Shown one piece after another: positions 1 to 59,569 of a stretch of DNA of 59,569 nucleotides (its first letter is position 1; every line of letters starts with the position of its first letter). A program made the translations under genes and the position numbers. The stretch comes from a bacterium (lineage in GTDB: Bacteria > Babelota > Babeliae > Babelales > RVW-14). Below the pieces are notes generated by a model. The model did no database searches and had not been told where the DNA came from. It worked only from the letters and a program-made list of their open reading frames with translations. The stretch spans positions 1-59,569 of the forward strand of contig JBDRBF010000083.1 of assembly GCA_043822925.1 (NCBI GenBank), in the 5' to 3' direction.

Positions 1-473
1 TTGTAACCAGCACGTATTTTAATAGTCATGGGTACTTGGTTATTTATAGCTTTCATGAAAAGGGCTAAAATTTGTCTGAGTAACGGGATGTTGGCCATGA
101 GGGCTGAACCAGAGCCTGAGCCTACGACGCGTCTGGCTGGACAGCCACAGTTAAGATTTATCATGATAAACTTGTGTTCTATGACGCGTTCTACTGCTTT
201 CTCGATGTGCTCCAACATATTGGCTGAAAACTGGAAGCCTATTGGTTGTTCGATTGGATCAAAGTATAAAGCTTTTTCGGTGTGAATATTAATGGGGGCT
301 GATATTGATGCGACGTGGCGCATTTCGCCCCACAAAAGTTCTTCTGGGCTAAATTCCCGTATAACTTGTCTTAGTGGGCTATCTGTAATTCCGTCCATAG
401 GGGCAGTCATAAAACGCGGGATGTTTAGTTTCCCGATAGTTATTTTTTCTTGCCAAAAACTTGGGTTAGTCAT
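1..473 (-). CDS. dusB: tRNA-dihydrouridine synthase (DusB-like), 5' part; runs off the window start
   Basis: Not in the ORF track. Manual translation from ATG 473 gives MTNPSFWQEKITIGKLNIPRFMTAPMDGITD...INLNCGCPARRVVGSGSGSALM, i.e. the Dus APM and NxGCP...GSALM motifs. Overlaps the gatA stop. Confidence 0.9.
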   Translation of the reverse strand, partial: MTNPSFWQEKITIGKLNIPRFMTAPMDGITDSPLRQVIREFSPEELLWGEMRHVASISAPINIHTEKALYFDPIEQPIGFQFSANMLEHIEKAVERVIEHKFIMINLNCGCPARRVVGSGSGSALMANIPLLRQILALFMKAINNQVPMTIKIRAGY

Positions 474-1935
474 AATTTTTTGGGTGTTTTGTGTGGTGAT
501 CTGTGTTTACCTGATACGCGTGTGCTGTTTGATAAATTAGCTCTTCTGAAAGTGGTGGCCCAAAAAACTGGAAACCAATGGGTAATTCGGTTTTGGTGAA
601 ACCACAGGGTAAAGAGAGAGCTGGCGTGCCTATAACGCAGTTTGGCACGGTGAAAAAGTCGGCCAAGTACATGGTTATTGGGTCGTCAATCAGTTCGCCA
701 ATTTTAAACGCTGGTGTTGGGGTTGTTGGGCTCATTAACAGATCGACGTCTTTAAATGCGTCTAAAAATTCTGCACGAATCATATCGCGTACTTTAAGCG
801 CGCGTGCATAAAAGTTTTCCTGATGCTTTGCTCCCAAAACATAGTTTCCGGTCAAAATTCTGCGTTTAACTTCTATGCCAAAGCCATCATGTCTGGTTTG
901 GTTATACATGCTTTCAAGATCTTTGCAGTCTTTTGCCCGGTTACCATAGAGCGTTCCGTCAAAACGGGATAAATTTGAAGCAGCTTCTGCGCGTGTGATA
1001 ATAAAATACACGGCGTTACCGTATTTTAAGTGTGGGATTTCGATAACTTTTGTTTTAGCGCCTAATTTGTGTAGTTGCTCGATTGCTTGCTCAAAAGCTT
1101 GCGATACTTCTGGGTGTATGCTTTTATTGTCGACGCAATCTTTTATTATCCCGATTGTTAGATTTTCTGGGAGTCTGCCGGTTAAGTTTTTAGTGTAATC
1201 TTTTGGGTCCATTTGTATGGACGTCGAATCTTTTGGATCTTTGCCTGAAAGTGCCGTCGCTACGAGAGCGTTATCATATACGGTGTGTGTTATGGGGGCG
1301 ATTTGGTCCAGTGACGAGCCAAATGCTATTAATCCGTAACGAGAGTTGAGCCCATATGTCGGATACATGCCGACAAGACCAGAGAACGATACAGGGGTAC
1401 GTATCGAGCCACCTGTTTCAGATCCAAGAGAGAAGGGGATTAGTCCTGCTGCGACAGCTGCGGTTGATCCAGAACTAGAGCCACCTGGCGTGCGTTCATG
1501 GTCCCACGGGTTAAGCGTTGGGCCGCAGGCTGAGAATTCGCCGGAAGTTCCCATGGCAAATTCGTCGCAATTGGTGCGAGCAATTGGCGTTGCACCTGCT
1601 TGTTTTAATCGCTTATGAACCGTAGCATCATAAGGTGCTTTGTAATTGCTTAAAATTTTTGAATTTGCTGATGTAATTTTGTCTTTTAAACAAATATTGT
1701 CTTTATAAACATAGGGGATATGCGCAAGTATGCCCGTGTTTTCTGAGTTATTATTTGTATTTTGTGCTTGTGAGCCTGTATTTTGCTCGTCTTTATCAAA
1801 TACTTCGAGAAAGCAGTTTAATTTTGTGTGATATTTTTTTATTCTTGCGTGATAGTAATTTTGAACTTCTGTAGGCGTAATTTCTTTTTTATTGAGCTTG
1901 TCTGTGAGCTCTTTTATGGTCATGAAAGCTTTCAT
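466..1935 (-). CDS. gatA: Asp/Glu-tRNA amidotransferase subunit A
   Basis: Amidase signature PGGSSSGS, GSETGGSIRTP, EAASNLSRFDG; follows gatC. Confidence 0.97.
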   Translation of the reverse strand: MKAFMTIKELTDKLNKKEITPTEVQNYYHARIKKYHTKLNCFLEVFDKDEQNTGSQAQNTNNNSENTGILAHIPYVYKDNICLKDKITSANSKILSNYKAPYDATVHKRLKQAGATPIARTNCDEFAMGTSGEFSACGPTLNPWDHERTPGGSSSGSTAAVAAGLIPFSLGSETGGSIRTPVSFSGLVGMYPTYGLNSRYGLIAFGSSLDQIAPITHTVYDNALVATALSGKDPKDSTSIQMDPKDYTKNLTGRLPENLTIGIIKDCVDNKSIHPEVSQAFEQAIEQLHKLGAKTKVIEIPHLKYGNAVYFIITRAEAASNLSRFDGTLYGNRAKDCKDLESMYNQTRHDGFGIEVKRRILTGNYVLGAKHQENFYARALKVRDMIRAEFLDAFKDVDLLMSPTTPTPAFKIGELIDDPITMYLADFFTVPNCVIGTPALSLPCGFTKTELPIGFQFFGPPLSEELIYQTAHAYQVNTDHHTKHPKNYD

Positions 1936-1962
1936 GTATGCTGCCCTTTTATTAAGCCAGAA

Positions 1963-2241
1963 TTAATCTAGAATTTTGGGAACAACGAAGTAATTATTAT
2001 TTGTTTCAGGGGCCAGTGTTAGAATGTCGTCTGAATTTTTTTGTATGGCGACGTCTTCGCGCAGTATATTTATATTTTTTGTCGATTGAGCCTGTGTTGT
2101 TAGTTTTACTTCTTGGAGTTCTTGAACAAAGTTTAAGATTTGGCCTATTTGTTTTTCAAAAAGCTCTATTTCTTGCTCATTAAGTTCGAGCGCTGAAAGT
2201 TTTGCTATTTTTAACAGTTCTTCTCTATCAAAATTTACCAT
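1963..2241 (-). CDS. gatC: Asp/Glu-tRNA amidotransferase subunit C
   Basis: 92 aa, IAKLSAL...LREDV...YFVVPKIL; directly upstream of gatA. Confidence 0.95.
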   Translation of the reverse strand: MVNFDREELLKIAKLSALELNEQEIELFEKQIGQILNFVQELQEVKLTTQAQSTKNINILREDVAIQKNSDDILTLAPETNNNYFVVPKILD

Positions 2242-2272
2242 TATTTATCTCCTAAATTTGTCATGTCAAGGC

Positions 2273-2375
2273 GCGCTCATCCTGCCTGTGCACCGTAGCC
2301 TTGGCGTAGATGTAAGCCTGTCGAAGGGGATCTGGCGGAGCCCGGCGCAGCTTCTCGCCAAGCCTGGGGATCTTC
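2273..2375. repeat. Cluster of REP-like palindromic elements, one nested in another
   Basis: GC-rich intergenic island. gcgctcatcctg|30-bp insert|agcctgtcgaag matches the reverse complement of 49205-49228 at 23/24 once the insert is removed. Followed by a cccggcgcagc...aagcctggg hairpin. Confidence 0.7.
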
Positions 2376-2383
2376 GTCAAAAT

Positions 2384-3790
2384 TTAAACTTTTTTATGTT
2401 GCCATGTGTTGCGGGTAATATACTTGAAGAGCACAATAGACATGATACCCGTAGTTATATAATAACAGCCGTAAATCATAACGAATTTAATATTGTGGTT
2501 TTGTATGGGTAAGTGCGCCGCAATATAGGAAGAGGGGAAGAAGAATAAACCGACGACAACAAGGCGTACCCACATGACGGATTTTACGTCACCGGCTCCA
2601 CGTAAAGCGCCTGAAAATATAAGTTGAACGATGTCAAAGACAACAAGTAAGCTTATCATGGGTAAAACTGCTACGCCGAAATCAGTAAATTGATTTTTTG
2701 GGTCAAAAAGCCCAACAAAGAAACGTGCGTAAACGCACATTATTGTGAGCGTTATTCCAGCTGATATAAAGGTCATTAATAAGATTTTTTTTATATTATT
2801 TTTTGCGCCTTCAAAGTCTTTAGCGCCGAGTCTATTACTGACTAAAAAAGTAACAACGGTTGCAAATGCAATTGCAGGGAAAAAGGCGCAACGTTCAAGG
2901 TTTTTTACGACATCGAATGTGGTGATAGCAGTTGTTCCCATTGGGGCGATCATTTTTGCTAGCCATGGGTAACAGAGCGCAAAGGTTATTTTGTCGACAA
3001 TAATTGGCCAGCTTAAGTTAATCAGTTGCCAGGTTCTTTTGATATTAAAAAACGAAAAAAACATGCGTTGAAAGTATTTTTTATAATCTGGATTGTACAT
3101 AATGTAGCCGATGGCAATGGCATTCATGGTTCCGTATTGAAGAATGGTTGCAATGGCGGATCCGTGTAGGCCGAGATTTGGAAAGCCAAATTTCCCTAAT
3201 ACGAACGCTATTTCAAAAAAGATAAAAGTGCCGATTCCAATTAAGTTTATAATCATGGGCATACGAGTGTTTTTTACGGCACGCATAAATCCGATAAGGC
3301 CGAGCAAGCTAAATATGAGCAAGATACCAATCGATTTCAATCGTAAGAATGGCGCTCCAATTGTTACAATTTCTCCGGTAACGCCAAGCCAGTGATAGAT
3401 GCTTTCTGCTGCAAAAATGATGATTACAAATTGGATTATCCCGATTAATGTTGTTACCCAAAAAGTGTTGCCCAGTTCTTGCCCGCATTTTTCGTATTCT
3501 TTGGCCCCGTTAAAACGACCGATAATGGCTATGCTGGCGACAGGAATCGCTTCGGCAAACTTTGTGAGAGAGTATAAGAAGTTTGTGGCCAGCGCGAGTG
3601 CTCCATAAGAATTAAGTGATTGGGAGTTTGAAATTACATATGAATCGATAACGGGGGGTAAAATCACCAAAATCAAGCCTGTGATTGCTTCCGGTAACCA
3701 GTACGTAAGTATTTGGGCTATTGACTCGCCTTCTTTGATGCGTCCGATATCTTTAATTTTTTCAAATGTATAAGTTATAAAATTTGCCAC
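2384..3790 (-). CDS. MATE family efflux transporter
   Basis: Many TM helices, two-fold internal symmetry, GALRGAGD and MRAVKNTRMPM motifs. Probable start GTG 3790 after AAGGGG. Confidence 0.9.
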   Translation of the reverse strand: MANFITYTFEKIKDIGRIKEGESIAQILTYWLPEAITGLILVILPPVIDSYVISNSQSLNSYGALALATNFLYSLTKFAEAIPVASIAIIGRFNGAKEYEKCGQELGNTFWVTTLIGIIQFVIIIFAAESIYHWLGVTGEIVTIGAPFLRLKSIGILLIFSLLGLIGFMRAVKNTRMPMIINLIGIGTFIFFEIAFVLGKFGFPNLGLHGSAIATILQYGTMNAIAIGYIMYNPDYKKYFQRMFFSFFNIKRTWQLINLSWPIIVDKITFALCYPWLAKMIAPMGTTAITTFDVVKNLERCAFFPAIAFATVVTFLVSNRLGAKDFEGAKNNIKKILLMTFISAGITLTIMCVYARFFVGLFDPKNQFTDFGVAVLPMISLLVVFDIVQLIFSGALRGAGDVKSVMWVRLVVVGLFFFPSSYIAAHLPIQNHNIKFVMIYGCYYITTGIMSIVLFKYITRNTWQHKKV

Positions 3791-3913
3791 GGTGGGCCCC
3801 TTATATTTATTATGTGATGGCAAAAAAAGCAAATTTATTCGTAAATTTATTCGTTGTTTAAGGCTAAAGTATTTTGTGATTCTGTAAAGTGAAAAATGAT
3901 CCCCTTGAGGCTT

Positions 3914-5590
3914 TTAGTCGGTAACTCCCGGTAAAATATTATACGTAGAGGCTGATGGACGGGCCAGATTGAGTAATCTGGCTAGAGTCACGGGTAATTG
4001 TGGAATAAAGACTTTTTCGCGTATAATTTTATGTTTTAAGCCCTTTTGGTACAGGATAAGCGGTACATGGGTGTCGTAATCATAGGGGGTAGTGTGTGAG
4101 CAGCCGGTAGGGTAGTCTGTTATTAAACAATATGGGTGTGGCATATAAATTAAGTCACCCGTGCGGGCCTGGTATAACTGGTTTTGGTAAAAACATTCTT
4201 TTTCATATGGCTCAAAGTGAGCTTGGGCAAGTTCTTGTTTGGTCCAGACGTGCCGGATTCCTGGCTGCTTGAGTAAGTATTTCTTGATATCTTGCTTTAT
4301 CGCGTTTTGGGTTTTCTTGCTGTATGCATTAAGAAGTTCATGGTTTAAGTAAAAATAGATCATAGAAAAGCTTTTTACGATTTTTACAGTCTTTTTTAGG
4401 TTATACTTTTTTTGAATATGCTTATTTATGCTTTCTATGAGCGGGGTTGCCATAATTCGGCACGCGTTGGGCAAGCCCTTTGCTTTGGTGATTTCTGGAA
4501 TTGGCTGTATTCCATGATCTGACGTAAAAATAAATAGTGTATCTTTGAGCTGTGCTTTTTTTTGTATAAAACTCATAAAGTTAAGTATCTGTTTATCTAA
4601 GTGATAAACTAAATCGATTGATTCTCGGCTATCAGGGCCGAATAAGTGACAAAGCAAGTCTAGATTGCTTAAGCAAAGCCACAAGATGGCGTTGTCATTA
4701 TTTTTTTTTTCAAAAATGTGATTTATGTATTCTTTTGCGGCATCAAAGATTAATTGGCTCGCTTGTGGCGTGAGAAAAAAGAGATCTTCGTGATACTTGT
4801 TTTTTCCGTTATTTTTTGCGTTATTTCTTGGTTTTGTTTGATTCTGAAATACTTTTATTGGTGTATTTGTAAGCCCGTGTCCAAGCGCTGAGTAGGTGTA
4901 ATTTTTTATCTGTGGGAATTCATATTCAGGGCCATTTTCTGGGTATAACGTTTTCCAAATTATTTCTTGGCCAGGTTTGAGTTTTTGGTTTTTATTGAAT
5001 TTTGTGAGCCATGTTGGTAGTTCTTCAAAATAGCGTCTACTTGACTTAAAATGACCGTTTTTGTTGTCTAGCCATAAAGCGCTGCCCAATTTGCTAGCTG
5101 TCGCTATAGCTGATCTTTGTTTCAAACTAAGGGATATTGTGTGATGTTTATTCTTGTTTGTCGATTTTAGCATAAATTGGTCAGACAGTCCGTCGACCAG
5201 TGTTTGGTCTGGTGACGCGTAACAGATGTGTTTGTTGTTTCGGTTGATCCATTGGTTGCTGACTATACCGTGGTCTTTAGGTAGCGTCCCGGTGCTTATG
5301 GCATTATGTCCTGGTGAAGTTTCTGGGTTTCCGTGTGGATGATAGGCGTTTTCATAACATATTCCATGATCTAATAGTTCTTTGACCCCATATTTAAAGT
5401 GGGGAGAGAGTCGTTCTATGTAGTGATACGCAAACTGATCTGCGATAATAACTACCGTAAGTTTTGGTGTTTTTATTGTTTGGTTTTTTGTATGAATATA
5501 TTGGGAGCTAAAAATAGTAAGAGCAAATATTAGTGTGTAAGTTTTTCGTGTGTTTACGTGTTTTATTAGCATGTTAATTATGTTAATCAC
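3914..5590 (-). CDS. Alkaline phosphatase superfamily protein (PafA/NPP-like), exported
   Basis: N-terminal hydrophobic segment; ADQF, ETSPGH (Thr nucleophile), DLLCHLFGP, TSDHG, SHTTPYDYDTHVPL. Confidence 0.9.
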   Translation of the reverse strand: MINIINMLIKHVNTRKTYTLIFALTIFSSQYIHTKNQTIKTPKLTVVIIADQFAYHYIERLSPHFKYGVKELLDHGICYENAYHPHGNPETSPGHNAISTGTLPKDHGIVSNQWINRNNKHICYASPDQTLVDGLSDQFMLKSTNKNKHHTISLSLKQRSAIATASKLGSALWLDNKNGHFKSSRRYFEELPTWLTKFNKNQKLKPGQEIIWKTLYPENGPEYEFPQIKNYTYSALGHGLTNTPIKVFQNQTKPRNNAKNNGKNKYHEDLFFLTPQASQLIFDAAKEYINHIFEKKNNDNAILWLCLSNLDLLCHLFGPDSRESIDLVYHLDKQILNFMSFIQKKAQLKDTLFIFTSDHGIQPIPEITKAKGLPNACRIMATPLIESINKHIQKKYNLKKTVKIVKSFSMIYFYLNHELLNAYSKKTQNAIKQDIKKYLLKQPGIRHVWTKQELAQAHFEPYEKECFYQNQLYQARTGDLIYMPHPYCLITDYPTGCSHTTPYDYDTHVPLILYQKGLKHKIIREKVFIPQLPVTLARLLNLARPSASTYNILPGVTD

Positions 5591-5624
5591 GAGATTTTCT
5601 CCTGGGATAAAATTGCGTTATACG

Positions 5625-7376
5625 TTAACAGACTCCTGGTAAAATTGTAAGGTTTGAGGCTGAAGGGTGTGCTACGCCCAGCAGGTGGGCCAGTGTTACT
5701 GGAAGTTGGGCTGCCAGTACTCTTTTGCGTATAATTTTATGTTTAAGATTGTGTCCATATAGAATAAGCGGCACATGGGTGTCATAATCATATGGCGTTC
5801 TGTGCGATGTGCCTGTTTTGTATTCAGTGATCAAGCTGTATGGTTGTGGCATATAAATTAAATCGCCTGGTTTGTCGTTATATAACTGATTTTTATAGTA
5901 GGTTTCTTTTTCGTAGGGTTCAAAATGTGCTTTTTCAAGCTCTTTTTTTGTCCAGACATGTCTTATTCCTGGTTGATTTAGCAGGTATTGCTTCAGGTCA
6001 TGTAATATTGATTTTCGTGTTTTTTTGTTTAATTTATTGAGCTTTGCGTGATCAAGTACAAAATATACGTTTGAAAATTTTTGGACAAGATTGTTAATGC
6101 GATATTTTTGTGTGATGCGCACGTTCATGGCTTTTATGAGTGCTTGGGCGTCGATTCTGTACGCTTGGTCAAGCCCTTTTAATTTAGTAATTTCTTGGAT
6201 AGGCTGTACTCCATGATCTGCTGTGAGCGCGAATAGGACGTCTTTGGCGTCAAATTTGGTGAGAACTATGTTCATGAAATCGTCTATTTGTTTGTCAAGA
6301 TGATAGATTAAATCGATAGCTTCTTGGCTGTCGGGGCCATATAAGTGGCCAATCATATCAAGATTGCTGATGCATACCCATAAGACAAGCGAATCGTTTG
6401 GTTTATTTTTAAGTGTTTTGTCTATGCACTTTTGTGCTGCTTGAAATAGTAATTGGCTTGCAAAGGGGGTCATGGTGAATAGTTCTTTGCCGGTACTTGG
6501 CAGCGCGCCGTTATCATAAGATTTATTCGAATTGTTTATGTGCGTGTTATTTTTGTGTTTTTTATCTTTACGTTCACTTTTTTGTCCGAGTATTATTGGG
6601 AAATTAATAAGTTTATGTTTAAGGGCTGCGTAGTCATAATTTTTTATGAGTGGGAATATGTATTCGATGCTATTTTCAGGATAAAATGTTCGCCAGATAA
6701 CTTCTTGAGCACTATTTTTGTTGTTTTCTCGATTAAGTTTTTTAACCCACTCAGGCAACGTTTTAAAGTAATATTCGTTTGACTGAAAGCCGCCAGATTC
6801 GCCCTTAAACCAGAGAGCTTTACCTAGTTTATTTGCGGTGGCCATGGCTGACCGTTTTTTTAAACTGAGCGATATTACATGACATTGTGATTCTGGTGTG
6901 GAACTCATAACGCATTGGTCAGAAAGTCCGTCGACCATTACTTGTTCTGGGGTATTAAAAGAAATCTCTTCTCGGTCTTTGTTGAGCCATTTATTGGCGA
7001 TAATACTATGGTTTTTTGGTAACGTGCCGGTACTGAGTGCTACGTGTCCAGGGGCGGTGCTTGGTAGGCCATGGGCGTGATACGCATTTTCGTAGCATAT
7101 GCCGTTATCAAGCAGTTTTTTTAGTCCATACTTAAAGTGTTTCCTGAGTTTTCTTATGTAATCGTATGCAAATTGATCGCCGATCATAATTATGGTGAGT
7201 TTTGGTGGTTTTATTACACAGTTTGGTTCGGAGGAATCTAGATTTGTGGCGCTTGTGTTTGCTTGGGGGGCTGTGAGCGTTGGTTTTGCAAATGGGCAAG
7301 AAATAAATGTGTAAGCGACGAGTAAACATGTTGTGAACTTTTTATAACGAGCTCGTTGTTCGTGTAGCTTTTTCAC
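5625..7376 (-). CDS. Alkaline phosphatase superfamily protein (PafA/NPP-like), tandem paralog
   Basis: GDQF, STAPGH, DMIGHLYGP, TADHG, SHRTPYDYDTHVPL. Probable start GTG 7376 after AAGGAG. Confidence 0.9.
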   Translation of the reverse strand: MKKLHEQRARYKKFTTCLLVAYTFISCPFAKPTLTAPQANTSATNLDSSEPNCVIKPPKLTIIMIGDQFAYDYIRKLRKHFKYGLKKLLDNGICYENAYHAHGLPSTAPGHVALSTGTLPKNHSIIANKWLNKDREEISFNTPEQVMVDGLSDQCVMSSTPESQCHVISLSLKKRSAMATANKLGKALWFKGESGGFQSNEYYFKTLPEWVKKLNRENNKNSAQEVIWRTFYPENSIEYIFPLIKNYDYAALKHKLINFPIILGQKSERKDKKHKNNTHINNSNKSYDNGALPSTGKELFTMTPFASQLLFQAAQKCIDKTLKNKPNDSLVLWVCISNLDMIGHLYGPDSQEAIDLIYHLDKQIDDFMNIVLTKFDAKDVLFALTADHGVQPIQEITKLKGLDQAYRIDAQALIKAMNVRITQKYRINNLVQKFSNVYFVLDHAKLNKLNKKTRKSILHDLKQYLLNQPGIRHVWTKKELEKAHFEPYEKETYYKNQLYNDKPGDLIYMPQPYSLITEYKTGTSHRTPYDYDTHVPLILYGHNLKHKIIRKRVLAAQLPVTLAHLLGVAHPSASNLTILPGVC

Positions 7377-7593
7377 CGAATTCTCCTTTTTTGAGAAAAC
7401 ACTTTTTGATCCAGGATCCAATTCTTTTGGTCTTGAGTATGAGTGTTAACTAAAATAAAAAGATTTGGCAACTGTAAAGACGGGTGCTTGGATTAAAGCA
7501 AGTAAAAAATAGGCAAAAAAGAGCAGGGTGTTTTTTTTACCCGGATTTATGCGTGAGTCATGTTATTGTGTAAATTATTGCGCTATGTGTGTT

Positions 7594-8385
7594 CTATTCG
7601 AACGTTTTTGTATCGATTTGTTGTTCTCCTAAAATTGATACAGTAATAATAGCTTCAACAATCTTGACAGCTTGCTCTTGTGTTAGTCTCTTGAAAGAAC
7701 GGGTTTGCATGTCAAAGTCGTCATGAATTTTTTTGAATTCAGGTAATAAAACGGTTGGAATATTCTTTTTATGAGTGTGCCATTGCCTGAAAAAACCAGC
7801 AAGTGCATCTTGGCACGCTTGAGGCTTAGCTTCAAGCCATAAACCTATTTTTTTAGTGACATAATTTGCAAGAAACCAACAAAGTGTTCCTGTTGAAATA
7901 CTTATGCCAATTTGTAGTGCTTGTTTTTTGTCTATAGAGCTGAGCTCCGTTTTTTTTGTAACTTGGGTTACATGTGTGCTTTTTGGCCTGAGCGCTCCTG
8001 GCTTTTTCCTGGGGGTAATGGGTGTTTGCGTTTCAAAGTCTTCGCGTGCTCTTCCTGCGAAGAATTCAAAAATTAAATATGTCACAATTGGTTGGAATGC
8101 CGCAGTAAGAATTACTGAATTATTTTTTATGAGAGCTCCAAGTTCTTGAGTAAAAGCGTAATTATTTTCGTTTTTTATGTCGATAATTTTTCTTAAGTAT
8201 GTCCATTTTTCTTGTTCTGCTTCTAGTTTGGGCATTTGTTTGGGTATATTAAATTGTGTGAGTTGGGTTATTTGTTGCGTTTGTTTTGTCTTGGGCATTT
8301 TTATCTCTGCATTAAGCAAACTCGTTATGCAAATTAATGCTCCGGAAAGTACGATTTTATGTAGATATGATTTACGTGTTGTCAT
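7594..8385 (-). CDS. Hypothetical exported/membrane protein
   Basis: 263-aa ORF, signal-peptide-like N-terminus (…CITSLLNA), two further hydrophobic segments; no family recognised. Confidence 0.75.
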   Translation of the reverse strand: MTTRKSYLHKIVLSGALICITSLLNAEIKMPKTKQTQQITQLTQFNIPKQMPKLEAEQEKWTYLRKIIDIKNENNYAFTQELGALIKNNSVILTAAFQPIVTYLIFEFFAGRAREDFETQTPITPRKKPGALRPKSTHVTQVTKKTELSSIDKKQALQIGISISTGTLCWFLANYVTKKIGLWLEAKPQACQDALAGFFRQWHTHKKNIPTVLLPEFKKIHDDFDMQTRSFKRLTQEQAVKIVEAIITVSILGEQQIDTKTFE

Positions 8386-8570
8386 GGAATCTCTTACTAA
8401 AATAAACTATTAAACGATATTCTTACTTTGTAATATGTGCGTTATTTGTGCTTTCTAGGGGGTTAGAGTAGCAGAAGTATTGATTTATAAAAGTTTTTTT
8501 TAGGTTGGGCTTTGTTGGAGGCGTGGGATTTTGTGATTTTGGCAGTTTTTTGAGGTGAATGCTTATAGAA

Positions 8571-8599
8571 TTGACGCATTGTAATTAATTTGTTAATGT
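8571..8599 (+). promoter_or_regulatory. Putative sigma70 promoter of the effector gene
   Basis: TTGACG-17 bp-TAATGT with an extended TG. Confidence 0.45.
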
Positions 8600-8726
8600 G
8601 TTAATGCTTCAAAAGTCAGTAAAGTGTTGCTTTGTTGTTTCAGTGAGAAAAGTTTTTTGAAGTGTCTCTTTTGATTTTTATTTGTTTGTTTTTATTAATA
8701 ATGTACTTATTTGAGGGGGTTATATC

Positions 8727-10484
8727 ATGGAAAATAATCTAAAAAAACTATCGGTTTTGACGTTAAGTTTCTTTTTATTATTAGGTATTGGTTTTGATGC
8801 GCAGGCTATGTGTCCAGAGCTTGATGATGATATGAAAGAGCAAGATGGAAATACTGAGAGGGACAGAAGCGGAATTTTATTTGGAGGCTTAAAAGAATGT
8901 AAAAAACGAAAGCATGACAATCTTGGAGTAGATAACATAGATTACAGTGGAGAGTTTTTTAACAAAAGGCGTAAAACTCAAAAAGAGAATCAAGAAGATA
9001 ATCAAAAAAGAATAAATAAAAAGATAGAAAGTCTTATCGCCTCAGGGCAAGAAGATGAGAAGCTAAATTGTTTTTCTGACGCTATATTATTAAATGATAT
9101 TGAAATGGCGACGTCCATGGTTGCACGGCTTTTGTTTAGTGAAGAACAAGTAACCGCATTTTTTGTACGTGCGGTAACTTCTGGTCGTGATGAAATTGTA
9201 AAAAACATGCTCGAATCTGAACAATTTGCTGATCAAATAAAAATTGAGTCTAATATGGCGATTCTTTGGGCTTCCGGACATCATGGGTGCTTTAAAACTG
9301 TTAAAGCTATTTTTAATAATAAAAAAATATGGAATCAAATTAGTCCTGAAGATAAAAGCGATGCTCTTTTGCGAGCAGTTGCTGGCTTTGAGCGTTCGAC
9401 ATATCCTGGACGATTGGAAATTGTTGAATTTATTACCCAAGAAGAAGACTTTTGGTCTGTAATTAAAAAAGACTATGCGCAAGCTGCATTTCTTGATGCT
9501 TGGAATAATAGTTCTCAGCGACCTGCTTTTATGGGCGGAGGCCCGATAAATGTTTGTGCCGATAAGATTTTTAACTGTTTGGTTAAGCGTATGGAAGCTG
9601 AAGGCTTTGGTTTTGTTGATAAGCTGTTTGAGGTAAAACAAGTATTTAATTTTGATGAATCATTGGTTCAAAAGCAGCGTCCTATAAAAGATTTGTCTGG
9701 TGAACGTGTTTTTAAGAAACCTCGAAAAAAGGTAATTGAAGTAAAAACGAGTAAAGAGAAACGATCGATTCGGCTTACATCATTGGTTCAAAAAGAGCCT
9801 CTCGATTGTGGGTATTATGCTCTATACAATGCAATAAAGCTTAAAGCAAAAGTAGATAATAGAACGATAAATACGCTTAAAGAAAAAGATTTGATTGGAC
9901 GGCAAGAAGATTATGATACCTGGGTAGTCGAGCAGAAAACTTTTTTGGCCAAATATTTTGAAGAAGAAGTTCGGGAAATAATTGGTGATTATAATACGTC
10001 TCAATCTAAAGAAGAACAAGATAGAGCAATAAATAAATTAGGTACGCGTTTGATATACGTCGACAATGAGACAAAAGCTATTGATGAAGAGCAAGTAAAG
10101 GCGTATGTACAAAGATCGGTAGAGTATCTATCTGGTGGGGCGCTTGAGAAATTGATAGCAAGAAGTGTCATTTCTTTGGCGTATGTCTTGCAGTCACATA
10201 GTGAGAATATAGATTTAATAGATGCTTTGCTTGGTAATTCTATGCAAAATTTGGTTGATTATGGATACGGTGATTTTTTTGATAAAATAAAAGCATTTAG
10301 AGAAAATGGGATCCCGTTTTTCTTAATAGTTAATTTTCGTAGCCATTATTTGACCGTTGTATTTGCTCAGCATGACATGTTTATTTGTGATTCTTTGAAT
10401 CATGTTTTGACTGATAATCAGAAGTATAGAAACCTTGTTCAGGCTTTATATAAGCTTGTTCTTATCAATGAATTACCAGAATAA
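8727..10484 (+). CDS. Putative secreted effector: signal peptide, basic NLS-like patches, ankyrin-like repeats, C-terminal papain-fold (Josephin-like) Cys protease domain
   Basis: Signal peptide ending AQA; KKRKH, KRRK, KKPRKK; RAVTSGRDEIVKNML and WASGHHGCFKTVKAI ankyrin-like; Q355/C361 (QKEPLDCGYYALYN), H540 (VNFRSHYLTV), D555 (ICDSL); RBS GAGGGG. Confidence 0.65.
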   Translation: MENNLKKLSVLTLSFFLLLGIGFDAQAMCPELDDDMKEQDGNTERDRSGILFGGLKECKKRKHDNLGVDNIDYSGEFFNKRRKTQKENQEDNQKRINKKIESLIASGQEDEKLNCFSDAILLNDIEMATSMVARLLFSEEQVTAFFVRAVTSGRDEIVKNMLESEQFADQIKIESNMAILWASGHHGCFKTVKAIFNNKKIWNQISPEDKSDALLRAVAGFERSTYPGRLEIVEFITQEEDFWSVIKKDYAQAAFLDAWNNSSQRPAFMGGGPINVCADKIFNCLVKRMEAEGFGFVDKLFEVKQVFNFDESLVQKQRPIKDLSGERVFKKPRKKVIEVKTSKEKRSIRLTSLVQKEPLDCGYYALYNAIKLKAKVDNRTINTLKEKDLIGRQEDYDTWVVEQKTFLAKYFEEEVREIIGDYNTSQSKEEQDRAINKLGTRLIYVDNETKAIDEEQVKAYVQRSVEYLSGGALEKLIARSVISLAYVLQSHSENIDLIDALLGNSMQNLVDYGYGDFFDKIKAFRENGIPFFLIVNFRSHYLTVVFAQHDMFICDSLNHVLTDNQKYRNLVQALYKLVLINELPE

Positions 10485-10524
10485 AATAAGTAAAAAATGG
10501 GTTTGTTGTAGGAACAGTAAAAGA

Positions 10525-10583
10525 TAAGAAAAGCGAGTGGCATGATCCCGATTAACCCAGGATCATGCCACTCGCTTTTCTTA
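10525..10583. terminator. Bidirectional terminator-like hairpin between the convergent effector gene and hpf
   Basis: Perfect 24-bp stem taagaaaagcgagtggcatgatcc / ggatcatgccactcgcttttctta with an 11-nt loop. Confidence 0.8.
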
Positions 10584-10588
10584 CTTAA

Positions 10589-10951
10589 TTATAGTTTATA
10601 TTTGTCTGATCCAAATTTGGTCTTATCAGTTTCGTTTTTGTGTGATTTGTCTGTACGTTTTTCTTTTTCTTTTTTAAGTATTGTAACCATTTTATCGATA
10701 ACGTTATCGATAACGATGTACATGTCTGTGCCTTCATCATGAGTGTCGAGGTTAAAACGTGGTGTTTTGAGGAGCAGCTCTGCTGCATGGTGTGGGTGCA
10801 ATTTGTTGGCTTTTAGGTGTAGCTCGACGTTAAGTGGTGTTACGGTGTCAGCATTTTTTATGAAATCTTTGAGTTTATCGAGTTTTTGGCTTGCGTGTTG
10901 TTCGAGTGGTTCTGAATGAGGCATGTTTTTGAAAGAAATTTTCTTGTTCAT
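10589..10951 (-). CDS. hpf: Ribosome hibernation promoting factor (RaiA/HPF)
   Basis: ISFKNMPHSEPLEQHASQKLDKL...DMYIVIDNVIDKM, typical of the S30AE family. Confidence 0.88.
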   Translation of the reverse strand: MNKKISFKNMPHSEPLEQHASQKLDKLKDFIKNADTVTPLNVELHLKANKLHPHHAAELLLKTPRFNLDTHDEGTDMYIVIDNVIDKMVTILKKEKEKRTDKSHKNETDKTKFGSDKYKL

Positions 10952-11055
10952 GGCGATTCTTCCTCTCTTTGACCTATTCTTTGACCTATTTACTACTACT
11001 CTTTGGACTATTTTTATTTTAAATCGATTACTTTAGATCGATTATTAAAAAACAG

Positions 11056-11838
11056 CTACTTTAAAAAACGATCTGACATTTCCTGAAAAAATTGACTTCC
11101 TAGGTAGCGTTCTTTTGTAGCCTTGTCTTTGAGTATATCTTGAATGCTTCCGGAAGTAACCACTTTTCCATTAATAATGACATAAACGTTGTCTGCAATA
11201 GATAATAGCTGGTCAACATGGTGGTCAGAGATAATAATTCCAATGCCATCAGTCAGGGCCATGTCGCTAAAAATTTTTTTGAGTTCATAAATAGACTTTG
11301 GATCAACACCGGCAAACGGTTCGTCAAACATGATCATTTTCGGTTGCATGAGCAGCGATCTAATTACCTCAAGCTTGCGTTTTTGCCCACCAGATAGTGT
11401 TCCTGCTTTTTGAGTTGTGGGTACAGTTAAGTGTACTTTTTCTAGCCACTCAGTACATTGTTTTTCAAATTCTGAAAGTGGTTTGTTTTCCCAGGTTGGG
11501 TGATATTCATATACGAGTTTTAAGTTGTCTTGTACGGACATTTGTTGAAAAATAGATGGGTGTTGTGGTAAATAGATTAACCCAGCGCATGTTTTCTTAT
11601 GTACTGGCCAGTTATTAATAAGCTGCTTGTCGAGCGTGATACTGTTTATATTTAAGGATTCTTGGGCAATAGGGGGTTTGTAAAGGCCCATTATTGTTTT
11701 GAGCAACGTTGTTTTACCGGCGCCATTTGGTCCCAAAATAACCGTAACTTTGCCTAGTGGAGCTGAAAAAGAAATATTGTGGAGAAGTGCTTTCTTCCCC
11801 ACAGACATGCTTAAATTATGTACGCTTAAAAATGTCAT
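11056..11838 (-). CDS. lptB: LptB-like ABC transporter ATPase
   Basis: GPNGAGKTT, YLPQHPSIF, LSGGQKRKLE, DEPFAGVDP, ISDH; adjacent to hpf as in lptB-(rpoN)-hpf loci. Confidence 0.8.
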   Translation of the reverse strand: MTFLSVHNLSMSVGKKALLHNISFSAPLGKVTVILGPNGAGKTTLLKTIMGLYKPPIAQESLNINSITLDKQLINNWPVHKKTCAGLIYLPQHPSIFQQMSVQDNLKLVYEYHPTWENKPLSEFEKQCTEWLEKVHLTVPTTQKAGTLSGGQKRKLEVIRSLLMQPKMIMFDEPFAGVDPKSIYELKKIFSDMALTDGIGIIISDHHVDQLLSIADNVYVIINGKVVTSGSIQDILKDKATKERYLGSQFFQEMSDRFLK

Positions 11839-11859
11839 GTGATTTTTTATAATAGAGGG

Positions 11860-13209
11860 TTATTTTTGTTTGACAGCTGCTTTTTTGTGTTTCAGTACTA
11901 TTATATCTACAGGACAACCTAAAAGATCATAATTTCTACGTAATACGTTTTCGACAAAGCCAATTTGTGTTGCTCCAAAGAATTCAGGATAATTTACTTT
12001 TAGGGTAAATGTAGGAATTTTTCCTGGTACGTTTTGTACTTTGTGTATTTTGAGTAGTAACGTTTTATGATACAGGGGTTTTTTTTCTAGCTGTTGTTTG
12101 ATTAATTCATCTATGGCTGCTGAATCAAATATTTGTTCGCATCTTTGTATAACTTTTTGTACTATTGTTAGCACTTTGCAGATATGTTTTTTTGTAAGGC
12201 ATGAAATTGAAAGTTGCATTGTTTTTTTTAATACAAAATCATATTCTTCAAGGCATTGGTCAAGTAAGATTTTTGTGTATTCGTTAATCAAATCAACTTT
12301 GTTATATAAAATTACTGTTGGTTTTTTGTTTTCTAGTGAATAGAACAAGAGTTTTAATTCTTGATCTGAAATTTTTCCAGCTGAGGCATCGACCATCATG
12401 AGTACCGCGTCGGCTTCTCTGATCGAGGCTAAAGAACTTCTTACCATGAGAGATTCTAGGTCGTCATCGACTCGGCACTGTCTGCGTATGCCGGCCGTGT
12501 CTGTTATTTGCATAAATTCTGAGCAGAAATAGATGTTTTCTGTGATTGCTTCGCGTGTTGTGCCTGGAACGGGCGAGACTATTGAGCGTTCTTGATTTGT
12601 TAATAGATTCATAAGTGATGATTTGCCAACGTTTGGTTTGCCCAATATGACGATTTTGTGCGCTGGCTTGATGACCGCTTCTGTTGTTGGGGCAGGAAGT
12701 TTGTGAATAACAAAATCGAGTAAGTCTCCCATACCGGTTCCGTGAACAGCAGATACGGGCAACATGTCTTTAAAACCAAGCGAGTAAAAATCGCGCATGT
12801 TATCGTTTATGATCATATCGTTATCTGATTTATTGAGTAATAAAACAGTTTGTACGTTTGTTTTGTGTAACATTTTCGCGATACGTACATCGTCTTTTGT
12901 CGGCCCGTTTGTTATGTCGCATACAAAAGCAAGCAGGTCGGCGGTTTCTAGAAGGGGCATTATTTTTTCTTGAATTTTCTTTTCGATTTCTGTGACTTCG
13001 TGTTCTCTTATGCAAAGGCCGCCGGTATCAATAAGTGAAAATGTAACATCATTCCATGTTATGAGTTCTTGTAAATAATCACGGGTGACGCCTTCTTTGT
13101 CAAAAACAATGCTTTTTTTCTTGCTAATCAGACGATTAAAAATTGTTGATTTGCCAACGTTTGTTCTACCGACAATAAGAACTCGTGGATATTTTATTTT
13201 CTTTTCCAT
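11860..13209 (-). CDS. der: Ribosome biogenesis GTPase Der (EngA)
   Basis: Two G domains: GRTNVGKS/DTGG/NKSD and GKPNVGKS/DTAG/NKVD. Confidence 0.97.
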   Translation of the reverse strand: MEKKIKYPRVLIVGRTNVGKSTIFNRLISKKKSIVFDKEGVTRDYLQELITWNDVTFSLIDTGGLCIREHEVTEIEKKIQEKIMPLLETADLLAFVCDITNGPTKDDVRIAKMLHKTNVQTVLLLNKSDNDMIINDNMRDFYSLGFKDMLPVSAVHGTGMGDLLDFVIHKLPAPTTEAVIKPAHKIVILGKPNVGKSSLMNLLTNQERSIVSPVPGTTREAITENIYFCSEFMQITDTAGIRRQCRVDDDLESLMVRSSLASIREADAVLMMVDASAGKISDQELKLLFYSLENKKPTVILYNKVDLINEYTKILLDQCLEEYDFVLKKTMQLSISCLTKKHICKVLTIVQKVIQRCEQIFDSAAIDELIKQQLEKKPLYHKTLLLKIHKVQNVPGKIPTFTLKVNYPEFFGATQIGFVENVLRRNYDLLGCPVDIIVLKHKKAAVKQK

Positions 13210-13318
13210 TTTACCTATTTACCTAATTTACCTAATTTTATGTATGTAGTTTTTCTATAAAAATATGTTACGCGATTTTTTTTGCAAAACGAAGTGTAAT
13301 GTTTTTGTGAATAATTTT

Positions 13319-15250
13319 TTAATTGTAAACTTTTATCTTTTTGATTATACCCGGAAAATGGGCAATTATCAAGTTCGCAAGCGGCCATTTTTCTTTATCG
13401 GTAATGTTTATATTTGTATCTTGGTTGTCTTTGTGCCCGGTTTGTGTTTTTTGTGCGTGTTGGGAGCTGCTTTTAGGTGTTAGGCCCGTGCTGTTTTGTA
13501 CTGTGTTTGGTCCTAAGATAGGCGCTTTGGCAGGCTCTTTTTTTTGTATGTGTTGGCCTGGTGGGGGTGTGGCATAGTTAAAACGTGAAAATTTTGTGAA
13601 AATTTGAGTTATAAATGGCTCCCAGACTTTTTTACTATCTTCGATTTTATCGTGTAAAAATTTACTATTGTTGCTTAATTGGAGCGTAATTTGTGCATTG
13701 TCTTGGTTATATTCTATAAATGCAGCCTGGCTGAAGATTGAGGTGAGCATGTTGTCATTGCCCTCTGTGCTTATTTTTTGTGTAAATTCGAGCCATTTTT
13801 CATTGTGAAGGGGGATTTGACGGGCGGGCTGGTCTGGTTGTGATGGCTGAGTAGTGAGGTCCGGTGTCTCAGCGCTGATCTGTGTGTTTGCGTGTGCTGG
13901 CATTATTTGTGCTGTTTGTTTTGGGCCTATTTGCTTTGTTGGGCTCGTTTGACCTATTTGGCTTATGTTTGGCTGAGGCTTAGCTGGTAATACAGGTTGC
14001 GCTTGTGTTATGGGTGTATGCGTAGGTTTATTTATTTGTTGCCTGGGGCCACTGGTAGGGGTATTTGTGCTTTTGTTTAAATCTTGTACTTGTATGTTTT
14101 GGCATAGTTGTAATAGTACGAGCTCGACAAACGTATGTTTATTACTTGTTTGTAAGAATAGTGGTTCCTGGGTCCATAACAGTTGCATGACGTTGTATAA
14201 CTTATTTATTGAGCATTTTTCAGCCAAAATCTGTAGTTCTGTAATATTTTTATTAAAGTTATTGGGCAGTGTTTGTACGCCATATTTTACCCACAAAAGA
14301 GCCCGGCATAGTTCAGCGAGCATGCTCCAGAGCGCTTGGGGCGCTATTTCAGTAAACGATATTGTTTGCAGGTATGTTAATAATGCGTGCGGGTTTTGTT
14401 CGATAATATGTTCAAATATTTGTATCGGTATCGTATTACTTACTTTGCCTAGAACGTTCAGTACTGCGTCAGCTGTAACCGTGCTGTGTGACATGCGCAC
14501 TTGTTCAAGTAAATTAAGGGCGTCACGTGCTGAGCCATCAGTTTCTTCGATGAGTGCATCAAGGGCATCGTCTTCGATATTTATTAGTTCGTTTGAGCAA
14601 AGCTCTTTAAGATATGGTTTTAATTGGGCGGTTTTAAGTGGTCCAAACGTGAGCTGGAAACAGCGAGAAAGTACTGTTTCGGGAAATTTATTTAATTCTG
14701 TTGTTGCGAGTAAGAAAAGGGCGCTTGCTGGTGGATCTTCTAATATTTTTAAAAACGCATTAAATGCAGATTTGCTGAGCATGTGCGCTTCGTCGATCAA
14801 ATATATCTTTTTTTGGCCAGATAGAGGCATGTATGATGAAGTTTCGATAATTTGCCGAACGTTATCTACGCCGGTATGAGATGCTGCGTCTATCTCAATA
14901 AAATCTGGGTGATTTAAATCACCCATAGCGATACAAGATGGGCAGGTTAGGCATGGGATTTGCTGGGCTGTCGGGTTTAGGCGAAATTTTTCAAGATTAT
15001 GGCAGTTCGTTGCTGCTGCAAATACGCGTGCTGTCGTTGTTTTTCCGCAACCACGTTGGCCGGCAAATAGATAAACTGGAAAAAACTTTTTTAAATATAA
15101 GCTGTTTTTGAGCATTCTAATGGGAATGCTTTGCCCGACAATGTGGTCAAACGTTTGTGGACGCCATTTGCGCGCCAAGTTAAGGTTTTTTTTTGAGTCA
15201 GAAGCCTGTTTTTGGTCTTGCGACTGCTCTATTATTTTCTCTTCTTGCAT
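13319..15250 (-). CDS. dnaX: DNA polymerase III subunit gamma/tau
   Basis: LARKWRPQTF, GQRGCGKTT, EIDAAS, IDEAHMLS, SRC; long Q/P/T linker. Confidence 0.97.
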   Translation of the reverse strand: MQEEKIIEQSQDQKQASDSKKNLNLARKWRPQTFDHIVGQSIPIRMLKNSLYLKKFFPVYLFAGQRGCGKTTTARVFAAATNCHNLEKFRLNPTAQQIPCLTCPSCIAMGDLNHPDFIEIDAASHTGVDNVRQIIETSSYMPLSGQKKIYLIDEAHMLSKSAFNAFLKILEDPPASALFLLATTELNKFPETVLSRCFQLTFGPLKTAQLKPYLKELCSNELINIEDDALDALIEETDGSARDALNLLEQVRMSHSTVTADAVLNVLGKVSNTIPIQIFEHIIEQNPHALLTYLQTISFTEIAPQALWSMLAELCRALLWVKYGVQTLPNNFNKNITELQILAEKCSINKLYNVMQLLWTQEPLFLQTSNKHTFVELVLLQLCQNIQVQDLNKSTNTPTSGPRQQINKPTHTPITQAQPVLPAKPQPNISQIGQTSPTKQIGPKQTAQIMPAHANTQISAETPDLTTQPSQPDQPARQIPLHNEKWLEFTQKISTEGNDNMLTSIFSQAAFIEYNQDNAQITLQLSNNSKFLHDKIEDSKKVWEPFITQIFTKFSRFNYATPPPGQHIQKKEPAKAPILGPNTVQNSTGLTPKSSSQHAQKTQTGHKDNQDTNINITDKEKWPLANLIIAHFPGIIKKIKVYN

Positions 15251-15297
15251 GTTTTGCCTCGCTTTAATCTTATCATCATGCTAACTGTCCTTTTGCG

Positions 15298-15327
15298 CTT
15301 GCCGACTGAAGCTTTAGATGCGTAGGT
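15298..15327. repeat. Degenerate REP-like palindrome
   Basis: cttgccgactgaagctttagatgcgtaggt resembles the cctg/cttg..gtagcc..gcgtag family at 2285, 54704 and 57377. Confidence 0.4.
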
Positions 15328-15460
15328 TTTTTTATGAAATCAGTATAGCGTAGCGTGAGAAAGATGCACAGACAATAGTTTTTTTACTCGTGCGTTTATG
15401 GGGTAAAGTTTTTAAATCTATTGGTGCATGTGGTGCATGGTTTTATTTGGTCTTAAAAGA

Positions 15461-15545
15461 GAAAGGGCACGATACAGAGATGATCAACGCCTGCTGCTTC
15501 CTTCCGGATCTGACAGATTGTGCTGAACACCAACTTATCGCACCC
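15461..15545 (-). ncRNA. ffs: Signal recognition particle RNA (small bacterial 4.5S type)
   Basis: Minus strand contains TCAGATCCGGAAGGAAGCAGCA (helix 8, GGAA loop), closed by gggtgcgata/tatcgtgccc; conserved tRNA-Ser-ffs-dnaX context. Confidence 0.92.
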
Positions 15546-15564
15546 AATTTTTTAGTGCTTAATA

Positions 15565-15656
15565 TGGTGGAGAGAGAGGGATTCGAACCCTCGATGCTCC
15601 TTTCGAAGCATACATGATTTCCAATCATGCGCCTTCAGCCACTCGGCCATCTCTCC
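15565..15656 (-). tRNA. tRNA-Ser(GGA)
   Basis: GGAGAGA acceptor stem, anticodon arm catga-ttGGAaa-tcatg, long variable arm, GTTCGAATCC, encoded CCA. Confidence 0.97.
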
Positions 15657-15680
15657 CAAAGAATTTCAAAAATAGTTGTC

Positions 15681-16622
15681 TTATTTTTCAGTAACAACTG
15701 ATTTGCGAGGTTTTCTTATTTCAGTTTCCGTATCAGCATCATCGTCATCAGATTTTAGCGCTTCGATGACATCAATGGGCAATGCATCAAGAGGCAATGG
15801 TTCTTTAATTTCTACAGTTTCTTTTGGAGATTCTAGTGCTGTTTTTTCGGCATGCGCCTGTTCGATGAGTTCGTCTTTTTTAGGCGCCAATTTGATGGCT
15901 TTAGGCCCGCCTTTTTTATCTTCTGGGCTTGTTTCTTTGTAAATGGCGATACCTTCTTGGACGCATTCTGTAAGGTAGTCCAAAACGAATTTTATTGATT
16001 GAGGTGAATCGTCATTTGCAGGAATAACAAAGTTGATACCATCTGGGTCAGTATTTGTATCAAGCATACCAACAACAGGGATTCCAAGCGCAGAAGCTTC
16101 GCGTACAGCTGATTGTTCTTTTTTTGCATCGATAACGATAATTGCTTCTGGCGGATATCCAAGATTAACAATACCCCCGACGTTTTTTTCAAGACGTTCG
16201 ATTTCTTTTTGAATTACAACTAATTCTTTTTTTGTTGTTTGCGCGCTTGGCTTATTAAGAACATCTTGTAAGTAAAGTAAGCGTGTGATAGCTTTTTTTA
16301 CTTGATCATAGTTACTCAATGTTCCACCGATCCAACGATGAATTACGTATGGCATATTAAGTGAGATTGCTGCTTTTTTAACCATGTCTGTGGCAGGTTT
16401 TTTAGTTCCTATCCATAAGAAGCTTTTGCCTTGAGCTGCGCGGTCTTTTAGAAATTTACCGGTTTGTTCAAGTAAGAATGCAGTTTTTGATACGTCTATT
16501 AGGTGAACTTTATTTTTTGCACCCCAGATATAAGGACGCATTTTGGGCGACCAACGAGAGGTTTTGTGTCCGAAGTGAATACCTGCGTGCAACATTTCTT
16601 TAAGATCGAGTTTCTTTGGCAT
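15681..16622 (-). CDS. rpsB: 30S ribosomal protein S2 with charged C-terminal extension
   Basis: AGIHFGH, RWIGGTLSN, DTNTDP, IPANDDS. Confidence 0.98.
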   Translation of the reverse strand: MPKKLDLKEMLHAGIHFGHKTSRWSPKMRPYIWGAKNKVHLIDVSKTAFLLEQTGKFLKDRAAQGKSFLWIGTKKPATDMVKKAAISLNMPYVIHRWIGGTLSNYDQVKKAITRLLYLQDVLNKPSAQTTKKELVVIQKEIERLEKNVGGIVNLGYPPEAIIVIDAKKEQSAVREASALGIPVVGMLDTNTDPDGINFVIPANDDSPQSIKFVLDYLTECVQEGIAIYKETSPEDKKGGPKAIKLAPKKDELIEQAHAEKTALESPKETVEIKEPLPLDALPIDVIEALKSDDDDADTETEIRKPRKSVVTEK

Positions 16623-16639
16623 AACTGTATCGTCCTTTT

Positions 16640-16733
16640 GGGTTATAACTATTGTTTCTTGGGTTCTTTAGGGTTTATATTCCGTAAAGTTAACCACCCG
16701 GGTACAAGAAACAAGCTTTTAAAATAGCACCAC
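16640..16733 (-). promoter_or_regulatory. Structured rpsB 5' leader (putative S2 autoregulatory element)
   Basis: Long hairpin closed by ttgtttcttg (16652-16661) / caagaaacaa (16705-16714) directly upstream of the rpsB RBS. Confidence 0.55.
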
Positions 16734-16803
16734 TCTAATAGACCAACTAAGAGAGCAATATGAAAAAAGTATTCTAACAAATATGTGCATAATAGCAAGG
16801 AAC

Positions 16804-18186
16804 CTAGTCTTTAAAATTTCCAATTACTTCGTTTTTGTTAATAGTTGTAACATATTTCCTGCCCATAAAATAGGAGATGATGGCATAAATCGATGCTAAT
16901 CCAAAGATGAAATAACAATTTACTCGAATAAAAACTGAGGCGTTTTGTTGCGCTATGGCTAGCCAATTTATTGTTGAACCGGTTGTTTTGGAGAAGGGTT
17001 TGCCAAAAGATTCAATCCAGGCTCTTGATTTAAATTGAATGTCTCTAATGGTTGGGATATATAAAATGTCTCGTAGTGGCCAGTTGAAACTGTAGTTAAG
17101 CGCTCGTAAAATAACCATTACAACGGTTATGGTTATTAGTCCAGGCATTGTCATGAGGAGCCACGAGAGAATGATAACGGCAATGGGCATTATAATAAGG
17201 CAGCTTCGAATTCCGATCTTTTTAATTAATGTTGTTGTTCCAAAGAGGGCGAATAATAGGCCAACAGCTTGAAACATTGCTGTATAGGCGAGCATAAAGG
17301 TGCTCATGCTGCCAATTTTATTGTTCATTTCAAGAGATAGTAAAACGTTGAATTGGTAGTCGAACATTATAGAAATAGTTTCCATGCAAAAAACGAGACC
17401 AAATATGCCGAGCACATAAGGTTGTGCAAACATAAGTTTTAGCCCCTCAAGCATGCCTGTTTTTTTTCCGGCACGTTCTTGTTGTTTTTCAGCTTCGTAT
17501 GTCGCCTCGTATCCACGTAAATAGCTTTCGGGAACTCTTTTTATAATAATATATATACAAATTAAAGTTCCGCCTAAGCATAACGATGCTAATAAGGCAA
17601 GTATTGGAATAGAGACATGTTGTTCAAGGCCCATGTAATTAGTGATTACAAGAGCTCCGAGTGTTGAGCATATTCCTCCAACGCGAGAAAGAGCTACCAT
17701 GATGCCATAATGCGCGCTTGCGTATTCTGTTGTGCATACTGAATTTATAAAACCCCAAAAAGTACTAATCACAAGGGCTGAATAGAGGTCCATAAAGATT
17801 TCAAATGCCCATCCTAAAATGCGATAGGGGGATGTTTGTGTGTTTTGTATGCCATAAACAGGGTGTGCAAAAAAAGCGGTAAAAATAAGGCTGGTAACAA
17901 CAAATGCGCCCAGCACTAGATACACAAGTTGATATCTTTTGAACCAGTCGACGAGTTTTGCGTATAAAAGCATGCATGGGATAAGTGTGAAAAGTGTTAT
18001 AAAACGTGAGGCTGGTTGCCATTCTTTGCCAACAAATCCCATGAAAATTGGGGTTTTTAAAGATCGAAGAATTGAGTAAGAAGCTATGATGAAAAAGTAT
18101 CCAAAAGAAAGGGCTGTAAGTTTTATAAGCTCTTTTGAATCTAATTGTAAATAATTTCCAATGCCCTTTTTTACACGCTTAAACAT
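16804..18186 (-). CDS. TLC/NTT family nucleotide (ATP/ADP) translocase
   Basis: Many TM helices; YSILRSLK, STFWGF, RALNYSFN.P.RDILYIPT..DIQFK..AWI..FG. Confidence 0.9.
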   Translation of the reverse strand: MFKRVKKGIGNYLQLDSKELIKLTALSFGYFFIIASYSILRSLKTPIFMGFVGKEWQPASRFITLFTLIPCMLLYAKLVDWFKRYQLVYLVLGAFVVTSLIFTAFFAHPVYGIQNTQTSPYRILGWAFEIFMDLYSALVISTFWGFINSVCTTEYASAHYGIMVALSRVGGICSTLGALVITNYMGLEQHVSIPILALLASLCLGGTLICIYIIIKRVPESYLRGYEATYEAEKQQERAGKKTGMLEGLKLMFAQPYVLGIFGLVFCMETISIMFDYQFNVLLSLEMNNKIGSMSTFMLAYTAMFQAVGLLFALFGTTTLIKKIGIRSCLIIMPIAVIILSWLLMTMPGLITITVVMVILRALNYSFNWPLRDILYIPTIRDIQFKSRAWIESFGKPFSKTTGSTINWLAIAQQNASVFIRVNCYFIFGLASIYAIISYFMGRKYVTTINKNEVIGNFKD

Positions 18187-18285
18187 TACTAAGTGTCCTT
18201 TTTTGTATTTAAAAAAATGTTTTTAATAAAGGCATAATATAATGTGTTTTTTCTGTTTTGTTTATGTTTTTTTAAATTTAGTTTT

Positions 18286-19710
18286 TTATTGTGTTGTCGT
18301 ATCTGTTTGAGCCGCTAGAGGTGAAGAATCTTTGGTTTTTTGGCCTATAACGAGATTATTATCGAGCGCGTGTTGGAGGTGTTTGCCGACAAAGTAGGTA
18401 ACAATGATCCATAATGATGTTAACCCGATACATATTCCCATGCTTGAAATAAGCGTTCCCATATAAAGATTTATAAAAGACCCGGAGCTTTTTGCTACGC
18501 GTGAACCAAATGCATCGGTCCATGCTTTTGCTTTAAATTTGATATCTTTTGTGGTTGGAATATACAACATTTCGCGTGTTGGATGGTTAAATGCATAGTT
18601 TATAGCTCGCACGCCAATGCCTGCGGCAAATAAGATCCAGGTTGAGGGGAAGAGCATGACAATGATAAGCGTTGCAAGGCAAAATGCGGGAAATAAGAAA
18701 AGTGATAAGCGAATGCCCATTAATCGTAAAATAGGCGTCGTTCCTAATATTGTTACAATGAGTCCAAAGGAGTTCATTAGTAAGTAGTATAGGGCGTAAG
18801 TTGACGTCATATTGCCGATTGATTGAGAAGTTTTATCTACTTGAAGTTGCAAGTAATAATCGAGTATTACGGTAATAATTTCATAGCAAAATACGAGTGA
18901 GAATATGCCAAGTACGTATGGGTTTTTAAGCATGATAAAAAGACCATCGAACGGTTTTTTTGCCATTGCTAAGAAAGAGAATTTTTGACCGTTATTTTTA
19001 CTTGCTTTTTCCAATTGATATACCTGTTCATAGCCGTGCATGATGTTTTCAGGGACTCTTTTAATAAGAAGGTAAATAGCGAACGTTGCGGCAAATAGTA
19101 ATAAGCTGCCGACGAGAAAGAAATTAGGAATTAATGCGGCTTCGCTGGATATTGGTATAAAAGAAAGAACGATATACAAGAGCCCTGCTGATATAATGCC
19201 GCCAATTTTAGAGCCCGATACAATAAAACCGTAATAGTTTTTAGCATCTTTGGCATTGTTGATTGAATCAGCAAAAGACCAAAAAGTTGCAGAAAGAAAA
19301 GCATTAAAGCTTTCCATGAAAAAGAAGTATGCCCATCCTATAAGACGGTTAGGATCTACTTGAGTGTTGGCAAAACCATACGTTGGGTGTGAAAAAAGAA
19401 TATAAAAAATAATGCCGCCAACAGCGTGAAAGAGCGTGAAGCAGTATAACACTTGGTGTCGACGAAGCCAATCGACGAGTTTTGAATACAAGAGGATTAA
19501 GGGGATAATAAATAAGAGTGAATAAAGTTTTGCGACAGGAACGAAAGAGGATCCGACTAATTTTGAAAAGACTGAGTATTTGAGTGGTCTCCAGATAACT
19601 AAACATGCCATTATGAAGAGAAATGCGAGTGCTTGTAAAAAGACTTTAGTTCTGAATTCTTCTTTTATGTTCCATAAACTGCTGAGCTTGTGAAAAAAAC
19701 TTTGTACCAT
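18286..19710 (-). CDS. TLC/NTT family nucleotide (ATP/ADP) translocase, tandem paralog
   Basis: Many TM helices; WRPLK, ATFWSF, RAINYAFNHPTREMLYIPTTKDIKFKAKAWTDAFGSR. Confidence 0.9.
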   Translation of the reverse strand: MVQSFFHKLSSLWNIKEEFRTKVFLQALAFLFIMACLVIWRPLKYSVFSKLVGSSFVPVAKLYSLLFIIPLILLYSKLVDWLRRHQVLYCFTLFHAVGGIIFYILFSHPTYGFANTQVDPNRLIGWAYFFFMESFNAFLSATFWSFADSINNAKDAKNYYGFIVSGSKIGGIISAGLLYIVLSFIPISSEAALIPNFFLVGSLLLFAATFAIYLLIKRVPENIMHGYEQVYQLEKASKNNGQKFSFLAMAKKPFDGLFIMLKNPYVLGIFSLVFCYEIITVILDYYLQLQVDKTSQSIGNMTSTYALYYLLMNSFGLIVTILGTTPILRLMGIRLSLFLFPAFCLATLIIVMLFPSTWILFAAGIGVRAINYAFNHPTREMLYIPTTKDIKFKAKAWTDAFGSRVAKSSGSFINLYMGTLISSMGICIGLTSLWIIVTYFVGKHLQHALDNNLVIGQKTKDSSPLAAQTDTTTQ

Positions 19711-20269
19711 AACAACTCCAAAATTGCTGGTTTTGTATATTTATAACGGCAAGTTCCTGCAGAAATTTAAGTTTTTATATATGTAATCTTTTATGTAATT
19801 ACACGATGAGTGCCCTCTTATTGTGTTAAATTAAGAAAAATTTAAGTAAAAGTTCTAATAAAATTTTATGTTTGTAAAACATTTCAAATTTGAGTCACAA
19901 TTTTTGCCGTCGTATTATGCTATTTTTCCTAGAGAACAAGTTTCCATTTTTGTGTATCGTTTACAGATTGATTTTATCAACAGCTGTGAAGATTTGTGCG
20001 TAAACTATGTTGAATAAGCGTCTTTTAAGTCTACGGTTATATGCCAAAATGTCAATTGCAAAAACAGATATAGTAATTATAGTTTTTTATGGGGAGATAT
20101 CTGGGTGGATCGTGTTTTATGGCGTTTGTTTTATGAAAATGAAAGTATTAAGTTATTTTTCGTGAAAAATTGCCTTTTTGTCTCAATATTTATATGATAA
20201 AGCATCAAGTGTGTGGTTTTCAATTTGTAACATTATGTTTTGATATATTGAAAAATAGAAGAATAAACA

Positions 20270-22750
20270 ATGAGTGATGCCGAGAATAAAAAAAAGATCC
20301 TAATCCCTGATGACTCTATTGATAAGCAGGTTTATTACGAAGGGCCAAAACAATTTTTGCCTGTGTTGCCATTAAGAAATTTGGTAGCGCTTCCAAAGAG
20401 TATTATACCGGTTGTTGTGGGGCGTGAATTTTCAGTGCAGGCGATTGACTTTGCCATGAAGGGTGATAAAAATATTTTTGTTACTGCGCAAAAATCAATC
20501 GATGTAGAAAATCCCGGCATAAATGATATCCATATGTATGGCACACGAGCAATAATTCTTCAAGTTGCACGTATGGCTAATGGAACGCTTAAGATTTTAA
20601 TCGAAGGTGTTGCTCGTGCTAAAATCGTTGAAATTGTTCAAGATACGATGTTTATTGGCGCAATGGCGTGCGATTTAAATCCTACTAAGACAGAGTATAA
20701 TGATTCAGAAATGACTGCTTTGTGGCGCAATTTATATGCTCTTTTTAAAGAGTTTGTAAATTTAAATGAAAAAATAACTCCTGATGTTTTAAATTTGTTT
20801 AAGGGCCAGGAAGATTTAGATTTTTTAGCTGATACAATTGCTGTTCAGTTGCATTTAGATTTTAGCGCACGCCAACGTATATTGGAATTAATTGATGTTA
20901 AAGAGCGAGCGATACATCTTTTAACGCTCTTGAAAAACGAAATAGAAATCTTAAAAGCTGAGAAGAATATTCGTAAGCGCGTGCAAAGCCAAGTTGAAAA
21001 GCATCAGCGCGATTATTACTTGAATGAGCAAATGCGCGCGATTCAGCAAGAATTGGGCAGAGAAGATTATCAGCAAGAGATTATTAAACTTCGTAAGCTT
21101 GCCAAAAAAAATAAATTGCCTGTTGAAGCAATGGAAAAAGTTGAGGCAGAATTAAAACGTCTTGAACAAATGCAACCAAGTTCGCCGGAAGCATCAGTTT
21201 GTAGGAATTATGTTGATTGGCTCATTACACTGCCATGGCATGAGCAAACTAAAGATACGGTTACTATTACTCAAGCAGAGCATCTTTTAGATTCTTCTCA
21301 TGCAAGTATGAGAAAACCAAAAGAGCGAATTATTGAGTTTTTAGCTGCACGTAAATTTGCTGGCACGGCTCTTAAAAAAACACCTATAATTTGTCTTGTT
21401 GGGCCTCCAGGTGTTGGTAAGACTTCTCTTGCTAAATCTGTTGCAGATGCATTGGGCCGTAAGATGGTGCGAATATCTCTTGGCGGCATGCGTGATGAAG
21501 CTGAAATTCGTGGACATCGTCGAACATATATCGGCGCTATGCCGGGTAAAATAATTCAAGCTATGAAGAAGGCTCAAGTTACTAATCCCGTTATCGTTCT
21601 TGACGAGATAGACAAGATGGCGATGGATTTTAGAGGCGATCCGGCTTCAGCGTTACTTGAAGTGCTTGATCCAGAACAAAATAAAGATTTTTCAGATTAT
21701 TTTTTAGAAGTTGGGTACGATTTATCGCAAACGATGTTTATAACAACTGCGAACGTTATTGATAATATTGCGTATCCATTATTAGATCGCATGGACGTAA
21801 TACACCTATCTGGTTACACAGATACTGAAAAACTTGATATAGCTAAACGCTTTCTGTTGCCCAAGTTATATTCAGAGTATGCGATCAAAGAGTCACAGAT
21901 TGGTATTACTGATGAGATTTTGATGTTGGTTATTGAAGAGTACACAAAAGAAGCAGGCGTGCGGCAACTAGAACGCATACTCGCTAAACTTGTGCGTAAA
22001 ACGATTCAAATATTGCTTAAAGATAAATCTGTTACGACGGTCTTGGTTACTAAGCAGCATATTGCTGATTGGCTAAGAGTGCCGCCGTTTAAAATTAATA
22101 AGCTCAAAAAAGAAGAAGCCATAGGCTTAACGACAGGTCTTGCTTGGACTGAAGTTGGTGGCGATGTTCTTGAGATCGAAACGACGATCCTCAAGGGCAA
22201 AGGCGCATTAACGCTTACCGGTCAATTGGGTGAAGTAATGCAAGAATCTGCGCAAGCAGCTATGAGTTATATTCGCTCACGTGCGGTTGATTTTGGCTTA
22301 AAAAATAATTTTTACTCTGAGGTCGACGTACACGTGCACTTGCCAGAAGGTTCTATTCCAAAAGACGGCCCATCTGCTGGTATTACTATGACTGTTGCCC
22401 TGGTCTCTGCATTAACTAAAATACCAGTTAAAAGTTCTGTTGCCATGACCGGTGAAGTTACATTGCGTGGCCGTGTGCTTCCTGTTGGCGGACTGAAAGA
22501 AAAACTTCTTGCTGCTACGCGCTTTGGCATAACCAAAGTTATTGTCCCGCAGGAAAACGAGAAAGATATTTCAGAGTTTAAGAGCGAACTCTTAAGTACT
22601 CTTGAAATAGTATATGTCGACACGGTAGACAAAGTTCTTATTGAGGCGTTAACTGAGTCGCCGTTTAAGAAAAAAGAAATAAGTACAAAAAATAAAAGCA
22701 CGAAGCTAAAAAGAATTAAGACAAAAAAATCTAAGATAAAGAAAAAGTAA
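20270..22750 (+). CDS. lon: ATP-dependent protease La
   Basis: [35 protein letters not shown]. Confidence 0.98.
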
Positions 22751-22830
22751 CTGTTTGTTATCTTAGATTTTCTGTCTAAAATAATAGAGCGTGTTTGTTA
22801 AATATTTTGATTAAAGAAAAAGGGAATAAT

Positions 22831-22908
22831 ATGAACGATACACTTAAGTTAGTTTTGATATTTTTGTTTTTAGCCATTGTTCTTGTTGCTATTGCACTTA
22901 TTTCATAA
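22831..22908 (+). CDS. Candidate 25-aa single-TM small protein
   Basis: MNDTLKLVLIFLFLAIVLVAIALIS with AAGGG RBS 6 nt upstream, followed by a terminator; below the ORF-track cutoff. Confidence 0.5.
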   Translation: MNDTLKLVLIFLFLAIVLVAIALIS

Positions 22909-22946
22909 GTACTTGTTCTTAGATTTTTTAAATCTAGAATAAATTA

Positions 22947-22994
22947 AAGAGAGAAGCGACTGGGTGTTAGTATTCGGTCGCTTCTTTCTTTTTT
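22947..22994. terminator. Intrinsic terminator, probably bidirectional, between lon/sORF and sbcC
   Basis: agaagcgactgggtg-ttag-tattcggtcgcttct followed by a T-run. Confidence 0.75.
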
Positions 22995-23014
22995 GCCCGT
23001 TTGATCTACGCTTT

Positions 23015-25735
23015 TTATCCGCGTTCTTCGATGCGCACTCTTGAGCCGGTCGAATCTTTTTCGACGATAAAGTGAGCCGGAAAGTTGTCTTTAAACTCGT
23101 TTAAGTGTGAAACGATAATAATTTTAGCAAAATTGCTCTTGATTGCGTGAATCGCATTCATAAGAAGGCCCAAGCCCTCTTCGTCCTGTGACCCAAAGCC
23201 TTCGTCGATAATAAGCGTTTGTAGCGCTGTGCCTGCCCGACGGGCAAGAAGCTTAGATATAGCGATGCGCAGGGCGAAATCTATTCTAAACGCTTCGCCG
23301 CCAGAATATAATTCATATGGTCTGATTCCAATTGAATCGGCGATGTTAATGTCGAGGGTTTCTTTGACACCACCGCTTTTGAGATCTTTGAGCGATTCAA
23401 TAAAGATTTGCGACTGGTTATTAGTAAGTTTTGAAATTATTGAGTTTGCTTCTTCTTCTATTTCTGGAATTACTTCTTCGATTAATAACGCTTGTATCCC
23501 GTTTTTGCTAAAAGTCTGGGCCAGAATTTGATACTCTTCGATCGCATCTTCCAGCGAAAATAACTTTATGGTTCGTGTTTTTTGATTGTTTTTTAGTACG
23601 CCAAATCTTTGTAGCGTATTTTCTAGCCTGCCAATAGTTGGCAAGATTCGCTCTTTTTCTTCAAGCGTTTTATTTATTTCGGTTTTTATTTTTTGAACGT
23701 GCATGTTTATTCGGGTCAGATCTTCTGGCTTGAATGCGAGCTGCTTTTGGGCTTGGTTGTATTGCGTGCGCGCTATATGTGCTTGTTTGAGCTGTTTGCA
23801 CCGTTGCGATATTTCTGCTTTTCTTTCGTGCTGCTTTGTGAGCTCTTTTTTTATTGTGTTTAATTGCGCAAATTCTTCATCTAGAGCTCGCATGTTTGTT
23901 TGTAGCGTTTTATATTTTTGGCGATCTGTGTCGAGGTCTTCTTTTTCTTTTGTGAGCGTCTTTATTATTGCTGCTATAGCTGTTATATCTGGGTCTTTTT
24001 GTTTTTCTTGCTCGAGAGTTTTTGTATGAGTTGTTAGTTCTTGTTTGATTTTAGTTATTTGCGTGTGAGTTTTTTGGAGGTCGAGTTCTGTTTGTGTGTT
24101 TAGTTTTGCAAGAAGTTCTATGTTTTGTGCGATTGTGATTTTTGTTTTTTCGAGCGCTTCTTTTTTTATAATTGCGAGAGAGAATGCGTCATAATTGTTT
24201 TGTTTGGATTCAACTTCTTTGTGCTGTGTTACCAGGATCTCTTTTAATTTTGTTATTAAATTTGTAACACGATTGAGTTTGTTTTGTAAGAAGCGTTCTT
24301 CTTGGTCAAATTGTTTGTGTAAAAAGTTTTTTCTAGTTGCTGTTAAAACTTGCTGGCATAAGGGGCAGGCTGGGTTTGAATTGTCGCAGGCGATATTTTT
24401 TTTGATGTCCAATTCTTTGAGCCGTGTTTTGCATATATTGCCGTTTTGGACAAGCGTTTGATAAAACGTGCGACGTTTTTCAAACTGTTTTTTGAGTGCT
24501 TCAAATTCTTTTTCGAATATTTGCTTTTGAGTTAATTTTTGGAGTAAGAGTGCAAATTCTTGGTTGGTGCGCTTTAATTCTTGTTCTTGTATTAGCAAAT
24601 CTTGTTTTTTTTGCGTGAGTATTTGTTCGAGTTGTTTTTGTGTGAATTCGCTTTTATTGAGCTCGAGCGTAATAAAATTACGCTGCTGTTCATGGCTTGT
24701 TTGGATTGTGTGTAGGCGTTTTTGGTGCATGTCTTGTTGTTTTAATATTGCTTCTTGGAGTGTGATTGTTTTTTGTTGGAGCTCTAGATATTGTTTTTCT
24801 TGTAGTACGAGTTCTTGGCGCTTTTTTTCAAGTATATTATTGTCAGGAAGTTTAAGGGCTTGGGCATGTGTTGCTTGCCAGGCGTTTTTGAGTTGGACTA
24901 GATTTTGGTTTTCTTGCGCTATTTTTTGTGTGAGCGTGTGTAGTTCTTTATTTAAAAATATATGCTGGCGTTCTGTTTCTTCGAGTTTTTTGAGGTCTTG
25001 TTCTGATTTGAGTAGTTTTTGTTGCTCTGTTTCGATTGCTTGTGTAAGCGTGAGTAAGTGCAGTTTTTCTTGGTCTAATAGCGAGAGAGTTTCTGGTTCT
25101 TTTTCAAGTTCTTTTTGATCTTGTTCTTGTAGTTGGCAGAGCATGCGTTTTTCTTCAGAGCTTTTTCTTGTTTCTTCGAGCGCTCGTTGTTGGAGCTTGT
25201 CAAAGCGCGATAAATTTAAAATATTGGCCAAAATTTGCTTGCGCTCTTTGGGCGTTTTTTTAGAAAATTCGTTTGATTGGCCTTGTTTTAAAAAAGAAGT
25301 ATTAATAAATGTATCGTAATCAAGGCCAATAAGTTGCTCGATCTGTTCTTGTGTCTTTTTGATTGTTTTATCTGAGAGACAGATAAATTTGTTTTCTTGT
25401 GCATTAAAACTTTCAACGTCCAGTGCTGCATATGGTTTGCCATATGTTTTGGCAAATTCTCGTCGTACGCGATAGATTTTATCTGAAAGCATAAATTCAA
25501 AGCTTACCATCATGCGTGTTTGGCCTAACCGTAATAAGCCCTCGTCAGCTTTTGGGGCTCCTGAAGTTTTACGAGCTTGTCCCCATACAGCCCACGTTAT
25601 AGCATCAAGTAAGGCTGATTTGCCATGCCCGTTTTTGCCTGAAAGGCAGATTAATTCATGATTTTTAAAATCAATAATTTGTGCTTTGTCGCCATAACAT
25701 AAAAAATTTTTGAGTTCGATTTTTAGTGGAATCAT
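23015..25735 (-). CDS. sbcC: SbcC/Rad50-like SMC ATPase
   Basis: GKNGHGKS, FLKQG Q-loop, coiled coil with CPLC zinc hook, YSGGE, IIDEGFGSQD, IVSH. Confidence 0.92.
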   Translation of the reverse strand: MIPLKIELKNFLCYGDKAQIIDFKNHELICLSGKNGHGKSALLDAITWAVWGQARKTSGAPKADEGLLRLGQTRMMVSFEFMLSDKIYRVRREFAKTYGKPYAALDVESFNAQENKFICLSDKTIKKTQEQIEQLIGLDYDTFINTSFLKQGQSNEFSKKTPKERKQILANILNLSRFDKLQQRALEETRKSSEEKRMLCQLQEQDQKELEKEPETLSLLDQEKLHLLTLTQAIETEQQKLLKSEQDLKKLEETERQHIFLNKELHTLTQKIAQENQNLVQLKNAWQATHAQALKLPDNNILEKKRQELVLQEKQYLELQQKTITLQEAILKQQDMHQKRLHTIQTSHEQQRNFITLELNKSEFTQKQLEQILTQKKQDLLIQEQELKRTNQEFALLLQKLTQKQIFEKEFEALKKQFEKRRTFYQTLVQNGNICKTRLKELDIKKNIACDNSNPACPLCQQVLTATRKNFLHKQFDQEERFLQNKLNRVTNLITKLKEILVTQHKEVESKQNNYDAFSLAIIKKEALEKTKITIAQNIELLAKLNTQTELDLQKTHTQITKIKQELTTHTKTLEQEKQKDPDITAIAAIIKTLTKEKEDLDTDRQKYKTLQTNMRALDEEFAQLNTIKKELTKQHERKAEISQRCKQLKQAHIARTQYNQAQKQLAFKPEDLTRINMHVQKIKTEINKTLEEKERILPTIGRLENTLQRFGVLKNNQKTRTIKLFSLEDAIEEYQILAQTFSKNGIQALLIEEVIPEIEEEANSIISKLTNNQSQIFIESLKDLKSGGVKETLDINIADSIGIRPYELYSGGEAFRIDFALRIAISKLLARRAGTALQTLIIDEGFGSQDEEGLGLLMNAIHAIKSNFAKIIIVSHLNEFKDNFPAHFIVEKDSTGSRVRIEERG

Positions 25736-25872
25736 ATATACATATATCTCAGGTTCTTTTTATTTAGGTAACGTCATGCTATTCTAGTTACATAGTTTTT
25801 TCGGTCTTTTAGATCGTGCAATTAGTGTACCGTAAAATATAATAAATAATATTGGCAAAATATAGGCTAAAT

Positions 25873-26973
25873 ATGATAGATAAGCGTTTTTTACGTTATT
25901 TCGATTGGATTAGTTTTGGACTTATGCTCGCTATTTTGAGTATAGGGCTTTTATTTGTTTTTAGTTCAACATATCGGCCAGAAGAACCTTTTTCTGTTTT
26001 ATTCAAAAAACAGTTATTTGGTGCAGGGGCTGGGCTTGTTTTGTATTTTATCTTTTGTATTAAAGATATGCGGCGCTTAACAAAAGTGGTGTATTGCTTG
26101 TATCTGGCGCTTTTGGTTCTGCTGGCGTATACGTTTTTATGTGGTTGGGTTGGCATGGGAGGACAGCGATGGATCTCTCTCTATTTTTTTCGGTTTCAGC
26201 CATCAGAGATAGCAAAGCTCTTATTGCCTATGTTTATGGCTATTCATTTTGCGGGCGAGGGGTATGAGAAAGTTACGGAAATTTCACTTGAAAAGCTCTT
26301 TTTTCCTGTGCTTGTATTATTAACGAGTTTTGTTTTAATTTTAAAACAGCCTGATCTTGGGACTGCACTACTTGTCTTGATGTCGGGTGGTATAATGTTA
26401 TGGTTTGTCGGTGTTAATCGCACGTATTTTATTCTTTTGGGCATATTGTTGGTTATTGGAATACCGGTGATGTGGACTTTTTTAAAACCGTATCAGCAGC
26501 AACGTATAAAAGTTTTGTTTGGGTATGGCGATGTTCGTAAAGAACGGTATCAAATTGAGCAGTCAAAAATCGCAATAGGTTCTGGAGGTCTTTTGGGTAA
26601 GGGCGTTTTAAATGGGACACAAAGTAAATTGAGTTTTTTACCTGAAGATCATACTGACTTTATTTTTTCAGTAATCTGTGAAGAGTGGGGCTTTTGGGGT
26701 GCGGTTCTTACTTTGTTTTTGTATGGGCTTTTATTTGTACGATTGTGTTATATCGTTTTAAACGTTGGTTTATTTTTTAATCAGGTAGTGGCAATAGGGC
26801 TTATGGCGCATGTTTTTCTTTCTGTGTGCGTGAATGTTGGCATGGTCGTCGGTATTTTGCCCGTCGTTGGTATTCCGTTGCCGCTTGTTAGCTGTGGGCT
26901 TTCAAATTTATGGATTACGCTCGCTAGTTTCGGGTGGCTTAATCACATCGCGATCAGACGTTTTTATTATTAA
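25873..26973 (+). CDS. rodA: Rod shape-determining protein RodA (SEDS)
   Basis: GGQRWI, FQPSE, QPDLGT, FLPEDHTDFIF, GIPLPLVS. Confidence 0.93.
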   Translation: MIDKRFLRYFDWISFGLMLAILSIGLLFVFSSTYRPEEPFSVLFKKQLFGAGAGLVLYFIFCIKDMRRLTKVVYCLYLALLVLLAYTFLCGWVGMGGQRWISLYFFRFQPSEIAKLLLPMFMAIHFAGEGYEKVTEISLEKLFFPVLVLLTSFVLILKQPDLGTALLVLMSGGIMLWFVGVNRTYFILLGILLVIGIPVMWTFLKPYQQQRIKVLFGYGDVRKERYQIEQSKIAIGSGGLLGKGVLNGTQSKLSFLPEDHTDFIFSVICEEWGFWGAVLTLFLYGLLFVRLCYIVLNVGLFFNQVVAIGLMAHVFLSVCVNVGMVVGILPVVGIPLPLVSCGLSNLWITLASFGWLNHIAIRRFYY

Positions 26974-27795
26974 TTTGGGGCGATATCGTAGACATAATAC
27001 GATAATTATGATGATAAAAAAAATATGTATGAGAGACGATTGTCTTAGATCTTGAGCGAACCACCACGGTTCGCAATCAAAAACTTTTTGGGTAATTAAC
27101 GGGATACGGCGTAAAAAAACTTTAATAAATACAAGTCCGGCGTGAAAACCCATTCCCAAGTATAATTTCCCAGAAATCACAAAAATAAGATTCAAGAACA
27201 TTCCCAGTAAGAATAGGCCAATAAATAATTTGGTTGTCAGTGTGCCCGATATAGCATGAGCTACGACGAATATAAATGACGTTAGTACAACGCTTGTTAG
27301 TGGGAGCATATTTTGTGCGAAAAACGGGTAAAGCGTGCCTCTAAAGATTAATTCTTCTGTGTAGGCCAAGAAGAAAGTTGCGATAAAGCCCAGAAGAACT
27401 TTAAAAGCGATTGAGCTGTTTAAAGTTGGGATAAGAGTTGTATCTAAAACTGTTGCACCTAAAGTTACAAATAATATAAGTGCAAGAATATGTAAGAGTG
27501 AGCCTAGTGCAAAAAAATGCGAAAAATCTAGTAGCCAATTTTTACTTTTAAAAAAAGTGAGATTTGTTTCGAGCCAAGAGTGTAAAAATTTTGTTGGCTG
27601 AAACGAGATTAATAAAATAATGTGCAAGATAACAAGAACTGTTAATGCAATTTTTCCGACACCTCGGTTAGCCATTAAACTAAAAGAGGGGTCAAGAAAA
27701 AAAGCTATCGGTTGCAAGATGATAGAAGAGATAAAAAGAGATAGGGCCGATAAGACTATCGGCCCAACACTTTTCCATATACGCTGTGTCATCAC
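26908..27795 (-). CDS. CPBP/Abi (CAAX) intramembrane metalloprotease
   Basis: EELIFRG, FVVAH, GFHAG motifs in a multi-TM protein; 3' end overlaps rodA by 66 bp. Confidence 0.82.
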   Translation of the reverse strand: MMTQRIWKSVGPIVLSALSLFISSIILQPIAFFLDPSFSLMANRGVGKIALTVLVILHIILLISFQPTKFLHSWLETNLTFFKSKNWLLDFSHFFALGSLLHILALILFVTLGATVLDTTLIPTLNSSIAFKVLLGFIATFFLAYTEELIFRGTLYPFFAQNMLPLTSVVLTSFIFVVAHAISGTLTTKLFIGLFLLGMFLNLIFVISGKLYLGMGFHAGLVFIKVFLRRIPLITQKVFDCEPWWFAQDLRQSSLIHIFFIIIIIVLCLRYRPKLIIKTSDRDVIKPPETSERNP

Positions 27796-27824
27796 CGTTG
27801 TTTTTATCCTGTAATTATGGGGTC

Positions 27825-28106
27825 TTATAGACCTGAACGAATTTGTTCTTTAAGGTGTTTACCTGGTTTGAAACGTGGAACTTTGGTTGCTGGCAAGTTG
27901 ATTTTTTCTTTTGTTGCTGGGTTGATGCCAACGCGTGCTGGACGTTTTGATGTCCAGTAGGTACCAAAACCTGTTAAAGATACTTTGCCGCCTTTTTTGA
28001 GTGTTCTTTCAATGATGCGTGTGAAAGCTGCAAGTACTTTTGCGACATCTTTTTTGCTGAAATTAGTTTCTTCGCTCAGTGCGCCTATCAATTCGCTCTT
28101 GTTCAT
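27825..28106 (-). CDS. hup: HU family DNA-binding protein
   Basis: MNKSELI...GFGT...ARVGINPAT...PRFKPGK. Confidence 0.96.
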   Translation of the reverse strand: MNKSELIGALSEETNFSKKDVAKVLAAFTRIIERTLKKGGKVSLTGFGTYWTSKRPARVGINPATKEKINLPATKVPRFKPGKHLKEQIRSGL

Positions 28107-28160
28107 AAGGATCTCCCGATAAAAAAGGTGTGACTTATCATAACTTACGTTTCAGTGTGA

Positions 28161-28189
28161 AATTTAGATTGTGTTTGGATGTTTGTCAA
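28161..28189 (-). promoter_or_regulatory. Putative sigma70 promoter of HU
   Basis: TTGACA-17 bp-TAAATT on the minus strand. Confidence 0.55.
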
Positions 28190-28359
28190 GAAAAAGTGCT
28201 TTGTGATAACGCTTTTTTTAATTTTTTTGTATTATTATTATTGTGTAATAAAAAAAATATGCGTACAACAAAGATTAGTGATAGTTTCTTTTCTGTAAGA
28301 AACTTTGTTTTCTGTGGGCTTTTTTTTAAATTGTTTGGGTTTTAACAGGGAGTTGGAGA

Positions 28360-29169
28360 ATGTTTGTTGACTCACATTGTCATTTGAACATGATGGTGCA
28401 AAAAAATTTTGATGCCCCGCTTGAAGTTGGGCAATTTATTGAAATCGAAAAAATTATAGAACAGGCGCGTATGGCTGACGTAATCGATATAATTACGATT
28501 GGCACAACGTTTCAAGAAAGTTTAAATAGTATTGCAATAGCGCAGCGCTTTGAGCATGTTTTTGCAACAATAGGGGTGCATCCGTGTGACGCTCAAGATA
28601 ATTGGCGACATGATTTACAAAAATTAGAATTATTATTACAGAACAAAAAAGAAAAAAAAATTGTAGCTATTGGCGAGACCGGTTTAGATTTTTATCACAA
28701 GCCCTTTAATAAAAAACGCCAAGAAGATAGTTTTAAAGTGCACATAGAAGTTGCGCTTAAAAATAATTGCGCACTAGTTGTTCATGTGCGTGATGCAGCG
28801 CAAGAAGTTTTGTCGATATTAGAAAAATATAAGCAAGATCTTAAAGATCATGTTGTGATACATTGTTTTTCCCAAAAACAAGATTTTGCTGAGCAAGTTT
28901 TGGACTGGGGGTTTTATATTGGCCTGGGTGGTTATATAACGTATCCAAAAAATCAGGAATTAAGAGATTTGCTTAAGATTATCTCACTTGACCGGATACT
29001 TTTAGAAACTGATGCGCCGTTTTTGCCACCACAAAAATTCAGGGGCACGCAAAACAGTCCTGCATATATACCAATATTTGCTCAAACTATTGCACAAGTA
29101 TTGGGCGTAACTATTCAAGACTTAGCGCATCATACGACGGCAAACGCGCAGAATTTATTTGGGATTTAG
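28360..29169 (+). CDS. tatD: TatD family DNase
   Basis: DSHCHL, GVHP, IGETGLD, HCFS, LETDAP. Confidence 0.95.
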   Translation: MFVDSHCHLNMMVQKNFDAPLEVGQFIEIEKIIEQARMADVIDIITIGTTFQESLNSIAIAQRFEHVFATIGVHPCDAQDNWRHDLQKLELLLQNKKEKKIVAIGETGLDFYHKPFNKKRQEDSFKVHIEVALKNNCALVVHVRDAAQEVLSILEKYKQDLKDHVVIHCFSQKQDFAEQVLDWGFYIGLGGYITYPKNQELRDLLKIISLDRILLETDAPFLPPQKFRGTQNSPAYIPIFAQTIAQVLGVTIQDLAHHTTANAQNLFGI

Positions 29170-29487
29170 GTTTTACTTTGTTACCTCAAAACGGGATTTG
29201 GGATCCAGTTCTAATATATAATGCTTCATTACTACGCTCGAATTCTCTTAGAATAACCTCGCATTTCCCCTGTGTGTAAGCCCAACACAGTAGAACATAG
29301 CTCCTCCTATTTCTTACTATAGAAAGACTGAGTATAAGACCGTTAGTGGTTAAGATAAGAAAATTTTTGATCGACGATAATTTACTTGAGAGCTATTTTT
29401 GTTTCGGGATAGAACCGGTTTTGTTTGACCTGTTAGAAGTTTAGAATATTGTTTTTGATGCGTCAAATGGGGGGGGCGTAAGTGAAT

Positions 29488-29530
29488 AAGTGCCTACTAG
29501 ACGCTTTTTTAGGCATCGAGTGGGCACTTT
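29488..29530 (-). terminator. Hairpin downstream of the small secreted protein gene
   Basis: aagtgcctact...agtgggcactt inverted repeat. Confidence 0.5.
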
Positions 29531-29549
29531 CTATTTGAAAGGTTTGAGC

Positions 29550-29825
29550 TTACGCTGTTTTTACTGTTTCTTTTGCTTTATCTTTGATTTTTGAGCATTT
29601 TTCTGAGATTTTTTTTCCAAAAGCTGAAAGTTTGTTTTTGCTTTTTTCTACTGTTTCGGTTGCTTTTTCTTTAACTTTTTCTTCGCATTTTTTAACAGCT
29701 TCTTCTGCTTTGTCTATGGCTTTCGTTGCGTCTTGGGCGATTTCTTTTTTGTTTATTTCAATATAAGAGCCAAAGATGTAGGGGCTTGAGAGAAGAGTAA
29801 GCGTAAATAGTATTGTTTTTTTCAT
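29550..29825 (-). CDS. Small secreted Lys/Glu/Ala-rich helical protein
   Basis: MKKTILFTLTLLSSPYIFG signal peptide after GGAG RBS; amphipathic KAxE repeats. Confidence 0.7.
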   Translation of the reverse strand: MKKTILFTLTLLSSPYIFGSYIEINKKEIAQDATKAIDKAEEAVKKCEEKVKEKATETVEKSKNKLSAFGKKISEKCSKIKDKAKETVKTA

Positions 29826-29951
29826 AGTAAACACTCCGTTATTAAGGATTTTCATAAATATTAACATAGCTATAATCTAATAGAATTTTGTTTCTTAGGC
29901 AACAAAATGGGGGGCTTTAGCGGGAAAATGTGATTATAATTCAGGTGTAAA

Positions 29952-30428
29952 TTATTTTCCGAAGCTTTTGTTTATTTTTGTGACAAACGTGTCGAGTAGG
30001 ACATGGCTAATAGCGCCGGCAATAAAGTATAAATATATGATAAGTGCAGGGTAAAAAAGCGCTTGGTTACCAAATGAAATATAAAGTAAGATAAATCCTG
30101 GCATACTCACTAAAAAACTTATGTTGTGAGTTAGTGTTCTGTGTTTCAATTGGGTTACCAGGAGAGCGAGTGCTGAGATAAGAAAAAATAGGGTCCAGTT
30201 CTCGAAAAATAGGGCGCCAAGTAAAAGTGCTGCGACCAGGATATAAAAGATGCGTTGGATTTTGCTTTTAAGGGCATCGATATCGGGAAAAACAGAGCCG
30301 AGTAAGCAAATAGCTAAACAGATAGGTATTTGCGCAGGGGTTGGCTTATCCCAAATATATTGGGTAATTTTAAGCATAACAAAAAAAGATGCAACTCCAC
30401 CAACGAGATGTGTTTTGTATGTTGGCAT
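29952..30428 (-). CDS. Membrane metal-dependent hydrolase (YdjM/LexA-binding family)
   Basis: YKTH, GSVFPDID, HRTLTH, SHVLLD motifs. Confidence 0.88.
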   Translation of the reverse strand: MPTYKTHLVGGVASFFVMLKITQYIWDKPTPAQIPICLAICLLGSVFPDIDALKSKIQRIFYILVAALLLGALFFENWTLFFLISALALLVTQLKHRTLTHNISFLVSMPGFILLYISFGNQALFYPALIIYLYFIAGAISHVLLDTFVTKINKSFGK

Positions 30429-30471
30429 ACTCTTTTCTCCTGCTCGCTAAATTTATTAATAAAATTTAGAA

Positions 30472-31911
30472 TTAAGCCTGTGCGCTTTTTGGTGTTAACC
30501 GAGCAAACTTTGTTCCTGGGTAATAAAAAGCGAGTACTTCTTTGAAGTCACATCCCTGTTTGACCATTTCTTGCGCGCCTAGTTGGCATAGTCCTAAGCA
30601 GTGCCCATAGCCAAAACCGCTTAATATAATATCATTTTTCTTTTTTTTCATTGTAAATACTTTGCTTTTTAATTTTTTTGTTAAGCATGAATTAAATTGG
30701 TTCGTGGTGATGACGGCATTTGCTCGAGAGCCAATAAGTTTTAGTGATTGTACGATGCCTGCTTTGTCTTTGTTTTTTATTTCAATATCTTTTATTATGC
30801 CAATTTTTTTGATGGTTTTTTTTAAGTTTGGATTTCTTTCTATTTGTGAGAAGAGTGTTTTTTCAGTAAAATTTCTTTCCCAGTGAGCATCTTTTTTATT
30901 TGCACAATATAGGCAGCGGTTCTTTCTGTACAAATAAGGGTTACAGCTGTCTTTTGTTTTTATGTTATCGGTAATGACTCCGCCACAACAAACGTCAAAC
31001 ATCGTGAGCGCAACTGTGTTGCGATACATAAGAATAAGATTGTGTGTATCTGAAACAGCTTCGCGTAAATGTGTTAATTGATGTGAGCCATTATAAACTT
31101 GGTGGATATTTGATGTTTTAATATCGTATGGCTGTTTTTTGTTTAGATTCCTGCTTTGTCGCATTTGATATATTGCATAGGTGCGTGAGATGATAGCTTG
31201 TACTTTGTGCATTTCCAGTGGCCAAAAAGGGAGACTTTCGCAGCCTAAAACAGCATAGATATAATCATCGATATTAAGTTTATTAATTATTAAAATTTTT
31301 TGGCTTTGTCTATCTATGTGTAGCGTCAGGGCGCCTTCGTACGCTTGATTGTTGAAAAAAATACGCCCTTGTTTGGGATAGATAGTTAACGAATCGTTTG
31401 TTACGTGGGAATATTTATTTTTTTTTGCATTATTATCAAGAAGATAGAGTTTGTTTTTTTCGATAGATAGCGTGAGTTTTTTTTCTGGATATTTTTGTTT
31501 GGGAATATCTTCTTGTTCGATTAGCAGTCCGTGTTTTGATGATAATGTGAAAATACTTTTGGGCAGAGCATCTTGTTCGTCTATGAGTACGCGAATATTC
31601 GGGCAAGATTGAGGGAGTGTAGTAATAGTCGGTTTTTCGGGTGTGTTTTTTTGTAATTTTTCTTGGATTGGTTCACAGGAGCTGTTTTGAGCGAGCTTAT
31701 GTGTATCGGGTGCTGTTTTTTTAGACGTGTGTTTTTTATGTTTAGGTGTTTGTTTGTTTTTTTGTTCTTTAATTATAGTTAGGGGGCATGGCAGATCTCT
31801 GAGTATTATTTCTTGGGGAGCTGTTTTTTGTTTGAGATTATGTTTGTGTCTTGTTTTTTTTGCAAAACTACTGCTCGTAAATAAAAATACAAAACATATT
31901 AAAGTGCGCAT
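30472..31911 (-). CDS. SpoIID/LytB domain protein
   Basis: YIYAVLGCE, KVQAIISRTYA, HQVY, GFGYGHCLGLCQLGA, FYYPG; signal peptide from ATG 31911. Confidence 0.9.
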   Translation of the reverse strand: MRTLICFVFLFTSSSFAKKTRHKHNLKQKTAPQEIILRDLPCPLTIIKEQKNKQTPKHKKHTSKKTAPDTHKLAQNSSCEPIQEKLQKNTPEKPTITTLPQSCPNIRVLIDEQDALPKSIFTLSSKHGLLIEQEDIPKQKYPEKKLTLSIEKNKLYLLDNNAKKNKYSHVTNDSLTIYPKQGRIFFNNQAYEGALTLHIDRQSQKILIINKLNIDDYIYAVLGCESLPFWPLEMHKVQAIISRTYAIYQMRQSRNLNKKQPYDIKTSNIHQVYNGSHQLTHLREAVSDTHNLILMYRNTVALTMFDVCCGGVITDNIKTKDSCNPYLYRKNRCLYCANKKDAHWERNFTEKTLFSQIERNPNLKKTIKKIGIIKDIEIKNKDKAGIVQSLKLIGSRANAVITTNQFNSCLTKKLKSKVFTMKKKKNDIILSGFGYGHCLGLCQLGAQEMVKQGCDFKEVLAFYYPGTKFARLTPKSAQA

Positions 31912-31945
31912 TATAAATAATATATTCACGAAATATCTTTTTTGG

Positions 31946-32443
31946 TTAAAGGGGAAGACGGTGATCTGTCGCAAATTTCAAAAGCTTTTGAGGGATTTTG
32001 ACTTTTTTATCTATAGCTTGGTTGGCAAGAGCATCAGCTGCAACGTTTTTATGTCTGAGTACATGTTTGAATTGGGGCGAAATATCTTGTAGTAAGAAAT
32101 CGATGCTCTGCTTAATTTGAGCAAGTACGTGATCTTTTACTTTATATTTTCCGGTCATTTGTCGTACAATAAGCTCAGAATCGAGAACAAAAAAAACGAT
32201 AGGTTGCTGATCTTGTTCGTTAAGTAAATTTTTTATCAAAAATGCCGCAAAAGCAAGTGCAAGATATTCTGCCTGATTATTTGTCTTTTGTCCAAGATAA
32301 AAAGATTCTTGTAAAAGTATCGAGCCATCGATTGTTATTGCATAAATTCCAGCCCCTGAAGGGCCAGGATTTCCCCTACAGGCGCCATCGGTGTATACGA
32401 GCCATGTTTGATGCGTTGTTTTTTTATCAAGTTTTGTGGTCAT
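31946..32443 (-). CDS. rnhA: Ribonuclease HI
   Basis: YTDGACRGNPG, TNNQAEY, DSELIVRQM, NVAADALAN. Confidence 0.94.
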   Translation of the reverse strand: MTTKLDKKTTHQTWLVYTDGACRGNPGPSGAGIYAITIDGSILLQESFYLGQKTNNQAEYLALAFAAFLIKNLLNEQDQQPIVFFVLDSELIVRQMTGKYKVKDHVLAQIKQSIDFLLQDISPQFKHVLRHKNVAADALANQAIDKKVKIPQKLLKFATDHRLPL

Positions 32444-32450
32444 ATTTGTT

Positions 32451-33188
32451 TTAAAATGTCGCCTTGGTTGATTCTTTTTCTTCTTCGGCGTCGTAATATA
32501 AGAAACGATAGCAACTGCGACAGTGCAGTAATTCGGATTTTTTAAGTCGGTATAAATCTTGTTGCAGTACGGAATAAAAACAGGCGCTGCAGCTATTATT
32601 TATCATTGGTACAATTGGATCTGGCACACTGTTTTTCATGCGTTCGTAACGTATCAGCCAGTCAGCAGGAATATGTTTTATAGCTGTTAAGCGTTGCTCT
32701 TCAAGAAGGCCTAATGCTATTTCTTCTGTTTTTATTATTTCTGTTTTTGTTTCGATCTCTTTATTTAGTTCTTCAATTTTTAGTGTATTTTGTTCTTGTT
32801 CTTGGGCGTATTTTTTTTCAGCTTGTTCTAGGTGTCCCCAGCTTGAGATAAGAGCATCTTCTTGTTCGGTTAATTCTTTGCTGATAGACGCAAGTTCTTT
32901 TTCAGTTGCTACATATTCTTTTTGATTTGAGGCTTTATCCAGATGTTTTCGGCTTATATTTTCTCGTTCTTTAATTTCTTGCGCAAATTTTTCTTGTTGA
33001 GAAACGTTTTTTCGCTGTTTTTCGCAAAATTGTTTTTTCTCTTCTATTAATGCGTGTAATTGCGTTATAAGTGATTGATTACGTGTTATGACATAGGTAG
33101 TGTTTTTTATTGATTCTTTTTTTTCGAATAAGCCCTTGTCTGAAGAGACCAAAGCTTTAAGATTTTCCCAAGGAGCTTTAGTTTCCAT
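32451..33188 (-). CDS. Coiled-coil protein with C4 zinc ribbon (CT398/DUF164-like)
   Basis: Long coiled coil followed by CSAC...CRSC; adjacent to rnhA. Confidence 0.85.
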   Translation of the reverse strand: METKAPWENLKALVSSDKGLFEKKESIKNTTYVITRNQSLITQLHALIEEKKQFCEKQRKNVSQQEKFAQEIKERENISRKHLDKASNQKEYVATEKELASISKELTEQEDALISSWGHLEQAEKKYAQEQEQNTLKIEELNKEIETKTEIIKTEEIALGLLEEQRLTAIKHIPADWLIRYERMKNSVPDPIVPMINNSCSACFYSVLQQDLYRLKKSELLHCRSCYRFLYYDAEEEKESTKATF

Positions 33189-33265
33189 AATTCTCCTTAT
33201 TATTTTTAAGTAGAAGTTGCTGGATCCTGAACATATTTTTCTTTGACATGTCTTCTTCTTGAGTA

Positions 33266-33342
33266 TGGTGGGCCCACCAGGACTTGAACCTGGGACCTTT
33301 CGGTTATGAGCCGACCGCTCTAACCAACTGAGCTATGGGCCC
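33266..33342 (-). tRNA. tRNA with CAT anticodon, most likely tRNA-Ile2 (lysidine)
   Basis: GGGCCCATAGCTCAGTTGGTTAGAGC...CTCATAA...GTTCAAGTCC...GGGCCCACCA; paired G1-C72 and no triple G-C anticodon stem, so not the initiator. Confidence 0.92.
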
Positions 33343-33372
33343 GCCAAATTTTCTGATCAAGTTGAGATAAGT

Positions 33373-34392
33373 TTAAAGCAACTTTGTTTGATTGTGAAGC
33401 AAAAACTCTTTTAGTCTTACAGAATATCCAAATTCGTTATCATACCAGGCAAAAACTTTTCCCATATGTTCGTTTGCCTGTGTGAGTAGTGTGTCGACAA
33501 TAGACGAATAACTATTGCCAGTAAAATCAGACGAAACTAATGGTAATGCGCTACAGGTGAGAATATTCTTGAGCGACCCATTTGCGGCTTTTTCAAAAGC
33601 TCTATTTATGTCGTCTCTTGTGATGTTTTCTTTTGTGACAAAAGAAAAATCGGTTAAAGAAACAATTGGAACAGGCACACGTATGGCTGTCGCGTTTAGT
33701 TTGCCTTTTAGTTCGGGGAAAATTTGCGTGATAACATCGCCAGCGCCTGTTTTTGTGGGAATCATATTTGTGGCTGCGCAGCGAGCACGGCGTGGATCTT
33801 TGTGCGCGTTATCAAGTAAGCGTTGATCGCTTGTGTAGGCATGTATCGTTGTCATGGAACCAGATAAAAGTGTGAAATTTTCTTTAATTATTTTTACAAG
33901 TGGGGCAAAACAGTTTGTTGTGCAGCTCCCCATAGAAATTATGGCATGTTTTGTTTTGTCGTAAGCATCGTCGTTTACGCCGGGAATAATAGTAACGTCA
34001 GCATCTTTTGACGGCGCAGTTATTAATACTTTTTTGCAGCCGGCTTGAATGTGTTTTGATGCTTTTTCATGAGACGTAAAGCAACCAGATGCTTCGAGTA
34101 CCCAATCTATTTCGAGTTTTTTCCATGGTAAGTTTTGGGCATCTTGCTCAGCTAGAAGTAATATCTCATGATTATTTATGGCGAGCCTATTATTTTTATG
34201 TTCGACCGTTCCGGCAAATTGACCCATGACTGAGTCGTATTTAAATAAAAGATCGAGCTGCGAGCTTGCGTGTGGTCCTTCGTTGATTGCAACAATAGTA
34301 ATTTGTGAAGCAGCTTGTTTATCTTGCATAAGTGCTCGCAAAAAAGTTCGGCCGATGCGCCCGAACCCATTTATTGCTATTCTTATCGCCAT
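33373..34392 (-). CDS. gap: Type I glyceraldehyde-3-phosphate dehydrogenase
   Basis: INGFGRIGR, SCTTNC, WYDNE. Confidence 0.97.
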   Translation of the reverse strand: MAIRIAINGFGRIGRTFLRALMQDKQAASQITIVAINEGPHASSQLDLLFKYDSVMGQFAGTVEHKNNRLAINNHEILLLAEQDAQNLPWKKLEIDWVLEASGCFTSHEKASKHIQAGCKKVLITAPSKDADVTIIPGVNDDAYDKTKHAIISMGSCTTNCFAPLVKIIKENFTLLSGSMTTIHAYTSDQRLLDNAHKDPRRARCAATNMIPTKTGAGDVITQIFPELKGKLNATAIRVPVPIVSLTDFSFVTKENITRDDINRAFEKAANGSLKNILTCSALPLVSSDFTGNSYSSIVDTLLTQANEHMGKVFAWYDNEFGYSVRLKEFLLHNQTKLL

Positions 34393-34426
34393 AAAGCTTT
34401 TCTTTCTTAATTAATGCGTATCGATT

Positions 34427-35548
34427 TTAAATTTTATATTCTTTGAGATATTTAACCAATTCTTTTACGCCTTCTTTTGAGCGTGTGTTAATGCAAACAT
34501 ATGGTTCGTACGTAGTAAACTCTTTTTTGAGCGCGTCTATGATTTCTGGTTTTTCTGGATCAAGTTTGTCCATTTTATTAAAAACATAGAGCATGGGCTG
34601 TTTTACGTGGAGCTCTTCAAGCGTTTTTTGTACGACGCGAATTTGATCTTGCCATGCAGGATTACTCGCATCTACAACATGTATTAAAAGTGTTGCAAAA
34701 TGAAGCTCATCAAGTGTTGATTTAAATGCTTCAATAAGCGTGTGTGGTAAGTTGCTGATAAAACCTACGGTGTCAGACATGAGAAATCTTTTTTCTTTAT
34801 CGAGAAAGAATTCTCGTGTTGTTGTATCAAGTGTTGCAAAAAGTTTGTCTTCAGCCAGTACCGAGCTTTTTGTTAGCTGATTAAGCAAGCTTGATTTTCC
34901 TGAGTTTGTGTACCCAATAATACACAGAAGTGGGATTTTTGATTTAAGCCGTTGTTGTCTTTGTGTATCGCGAGATTTTTGGAGTCGTTCCAGTTTTCTG
35001 TGTGCTTGTTTTAATTTTTCTCCAAAATGACGTCTAATTTCTTCGGTGATCGTTTCGCCGGGGCCACGGGTTCCAAAATATCCAGCTTGTTGTGCAAAAT
35101 CTTTACCTTTTCCCAGTAAGCGTGTGCGTTGAAATTGCATTTCTGCCATTTCGATTTGAATTTTGCCTTCAGATGTTTGTGCCGTATTTTTGAAAATTTC
35201 TAGAATTAATTTTTCTCGGTCAAATATCGCGCAATCAAGTGTATCTTCAAGGTTTCGTTCTTGTAGTGGGGACAGAGGCTCTGAAAATAAAATTTCTTCA
35301 AAGTCGTGTTCTTGGCAATAATCTGCAAGTTCTTGTAATTTGCCTTTAGTTAAAAATGTATTTTTGTCTACTTCTCGTAGTTTCATAAACAGGCTGTCGT
35401 CGTACTGGAGTCCCCTGGTTTTAATTAAGTTTAAAAACTCTTCAAAATAGTGGTCCATGCTTCTAATTGGATTATACGGCGTGTAAACACCGACGATGAG
35501 CATTTTTGGACGTAGGTCTGAAAGTAACATTGGCTTCTTAGATGCCAT
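34427..35548 (-). CDS. hflX: GTPase HflX
   Basis: RGPGE, GYTNSGKS, LFATLD, DTVGFI, NKMD. Confidence 0.97.
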   Translation of the reverse strand: MASKKPMLLSDLRPKMLIVGVYTPYNPIRSMDHYFEEFLNLIKTRGLQYDDSLFMKLREVDKNTFLTKGKLQELADYCQEHDFEEILFSEPLSPLQERNLEDTLDCAIFDREKLILEIFKNTAQTSEGKIQIEMAEMQFQRTRLLGKGKDFAQQAGYFGTRGPGETITEEIRRHFGEKLKQAHRKLERLQKSRDTQRQQRLKSKIPLLCIIGYTNSGKSSLLNQLTKSSVLAEDKLFATLDTTTREFFLDKEKRFLMSDTVGFISNLPHTLIEAFKSTLDELHFATLLIHVVDASNPAWQDQIRVVQKTLEELHVKQPMLYVFNKMDKLDPEKPEIIDALKKEFTTYEPYVCINTRSKEGVKELVKYLKEYKI

Positions 35549-35615
35549 TGGGAACCTCTGTAGTTATACTTTTTGTTATCCTGGACTTTTGAGCCCTGTC
35601 TTTTCTGAGCCTGAT

Positions 35616-36164
35616 TCAGTGTTGTAATAGTTCTAAAATGGCTTTGCCGAATATACGTGCATATTGTGGCCCTTGGCTGGTGATGACTTTTTCATCAGGC
35701 AAAGTAACGCATTCTTCATCAACAAATATTACGTCGTTATCTTCGAATATTTCAAGCGCTTCATTGCTTGGGTATACGGTTGCTCGTTTATTTCGTAAGA
35801 TTCCTGTTTGAGCCAATACGACGCATGCATGACAAATGGCAGCAACAATTTTTTCGTTATCATGAAAATAATTGACAACATCGATAACATCTTCGTTGTC
35901 CCACAGGTATTCTGTGCAGCCTTGGCCTCCTGGGATAACCAGTGCATCGTATTTATCAAAATCTTGTGGTCCCATTTCAGCAAGAATTTTGTTGGGGGTA
36001 TGTTGATACCCAAATTTGCCGGTCGCTATATTACGTGATGTAAGTCCTGCAACGTCGACATGATGTCCTTCGGTGAGTAGCATTTCATATGGTTCAAGAA
36101 ATTCAGTATCTTGAAAATCGTTAGGCATAAGAATAAATAAAATTCGTTTTACGTTTAAGCTCAT
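35616..36164 (-). CDS. DJ-1/PfpI family protein
   Basis: FQDTE, ALVIPGG, AAICHA. Confidence 0.92.
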   Translation of the reverse strand: MSLNVKRILFILMPNDFQDTEFLEPYEMLLTEGHHVDVAGLTSRNIATGKFGYQHTPNKILAEMGPQDFDKYDALVIPGGQGCTEYLWDNEDVIDVVNYFHDNEKIVAAICHACVVLAQTGILRNKRATVYPSNEALEIFEDNDVIFVDEECVTLPDEKVITSQGPQYARIFGKAILELLQH

Positions 36165-36276
36165 GAGGAGCACCTTTCTTCAAATAATTTACACATACAA
36201 CTTTGAAGACAGTTTCGATTCACAAAGCATACTGGTAAAAAGAAGAACTGGCAAAAAAAGCGGCAAAAAACAGGCG

Positions 36277-36960
36277 TTATTTTACATCTTTTTTGTGCAA
36301 AATGAGCACATGGCGTGTTTTTTGTCCGTTTTCATAAAAGAAGCCGGTATCTTGAAACCCAAACTTTTTAAGAGCATGATAGCTTCGTTGATTCCAGAGT
36401 CTGACATGTGCGATATAAGAGTCTTCGTTTTTTAGGGCAAAATAGACTTGAGAAATTAGTTTTGTAGCCTCTTGCATGCGACCGCTGCCCCAATAATTTT
36501 CGTTAACCCATACTCCAAATTGGCCTAAATCGTTGGGGTCTGGGTCTCTGATATCGATAAAACCAATTAATTTGTTTTCTTTGTTATCAAAAATACAGTA
36601 CATGACGACAGTCCCAGTTTTTTCTTTTTTGAGTTCGGCTTTTAGTTCGTTTATTGTCCAATCGAGTGTGATATTCTTGGGCCACTCAAGACCCTTGCGC
36701 ACGGTGTTGGAAAGCATATTGTGATAATCTAGAAAATATTCAGGTTTAAGCTTTTTGAGTGTTATTTTTTTTCCGGTAACTATTTCGGGCGTAACTAAGA
36801 GTTTTTCGAATTGTTGGGCTGGGAAAAATACGTGTATCGCCAGGTATGACGCCGCTGAAAGCGTTATAATAAGTGTCGTTAAAATAAGTGAACGTTTTTT
36901 ATTAATATATATACGCTTTTTTGTTGTTAGATCTGTTTCTGGTTGTAAGTTTTCTGACAT
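36277..36960 (-). CDS. RimJ/RimL-type GNAT acetyltransferase with N-terminal membrane anchor
   Basis: One TM segment, then YWGSG and NQRSYHALKKFGF GNAT motifs. Confidence 0.85.
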   Translation of the reverse strand: MSENLQPETDLTTKKRIYINKKRSLILTTLIITLSAASYLAIHVFFPAQQFEKLLVTPEIVTGKKITLKKLKPEYFLDYHNMLSNTVRKGLEWPKNITLDWTINELKAELKKEKTGTVVMYCIFDNKENKLIGFIDIRDPDPNDLGQFGVWVNENYWGSGRMQEATKLISQVYFALKNEDSYIAHVRLWNQRSYHALKKFGFQDTGFFYENGQKTRHVLILHKKDVK

Positions 36961-37132
36961 TATCTCTCCTGATTTTTGTTAAATTATATTTTTTGGGGCT
37001 ATTATTATGTCCCATTTTTAATGGTATTTAAGATGGGGATATAATTCAAGAGTTTAGGTTTTAAGCATGCTTATATTTTTATAGTTATAATATTATTGTA
37101 AATATAAAGCGTGTCGGTTTGCAGTTTTAGAA

Positions 37133-38695
37133 TTATAAGGGGATATTGCCGTGTTTTTTCTTTGGTATATGCTCGATTTTATTATCGGTGATATTAAGTG
37201 CTTTAATTAAAGATTCACGAGTCATGTTTGGTTCAATAATCGCATCGATATACCCAGATTGTGCCGCTATAAATGGGTTTAAAAATTCTTGGTCATACTC
37301 TTTTTCAAGTGTGTATCTTGTTTGGGCTCGGGTCTCTTCAGGTTCGAGTGCTATTTTTTTGCCATGCAAAATAGTAATGGCAGCCGATGCGCCCAGAACT
37401 GCTATTTGAGCAGATGGCCAGGCGAAATTAAAATCAGCGCCAAGTTCTTTGCTGCCCATGACAATATAGGCTCCGCCGAACGCTTTGCGTAATATTACAG
37501 TAATTTTGGGCACGGTAGCGCTTGCATAGGCATAGAGAAGCTTTGCCCCGTGCTTGATAATCCCGTGATGCTCTTGGTCAATGCCAGGTAAAAAGCCAGG
37601 GACATCGACTAGTGATATGATTGGGATATCAAAGCTATCGCAAAAACGTATAAATCGGGCCGCTTTTACTGATGCGTCTATGTCTATTGTTCCTGCTTTA
37701 ATTATGGGCTGGTTAGCGACTATGCCCACTGTTTTATTATCGAGTTTCGCTAGTCCGGTAATTATATTTGGTGCGAATATTTCTTGAATTTCAAAAAACG
37801 TGTGTGCATCGCATATGTGTGAAATTATGTGCTTCATGTCATATGCTTTGTTCATGTTATTTGAAACTATGTTGGTCAGGTCAGCTTTGGATCCCGGATC
37901 TAATATAGGACGACAAAATTCTTGGGCTTGTTCTGTGTTGTTATTGTGCGAAGTATCCAGGTAGTTGCTGGGCAAAAGATAAAGCAAAGACTTAAGCTTT
38001 TCGAATGCTTCGTCCTCTGTTTGCGTAATAATATGTGCTACGCCTGATTTTGGACCGTGAACTGAGCAGCCACCTAGTTCTTCCATCGTAATTTCTTGAT
38101 GTAAAGCCTGCTTGATAACTTGGGGCCCGGTAATAAACATATTGCTTATTTGTTTTGTCATAAATACAAAGTCTGTCAGTGCTGGTGAGTAGGCAGCACC
38201 GCCGGCGCATGGGCCTAAAATAAGCGATATTTGTGGGATAACTCCGGAGTAACGTACGTTTCTTGAGAATATTTGGCCGTATCCAGCCAGAGCATGAATG
38301 CCTTCGTCGATGCGCGCTCCGCCAGAATCTATAATGCCAATAATAGGACAGCCAATTTTAGCAGCCAGGTCCATTATTTTACATATTTTTTCGGCATGGC
38401 GTTTGCCTAAAGATCCGCCTTTGAGTGTGAAATCTTGGGCGTATATCGCTACTTTTTTATTATTTATCGTGCCAAAGCCGGTAATAACACCGTCTGTATA
38501 GAATGGTTGATCTAAGAATGGGGATAGTGCGAGTAAGTCTGTTTCTTGAAAGCTTTTTGGATCGAGAATTTTATCAAGACGTTCTCGCGCCATGCTTTTT
38601 CCCGTTTTTTTTTGATGTTCTTGATGTTTTGCATCAGCAGGATTAAAGGCCAAATGTTCTTTTGTTTTCCATGGATCTTGCGTCGCGTGGCTCAT
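37133..38695 (-). CDS. Acyl-CoA carboxylase carboxyltransferase (beta) subunit
   Basis: DFTLKGGSLG, DSGGARIDEG, GPCAGG, DVPGFLPG, KKHGNIPL. Confidence 0.95.
   Translation of the reverse strand: MSHATQDPWKTKEHLAFNPADAKHQEHQKKTGKSMARERLDKILDPKSFQETDLLALSPFLDQPFYTDGVITGFGTINNKKVAIYAQDFTLKGGSLGKRHAEKICKIMDLAAKIGCPIIGIIDSGGARIDEGIHALAGYGQIFSRNVRYSGVIPQISLILGPCAGGAAYSPALTDFVFMTKQISNMFITGPQVIKQALHQEITMEELGGCSVHGPKSGVAHIITQTEDEAFEKLKSLLYLLPSNYLDTSHNNNTEQAQEFCRPILDPGSKADLTNIVSNNMNKAYDMKHIISHICDAHTFFEIQEIFAPNIITGLAKLDNKTVGIVANQPIIKAGTIDIDASVKAARFIRFCDSFDIPIISLVDVPGFLPGIDQEHHGIIKHGAKLLYAYASATVPKITVILRKAFGGAYIVMGSKELGADFNFAWPSAQIAVLGASAAITILHGKKIALEPEETRAQTRYTLEKEYDQEFLNPFIAAQSGYIDAIIEPNMTRESLIKALNITDNKIEHIPKKKHGNIPL
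37889..37914 (-). repeat. Degenerate palindromic element in frame within the carboxyltransferase
   Basis: gtcgtcctatattagatccgggatcc matches the fabF-embedded element at 20/26; encodes CRPILDPGS. Confidence 0.6.
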
Positions 38696-38951
38696 AATGG
38701 TATATTTTTAATGGTTTTTTTTATGGGTTACAGTACAGTATTTATGTCTGATTTTAAATGTAAAGAGAACAGAGTATATCACAAAAAAAAAATAGATATA
38801 CGAATAGATGCCTAAGCGTGTTCAGCATGACAAAAATAATACGCTTTAAAAGTGCATTGACATTGCTTTTATTTTCATATTGTATAAAAGTTGTAGAAAA
38901 GAGGTCTGGTTCAACCAAAAAAGGCTTGGTTTGGAGTTGAGGAGCAAAGAG

Positions 38952-39503
38952 GTGAGTGAGGAGAGAAAGCAAACGAGTGCCAGTGTTGCTTGGTATAAGT
39001 TGTCTGTTCTTATTATGCGCCGCGAGCGGGAAAAAGCCCTAAATGTATATCGCCTCCTAGCTCATTCGCTCGATGATAAGGCGTATGCGCTGCAACTCGA
39101 GGGTGATATTTTGTGGTTTTTGGACGACAGAGACGCTTCAGAAAAATATAAACAAGCAGCTTTTTTATATAAAAAAGAAAAACGGTGGGTTGATGCTATC
39201 GCTGTTTGTAACCATTTATTGACCATAGATCCAGGCAGTAGCGAACTTATTTCGACATTATTAAGTTTATACGTGCTTACAGACTGGCAGGATCGATTTT
39301 CGATCGAACTTAAGCATGTTTTTGAAAAATATGATAAACGTACACTTTCTCATGACGAAGTTTTACGTATTATGCGCGGGCTTGTGACGTTTATACGTGA
39401 AGAGTTTTTTGATACAAAAAAAGACTGGGTTTTTACTTCTATTAAATCCAATATTTCTGGTGCCGAACCTGATTTGGTTGAACAAATTAGTAAGCTTTTT
39501 TAA
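38952..39503 (+). CDS. Hypothetical TPR-like helical protein
   Basis: Probable GTG start at 38952; AYALQLEGDIL...ASEKYKQAAFLY TPR-like pattern. Confidence 0.7.
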   Translation: MSEERKQTSASVAWYKLSVLIMRREREKALNVYRLLAHSLDDKAYALQLEGDILWFLDDRDASEKYKQAAFLYKKEKRWVDAIAVCNHLLTIDPGSSELISTLLSLYVLTDWQDRFSIELKHVFEKYDKRTLSHDEVLRIMRGLVTFIREEFFDTKKDWVFTSIKSNISGAEPDLVEQISKLF

Positions 39504-42500
39504 GTATCCAGCTGTATTTTGACCCCTAATTGTTCGATGTCTTCAAGCGTTTTGAGCGTGCAGGTCATTTTTTTTCTGCTATTTAATAAAAGCGTTTCGC
39601 TGTTCTCATAAAATTGTATTTTGAGTGGCGTAGAACCATTTGGCAGAGCGTTACTTATATTAGTTAAGAGCGTTTCGTCACAGTCTGCTGGTAAAATAAG
39701 CGTTGCTTCTGTAATAAGCTTAGGGTTATCAAATACGTGCTCGAGCGGGATTAATTCTTGCGCTTTAATCTTGCACTTGCGTTCAGACATAATATCGACG
39801 TTGCCTTTAATTATAAAAGCGTCATGTTCGTCAAAGACGCCTGCCAGCTTAGCATAAAGCTTTGGGAAGATAACCAGCTCGGCCTGCGTTTGCATATCTT
39901 CAAATTGTGCGAACGCCATTTTATCGCCTTTTCGTGTTGTTATTTCACGCATAGATTGAAGAAGTCCTATACAAGATACTTGTGGTTCTTGTGCTGATTC
40001 TTGTGCTTTTTTGTTGGCAGGGATTTCTTTTACGCTATTTAATATTTGTTCAAATGTTTGTGTACGCAGCCATTTGGTTGCTTTATAACTTTTGAGTGGA
40101 TGAGAGCTTAAATAAAAGCCCGCAACTTCTTTTTCTTTGGCTAATTTGTCTTTGAGTGACCAGTCTGGTGTTTGTGAAAATGTAAAAAATTGGCTTGAGT
40201 TATTTGAGTCAGAATCTGTTGCACGAGAACTTGCAAAGTTAAAGAGGCCCATTTGGCCCGTTAGAGCTTGTTCTTTGTGTTCTTGCGCTAAAGCCATTAC
40301 TTTTTCTAGGTCAGCAGTTTTTTGTGCTCGATTTCCCGGGAATCCATCAAGAGCCCCGGCGCTAATTAGATTTTCGATAACGCGCGAGTTAGCGGCGCGT
40401 AAATCGATACGTTTGCAAAAGTCGAGCAGGTCTGTAAACGGCTTTTTTGCGCGTGCTTCTAGAATGCTCGTAAGAGCTGCTTGGCCAATGTTTTTTATGC
40501 CTTTGAGGCCAAATAAAATACCCGTAGGGCTTGCTGTAAATTCGATTTCTGATCTGTTAACGTCAGGTAATAGTAATGGGATCCCCATTTCGTTAATAAC
40601 ATGTAAGTAATGGGTAAACTGGTCTGGGTTGCCTGTTTCAAACGAAACTGAGCTTGCCATAAATTCATACGGGTAATGTGCTTTAAGATAGGCTGTGTGA
40701 TAGGCAATAATCGCATATGCTGTCGAGTGTGATTTATTAAAGCCGTATCCAGCAAAATAAGCCATCAGGTCAAATAATTTTCCCGCTTTGCCACCATCTC
40801 GGCCGCGTTCTGTCGCGCCTTTAACGAACAGTTCTTTTTGCTGGGCCATGACGTCTGCTTTTTTCTTTCCCATGGCGCGTCGCAAAATATCTGCGGCCCC
40901 AAGCGAGTATCCGGCGATTGCAGATGCAATTTTCATAACTTGTTCTTGGTAGACGATAACGCCGTATGTTTCTTCAAGTACTGGTTGAAGTTCTGGGAAA
41001 ACATAAGTTACTTCTTGGCGTCCGTGACGACGTTCGATATAGTCGTCAACCATACCAGCTCCAAGTGGGCCTGGGCGATAGAGTGCGTTAACCGCAATTA
41101 AGTCTTCAAATTTGTCTGGCTTTAATTTACGTAAAACGTCTTTAATACCGTCAGATTCAAACTGGAAAACAGCGTCTGTTTGACCATTACTGGCTAGTTC
41201 GAAAACACGGGGGTCGTCCAGGGGGATTCTATCTAAATCTATTGTTAAGCCGTGATTTTTCTTGATTTCATCTAATGTATGTTCGATTACGGTTAAGTTT
41301 TTGAGCCCCAAAAAATCCATTTTTAAGAAGCCCAAATTTTCTAACTCTGTCATAGCATATTGCGTGACTAAGTCTGTTGTTTTTGGGGGTATATATAATG
41401 GGAGGGACTGATCAAGTGGTTCAGGTGCAATGACGACGCCGGCAGCATGTTTTGATGCATGACGTGTCAGTCCTTCAAGTTTAAAGCAAATATCAAAAAG
41501 CTGCTTAATTTTAGGGTTTGCAGCTATCATTTCTTGTAGCTTTGGTTCTTGCTCGATAGCTTCTTTGAGCGTAATTTTAAGTTGTTCGGGAATAAGATCA
41601 GTAAGGGCGTTGGCATCTTGAAACGGGAAACCCATGGTGCGCGCAACGTCTTTGATTACGCCTTTGGCCATCATGGTACCAAACGTGATAATTTGGCAGA
41701 CGCAATCGTGTCCGTATGTATCTTTGACGTAATTAATAACTTCTTCGCGCCTGTTCATGCAAAAATCAATATCTATATCAGGCATGCTGACGCGTTCAGG
41801 GTTTAAAAAACGTTCGAAAAGTAAGTTGTATTTGAGCGGGTCGACGTGCGTTATTTCAAGTGCCCATGCAACAAGCGATCCTGCCGCAGAGCCTCGACCG
41901 GGGCCGACTGGTATATTTTGACGTTTTGCCCATTTAATAAAATCACTGACGACCAAGAAGTAGCCAATAAAGCCCATTTTTTTTATGAGATCTATTTCTT
42001 CACGTAATCGCGCTTCGTATTCTTCTGTTTGATCGAGCGGGATGAGTTTTTTCTTTTTGAGCTCTTCGAGCCCTTCTTTGCTGCTTTGTTCAAAAAAACT
42101 TTCTTGCGTTTGGCCTTCTGGCACGGGGCTATTTGGGAAGAATAACCTGCCAAATTCGAATACAAATTCACACTGTTTGGCTATTTTTTCGGTGTTCCAG
42201 ATAATTTCTTCTGGGTAGTGCTTGAATGCTGTCAGCATTTCTTCTGTTGTACGTAAATGCACGCGATACTCGCCAAAAGTATATCGATCAGGGTTAGACA
42301 TGATGTCTTTGGTTTGAATAGACAATAATATTTCGTGAGCTTCGCGGTCTTGTGCGTGTAAATAATGAGCGTCGCATGCAGCTATACATGGCACGTCAAA
42401 TTTTTGGCTATATTCGAATAATCTTTTATTGGTAATTGTCTGGTCTTGATTTATTTCTTGCTCTGGATGTAGTTCGAAAAAAAAACGATCAGGGCCAAAA

Positions 42501-42988
42501 ATATCTTTAAACCAGGTGATGCGCGACTCAGCTTCTTCAAATTTATCTTTACGCAAAAGTGTTGGAATATGCCCGCCTAGACAGGCTGTGCTGGCTATTA
42601 AGCCTTCGTGATATTTTTCGAGCATTGCATAGTCAATACGAGGTTTAAAGTAAAAGCCTTCTTGATATGCAAGAGCTTGTAGTTTGCACAAATTTTTATA
42701 TCCCTGTTTGTTTTGCACAAGCAAAATCAGGTGGTAATATTTGTCTTTAATATCTTTTACTTTTATATCGGGCGTGAGATATATTTCTATGCCCAAAATC
42801 GGCTTTATTTTTTCTTTTTGAGCCATCTGAAAGAATTTAACCGCGCCAAAAATATTACCATGGTCAGTAACGGCCAGAGACGACCATTGTTGTTCTTTTG
42901 CATAGTGTATGAGGTCGGGCAGTCTTATGGCCCCATCAAGAAGTGAATATTCTGTGTGTACGTGTAGGTGCGTAAAGTTTTTACTCAT
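39500..42988 (-). CDS. dnaE: DNA polymerase III alpha subunit
   Basis: HLHVHTEYSLLDG PHP domain, GRGSAAGS, MPDIDIDF, YGFNKSH. Confidence 0.99.
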   Translation of the reverse strand: MSKNFTHLHVHTEYSLLDGAIRLPDLIHYAKEQQWSSLAVTDHGNIFGAVKFFQMAQKEKIKPILGIEIYLTPDIKVKDIKDKYYHLILLVQNKQGYKNLCKLQALAYQEGFYFKPRIDYAMLEKYHEGLIASTACLGGHIPTLLRKDKFEEAESRITWFKDIFGPDRFFFELHPEQEINQDQTITNKRLFEYSQKFDVPCIAACDAHYLHAQDREAHEILLSIQTKDIMSNPDRYTFGEYRVHLRTTEEMLTAFKHYPEEIIWNTEKIAKQCEFVFEFGRLFFPNSPVPEGQTQESFFEQSSKEGLEELKKKKLIPLDQTEEYEARLREEIDLIKKMGFIGYFLVVSDFIKWAKRQNIPVGPGRGSAAGSLVAWALEITHVDPLKYNLLFERFLNPERVSMPDIDIDFCMNRREEVINYVKDTYGHDCVCQIITFGTMMAKGVIKDVARTMGFPFQDANALTDLIPEQLKITLKEAIEQEPKLQEMIAANPKIKQLFDICFKLEGLTRHASKHAAGVVIAPEPLDQSLPLYIPPKTTDLVTQYAMTELENLGFLKMDFLGLKNLTVIEHTLDEIKKNHGLTIDLDRIPLDDPRVFELASNGQTDAVFQFESDGIKDVLRKLKPDKFEDLIAVNALYRPGPLGAGMVDDYIERRHGRQEVTYVFPELQPVLEETYGVIVYQEQVMKIASAIAGYSLGAADILRRAMGKKKADVMAQQKELFVKGATERGRDGGKAGKLFDLMAYFAGYGFNKSHSTAYAIIAYHTAYLKAHYPYEFMASSVSFETGNPDQFTHYLHVINEMGIPLLLPDVNRSEIEFTASPTGILFGLKGIKNIGQAALTSILEARAKKPFTDLLDFCKRIDLRAANSRVIENLISAGALDGFPGNRAQKTADLEKVMALAQEHKEQALTGQMGLFNFASSRATDSDSNNSSQFFTFSQTPDWSLKDKLAKEKEVAGFYLSSHPLKSYKATKWLRTQTFEQILNSVKEIPANKKAQESAQEPQVSCIGLLQSMREITTRKGDKMAFAQFEDMQTQAELVIFPKLYAKLAGVFDEHDAFIIKGNVDIMSERKCKIKAQELIPLEHVFDNPKLITEATLILPADCDETLLTNISNALPNGSTPLKIQFYENSETLLLNSRKKMTCTLKTLEDIEQLGVKIQLDT

Positions 42989-43057
42989 GTACTGCCTGTT
43001 TTATCGGATAACATGAAGATTGAATGTGGCCGGGATAAATAATCCCGGCCTGCGAAC

Positions 43058-43642
43058 TTAGATCTCTCTGACTTCGTGTGCTTTTTTCTCAGTTAATTTG
43101 TCAACTTTTTCCATGTACAGGTCAGTAATTTTTTGCATGATCGTAGACAGTTTTTTTGCAAAATCTTCAGAAATTATTTTTTTCTTTTCAGCGTTGCGAA
43201 TTTCGTTATGCACTTCTTTGCGCACGTTTCTGATGCCGACTTTGCAGTCTTCTGTTTTTTTGCCTAAAAGTTTGACGAGTTCTTCGCGTCGGTCAGAGCT
43301 CATTTGAGGGATTTGAATTCTGATTAAGTTACCATCGTTAACCGGTTTGCAGCCAAGATCAGAGATCATGATCGCTTTTTCGATTTCGCCGATAATACTT
43401 TTATCCCATGGTTGAATCGTCAAGAGTCTGCTTTCTGGGGCAGAGAGCGTTGCTACTTCTTTAAGTGCCATAAGTTGTCCGTAGCAATCTACTTTTATAT
43501 TATCAAGCAGTGCTGTTGTTGCTCTTCCCGTGCGTATACTTGCCAGATCTTTTTCATAATGCTTGAGCGGGAGTTCCATTTCTTTCTTAAGAATATCTTC
43601 AATACTCTTAGAATCGCCCTCTTTAAATGCTATTTCTTCCAT
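43058..43642 (-). CDS. frr: Ribosome recycling factor
   Basis: IRTGRA, IQPWDK, IRNVRKE; probable start ATG 43642 after GAGG. Confidence 0.96.
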   Translation of the reverse strand: MEEIAFKEGDSKSIEDILKKEMELPLKHYEKDLASIRTGRATTALLDNIKVDCYGQLMALKEVATLSAPESRLLTIQPWDKSIIGEIEKAIMISDLGCKPVNDGNLIRIQIPQMSSDRREELVKLLGKKTEDCKVGIRNVRKEVHNEIRNAEKKKIISEDFAKKLSTIMQKITDLYMEKVDKLTEKKAHEVREI

Positions 43643-43667
43643 TATTCTATCCTCTTTTTTACGAAGT

Positions 43668-44342
43668 TTATTTAATAGTACTTCCAAAATTAAGATCTTT
43701 TGCTGCATGTATCAAGGCTTCTGGTGCAAACATGTTAAATACTCGTACTGGTAGCTTATGTTGTTGTGCCAGTATTATAGCTGTTGCGTCGAGTATTTCA
43801 AGCTTTTGCCCGAGTACTTGTTCGTGGCTTATTTTTTTGACCAGAGTGCTTGTTTTGTCTTTTGCGGGGTCTGCGGTATAAATCCCATCGACATTTGTTG
43901 CCTTCCAGACCTGTGTTGCATTAATTTGTAGTGCGCGTATGACGGCATTAGTGTCAGTGGAAAAATACGGGTTTCCGGTGCCGCCGGCAAAAATTATACA
44001 TTGGTTTTTTTCTAAAGCTTTGTCGATGCTGTGTTGTGTTATTGTTTTTACTATATCCGGTGCGTGTATGGCGCTCATCAAGCAGGTATTTATGTTATTT
44101 GCTGAGAATATATCGTGCAGCATGAGCCCATTTATGAGCGTTGCAAGCATTCCCATATTATCTGCAGTCGTTCTTTTGATGTGTGTGCTTTTTGCGCCAC
44201 GTAAAATATTGCCACCACCGATAACAATACTAAAACAATATTCTGGATGTAAGGCTTTTATTTGCTGTGCAACGCTTACTATGAGATCTTTGTTATTTTC
44301 TGCTAGGAGCGTCCCACTCAGTTTAAGCAGAATTGTTTTCAT
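43668..44342 (-). CDS. pyrH: UMP kinase
   Basis: LKLSG, GGGNILRG, GTGNPYFSTD. Confidence 0.96.
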   Translation of the reverse strand: MKTILLKLSGTLLAENNKDLIVSVAQQIKALHPEYCFSIVIGGGNILRGAKSTHIKRTTADNMGMLATLINGLMLHDIFSANNINTCLMSAIHAPDIVKTITQHSIDKALEKNQCIIFAGGTGNPYFSTDTNAVIRALQINATQVWKATNVDGIYTADPAKDKTSTLVKKISHEQVLGQKLEILDATAIILAQQHKLPVRVFNMFAPEALIHAAKDLNFGSTIK

Positions 44343-44359
44343 ATAATTATGCTTTGCTT

Positions 44360-45229
44360 TTATTTAGCTTGCCCTACAATAAAGTGGCTAAAGCGCTTGA
44401 TCGTAATAGTATTTTTAATTTTGCCCGATTCTTCTTTGATGTATTGTTCAATTGTTTGATCTTCGTTTTTTATATAAAGCTGGTTTATCAAGCAGACGTC
44501 TGAATAATATTTGTTTATTTTTCCGTCAATAATTTTGTCTAAAATATTCGCCGGCTTTTTGCTGTCTTTTAATTGATCGAGTGCAATTTCACGCTCTTTC
44601 GCAATTAAAGCTGGATCTAGATCCTGAGGTTGTACTGCAAGTGGGTTTCTGACGGCAATATGCATACAAACGTTGCGTGCTATTGCTTTTAGTTCGTCAA
44701 TATTCTTTGAAGCATCATGTTCTGTCGCGAGTTCAATAATAATGCCGACTTGTGAGCCTGGGTGAATATAGTAATTTATTAATCCGTGCGTCTGGACGGT
44801 AAGTACGGCAATTTTGTTGATATGAATTTTTTCAGCAATTTTAGCTAAAATTTCGTCATGTTGTTTTTTGAGTTCAGGAAGTTTAGCTTCAAGCGCCTCT
44901 GGATTAGTTTCTTTTGTTTCAAGAGCTCCTTTTGCAATATTTAAGCAAAAATCTTGCATAGCGGCTGTGTTTGCAGAAAAATCTGTTTCACAACCGACTT
45001 GGATAAGAGCGCCTGATTGAGCGTTTTGGTCGATATAAGCTTCTATGCGGCCGTTATTGGTTGCATAGTCTGCTCGTTTGGAGGCGATGGCGGCTCCTTT
45101 TTTACGTAAGATATCAATCGCTTTTTCCATGTCGCCATTTGATTCTTCAAGGGCTTTTTTGCAGTCCATCATGCCAATTTGTGTTTTTTCGCGCAGTTCT
45201 TTAACCATTTCCATAGATACGTTTGCCAT
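44360..45229 (-). CDS. tsf: Translation elongation factor Ts
   Basis: VKELREKTQIGMMDCKKAL, CETDF, MHIA. Confidence 0.98.
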   Translation of the reverse strand: MANVSMEMVKELREKTQIGMMDCKKALEESNGDMEKAIDILRKKGAAIASKRADYATNNGRIEAYIDQNAQSGALIQVGCETDFSANTAAMQDFCLNIAKGALETKETNPEALEAKLPELKKQHDEILAKIAEKIHINKIAVLTVQTHGLINYYIHPGSQVGIIIELATEHDASKNIDELKAIARNVCMHIAVRNPLAVQPQDLDPALIAKEREIALDQLKDSKKPANILDKIIDGKINKYYSDVCLINQLYIKNEDQTIEQYIKEESGKIKNTITIKRFSHFIVGQAK

Positions 45230-45323
45230 TATTCAGTACTCCTGTATTTTTATGAACATATATACTATTAAAGTGTCATTATTTTGCCAAAGCTGACCGA
45301 TTTTACAAGTTTAGTCTGTTTTT

Positions 45324-45352
45324 TTGACAAAAATTACATAAAAACTTATCAT
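45324..45352 (+). promoter_or_regulatory. Putative sigma70 promoter of rpmF-plsX
   Basis: TTGACA-17 bp-TATCAT. Confidence 0.65.
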
Positions 45353-45429
45353 ATGTGAATTCAAATCGCGTGATTTTCAGGATAACAATTGATTGTTCGT
45401 TAATTTTTGAACACAGGAGTAAATGAGCC

Positions 45430-45702
45430 ATGCCAGTACCAAAGCGTAAAGTTTCTCGGTCCAGACGTAATAATAGAAGTTCTTGTAAGTTTATTAGACC
45501 TCACGATACAGCCGTTTGTCCTACGTGCCAAGCGGTAAGTATTCCACATATTGTCTGTAAAGAGTGTGGTCATTATAAAGGTGTAAAAGTTTTGAGAACT
45601 AAGGCTGATCGCTTGCTCACGCGTAGCAAAAAACAAGAAACACAAGAAGTTAAAGCGCGTGCTCATCAAGCAGTAGGCCAAACAGGCGAAAAGTCAGCGT
45701 AG
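45430..45702 (+). CDS. rpmF: 50S ribosomal protein L32 (zinc-ribbon type, C-terminal extension)
   Basis: MPVPKRKVSRSRR...CPTC...PHIVCKECGHYKG. Confidence 0.96.
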   Translation: MPVPKRKVSRSRRNNRSSCKFIRPHDTAVCPTCQAVSIPHIVCKECGHYKGVKVLRTKADRLLTRSKKQETQEVKARAHQAVGQTGEKSA

Positions 45703-45722
45703 TCGAAGTAAAGGGTAAACCG

Positions 45723-46766
45723 GTGGCAACTGGACCCGAGATCGTACCTGTTCTTGCACCCGTAATCGCACCAATTATCGCACCAATTATTGCACCAATT
45801 ATCGCACCAATTATCGCAGTTGATGCTATGGGTGGAGATAATGCGCCACATGAAATAGTAAGTGGTGCGCTGGCTGCGGCTAAAAAACAAGTATCTATTA
45901 AGCTTTTTGGGCCCCGTATGGTGCTCAAAAAGCTTCTTTCTGAGTATGATGTTGGTTGGGAGCAATACCCAATCATCGTGTGTGATGCTCCAGAGAGCAT
46001 TGGCATGGGTGAAAATCCGGTCACAGCCGTGCAAAGCAAAGCGCAATCATCACTCGTCCAAGCTGTTATGTGTGTTAAAAATGGTCATGCTACTGCTGTG
46101 CTATCAGCCGGCAGTTCAGGTGCTCTTTATGCGGCCTCTATGCTTATTTTGGGCAGATCTAGTCACGGGCGTCCAGGTATTATTGGTTTTTTACCAGCTA
46201 AAAAAGAGCGTGTTCTTGCGCTTGATTTGGGAGCCAATGTCGATTGTCGTGCTCAGCATTTATATGAATTTGCGTATATGGCGCATGATTTTGCTTTAAA
46301 CGAGCTTAAAATGCAAAGTCCCCGTATTGGCCTTTTGTCTAATGGACAAGAAGACGGGAAGGGGTCTCGACTTACAAAAGAAGCTTTTGTTTTACTTAAA
46401 TCAGGTACAGGCATTAATTTTGTTGGTAACGTAGAGCCAGTCGCTATTTTTAATAATCATGTTGATATTGTTATTACAGATGGTTTTTCTGGTAATATTT
46501 TATTAAAAACAATGGAAACAATTTATACACTTTTCTCTGATTTATTAATTCAAAGATCATTGCAGTGTGAAAACTTAGATATTAATAGCTGGTGCAAAAA
46601 GTTTCTCTTAGAATGTTCTCAGGTGAGTGATAGTAAAAAACAGGGGGGCGCGTTATTGCTTGGAGTTAACGGGCGTGTAATCGTATGTCACGGTAATTCT
46701 GATGCTTACGCTATTGAGCAGGCTATCATGTTGGCTGCTCATGGGAATTTGGCCCTTTTTTCATAA
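45723..46766 (+). CDS. plsX: Phosphate acyltransferase PlsX with repetitive N-terminal extension
   Basis: IAVDAMGGDNAP, SAGSSGA, DLGAN, DGFSGNILLK, GGALLLG; follows rpmF. Confidence 0.95.
   Translation: MATGPEIVPVLAPVIAPIIAPIIAPIIAPIIAVDAMGGDNAPHEIVSGALAAAKKQVSIKLFGPRMVLKKLLSEYDVGWEQYPIIVCDAPESIGMGENPVTAVQSKAQSSLVQAVMCVKNGHATAVLSAGSSGALYAASMLILGRSSHGRPGIIGFLPAKKERVLALDLGANVDCRAQHLYEFAYMAHDFALNELKMQSPRIGLLSNGQEDGKGSRLTKEAFVLLKSGTGINFVGNVEPVAIFNNHVDIVITDGFSGNILLKTMETIYTLFSDLLIQRSLQCENLDINSWCKKFLLECSQVSDSKKQGGALLLGVNGRVIVCHGNSDAYAIEQAIMLAAHGNLALFS
45744..45818 (+). repeat. In-frame 12-bp tandem repeat (APII) in plsX
   Basis: gcaccaattat(c/t) x4 at 45768-45815 plus two decayed upstream units. 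Confidence 0.95.
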
Positions 46767-46880
46767 AGTTTTTTATGTACAATATTATTGTTTGAGTTAT
46801 AATTTAATAATGTCTTTGTATTAATACGGAAAAATAAAAATTTGCAAATTTTCAGATAGTAAATTGAGTGGTTTGAACTT

Positions 46881-46906
46881 GGATCTCAGATCGAGTCTGG
46901 GATGAC
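46881..46906. repeat. 26-bp palindromic element, intergenic
   Basis: ggatctcagatcgagtctgggatgac; related to copies at 47677 and 54349. Confidence 0.8.
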
Positions 46907-46944
46907 AAGCGTTATTAACAAGTATTTACGTGGGAGACGTACTA

Positions 46945-47664
46945 ATGGAAGCGCATTTGGATCCAGTAAGCCGTGTTATAAGCAAGATTGTAGATTTTGT
47001 TAAAAAGTATAAAAACTTAGTTCTTGGTGGCCTTGTTGCCATTGTTCTTTTTACAAGCGCATCTATTGGGTACCGTTGGTATTTCAATTCAGTTCAAGTA
47101 GCTGCGCATCGTGATTTTGTCCAAGCTTTGAAATATTTTGATGCCCCAGTTAAAGAAGTTGTTGAAGTATCAGCAGCTCAAGAACATGTTTTTCCGTCAG
47201 AACAAACAAAATGGGCAAAAGTAATACAAGTTTTTCAAGACGCCTACAAAAAGAACTCTCATTCGACGCTTGCGCCATTATTTCAGGCATTTCTTTCTGA
47301 AGCGTATTTAAATAGTGGTAATTATGCTCAGGCATTACAAGAGTTACAAGTAGCTGTAAGTAACATGAAAGGCGACTCCGTTAAGCAAGCATATATTTTA
47401 AAGCTCGCCCTTATGTCTCTTGATAGCCCTGAACCAAAAGTAGTAGAAGCAGGCTTAGAGCAGCTTAAACGTATCGCTTATGAACCTGAAAATATTGCTC
47501 ATGCTCAAGCACTTTTTCATTTAGGTATGTACTCATGGGTGCATAAGAACTTTGATCAAGCTAAAGGCTTGTGGCAGCAATTTATTGTTAAATTTGGTGA
47601 AGAAAAAACACTTGAACGAGAAGTTAAAATTGTTCGTTCAAAACTTGAATTAATTGCTGTTTAA
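46945..47664 (+). CDS. YfgM-like membrane-anchored TPR protein
   Basis: N-terminal TM (LVLGGLVAIVLF...GYRWY) followed by TPR-like helices. Confidence 0.75.
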   Translation: MEAHLDPVSRVISKIVDFVKKYKNLVLGGLVAIVLFTSASIGYRWYFNSVQVAAHRDFVQALKYFDAPVKEVVEVSAAQEHVFPSEQTKWAKVIQVFQDAYKKNSHSTLAPLFQAFLSEAYLNSGNYAQALQELQVAVSNMKGDSVKQAYILKLALMSLDSPEPKVVEAGLEQLKRIAYEPENIAHAQALFHLGMYSWVHKNFDQAKGLWQQFIVKFGEEKTLEREVKIVRSKLELIAV

Positions 47665-47676
47665 GAAATTTGGACG

Positions 47677-47702
47677 GGATCCCAGACTTGATCTGGGATG
47701 AC
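47677..47702. repeat. 26-bp palindromic element, intergenic
   Basis: ggatcccagacttgatctgggatgac; 21-bp core identical to 54352-54372. Confidence 0.85.
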
Positions 47703-47773
47703 AAAGAATAGAGAATAGGGCTTGGATAGAAAGAAATTTGGATATTGAGCCCTATATAATAAAGAATAAGAAT

Positions 47774-49189
47774 ATGACAAACGTTCGTGTACGCTTTGCA
47801 CCATCACCAACCGGGAATTTACACATAGGTAGTATACGAAGCGCAATCTTTAATTGGTTGTACGCGCGTCATACAAACGGTGTGTTTTTACTTCGTATTG
47901 AAGATACAGATGTGCAACGCTCAACACAGGCGTTTTTAGATTCGCAGTTGGCTTCTTTGAAATGGTTTGGTCTTGAGTCGCAAGAACCGCTGGTTTACCA
48001 GCTTTCCCGGGCTCAAGAGCATAGAAACATAGCTCAAGAACTTATAGCACAGGGGCTCGCGTACCGGTGTTTCTGTACAGCGCGTAATTCAGAAGACGTG
48101 GTTGCGCAGTTAGATAAGGGCGTTGGGCATGTGTATGATAAAGCATGTCGTAATAAAAAAGTAACAGAAGAAGACTTGCAAAAACCATACGCGATTAGAT
48201 TTAAAATTCCGGATAACATCGAAATGATAGCGTTTAACGATGTTATCCGGGGTAAAATTAGTATAAAAGCAGATCAGTTAGACGATTTTATTATTGTACG
48301 CAGCGATGGTACGCCGATTTATAACTTTTGTGTTGTTGTCGACGATATTTATCAACGTATAACGCATATATTACGCGGTGAAGAGCACATACCAAATACG
48401 TTTAAACAAGTGCTTATTTATCGTGCGCTTGGGGCGCAAGAGCCTGTTTTTGCACATGTCCCGTTAATTTTGGGCAAATCAGGAAACAAGTTAAGTAAAC
48501 GTGATGCATCTGTCTCAGTCGACGAATATCGTGTAAATGGCTATATGCCTGAAGCACTGCTTAATTATCTTGTTCGTCTTGGCTGGTCTCATGGGGACCA
48601 AGAAATTTTTACACAAGACGAACTTATACAGTTCTTTGAATTAAAAGATATTGGTAAAAAAGGTGCGATTTTTGACTCGCAAAAGCTTGATTGGGTCAAT
48701 AGCATGTACATACGTAACGCGTCTTATGACCGGTTACTTGAGTGTTTTGGTCATATGAGCGTGCAGCGTTTAGAACAATTAAAAATGCTTTGGAGCCAAG
48801 AAGAGTTAGTAAAACTTATAGAACAGTATAAGCAACGTGCTGTAACGTTGCGCCAATTATCTGACGATATTATAGCTTTAGCGTACGATCCAGAAAATTA
48901 TGATTTAAGCGCGATAGCTAAATGGCGTACAGATAATACAAAAAAATTACTCGAAGATTTTATAAATACGTTTGTTGCGTGTGATAAAACCGGTCTATCC
49001 TGTACTTTGTTGCAGGCGCAGGCACAAGAGCTTTGTGCTCAGTATTCAGAAAAATTAGTAAACCTGGCTCAGCCATTACGTTTGGCGCTTACGGGCAAAA
49101 TACAGAGCCCTGGGGTATTTGAGTTAATTGAAATTTTAGGTAAAGAAAAAGCACTTAAGCGCATTAATGCGCTTAATGAAAAATTGTAA
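47774..49189 (+). CDS. gltX: Glutamate--tRNA ligase
   Basis: RFAPSPTG, HIGS, RIEDTD, KLSKR. Confidence 0.98.
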   Translation: MTNVRVRFAPSPTGNLHIGSIRSAIFNWLYARHTNGVFLLRIEDTDVQRSTQAFLDSQLASLKWFGLESQEPLVYQLSRAQEHRNIAQELIAQGLAYRCFCTARNSEDVVAQLDKGVGHVYDKACRNKKVTEEDLQKPYAIRFKIPDNIEMIAFNDVIRGKISIKADQLDDFIIVRSDGTPIYNFCVVVDDIYQRITHILRGEEHIPNTFKQVLIYRALGAQEPVFAHVPLILGKSGNKLSKRDASVSVDEYRVNGYMPEALLNYLVRLGWSHGDQEIFTQDELIQFFELKDIGKKGAIFDSQKLDWVNSMYIRNASYDRLLECFGHMSVQRLEQLKMLWSQEELVKLIEQYKQRAVTLRQLSDDIIALAYDPENYDLSAIAKWRTDNTKKLLEDFINTFVACDKTGLSCTLLQAQAQELCAQYSEKLVNLAQPLRLALTGKIQSPGVFELIEILGKEKALKRINALNEKL

Positions 49190-49204
49190 AAAGGTAGAAC
49201 GATG

Positions 49205-49338
49205 CTTCGACAGGCTCAGCATGAGCGCATGTGTTTAGTATTGTATCTACTCTAAACACGGTGAAATCGTGTGGCGCAGCTTTGTAGCCCGGGCACGAGG
49301 GGAGCTTTAGCTCTACGAGACCCCGGGATTGGGATGAC
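49205..49338. repeat. Intergenic cluster of REP-like elements
   Basis: cttcgacaggctcagcatgagcgc (related to 2273-2326), a cccggg...cccggg hairpin, and a tgggatgac half-element. Confidence 0.6.
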
Positions 49339-49437
49339 AAAATTAAATGGGGTTATAGAAATTTATGTGAGGTTAGATGCGCCACGTATAATTAATTGTA
49401 AAATTATAGCGGGGCGTATGAATATGGGAGTACTAAA

Positions 49438-50505
49438 ATGGATCATAAGAAAAAAATAGGTATGATTTTTCCTGGCCAGGGTTCACAATATCTTGGCATG
49501 GGCAAAGAATTATATGATAAACATCGTATAATTCAGGAATATTTTGAGCAAGCATCAGGTTGTCTTGATATTAATTTTGTAAAATTATGTTTTGCCGGTT
49601 CAGAAAAAGAACTTAAAGAAACACTTCATGCACAAACCTCTATTTTTTTAGTAGGTGCGTCCATGTATACACTTTTAAAAACAAAATATGACGTTATCCC
49701 AGATATTGTCGCTGGACATAGTTCTGGCGAATATACAGCTCTTTATGCAGCAGGGGGATTATCTTTTCCTGATGCGCTATATTTGCTCAAAAAACGAGCG
49801 CAATTCATGGAAGCAGCAACGCTTGAACAGTCCGGTACCATGCTTGCTGTTATAGGCCTATCGTACGATATCGTACAAGAAATTTGTAATAAATATGATG
49901 ATCCTGAATCGACGACGAGTGTGGCGCAAGTTGTTAATTATAATAGTTCATCACAAATTGTTGTCTCTGGAACACAAGAAGCTCTTGAGCGCGTGCGTGA
50001 CGAAGTTATTTTGCAGCGCGGTAAAGCAATTTTTCTAAACGTCGCAGGAGCTTTTCATTCACGGCTTATGAACGATGCGGCTAAACAGTTTGTTCAGTAC
50101 ATGGTCAAAGTCGATTTTAAAGATCTTTCTATCCCACTGGTTAATAACATACAGGCTCAAATTATAACGACAGGTGAAGAAATTAAAACATCGCTTGAAC
50201 CGCAAATGCACAGTTCTGTGCAGTGGTGGCCATCAATGCAGCAATTTCAAGATTGCGATGTAATTATAGAAATGGGTCCAGGATCCACGTTTTCAAAGAT
50301 GCTTAAACGCGAGTGGCCTGAAAAAGAAATTATGAGTGTTAATTCGACTGAAGATATCGAAAAATTATTATTATTGCTTGGTAAATCGATTGCCCGTCAC
50401 GTGCATATTGATGGATGCGAAGGTGAATGTGCACATGACGATATCGTTATGTGTGAGCAGCCGGTTATTAAAGCGCCTGAACAAATAGATCAAGATTCTC
50501 AGTGA
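49438..50505 (+). CDS. fabD: Malonyl-CoA:ACP transacylase
   Basis: FPGQGSQ, GHSSGEY, GAFHS, EMGPG. Confidence 0.96.
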   Translation: MDHKKKIGMIFPGQGSQYLGMGKELYDKHRIIQEYFEQASGCLDINFVKLCFAGSEKELKETLHAQTSIFLVGASMYTLLKTKYDVIPDIVAGHSSGEYTALYAAGGLSFPDALYLLKKRAQFMEAATLEQSGTMLAVIGLSYDIVQEICNKYDDPESTTSVAQVVNYNSSSQIVVSGTQEALERVRDEVILQRGKAIFLNVAGAFHSRLMNDAAKQFVQYMVKVDFKDLSIPLVNNIQAQIITTGEEIKTSLEPQMHSSVQWWPSMQQFQDCDVIIEMGPGSTFSKMLKREWPEKEIMSVNSTEDIEKLLLLLGKSIARHVHIDGCEGECAHDDIVMCEQPVIKAPEQIDQDSQ

Positions 50506-50510
50506 GAATT

Positions 50511-50692
50511 GTCCGGGGTTGAAACCCCGGCCTAGTAAGAGTTTCATGCTTTGCCCGGTGGGCGCCGCATGATGAATTTTTTGCAAGATTATATATAACA
50601 AGATTATATATAAATAGAGTCTGTTGAATTGGTTAAATTTTCTCGTGCTGATAAGCACGAAGCTTTTTTAGACCGGGGTTTTAACCCCGGAC
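50511..50692. repeat. REPIN-like inverted pair of palindromes
   Basis: ccggggttgaaaccccgg and ccggggttttaaccccgg in inverted orientation, each followed inward by a small (tcgtgc/gcacga-type) hairpin; same architecture as the repeats flanking tnpA. Confidence 0.75.
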
Positions 50693-50710
50693 CATAAACA
50701 TGGGAATAGT

Positions 50711-51517
50711 ATGGCACAACAAAAACACAGTGTTATTACAGGTGGTATTCAGGGGATTGGTCGCACTGTAGCTCAAATATTACATGAGCGTGGCGATCAT
50801 GTAACAATATGCGACATTATAGATTCAAGTGATTCTCGTGTAACAGCGCTTAAATCTCTCGGTTTTGCCTATATTCAGGTCGACGTTTCTAGCGTCGCTT
50901 CTATCCAAACAGCTTTTGAAGCTGTTTCCCATATAGATATCTTAGTTAATAATGCCGGTATTACGCGTGATGGGCTTGCTTTGCGTATGCGTGAGCAAGA
51001 CTGGGACGCGGTGCTGGACGTTAATCTTAAGGGTGCATTTTTCGTCACCCAGTGCGCGTTAAAAAAAATGATCAAAAATAGTATGCCAGAAGCTCCAGTA
51101 GCCCCTGATGGCACGTTATCGCAGGGGGTCCAAACACAAGGAGTCCAAACCCAAGAGCCACAGGTGTCTTATGCCCGGGGCTATATAATTAACATGAGCT
51201 CAATAGTTGCTGCCTCTGGTAATCCAGGACAGGTAAATTACGCTGCAAGTAAAGCGGGAATCACGAGTCTTACTAAAACGCTTGCGCAAGAGTATGCCAG
51301 CAGGCACATTTTGGTTAATGCGATTGCGCCCGGTTTTATTCAAACAGCAATGACCGATAAACTTGATACTTCAGTAAAAGAAATGGCTCTTGCTCGTATT
51401 GCGCTTAAACGCTTTGGCTCCGGCCATGACGTTGCTCAGGTTGTCGAGTTTTTGACTTCTGGTCGTGCAGATTATATTACTGGACAGGTTATCGAAGTTT
51501 CTGGTGGTATGATTTAA
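50711..51517 (+). CDS. fabG: 3-oxoacyl-ACP reductase with an approximately 30-aa insertion
   Basis: TGGIQGIG, NNAGITRD, NYAASKAG, APGFI, YITGQVI. Confidence 0.95.
   Translation: MAQQKHSVITGGIQGIGRTVAQILHERGDHVTICDIIDSSDSRVTALKSLGFAYIQVDVSSVASIQTAFEAVSHIDILVNNAGITRDGLALRMREQDWDAVLDVNLKGAFFVTQCALKKMIKNSMPEAPVAPDGTLSQGVQTQGVQTQEPQVSYARGYIINMSSIVAASGNPGQVNYAASKAGITSLTKTLAQEYASRHILVNAIAPGFIQTAMTDKLDTSVKEMALARIALKRFGSGHDVAQVVEFLTSGRADYITGQVIEVSGGMI
51470..51517 (+). repeat. Direct repeat copy 1 (fabG 3' end)
   Basis: 43/48 identical to 52217-52264. Confidence 0.9.
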
Positions 51518-51530
51518 TTTCTGTGGTTAA

Positions 51531-51590
51531 TTGACAGCCTTTGCCGTGTTGTTCTATCTTGCTATAGTAAGATGGTAATAATGTAATACT
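51531..51590 (+). promoter_or_regulatory. Putative promoter/operator of the AbrB-MazF module
   Basis: TTGACA-18 bp-TATCTT followed by three closely spaced GTAA repeats. Confidence 0.45.
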
Positions 51591-51617
51591 ATGGGTTGTT
51601 TTGTGTAAGGGGGCTTT

Positions 51618-51845
51618 ATGACGCGTTCAAAATTAACGATTAAATATCAAGCGACGATTCCAAAAGAAGTTCGGAGTGTTTTAGATGTAAAGCCTGGAGA
51701 TCGAATTGTTTTTGAAGTTCTTCCGGATAAGAGTGTTGTCTTGAGAAAAGAGCAGCAATTTGATCCTGATTATCTGCGGTCATTATCTTCTACATTGAGT
51801 GAATGGGATGGTGAATGTGACGAAGAAGACTATAAAGATTTGTAA
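51618..51845 (+). CDS. AbrB/MazE/SpoVT family antitoxin
   Basis: SKLTIKYQATIPKEVR..LDVKPGD; acidic C-terminal tail. Confidence 0.92.
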   Translation: MTRSKLTIKYQATIPKEVRSVLDVKPGDRIVFEVLPDKSVVLRKEQQFDPDYLRSLSSTLSEWDGECDEEDYKDL

Positions 51846-51856
51846 GGGGTATTTTA

Positions 51857-52201
51857 ATGTATGAATCGTTTGATATAGTCATTGTTCCCTTTCCTTTTGT
51901 TGATTGTACTGATCAAATTAAGCGGCGACCGGCAATGATCTTGTCTTCTTTGAAAAATTTTAATGCGAAGTCTGGGCACAGCGTTATGGTTATGATTACA
52001 AGTGCGAGAAATCAGCCATGGTCGCTTGATGTGGCAATTTCTGACTATGAAAGTTCTGGTCTTTTAAATGCTTCTGTTTTAAGAATGAAAATTTTTACGC
52101 TTGATAATCGATTGATTTTGGGAAAAATTGGAAAACTTGCCCCTAAAGATCAACAGGTGTTTTTGAAAACGGTTAAAACATTGTTCCCTAATTTTTTTTG
52201 A
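51857..52201 (+). CDS. PemK/MazF family endoribonuclease toxin
   Basis: DIVIVPFPF, KRRPAMILS, MITS, GLLNAS. Confidence 0.92.
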   Translation: MYESFDIVIVPFPFVDCTDQIKRRPAMILSSLKNFNAKSGHSVMVMITSARNQPWSLDVAISDYESSGLLNASVLRMKIFTLDNRLILGKIGKLAPKDQQVFLKTVKTLFPNFF

Positions 52202-52216
52202 TTTCGTTTTTTAACT

Positions 52217-52264
52217 GATTATATTGCTGGGTAGGTTATCGAAGTTTCTGGCGGGATGATTTAA
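52217..52264 (+). pseudogene. Direct repeat copy 2: degenerate fabG 3' end
   Basis: Reads DYIAG*VIEVSGGMI* versus fabG DYITGQVIEVSGGMI*. Confidence 0.88.
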
Positions 52265-52278
52265 GAAAAGGGGAATGT

Positions 52279-52569
52279 ATGAGTTTTGATCAAGATAAGA
52301 ATGAAATAATCGATATTATCAAAAAACATATCCCAAATTGTAAAATCTATTTATTTGGATCTCGTGCTCGCGGTACGAATCGCCCTGGTTCAGATATTGA
52401 TATTGTGCTTGATATGGGCAAAAAAATTGAACGTTCTCTTATTGCAGATATTAATGACGAACTGGAAGAATCGAATATCGTCTTTGGGGTTGATGTTCTT
52501 GATTTTAATTCGATATCTCAGGATATTAAGGATCAAATTTTAAAGGAGAGAGTATTATGGAGTTCGTAG
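52279..52569 (+). CDS. Minimal nucleotidyltransferase (MNT) antitoxin
   Basis: YLFGSRARG...SDIDI...VDV; 96 aa. Confidence 0.92.
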   Translation: MSFDQDKNEIIDIIKKHIPNCKIYLFGSRARGTNRPGSDIDIVLDMGKKIERSLIADINDELEESNIVFGVDVLDFNSISQDIKDQILKERVLWSS

Positions 52570-52976
52570 AAAAAAAATATAAACGATCTGTTACTGCATT
52601 AAAGACGCTTGAAAAGATAATAGAAGAATATAAAATTATTGACCCAAAGTATCATGAAATGTGTCGAGATGCACTTATTCAGCGTTTTGAATATTCTTTT
52701 GATGCTCTTTGGATGTATGTTAAAGTATATCTTGAAAGTGTTTGTTCTGTAGCTTTAGAGGTGAAGGGCTCTCGGCATGTTTTCCGTGAAGCTCTGAGGG
52801 CGGGTTTAATTACTCAAGAGCAGGTTGAGATCGCATTTAAGATGATAGATTTACGAAATTTGACCTCCCATGCGTATGATCAGGAAGTTGCTGATAAAGT
52901 TGCCCGTGAAATTCCAGGGTTTTATTCGTTGATGGTCGATTTTTTAAAAATCATGGATCCGTCGAAGAAAAAGTAG
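52557..52976 (+). CDS. HEPN RNase toxin (HI0074/HepT-like)
   Basis: IQRFEY, RNLTSHAY (R-x4-H-x-Y); overlaps MNT by 13 bp. Confidence 0.92.
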   Translation: MEFVEKKYKRSVTALKTLEKIIEEYKIIDPKYHEMCRDALIQRFEYSFDALWMYVKVYLESVCSVALEVKGSRHVFREALRAGLITQEQVEIAFKMIDLRNLTSHAYDQEVADKVAREIPGFYSLMVDFLKIMDPSKKK

Positions 52977-53066
52977 TAAAAGCGAGTAGATTTCGATATT
53001 ATAGGATCTCGCTCTTTCATCAAAACAAATATTCTTAATAATTTTTCAAAAATCAGGAGTTTTATC

Positions 53067-53315
53067 ATGGCATTTACAAAAGATGATACATTACTAAAAG
53101 TTTGTGAAATTATCGCTGAAAAACTTAACATGGACGCCAGCACAATAACGTCAGAATCTACATTCAAAGATCTTGGCGCTGATTCACTTGATATCGTTGA
53201 AATTATCATGGGTTTCGAAGAATCTTTTGGTATCGAAATCAAAGACGAAGATGCTGAAAAAATCAAAAACGTTGGTCAAGCTGTCGAACTTATTCATTCA
53301 GCTCGTACTAAGTAA
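53067..53315 (+). CDS. acpP: Acyl carrier protein
   Basis: [19 protein letters not shown]. Confidence 0.98.
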
Positions 53316-53327
53316 AGAAAGTATACA

Positions 53328-54659
53328 ATGGCAGACAGACACCAGGTCGTTATCACAGGAATTGGTCTTGTAACCCCGCTTGGTATAAATAAGCAAGAAA
53401 ACTGGTCAGCTTTACTCGCTGGCAAATCAGGTACCTGCTTATCGCAGGATCCGGCGTTACAAGATTATGCTCATAAGATTATTGCACCCGTCAAAGATAC
53501 CCCAGAATATACGGCTTATCTTGATGCCATTGTCGATAAAAAAATTCAACGTAAAACAGAACGTTTTATACATTTTGGCCTGCTTGCCGCGCATGAAGCA
53601 ATGCGTGATGCAGGCCTGGACCAGCTTAATCACATTGACCGTACTCGGTTTGGGTGCTACATGGGCGTTGGCCTGAGTGGTGTGCAAACGATAAGCGATG
53701 GGGCGCTTGCCCTTTCTACCCGTGGGCATAAAGCCATTTCGCCATTTCTTATTCCCAGAGCAATTAATAATTTAGCGCCCGGATGGATCTCTATGTCCTG
53801 GGACTTGCGTGGGCCATCGCTTGCCGTTACCAGTGCCTGTTCTTCTGGCGGTGATGCCATTGGCTTTGCGTACCGCCAAATTCGTGACGGTTATGCTGAT
53901 TATATGCTTGCTGGAGGCGTCGAATCTTGTATTGTCCCACTGGCTGTAATGGCTTTTGGTAATATGCGTACGCTTTCAGGTTGGCAGGGTGATCCTGCTC
54001 AAGCAAGTCGTCCGTTTGATGCCCAGCGTACCGGTTTTGTTATGGCTGAAGGGGCCGGTATTATTACGCTGGAACGTAAAGATCTTGCGCTTAAGCGTGG
54101 GGCACCCATTTATGCAGAACTTGCTGGTTATGCGGCAACCTCTGATGCATATCATATTACGGCCATGCACCCTGAGGGGCGTGGGGCTATTGATGCGATA
54201 AATCAGGCACTTGCCAGCGCACGTATTAATCCATCTGATGTCGGGTATGTTAATGCTCATGGCACCGGCACTCTTATGAACGATTCGCTTGAAACGATGG
54301 TGCTTAAAAAAGTTTTTGGACATCACATTACGTGTCCTACTCAGTTTCGTCATCCCAGACTTGATCTGGGATCCATCCCATATATAAAAAATTCTTCAAA
54401 TCATGTACTGGTCAGCAGTACAAAATCTATGACGGGACATATGATCGGCGCAGCTGGTGGTGTAGAAGCGGCCATTACGGCGCTTGCACTCAAGCACCAA
54501 ATCGTCCCTCCAACAATCAATCTTGATAATCCAGACCCAGCATGTGACCTTGATTACGTTGCTGGTCAGGCGCGCGAGGTATCTATGCGTTATGCACTGT
54601 CCAATTCTTTTGGATTTGGTGGATGTAACGCGGTTTTGGCGCTTAAAAAATCTGAATAA
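53328..54659 (+). CDS. fabF: 3-oxoacyl-ACP synthase II with palindrome-derived insertion
   Basis: SACSSG, NAHGTGT, STKSMTGH, SNSFGFGG. Confidence 0.97.
   Translation: MADRHQVVITGIGLVTPLGINKQENWSALLAGKSGTCLSQDPALQDYAHKIIAPVKDTPEYTAYLDAIVDKKIQRKTERFIHFGLLAAHEAMRDAGLDQLNHIDRTRFGCYMGVGLSGVQTISDGALALSTRGHKAISPFLIPRAINNLAPGWISMSWDLRGPSLAVTSACSSGGDAIGFAYRQIRDGYADYMLAGGVESCIVPLAVMAFGNMRTLSGWQGDPAQASRPFDAQRTGFVMAEGAGIITLERKDLALKRGAPIYAELAGYAATSDAYHITAMHPEGRGAIDAINQALASARINPSDVGYVNAHGTGTLMNDSLETMVLKKVFGHHITCPTQFRHPRLDLGSIPYIKNSSNHVLVSSTKSMTGHMIGAAGGVEAAITALALKHQIVPPTINLDNPDPACDLDYVAGQAREVSMRYALSNSFGFGGCNAVLALKKSE
54349..54374 (+). repeat. 26-bp palindromic element inserted in frame in fabF
   Basis: gtcatcccagacttgatctgggatcc encoding RHPRLDLGS. 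Confidence 0.9.
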
Positions 54660-54662
54660 GTA

Positions 54663-55023
54663 CCTATGGTTAAAACCATAGGCTAATACGAAATATCGTG
54701 CTTCCTACTACGCCCTGCGTGGCTCGTAGGACAGGTTCGCACGAGGAAAAGTCTGAGAATTTAAAGCTAAGAATTTACAGCTAAGATTTTACAGCTAAGA
54801 ATTTACGGTTCTCAGGCTGTAAGCCTGATGCTTTTGCGAGCCTGCGGTTTTAACCGTAGGCAGGAGCTAGGCTAATACGAAATATCGTGCTTCCTACTAC
54901 GCCCTGCGTGGCTCGTAGGACAGGTTCGCACGAGGAAAAGTCTAAAAATTTACAGCTAAGAATTTACGGTTCTCAGGCTGCAAGCCTGATGTTTTTGCGA
55001 GCCTGCGGTTTTAACCGTAGGCA
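54663..55023. repeat. Two tandem composite REP/REPIN-like units upstream of tnpA
   Basis: Units 54680-54862 and 54869-55023 are near-identical; palindromes cctatggttaaaaccatagg and cctgcggttttaaccgtagg (x2); internal 14-bp ctaagaatttacag repeats. Confidence 0.92.
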
Positions 55024-55108
55024 TGAGCTTGTATTTACACATATAATATGCTACATTTCAACCCATTAAAATTGAATTATATTAATCGGCTAGCATTGTA
55101 GGCGCTTT

Positions 55109-55558
55109 ATGAGTAATACATATTCGAGCATGTTTTATCATTGTGTATGGGGCACAAAAAAACGACATCCATTTCTTATTTCTCCGGTTGATGTCATGGT
55201 TCATGATCTCATTAAGACGGTTATAGAGCAACATGGTGGGCGTGTTTTGGCTATTGGTGGAATGCCTGATCATGTACATGTTCTTCTTTCTAAAAAACCA
55301 ACGGTCGCCATGTCTTTATTGATGCAATATGCAAAAGGCAGCACATCAAGACTCATTCGTGAAACTTATGTTAATATGGGAAGTTTTTCTTGGCAGAGAG
55401 GGACTGGTATTTTTTCGATACGGTATTCGGATATTGGTATTGTAAGTGCATATATTAAAAAACAGGCGAGACATCACGACTTGCAATCTTTTGAATCGGA
55501 ATATCGGTTTTTGTTAAGTGAAAATGGTTTTGAACAAAATGAAATTGATTTGGAATAG
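55109..55558 (+). mobile_element. tnpA: IS200/IS605-family HUH Y1 transposase (TnpA, probably REP-associated, RAYT-like)
   Basis: YHCVWGTKKR, PDHVHVL (HUH), KGSTSR, FSWQRG, AYIKKQARHH (catalytic Tyr); no tnpB; flanked by palindromes. Confidence 0.9.
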
Positions 55559-55662
55559 CCTCGTGTTAAAACACTAGGCTAATAAGAGTATCGTGCTTCT
55601 TACTACGCCCTGCGTGGCTCGTAGGACAGGTTCGCACGAGGAAAAGTCTGAGAATTTACAGC
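55556..55662. repeat. Third, truncated composite REP unit downstream of tnpA
   Basis: tagcctcgtgttaaaacactaggcta palindrome overlapping the tnpA stop, then the same tcgtgctt..tactacgccctgcgtggctcgtaggacaggttcgcacgaggaaaagtct block. Confidence 0.9.
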
Positions 55663-55724
55663 TTTGTTCTCGGCCCTAATTATTTATGTCCTAGTATAGC
55701 GTTCTCCTAATGGGGTCGTTATTT

Positions 55725-57311
55725 TTATGCTAAAAATTTGGTTTTTAATAATACGTAAGTGCCCGTGTCAGTTTTATTAAACGTGATTCCGGCCAGCACG
55801 ATTTGCTTCGTTTTTAATATCTCATAAGGCTCCCAGTAGCGTTTTTCTTCGATCTGTTCGAGTGCAATTTCTGGCGTGCTATCTCTTTTGAATTCGATTA
55901 CAAAAGTATACTTTGTGCCTTCCATGAGTAGGTCCATAAAGCCTTCTTCGGTGGCTACTTCGGCTGCTGGGCGTTGGCCAAAAAGCAGGCAGACCATAAA
56001 GAAAATTTGCTGGTAAAACTTTTCCAGATCTACTCTGATATTATGTGGGACAAGCTTAATAAAATCTTGCAGATGCTTACAAAAGAGTTCAAGATCGTCG
56101 CTTGCCAGAGCTTTACGAAATCTTGCACCGAATTGACCAAATTGCTCTGGTGTTATGTTACCAACAAATTGCATAATTTGCTCGGTCATAGAATAGCGTA
56201 CTTCTTCATTTGGGTATGCAACTTTGTACCCGCGCTGTTCAGTATTATAATCTGATGCGAAAGTAAGATAGCCGGTTTGCAACAGCAGTGTTCTGTAATT
56301 CTGGTAATACAAATCAATAGAAAAATTTTCTAGATTCGATTCTGAAAAAAATGAGCCTTCAATCGTTTCAATATCGACAGAAATTTGTGGGTTTTTTTCA
56401 ATAAATTTGATTAAAAAACTGGGCGTGCCTGAAGAGAACCAGTAGTTATACAAATCTTTTTTTGTTAAGCAATTATGTAACGAAAAGGGGTTATAGACTT
56501 TAATTGTATCTTTAGTAAAACGATATCCATTGTACCATGTTTTTAATACCTGGCGTGTTTGCTCATAGCTTTCTTGGCGCTTGTCGGCAAACGCTTTAAT
56601 ATGTTCTGCCAAGTACTTATCAACTTCAGCGTCCGTGTAGCCCACAAGAGCGGCTGCCCGTGTATCGTTAGTTAAATCTTCTAAGTTATTAAGATCTGAA
56701 AAGAGCGCAACTTTAGAAAACTTGCTGACGCCAGTAATAAAGAGAAAGTGTACGTGAGCATCAACATCAGTCCCCTTAAGTGTTCCATAAAATTTTTTCA
56801 ATTCTTTGCGTATAAGTTCTGCCTGGTTCGTGTCGTCAATAAGGTCAACAATGGGCTTATCGTACTCATCAATAATAACGGCAACAGAATTTTTGGTTTG
56901 GCCGAGTGTTTTAATAAGTTCGGCAAACTTTGTTTCTAATTGAGTGCTTATGGTTGTTACGTTATATTCGCGTGCAATTGCATCAAGCGTCTCGTGTAGG
57001 CTTATTCTTAAGTCTTCAGCATCAGAATGGCCAATTTGACTAAAATCAAAATATATCACCGGATGCTTTTCCCATGCATAATCGCTTTGTCCTATCCACA
57101 AGTTTTTAAAAAGCTCTCTATCTCCACTAAAAATAGAACGTAGCGTTGAACAAGTAAGTGATTTACCGAATCGACGGGGGCGGGAGAGAAAATAGCGAGA
57201 TCTAGGAATTAATAAATCATAAATATATTTCGTTTTATCGATGTACTCTTTGTTGTGAATAATAAGACTTTCGAATGTCGAAACCCCAATCGGAAGCGCT
57301 TTGAGTTTCAT
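55725..57311 (-). CDS. AAA-ATPase-like protein with C-terminal PD-(D/E)XK nuclease domain
   Basis: LPIGV, YIDKT, RPRRFGKS, IIDEYDKP, WYNGY, YNPFS, FMDL...IEFK...ALEQIEEKRY. Confidence 0.92.
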   Translation of the reverse strand: MKLKALPIGVSTFESLIIHNKEYIDKTKYIYDLLIPRSRYFLSRPRRFGKSLTCSTLRSIFSGDRELFKNLWIGQSDYAWEKHPVIYFDFSQIGHSDAEDLRISLHETLDAIAREYNVTTISTQLETKFAELIKTLGQTKNSVAVIIDEYDKPIVDLIDDTNQAELIRKELKKFYGTLKGTDVDAHVHFLFITGVSKFSKVALFSDLNNLEDLTNDTRAAALVGYTDAEVDKYLAEHIKAFADKRQESYEQTRQVLKTWYNGYRFTKDTIKVYNPFSLHNCLTKKDLYNYWFSSGTPSFLIKFIEKNPQISVDIETIEGSFFSESNLENFSIDLYYQNYRTLLLQTGYLTFASDYNTEQRGYKVAYPNEEVRYSMTEQIMQFVGNITPEQFGQFGARFRKALASDDLELFCKHLQDFIKLVPHNIRVDLEKFYQQIFFMVCLLFGQRPAAEVATEEGFMDLLMEGTKYTFVIEFKRDSTPEIALEQIEEKRYWEPYEILKTKQIVLAGITFNKTDTGTYVLLKTKFLA

Positions 57312-57376
57312 CGTTACCCCTTTTACTTACAGCGTTATTCTCGGCCCTGATTGTTACCTGGCCTAGTATATCATTC

Positions 57377-57442
57377 GTCTTCGCACAAGGCTACCCAGCC
57401 GTCGCCCGAGATGGCTATGGCGAGGCAAGCTGACGCGACAAG
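57377..57442. repeat. Nested REP-like element
   Basis: Outer cgtcttcgcacaaggctac...gacgcgacaag interrupted by inner ccagccgtcgcccgagatggctatggcgaggcaagct. Confidence 0.6.
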
Positions 57443-57455
57443 CATTTCCCCTTGG

Positions 57456-57501
57456 CCCCCTAAAACGCAAAAAAGCGAGCGACGACTTAATTAAGAATCG
57501 T
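57456..57501 (+). repeat. Direct repeat copy 1 flanking the Schlafen/AlbA_2 gene
   Basis: 44/46 identical to 59001-59046. Confidence 0.92.
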
Positions 57502-57504
57502 TTA

Positions 57505-57552
57505 ACTAGGACGCTTCTTGACGTCCTAGTTTGTCCTAGCTATAGTCCTAGT
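57505..57552 (+). promoter_or_regulatory. sigma70 promoter overlaid by GTCCTAG operator-like repeats
   Basis: TTGACG(57518)-17 bp-TATAGT(57541); three direct GTCCTAG and one inverted CTAGGAC. Confidence 0.7.
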
Positions 57553-57581
57553 AACGGAAACCTTTAACTAGAGGAAGTTTT

Positions 57582-58952
57582 ATGATACAAGATTTGCTTA
57601 CAAGAGAAGAGGGCAAAACTCTTGAGTTCAAAGAAAACGCAAAATCGTTGCCAGGAATAATCAAAACTGTAGTTGCTTTTGCTAATACCGCTGGCGGAAC
57701 TATTGTTGTTGGAGTAGAAGATAAAATAAAAAAAATAGTTGGTATAGCCGATCCACTTGAAGCCGAATCACGTATCATCAATGCAATAGCAGAATCTGTA
57801 GAACCACTATTTACACCAAACATAGAAATACAGTCGTATCGTAAAAAAGCGTTAATTTTAATTCAGGTCCCTTATGCCGTTGGCCCATATCATTTTAAAA
57901 AAGAGGGTACAAGCACTGTATATGTACGATTTGGTTCATCTAATCGAATTGCTGATACAGATACCATTTCAAATATAAAAGCACTTGCACAAAATATTGC
58001 CTTTGATGAAAGATCATGCAGCTTGGCCCCAAAAAACGGATTGGATTGGAAGAGTATTGAAGAAGTTTTTGCTGCTGAAGATAAAAAGATAACAAAAAAT
58101 AAAGCAAAAAGCATGGGCATGCTAACAACTCTCTCTGGCACAGATCACCCAACAAATGGTGGTATGTTGCTGTTTGGTAATAATCGTTTACAATTTTTCC
58201 CAGATGCCATCATTCGTTGTGTTAGATTTGCCGGTCTTGGGCGCACTTGTAGCAATGATCATAGAGATATCGATAAACACCTTCCAACTGCGATAGACGA
58301 CGTTCTAGATTTTATAGCTAAAAATACATTTACTTCGACAAAGATCGGCCCTAAGAAACGAGTAAACGTTCCACAATATCCAGCTGTAGCCATTAGAGAA
58401 GCTGTTATTAATGCAATAGTGCATACCGATTACTCAATCAAGGGATCGTCAATAATTATTGCAATTTTTGATGATCGGATAGAAATAACAAATCCTGGCG
58501 GTATAGCTTATGGACTAAGCCTGGAGGATGCTCTAGCTGGCTCATCACGCTCACGCAATCGCGTCATTGTACGAACGTTTCATCATCTAGGGCTCGTTGA
58601 ACAATGGGGCTCTGGTTTACAAAAAATCATAGAATCTTGCTTTCAAAAAGGTCTTAACGCCCCAAGATTCGAGGAAATGGGTTCGCAATTCAGAGTTACC
58701 ATTTATTCTGCCATGGTTCAAAAAATAACCATTGATAAAGAACAAAAAAGTTTTTTTGAACATGTTCTTTCCATTGGAGAAATCAGCACCAAAGATGCAG
58801 CAAGCTTTTGGGCGATTGATATACGCAGCACGCGAAGACGACTTAAAAAGCTTGTCGATGAGGGCTTGCTTATAAAGATGGGCGAGTCAAAGAATGATCC
58901 TTATGGAAAATATGTTTTGAGTCAAAAATTAAGAAAAAATATGCCTGATTAG
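57582..58952 (+). CDS. Schlafen/AlbA_2 domain + RecG-C-like (HATPase_c_4) domain + C-terminal wHTH protein
   Basis: EEGKTLEFKE, VAFANTAGG..VVGV, REAVINAIVHTDY, IEITNPGG, RN, EQWGSG, RRRLKKLVDEGLL. Confidence 0.9.
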   Translation: MIQDLLTREEGKTLEFKENAKSLPGIIKTVVAFANTAGGTIVVGVEDKIKKIVGIADPLEAESRIINAIAESVEPLFTPNIEIQSYRKKALILIQVPYAVGPYHFKKEGTSTVYVRFGSSNRIADTDTISNIKALAQNIAFDERSCSLAPKNGLDWKSIEEVFAAEDKKITKNKAKSMGMLTTLSGTDHPTNGGMLLFGNNRLQFFPDAIIRCVRFAGLGRTCSNDHRDIDKHLPTAIDDVLDFIAKNTFTSTKIGPKKRVNVPQYPAVAIREAVINAIVHTDYSIKGSSIIIAIFDDRIEITNPGGIAYGLSLEDALAGSSRSRNRVIVRTFHHLGLVEQWGSGLQKIIESCFQKGLNAPRFEEMGSQFRVTIYSAMVQKITIDKEQKSFFEHVLSIGEISTKDAASFWAIDIRSTRRRLKKLVDEGLLIKMGESKNDPYGKYVLSQKLRKNMPD

Positions 58953-59000
58953 AATGCCTCATTTGATCAGTTCTCTTGGGTATTTTATCCACGGTGTCCT

Positions 59001-59059
59001 CCCCCTAAAACGCAAAAAAGCGATCGACGACTCAATTAAGAATCGTCGATCGCTTTTTT
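59001..59059. terminator. Direct repeat copy 2, complete bidirectional terminator hairpin
   Basis: aaaaaagcgatcgacga-12 nt-tcgtcgatcgctttttt between convergent genes. Confidence 0.85.
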
Positions 59060-59094
59060 ATTAGGTCAGGTTTCTATGGGCGTATGCGGTTTTG

Positions 59095-59568
59095 CTAGGC
59101 GTTTTTGCTTTTATATTTTACCGTAACGCCGGATTTTGTACTGGAGCATGAGATGCCGACAAGAATAATCGGCTTTGTGCTTTCTATTTTGCTTGCTTGG
59201 GCGTAGCCCTTATTCTCGATTTGAGCGAGCGCAATATCAGGTTTTTTGTCTTTTTTAAACTCTATAATATAAATGCACTGAGAGCTTTCAAGTTTTACAT
59301 CAATAAAACCCATGTGCGTCGCCACTTCAGCAAGTGGTTCGCCGCCAAAAAGCCGACAAATCATATAAAAAGTACCCTGGTAAAACATTTCTCGGTTAAC
59401 GATAACCGTGTGGGGAATAAGTGTGAAGAAATCTTGTAAGTGCTGGCAAAATAAGCCAATATCGTCAGTTTCAATAGCGTTTCTGAATTTTGGGATAAAG
59501 CTACCGAATTTAGTTTGCGCTACATGCCCAATAAATTCCATAACTTGCCCGGTCATTGCCCGGCGCAC
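59095..59568 (-). CDS. Second AAA/PD-(D/E)XK paralog, C-terminal part; runs off the window end
   Basis: FCQHLQDFF, EVAT..GFIDV...IIEFK...ALAQIENKGY; colinear with the C-terminus of 55725-57311. Confidence 0.9.
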   Translation of the reverse strand: MRRAMTGQVMEFIGHVAQTKFGSFIPKFRNAIETDDIGLFCQHLQDFFTLIPHTVIVNREMFYQGTFYMICRLFGGEPLAEVATHMGFIDVKLESSQCIYIIEFKKDKKPDIALAQIENKGYAQASKIESTKPIILVGISCSSTKSGVTVKYKSKNA

Positions 59569-59569
59569 C

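Follow-up and report, generated by a model that had tools for sequence, protein, structure and literature searches.

The window, meaning the whole 59,569-nt stretch of DNA that was analysed, carries one plus-strand gene amid minus-strand housekeeping genes, and its product is an exported protein that ends in a cysteine protease domain. An earlier note had read it as a Josephin-like deubiquitinase effector of a bacterium living inside protists, a host setting that we retain. The locus raises the question of which class of proteases this domain belongs to, and of what such an enzyme might do in a protist cell.

Gene and N-terminal region

Reading of the translation placed the open reading frame, the signal peptide, three basic patches and the residues Gln355, Cys361, His540 and Asp555 exactly at the positions first proposed (Table 1). 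The 8001-10000 bin, which contains most of the gene, has the lowest GC content of the window (0.341). The hairpin downstream of the stop codon is probably a two-way terminator, and blastn-short did not find a second copy of it in the 1.52-Mb assembly, a result that does not bear out its membership in one of the palindromic repeat families of this genome.

Table 1. Features of the gene and its surroundings, with positions in the window.
Feature	Position	Strand	Basis or content
Shine-Dalgarno-like GAGGGGG	8713..8719	+	7 nt 5' of ATG; read in the 60 nt that precede the start codon
Whole gene	8727..10484	+	Single open frame, 585 codons + stop
Sec-type signal peptide, residues 1-27, ends AQA	8727..8807	+	Sequence read directly
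Basic/acidic linker, residues 28-96	8808..9014	+	Translation; patch statistics
KKRKH, residues 59-63	8901-8915	+	Within linker 28-96
KRRK, residues 80-83	8964-8975	+	Within linker 28-96
Degenerate ankyrin-like helical-repeat region, ~residues 97-265	9015..9521	+	Weak Pfam/protein matches, Atlas, low-confidence model
Third basic patch KKPRKK, residues 330-335	9714..9731	+	Linker ahead of the protease domain
Cys module	9762..9857	+	Strand 346-351, Gln355, Cys361 at N-terminus of helix 358-377, Gly362, Asn368
Helical subdomain, residues 393-527	9903..10307	+	Between Cys helix and beta-sheet
His/Asp module	10317..10391	+	Strands 531-537, 540-547 (His540 first, Tyr541), 550-555 (Asp555 last), Ser556
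C-terminal helix, residues 565-580	10419..10466	+	Model element H241-256
Hairpin, perfect 20-bp stem, GC-rich	10531..10577	.	Between stop codon and convergent HPF gene

The N-terminus of the window protein (MENNLKKLSVLTLSFFLLLGIGFDAQA) has the composition of a Sec signal, with an n-region KK, a hydrophobic core and the final AQA. A hydrophobic N-terminus was flagged by a crude rule in 29 of 39 family proteins (the family is described below) and was seen by eye in most of the others as well. Sec is the only export signal visible in the window protein, and a Sec signal alone delivers to the periplasm. In Babela massiliensis, type II secretion is the only secretion system detected, and ankyrin proteins with signal peptides are presumed to reach the amoeba cytoplasm (PMC4378268); exported ankyrin proteins of the phylum are generally taken as acting in the host (PMC4378268, PMC6561590). 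The window protein may likewise be exported beyond the periplasm into the host and may localize to the nucleus.

The first two basic patches lie in or near a stretch predicted to be disordered (residues 28-70; pLDDT below 50 at residues 1-43 of a low-confidence model), and the linker carrying KKPRKK has pLDDT of about 53-55 (residues 1-20 of the protease-domain model). Two [KR]4 runs were seen in 3.4% of 20,000 shuffles of the window protein, and in the same genome two or more such runs occur in 17 of the 903 ORFs with 200 aa or more. The basic patches are moderately unusual, and nuclear targeting by them is a guess.

The region between the patches was compared with ankyrin repeats. Pfam Ank_4 matched the window protein with E 0.019 and 15.7 bits, below the cut-off of 22.7. 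The region weakly matched proteins of 6 other genomes (E 3e-5 to 9e-3), and all five ORFs inspected among them were plain ankyrin-repeat proteins. In the ESM Atlas its feature scores were 0.93-0.94, with ankyrin clusters in 9 of 10 structure rows (TM 0.40-0.53). The AlphaFold single-sequence model of residues 28-340 was poor (pLDDT 55) and all-helical, with weak ankyrin or helical-repeat matches. Because this model is poor, the term ankyrin-like rests mainly on the weak sequence matches and the Atlas, and the degenerate repeats suggested from the sequence at the outset are kept here tentatively.

Catalytic residues and predicted fold of the protease domain

The protease domain occupies about 240 residues at the C-terminus (345-585). 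In the translation its putative catalytic residues are Gln355, Cys361 (QKEPLDCGYYALYNA), His540 (IVNFRSHYLTVVF) and Asp555 (DMFICDSLN). In the structure model, in which protein number equals model number + 324, the Cys module comprises elements E22-27 and H34-53, and the His/Asp module comprises E207-213, E216-223 and E226-231. The Cys module leads, the helical subdomain comes next and the His/Asp sheet last, so the order is Gln355-Cys361-His540-Asp555, as in papain and Josephin. The Cys lies at a helix N-terminus in the model, and the His and Asp lie on neighbouring strands. This placement of secondary structure is what would be expected if Cys361, His540 and Asp555 converge into a triad. Cys and His are separated by 179 residues in the window protein and by 125-328 residues across the family. 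The initial description was therefore correct in seeing an exported cysteine protease domain whose catalytic residues follow the papain order, with a long helical stretch separating Cys from His.

In an alignment of 17 sequences, in which the other rows share 15-29% identity with the window protein, Q355, C361, G362, N368, H540, D555 and S556 are invariant (17/17). A larger set consists of 41 aligned segments from 40 ORF entries, corresponding to 39 distinct proteins. The Cys and the His are both present in 41/41 of these segments, the Gln in 40/41 and the Asp in 38/41, the exceptions for Asp being one Asn and two alignment gaps. The catalytic residues that had been proposed for a conservation check are thus kept in every row of the smaller alignment and in 38 to 41 of the 41 segments. 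A Trp follows the His in 39 of the 41 segments, and the window protein is the sole case with Tyr.

When the protease-domain model was compared with known structures, deubiquitinases were the best matches: the first 17 match rows are all ubiquitin-directed enzymes, and Josephin is among the tied top matches. The top full-length matches are CA-order enzymes (OTU 6.2, Josephin 6.1) and not CE-clan proteases; CE-clan structures align over about residues 58-261 of the model, that is, the helical subdomain and the His/Asp sheet. Foldseek of the model gave 0 matches at E<=0.001 against the PDB, and likewise 0 at E<=0.001 against the BFVD viral models, where a Hyperionvirus protein segment scored best (E 7.9e-3), followed by a Clandestinovirus OTU-like protein (E 0.018). 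Giant-virus clusters appeared in the Atlas with scores of 0.85-0.86 (bar, 0.9), a lead that the BFVD search did not confirm.

Homology with CE-clan proteases in swapped order

Searches with the window protein alone returned little. No CE-clan model of Pfam matched it even at E<=10, no NCBIfam family matched it, a single-sequence search of the PDB gave nothing meaningful, and a word-indexed protein search found only the protein itself. An exhaustive phmmer search of 1.84 billion representatives gave a single relative (P0002, E 5.1e-7), and a profile search of the word-indexed collection retrieved 4 proteins, window protein included. The link to the CE clan described below rests on family profiles, since the window protein by itself matches no CE-clan model of Pfam.

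Against 177,635 PDB sequences, the 17-sequence profile matched the Ulp1-like chain 6dg4 (E 1.8e-4), RickCE (5ham, E 4.1e-4), the CidB DUB domain (7fiu, E 2.2e-3) and yeast Ulp1 (1euv, E 0.013), and 11 of its 16 matches at E<=10 were CE-clan. A smaller 4-sequence profile gave 4 matches, all CE-clan. In 5ham, 7fiu and 1euv, the start of the chain aligns to the C-terminal half of the profile and the end of the chain to its Cys module; family-profile positions 90-219, for example, fall on yeast Ulp1 chain positions 11-155, which cover the N-terminal helical part and the His/Asp strands. Pfam matches behave in the same way. C48 matches 6 of the 17 members at E<=10 with its halves swapped (2/17 above gathering score), its positions 143-188 falling on the Cys module and 75-137 on the His/Asp module. 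RickCE_cat matches 2/17 at E<=10.

Canonical Ulp1 domains carry the strand-Gln-Cys-helix module last. With split half-profiles, the Cys half lay upstream of the His half in 44/44 ORF entries of the family and never in reverse order, so that the adenain-fold order His-Asp-Gln-Cys was absent (0/44). Four canonical C48 ORFs of the phylum served as controls; in them HW..DS precedes Q..DCG by 50-70 residues. Few genomes of the phylum have a contiguous canonical C48 match (7/261 at E<=0.001, 4 over cut-off).

The family shares with the CE-clan ubiquitin and ubiquitin-like proteases (Ulp1/SENP, RickCE, Wolbachia CidB DUB, SseL) a Gln followed after a few residues by Cys-Gly, the Asn at Cys+7, His-Trp and Asp-Ser-Leu, together with the significant profile matches. 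It differs from them in its order, Gln-Cys...His-Asp in the family versus His-Asp...Gln-Cys in the CE clan, and the window protein further differs in having Tyr for the Trp of the His-Trp motif. These data show that the domain is homologous to CE-clan proteases, with the parts in swapped order. The CE clan had been set aside at first on account of residue order, but the family profile matches it significantly with the blocks exchanged. As the matches fall into two swapped blocks, we take the protease domain to be a circularly permuted relative of the Ulp1/SENP/RickCE proteases of the CE clan (adenain fold).

The reading with which the locus was first described, that the window protein is a true Josephin (MJD, MEROPS C86), a bacterial deubiquitinase or 'clippase' into which a long helical segment has been inserted, draws on real similarities. 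The Gln-Cys-His-Asx order and the 15-residue spacing from His to Asx are the same, a few family members have weak Josephin matches in Pfam over the His/Asn strands (best 23.3 bits, E 6.2e-5), and bacterial Josephins are an established effector class, being secreted effectors of intracellular bacteria as well (bioRxiv 10.1101/2024.07.24.604956). Several observations nevertheless argue against membership. The window protein has no match to Josephin (Pfam PF02099) at E<=10, and none of the 261 genomes reaches the Josephin cut-off of 26 bits. Among the 17 members, matches at E<=10 number 2 for Josephin and for RickCE_cat but 6 for C48. The profile search of the PDB gave no Josephin chain at E<=10, whereas CE-clan chains reach 1.8e-4. 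The third catalytic residue of the window protein is Asp and not Asn, and its helical region between Cys and His is much longer than in the Josephins (ataxin-3, JOSD1/2, bacterial Josephins and clippases). The bacterial Josephins listed in the preprint text come from Simkania, Burkholderia, Pigmentiphaga, Herbaspirillum and Parachlamydia and not from Dependentiae (bioRxiv 10.1101/2024.07.24.604956). We therefore drop the Josephin assignment as improbable.

The structural matches also bring in a second papain-type family. The domain could be an OTU-type deubiquitinase related to the LotA-like enzymes of Legionella, with its CE-like motifs reflecting an old kinship of papain folds. Permutation already connects OTU-like with CE-like forms, since LupA is a circularly permuted close relative of LotA, and in Legionella the pair provides secreted deubiquitinase folds in papain and in permuted order (PMC10318531). 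However, no OTU family or chain appeared in any sequence or profile search, nor did the family give a sequence-level signal for LupA; the OTU structural match has an rmsd of 5.3 A; and the CE-clan alignments show the very motifs that are conserved here, Gln-x5-Cys-Gly...Asn and His-Trp...Asp-Ser. The direction is opposite to that of LotA and LupA, because the unusual form here is the papain-order version of a CE-type sequence family. We regard an OTU origin as highly improbable, and permutation of a CE-clan protease remains the preferred explanation.

Distribution in Dependentiae and possible function

The earlier note knew of no such enzyme from this lineage, but one had been published. Pagnier et al. 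(2015) described in Babela massiliensis, by sequence analysis, a Ulp1 homologue that is circularly permuted and bears signal peptides, called the form unique to Babela and noted that several paralogues look inactivated (PMC4378268). In the literature searched, outside subscription-only papers and bioRxiv supplements, this was the only article on point for permuted Ulp1 in Babela or Dependentiae. Additional file 13 of that article, which shows the Babela proteins in two swapped blocks, contains Babela_gene_102, 104 and 417, and three rows of our alignment read identically to these (PMC4378268). A profile built without the Babela rows retrieves those three proteins (best for G067, E 2.9e-5). Conversely, when a profile of just these three was run against 903 ORFs, the window protein came out on top (E 7.9e-4, with the runner-up at 0.31), and a profile of 13 other members matches it with E 6.6e-29. 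The window protein thus belongs to a family that extends across Dependentiae and has the published Babela proteins among its members.

The window protein and the Babela proteins come from the same phylum and have the Gln-Cys module first, then a long helical stretch and the His-Trp and Asp-Ser strands, as well as signal peptides. The window domain is only ~15-18% identical to the Babela proteins, in which the stretch from Cys to His is 290-328 residues compared with 179. At their C-terminus the Babela proteins have an AAA ATPase domain (Pfam AAA, E 1.1e-10), for which the window protein has no match, and the N-terminal ankyrin-like region and basic patches of the window protein set it apart from them. 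Of the 39 family proteins, 3 contain the AAA domain, and these are all of Babela type; this fusion is a mark of the Babela subfamily and not of the catalytic domain. The kind of enzyme had accordingly been described before, and what is new here is a form with no AAA ATPase in which the protease follows an ankyrin-like region.

The family profile has matches in 120 of 261 Dependentiae genomes. These cover 87 of 145 genera, and a single genome contains as many as 9 matches. A permuted form noted once before, in one cultured species, is therefore common across the phylum. The domain occurs alone, in tandem (the C38 paralogue, L054 and L080), with an AAA ATPase, with a USP domain, or with an ankyrin-like region as in the window protein. 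One family gene adjoins a gene for a secreted USP (G001; Pfam UCH, E 4.5e-19), and in another genome the family domain and a USP domain share one ORF of 3751 aa (G016). Exported ubiquitin-like proteins are encoded in 13 of the 261 genomes, and one of them has a GGGG site before its tail. As 25 of the 39 members have no Pfam match at E<=0.01, they are missed by standard annotation. Scans with the motif CGY[YF]A[LMA][YFI]N[AG], a pattern too narrow to gauge spread outside the phylum, gave 27 matches in species genomes (2 confirmed) and 25 in metagenome contigs (2 confirmed), and with the last position dropped 10 in viral contigs (0 confirmed).

We propose that the window protein would act as a Sec-exported modular protein, in which a charged, floppy stretch with NLS-like patches follows the signal peptide and ankyrin-like repeats precede the protease domain. 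The likeliest mechanism would be that of a thiol isopeptidase, with Cys361 activated by His540, His540 oriented by Asp555, and Gln355 helping to build the oxyanion hole. Such an enzyme might cut after the C-terminal Gly-Gly of ubiquitin or of a ubiquitin-like modifier (SUMO/NEDD8 type) on host proteins. The ankyrin-like region may choose the target, and the basic patches possibly carry the protein to the nucleus. Both activity and substrate are putative, and the CE clan also holds acetyltransferases and enzymes with differing modifier preferences (PMC13720258). Taken as a whole, this explanation is probable to a modest degree.

An alternative is that the domain has a papain fold but no ubiquitin-like substrate, being perhaps a periplasmic or surface peptidase that processes proteins which the bacterium itself exports (double-glycine leader type), or else a CE-type acetyltransferase or an idle binding module. 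A Sec signal by itself leads to the periplasm, and the Tyr that replaces Trp after the catalytic His is unique to the window protein, both of which would fit. YopJ and similar CE-clan members are acetyltransferases (PMC13720258), and the exported ubiquitin-like proteins found in 13 of 261 phylum genomes could themselves be bacterial substrates. On the other hand, the first 17 structural rows are without exception ubiquitin-directed enzymes, the Gln/Cys/His/Asp set is intact and conserved, and the family is linked with USP domains in neighbouring genes or in one ORF. It is also joined to eukaryote-type modules (ankyrin-like here, AAA in Babela), and a role in the host is what is generally attributed to the exported ankyrin proteins of the phylum (PMC4378268, PMC6561590). 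A function unrelated to ubiquitin-like modifiers is thus rather unlikely, and a host-directed isopeptidase of permuted CE-clan type is the reading that we prefer.

All known bacterial deubiquitinase effectors have, according to a 2026 review, the papain fold or its permuted version, the CE-clan adenain fold (PMC13720258). Since the present family has a CE-type sequence in papain order, it bears on how the two topologies relate. It may link them, either as a survivor of the form ancestral to the CE clan or as a reversion through tandem duplication, for which the tandem copies in the family are a precedent, with the window protein acting as a nucleus-directed deSUMOylase or deubiquitinase exported to the protist host; we regard this wider reading as doubtful. 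If it were true, the window protein would perhaps work with the phylum's own exported ubiquitin-like proteins. Because most of its members go unannotated by Pfam and the literature searched yielded no biochemical test of any of them, the family is a ready candidate set in which to look for new ubiquitin, SUMO and NEDD8 specificities, and it could help to explain how protist cells are taken over by Dependentiae.

The protease domain and its relatives

The 585-aa product of the window gene was checked by translation, and all positions named in the earlier note proved correct: Q355 and C361 lie within QKEPLDCGYYALYNA, H540 within IVNFRSHYLTVVF and D555 within DMFICDSLN, and the N-terminus is signal-peptide-like, with AQA ending at residue 27. 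Searched alone, the protein gave no significant match in Pfam, NCBIfam or PDB sequences; a word-indexed search returned only the protein itself and an exhaustive sequence search one relative. When 60 related genomes were searched in six frames, three faint matches lay exactly over the Cys and His/Asp regions, and the ORFs under them encode a signal peptide, CGY[YF]A..N, then HW, then DS. Profile iteration yielded a 17-sequence alignment (identity to the window domain 15-29%) in which Q355, C361, G362, N368, H540, D555 and S556 are invariant. Across a larger set of 41 aligned segments from 39 distinct proteins, the catalytic columns hold Cys and His in 41/41, Gln in 40/41 and Asp in 38/41, and the neighbouring columns Gly in 39, Asn in 35, Ser in 39 and Trp after His in 39, the window protein being the only one with Tyr in place of this Trp. 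The earlier note had staked its proposal on conservation in homologues, which was found in both sets.

AlphaFold2, supplied with the family alignment, modelled residues 325-585 confidently (pLDDT 83.4, pTM 0.80; elements in the table), and the placement of Cys361, His540 and Asp555 suggests that they converge into a triad. The list of structural matches is topped by deubiquitinases only, and includes other OTUs, VTD enzymes, TssM, BpJOS and PcJOS. The proposed resemblance to Josephin therefore stands in fold and residue order, but it is tied with that to several other deubiquitinase folds.

Coordinates of the window gene, its surroundings, its paralogues and the modelled elements
Feature	Location	Strand	Description
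Window gene	8727-10484	+	single open frame, 585 codons
263-aa ORF	7594-8385	-	divergent; signal-peptide-like start, second hydrophobic stretch
Hairpin	10531-10577		perfect, GC-rich, 20-bp stem; between window gene and convergent hibernation-factor gene
381-aa paralogue	G000:C29:3622-4767 (L028:631-1776)	+	exported N-terminus, GCSFHAQKN Cys motif, RHWVAV..ADS
806-aa paralogue	G000:C38:34676-37096 (L032:677-3097)	+	exported; tandem pair of permuted protease domains, approximately residues 51-253 and 515-775
Strand	residues 346-351		AlphaFold2 model
Helix	residues 358-377		AlphaFold2 model; Cys361 at start
Helical region	residues 393-527		AlphaFold2 model
Three strands	residues 531-537, 540-547, 550-555		AlphaFold2 model; His first in second, Asp last in third
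Final helix	residues 565-580		AlphaFold2 model

Homology to CE-clan proteases and prior description

A 4-sequence profile matched just four PDB sequences. Each is a CE-clan protein aligned over its Cys motif, and one was matched over the His region too, upstream of that motif. The 17-sequence profile retrieved the Ulp1-like SUMO protease 6dg4 (E 1.8e-4), RickCE (5ham, E 4.1e-4), the Wolbachia CidB DUB domain (7fiu, E 2.2e-3) and yeast Ulp1 (1euv, E 0.013), followed by SENP1 and SENP8, so that CE-clan proteins make up 11 of the 16 PDB matches at E<=10. Neither a Josephin nor an OTU chain was among these 16, and the Josephin Pfam model at cut-off matched 0/261 genomes of the phylum. Membership in the Josephin family, to which the earlier note pointed, is not supported. 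Both halves of the domain align to RickCE, CidB and Ulp1 in swapped order, profile positions 90-219 falling on yeast Ulp1 chain positions 11-155 and 16-41 on 163-188. At E<=10, Pfam Peptidase_C48 matches 6/17 members (two exceed the gathering score), RickCE_cat 2/17 and Josephin 2/17 (best Josephin E 0.064). In the members, the Cys region at the N-terminus corresponds to C48 profile positions 143-188 and the C-terminal region to 75-137. Both split half-profiles match in 44 ORF entries, with the Cys half first in 44/44. As a control, four canonical C48 ORFs from the same phylum carry HW..DS 50-70 residues ahead of Q..DCG, and the half-profiles fall on these motifs, the Cys half weakly.

The earlier note knew of no such enzyme from this lineage, but permuted Ulp1-like peptidases have been known since 2015: according to the Babela massiliensis paper, permuted Ulp1 homologues bear signal peptides, some appear inactivated, the AAA fusion and permuted form are claimed to be 'unique to B. 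massiliensis', and Additional file 13 aligns the proteins and shows a two-block HHpred match to Ulp1 (PMC4378268). Three Additional file 13 rows read identical to our alignment rows L014, L023 and L025/L033, and one of these ORFs holds a Pfam AAA domain (E 1.1e-10). A profile without the Babela rows retrieves the Babela proteins; a profile of the three Babela rows alone ranks the window protein first of 903 genome ORFs (E 7.9e-4; next 0.31), and one of 13 other members, without window or Babela rows, finds it at E 6.6e-29. Because separate profiles retrieve each other, the link between the window protein and Babela is independent of mixing both in one profile. According to a 2026 review, known bacterial deubiquitinases adopt either the papain fold or the adenain fold, its circular permutation (PMC13720258), and a 2023 classification describes such permutations as common in the superfamily, with LupA and LotA as a pair (PMC10318531). 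Our literature search turned up no subsequent publication on permuted Ulp1 enzymes from this phylum.

Distribution, paralogues and ubiquitin-related genes

Phylum-level and order-level searches covered the same 261 Dependentiae genomes, including one with the Babela proteins that is of the same order as the window genome, as fits a Dependentiae member. At E<=0.001 the 17-sequence profile matched 120/261 genomes, 85/189 good-quality genomes and 87/145 genera, with at most 9 matches in one genome; the weaker matches may partly represent canonical CE domains, the half order having been checked in fetched ORFs. Contiguous canonical C48 is rare (7/261 genomes, 4 above cut-off). The permuted Ulp1-like peptidases are a family that spans the phylum and is mostly unannotated.

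The window's genome holds two further members, on contigs C29 and C38. The C29 paralogue exceeds the Peptidase_C48 cut-off in its His/Asp half (25.9 bits) and matches Josephin weakly over residues 50-256 (15.9 bits). The C38 paralogue is a tandem protein, and circular permutations classically arise by way of tandem copies. Among 39 family proteins (Pfam at E<=0.01), 25 have no Pfam family, six a CE-clan model, three an AAA ATPase, two Josephin under its cut-off, one a USP domain in the same ORF and one Peptidase C78; by a crude rule, 29/39 have a signal-peptide-like start. Two tandem family genes lie at L080:733-1701 and 1799-3166 (G020:C15) and likewise in L079 (G027:C32); both genes encode long poly-Ser tracts and, directly behind the signal peptide, a segment rich in Arg and Lys. 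In member P0004 and in proteins of genomes G001 and G022, short basic stretches recur behind the signal peptide or at the C-terminus.

A 3751-aa ORF (L022, G016:C17) combines a permuted Ulp1-like domain with a downstream USP domain (Pfam UCH E 1.2e-8), and a USP-like His box lies upstream of the fetched part. In G001, a family gene (L002:697-1779) lies 2 nt from a USP-type deubiquitinase gene (L002:2-694, - strand) that encodes a signal peptide (Pfam UCH E 4.5e-19). Exported ubiquitin-like proteins occur in 13/261 genomes (Pfam ubiquitin above cut-off). One, L087:1417-1992 (G025:C12), resembles a ubiquitin-fusion precursor, with a ubiquitin fold directly after the signal peptide, a CGGGG end and then an 85-residue tail; tandem genes L086:230-1321 and 1372-2382 (G233:C9) encode ubiquitin-like domains without Gly-Gly.

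N-terminal region, gene surroundings and proposed function

The basic patches KKRKH (59-63), KRRK (80-83) and KKPRKK (330-335) are somewhat above chance expectation, and the first falls in a stretch that a single-sequence model predicts as disordered; they are compatible with the suggested nuclear signal and prove nothing. Residues 28-324 have weak relatives only, of which all five inspected ORFs are plain ankyrin-repeat proteins, and the ESM Atlas returned ankyrin clusters; Pfam Ank_4 is below cut-off on the window protein and the single-sequence structure model of this region is poor. The region likely consists of degenerate ankyrin-like helical repeats.

The window gene has a ribosome-binding site (GAGGGGG, 7 nt 5' of the start), is the sole + strand gene within a run of - strand genes, and lies in the bin with the minimum GC of the window (0.341). 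Its 5' neighbours are a type I phosphodiesterase and the 263-aa exported ORF, for which no Pfam family was found. Its 3' neighbours are a ribosome hibernation factor, an ABC-transporter ATPase (Pfam ABC_tran only; presumably LptB, from its position) and two ORFs that we take by eye, without family search, to be Der GTPase and DnaX. A blastn-short search of the assembly found the hairpin only once; it is therefore probably a two-way terminator and not a member of the palindromic repeats present elsewhere in the genome.

The window protein is most likely exported by Sec and then released into the host cell, as is assumed for the phylum's numerous ankyrin proteins with signal peptides (PMC4378268, PMC6561590). 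Its ankyrin-like region would bind a host target, from which the protease would strip ubiquitin or a ubiquitin-like modifier, by a conventional or a 'clippase'-type cut, using the putative triad of Cys361, His540 and Asp555 and an oxyanion hole that includes Gln355. Ubiquitin-type substrates are suggested because the domain is homologous to Ulp1, SENP, RickCE and CidB, because only deubiquitinases top the structure list and because USP genes or domains adjoin family members. The window protein is best described as a permuted Ulp1-like peptidase with a new domain architecture. It brings in no new principle, but the result corrects the published claim of a permuted form confined to B. massiliensis, and the family offers a clear set of candidate enzymes between two topologies of ubiquitin-type proteases.
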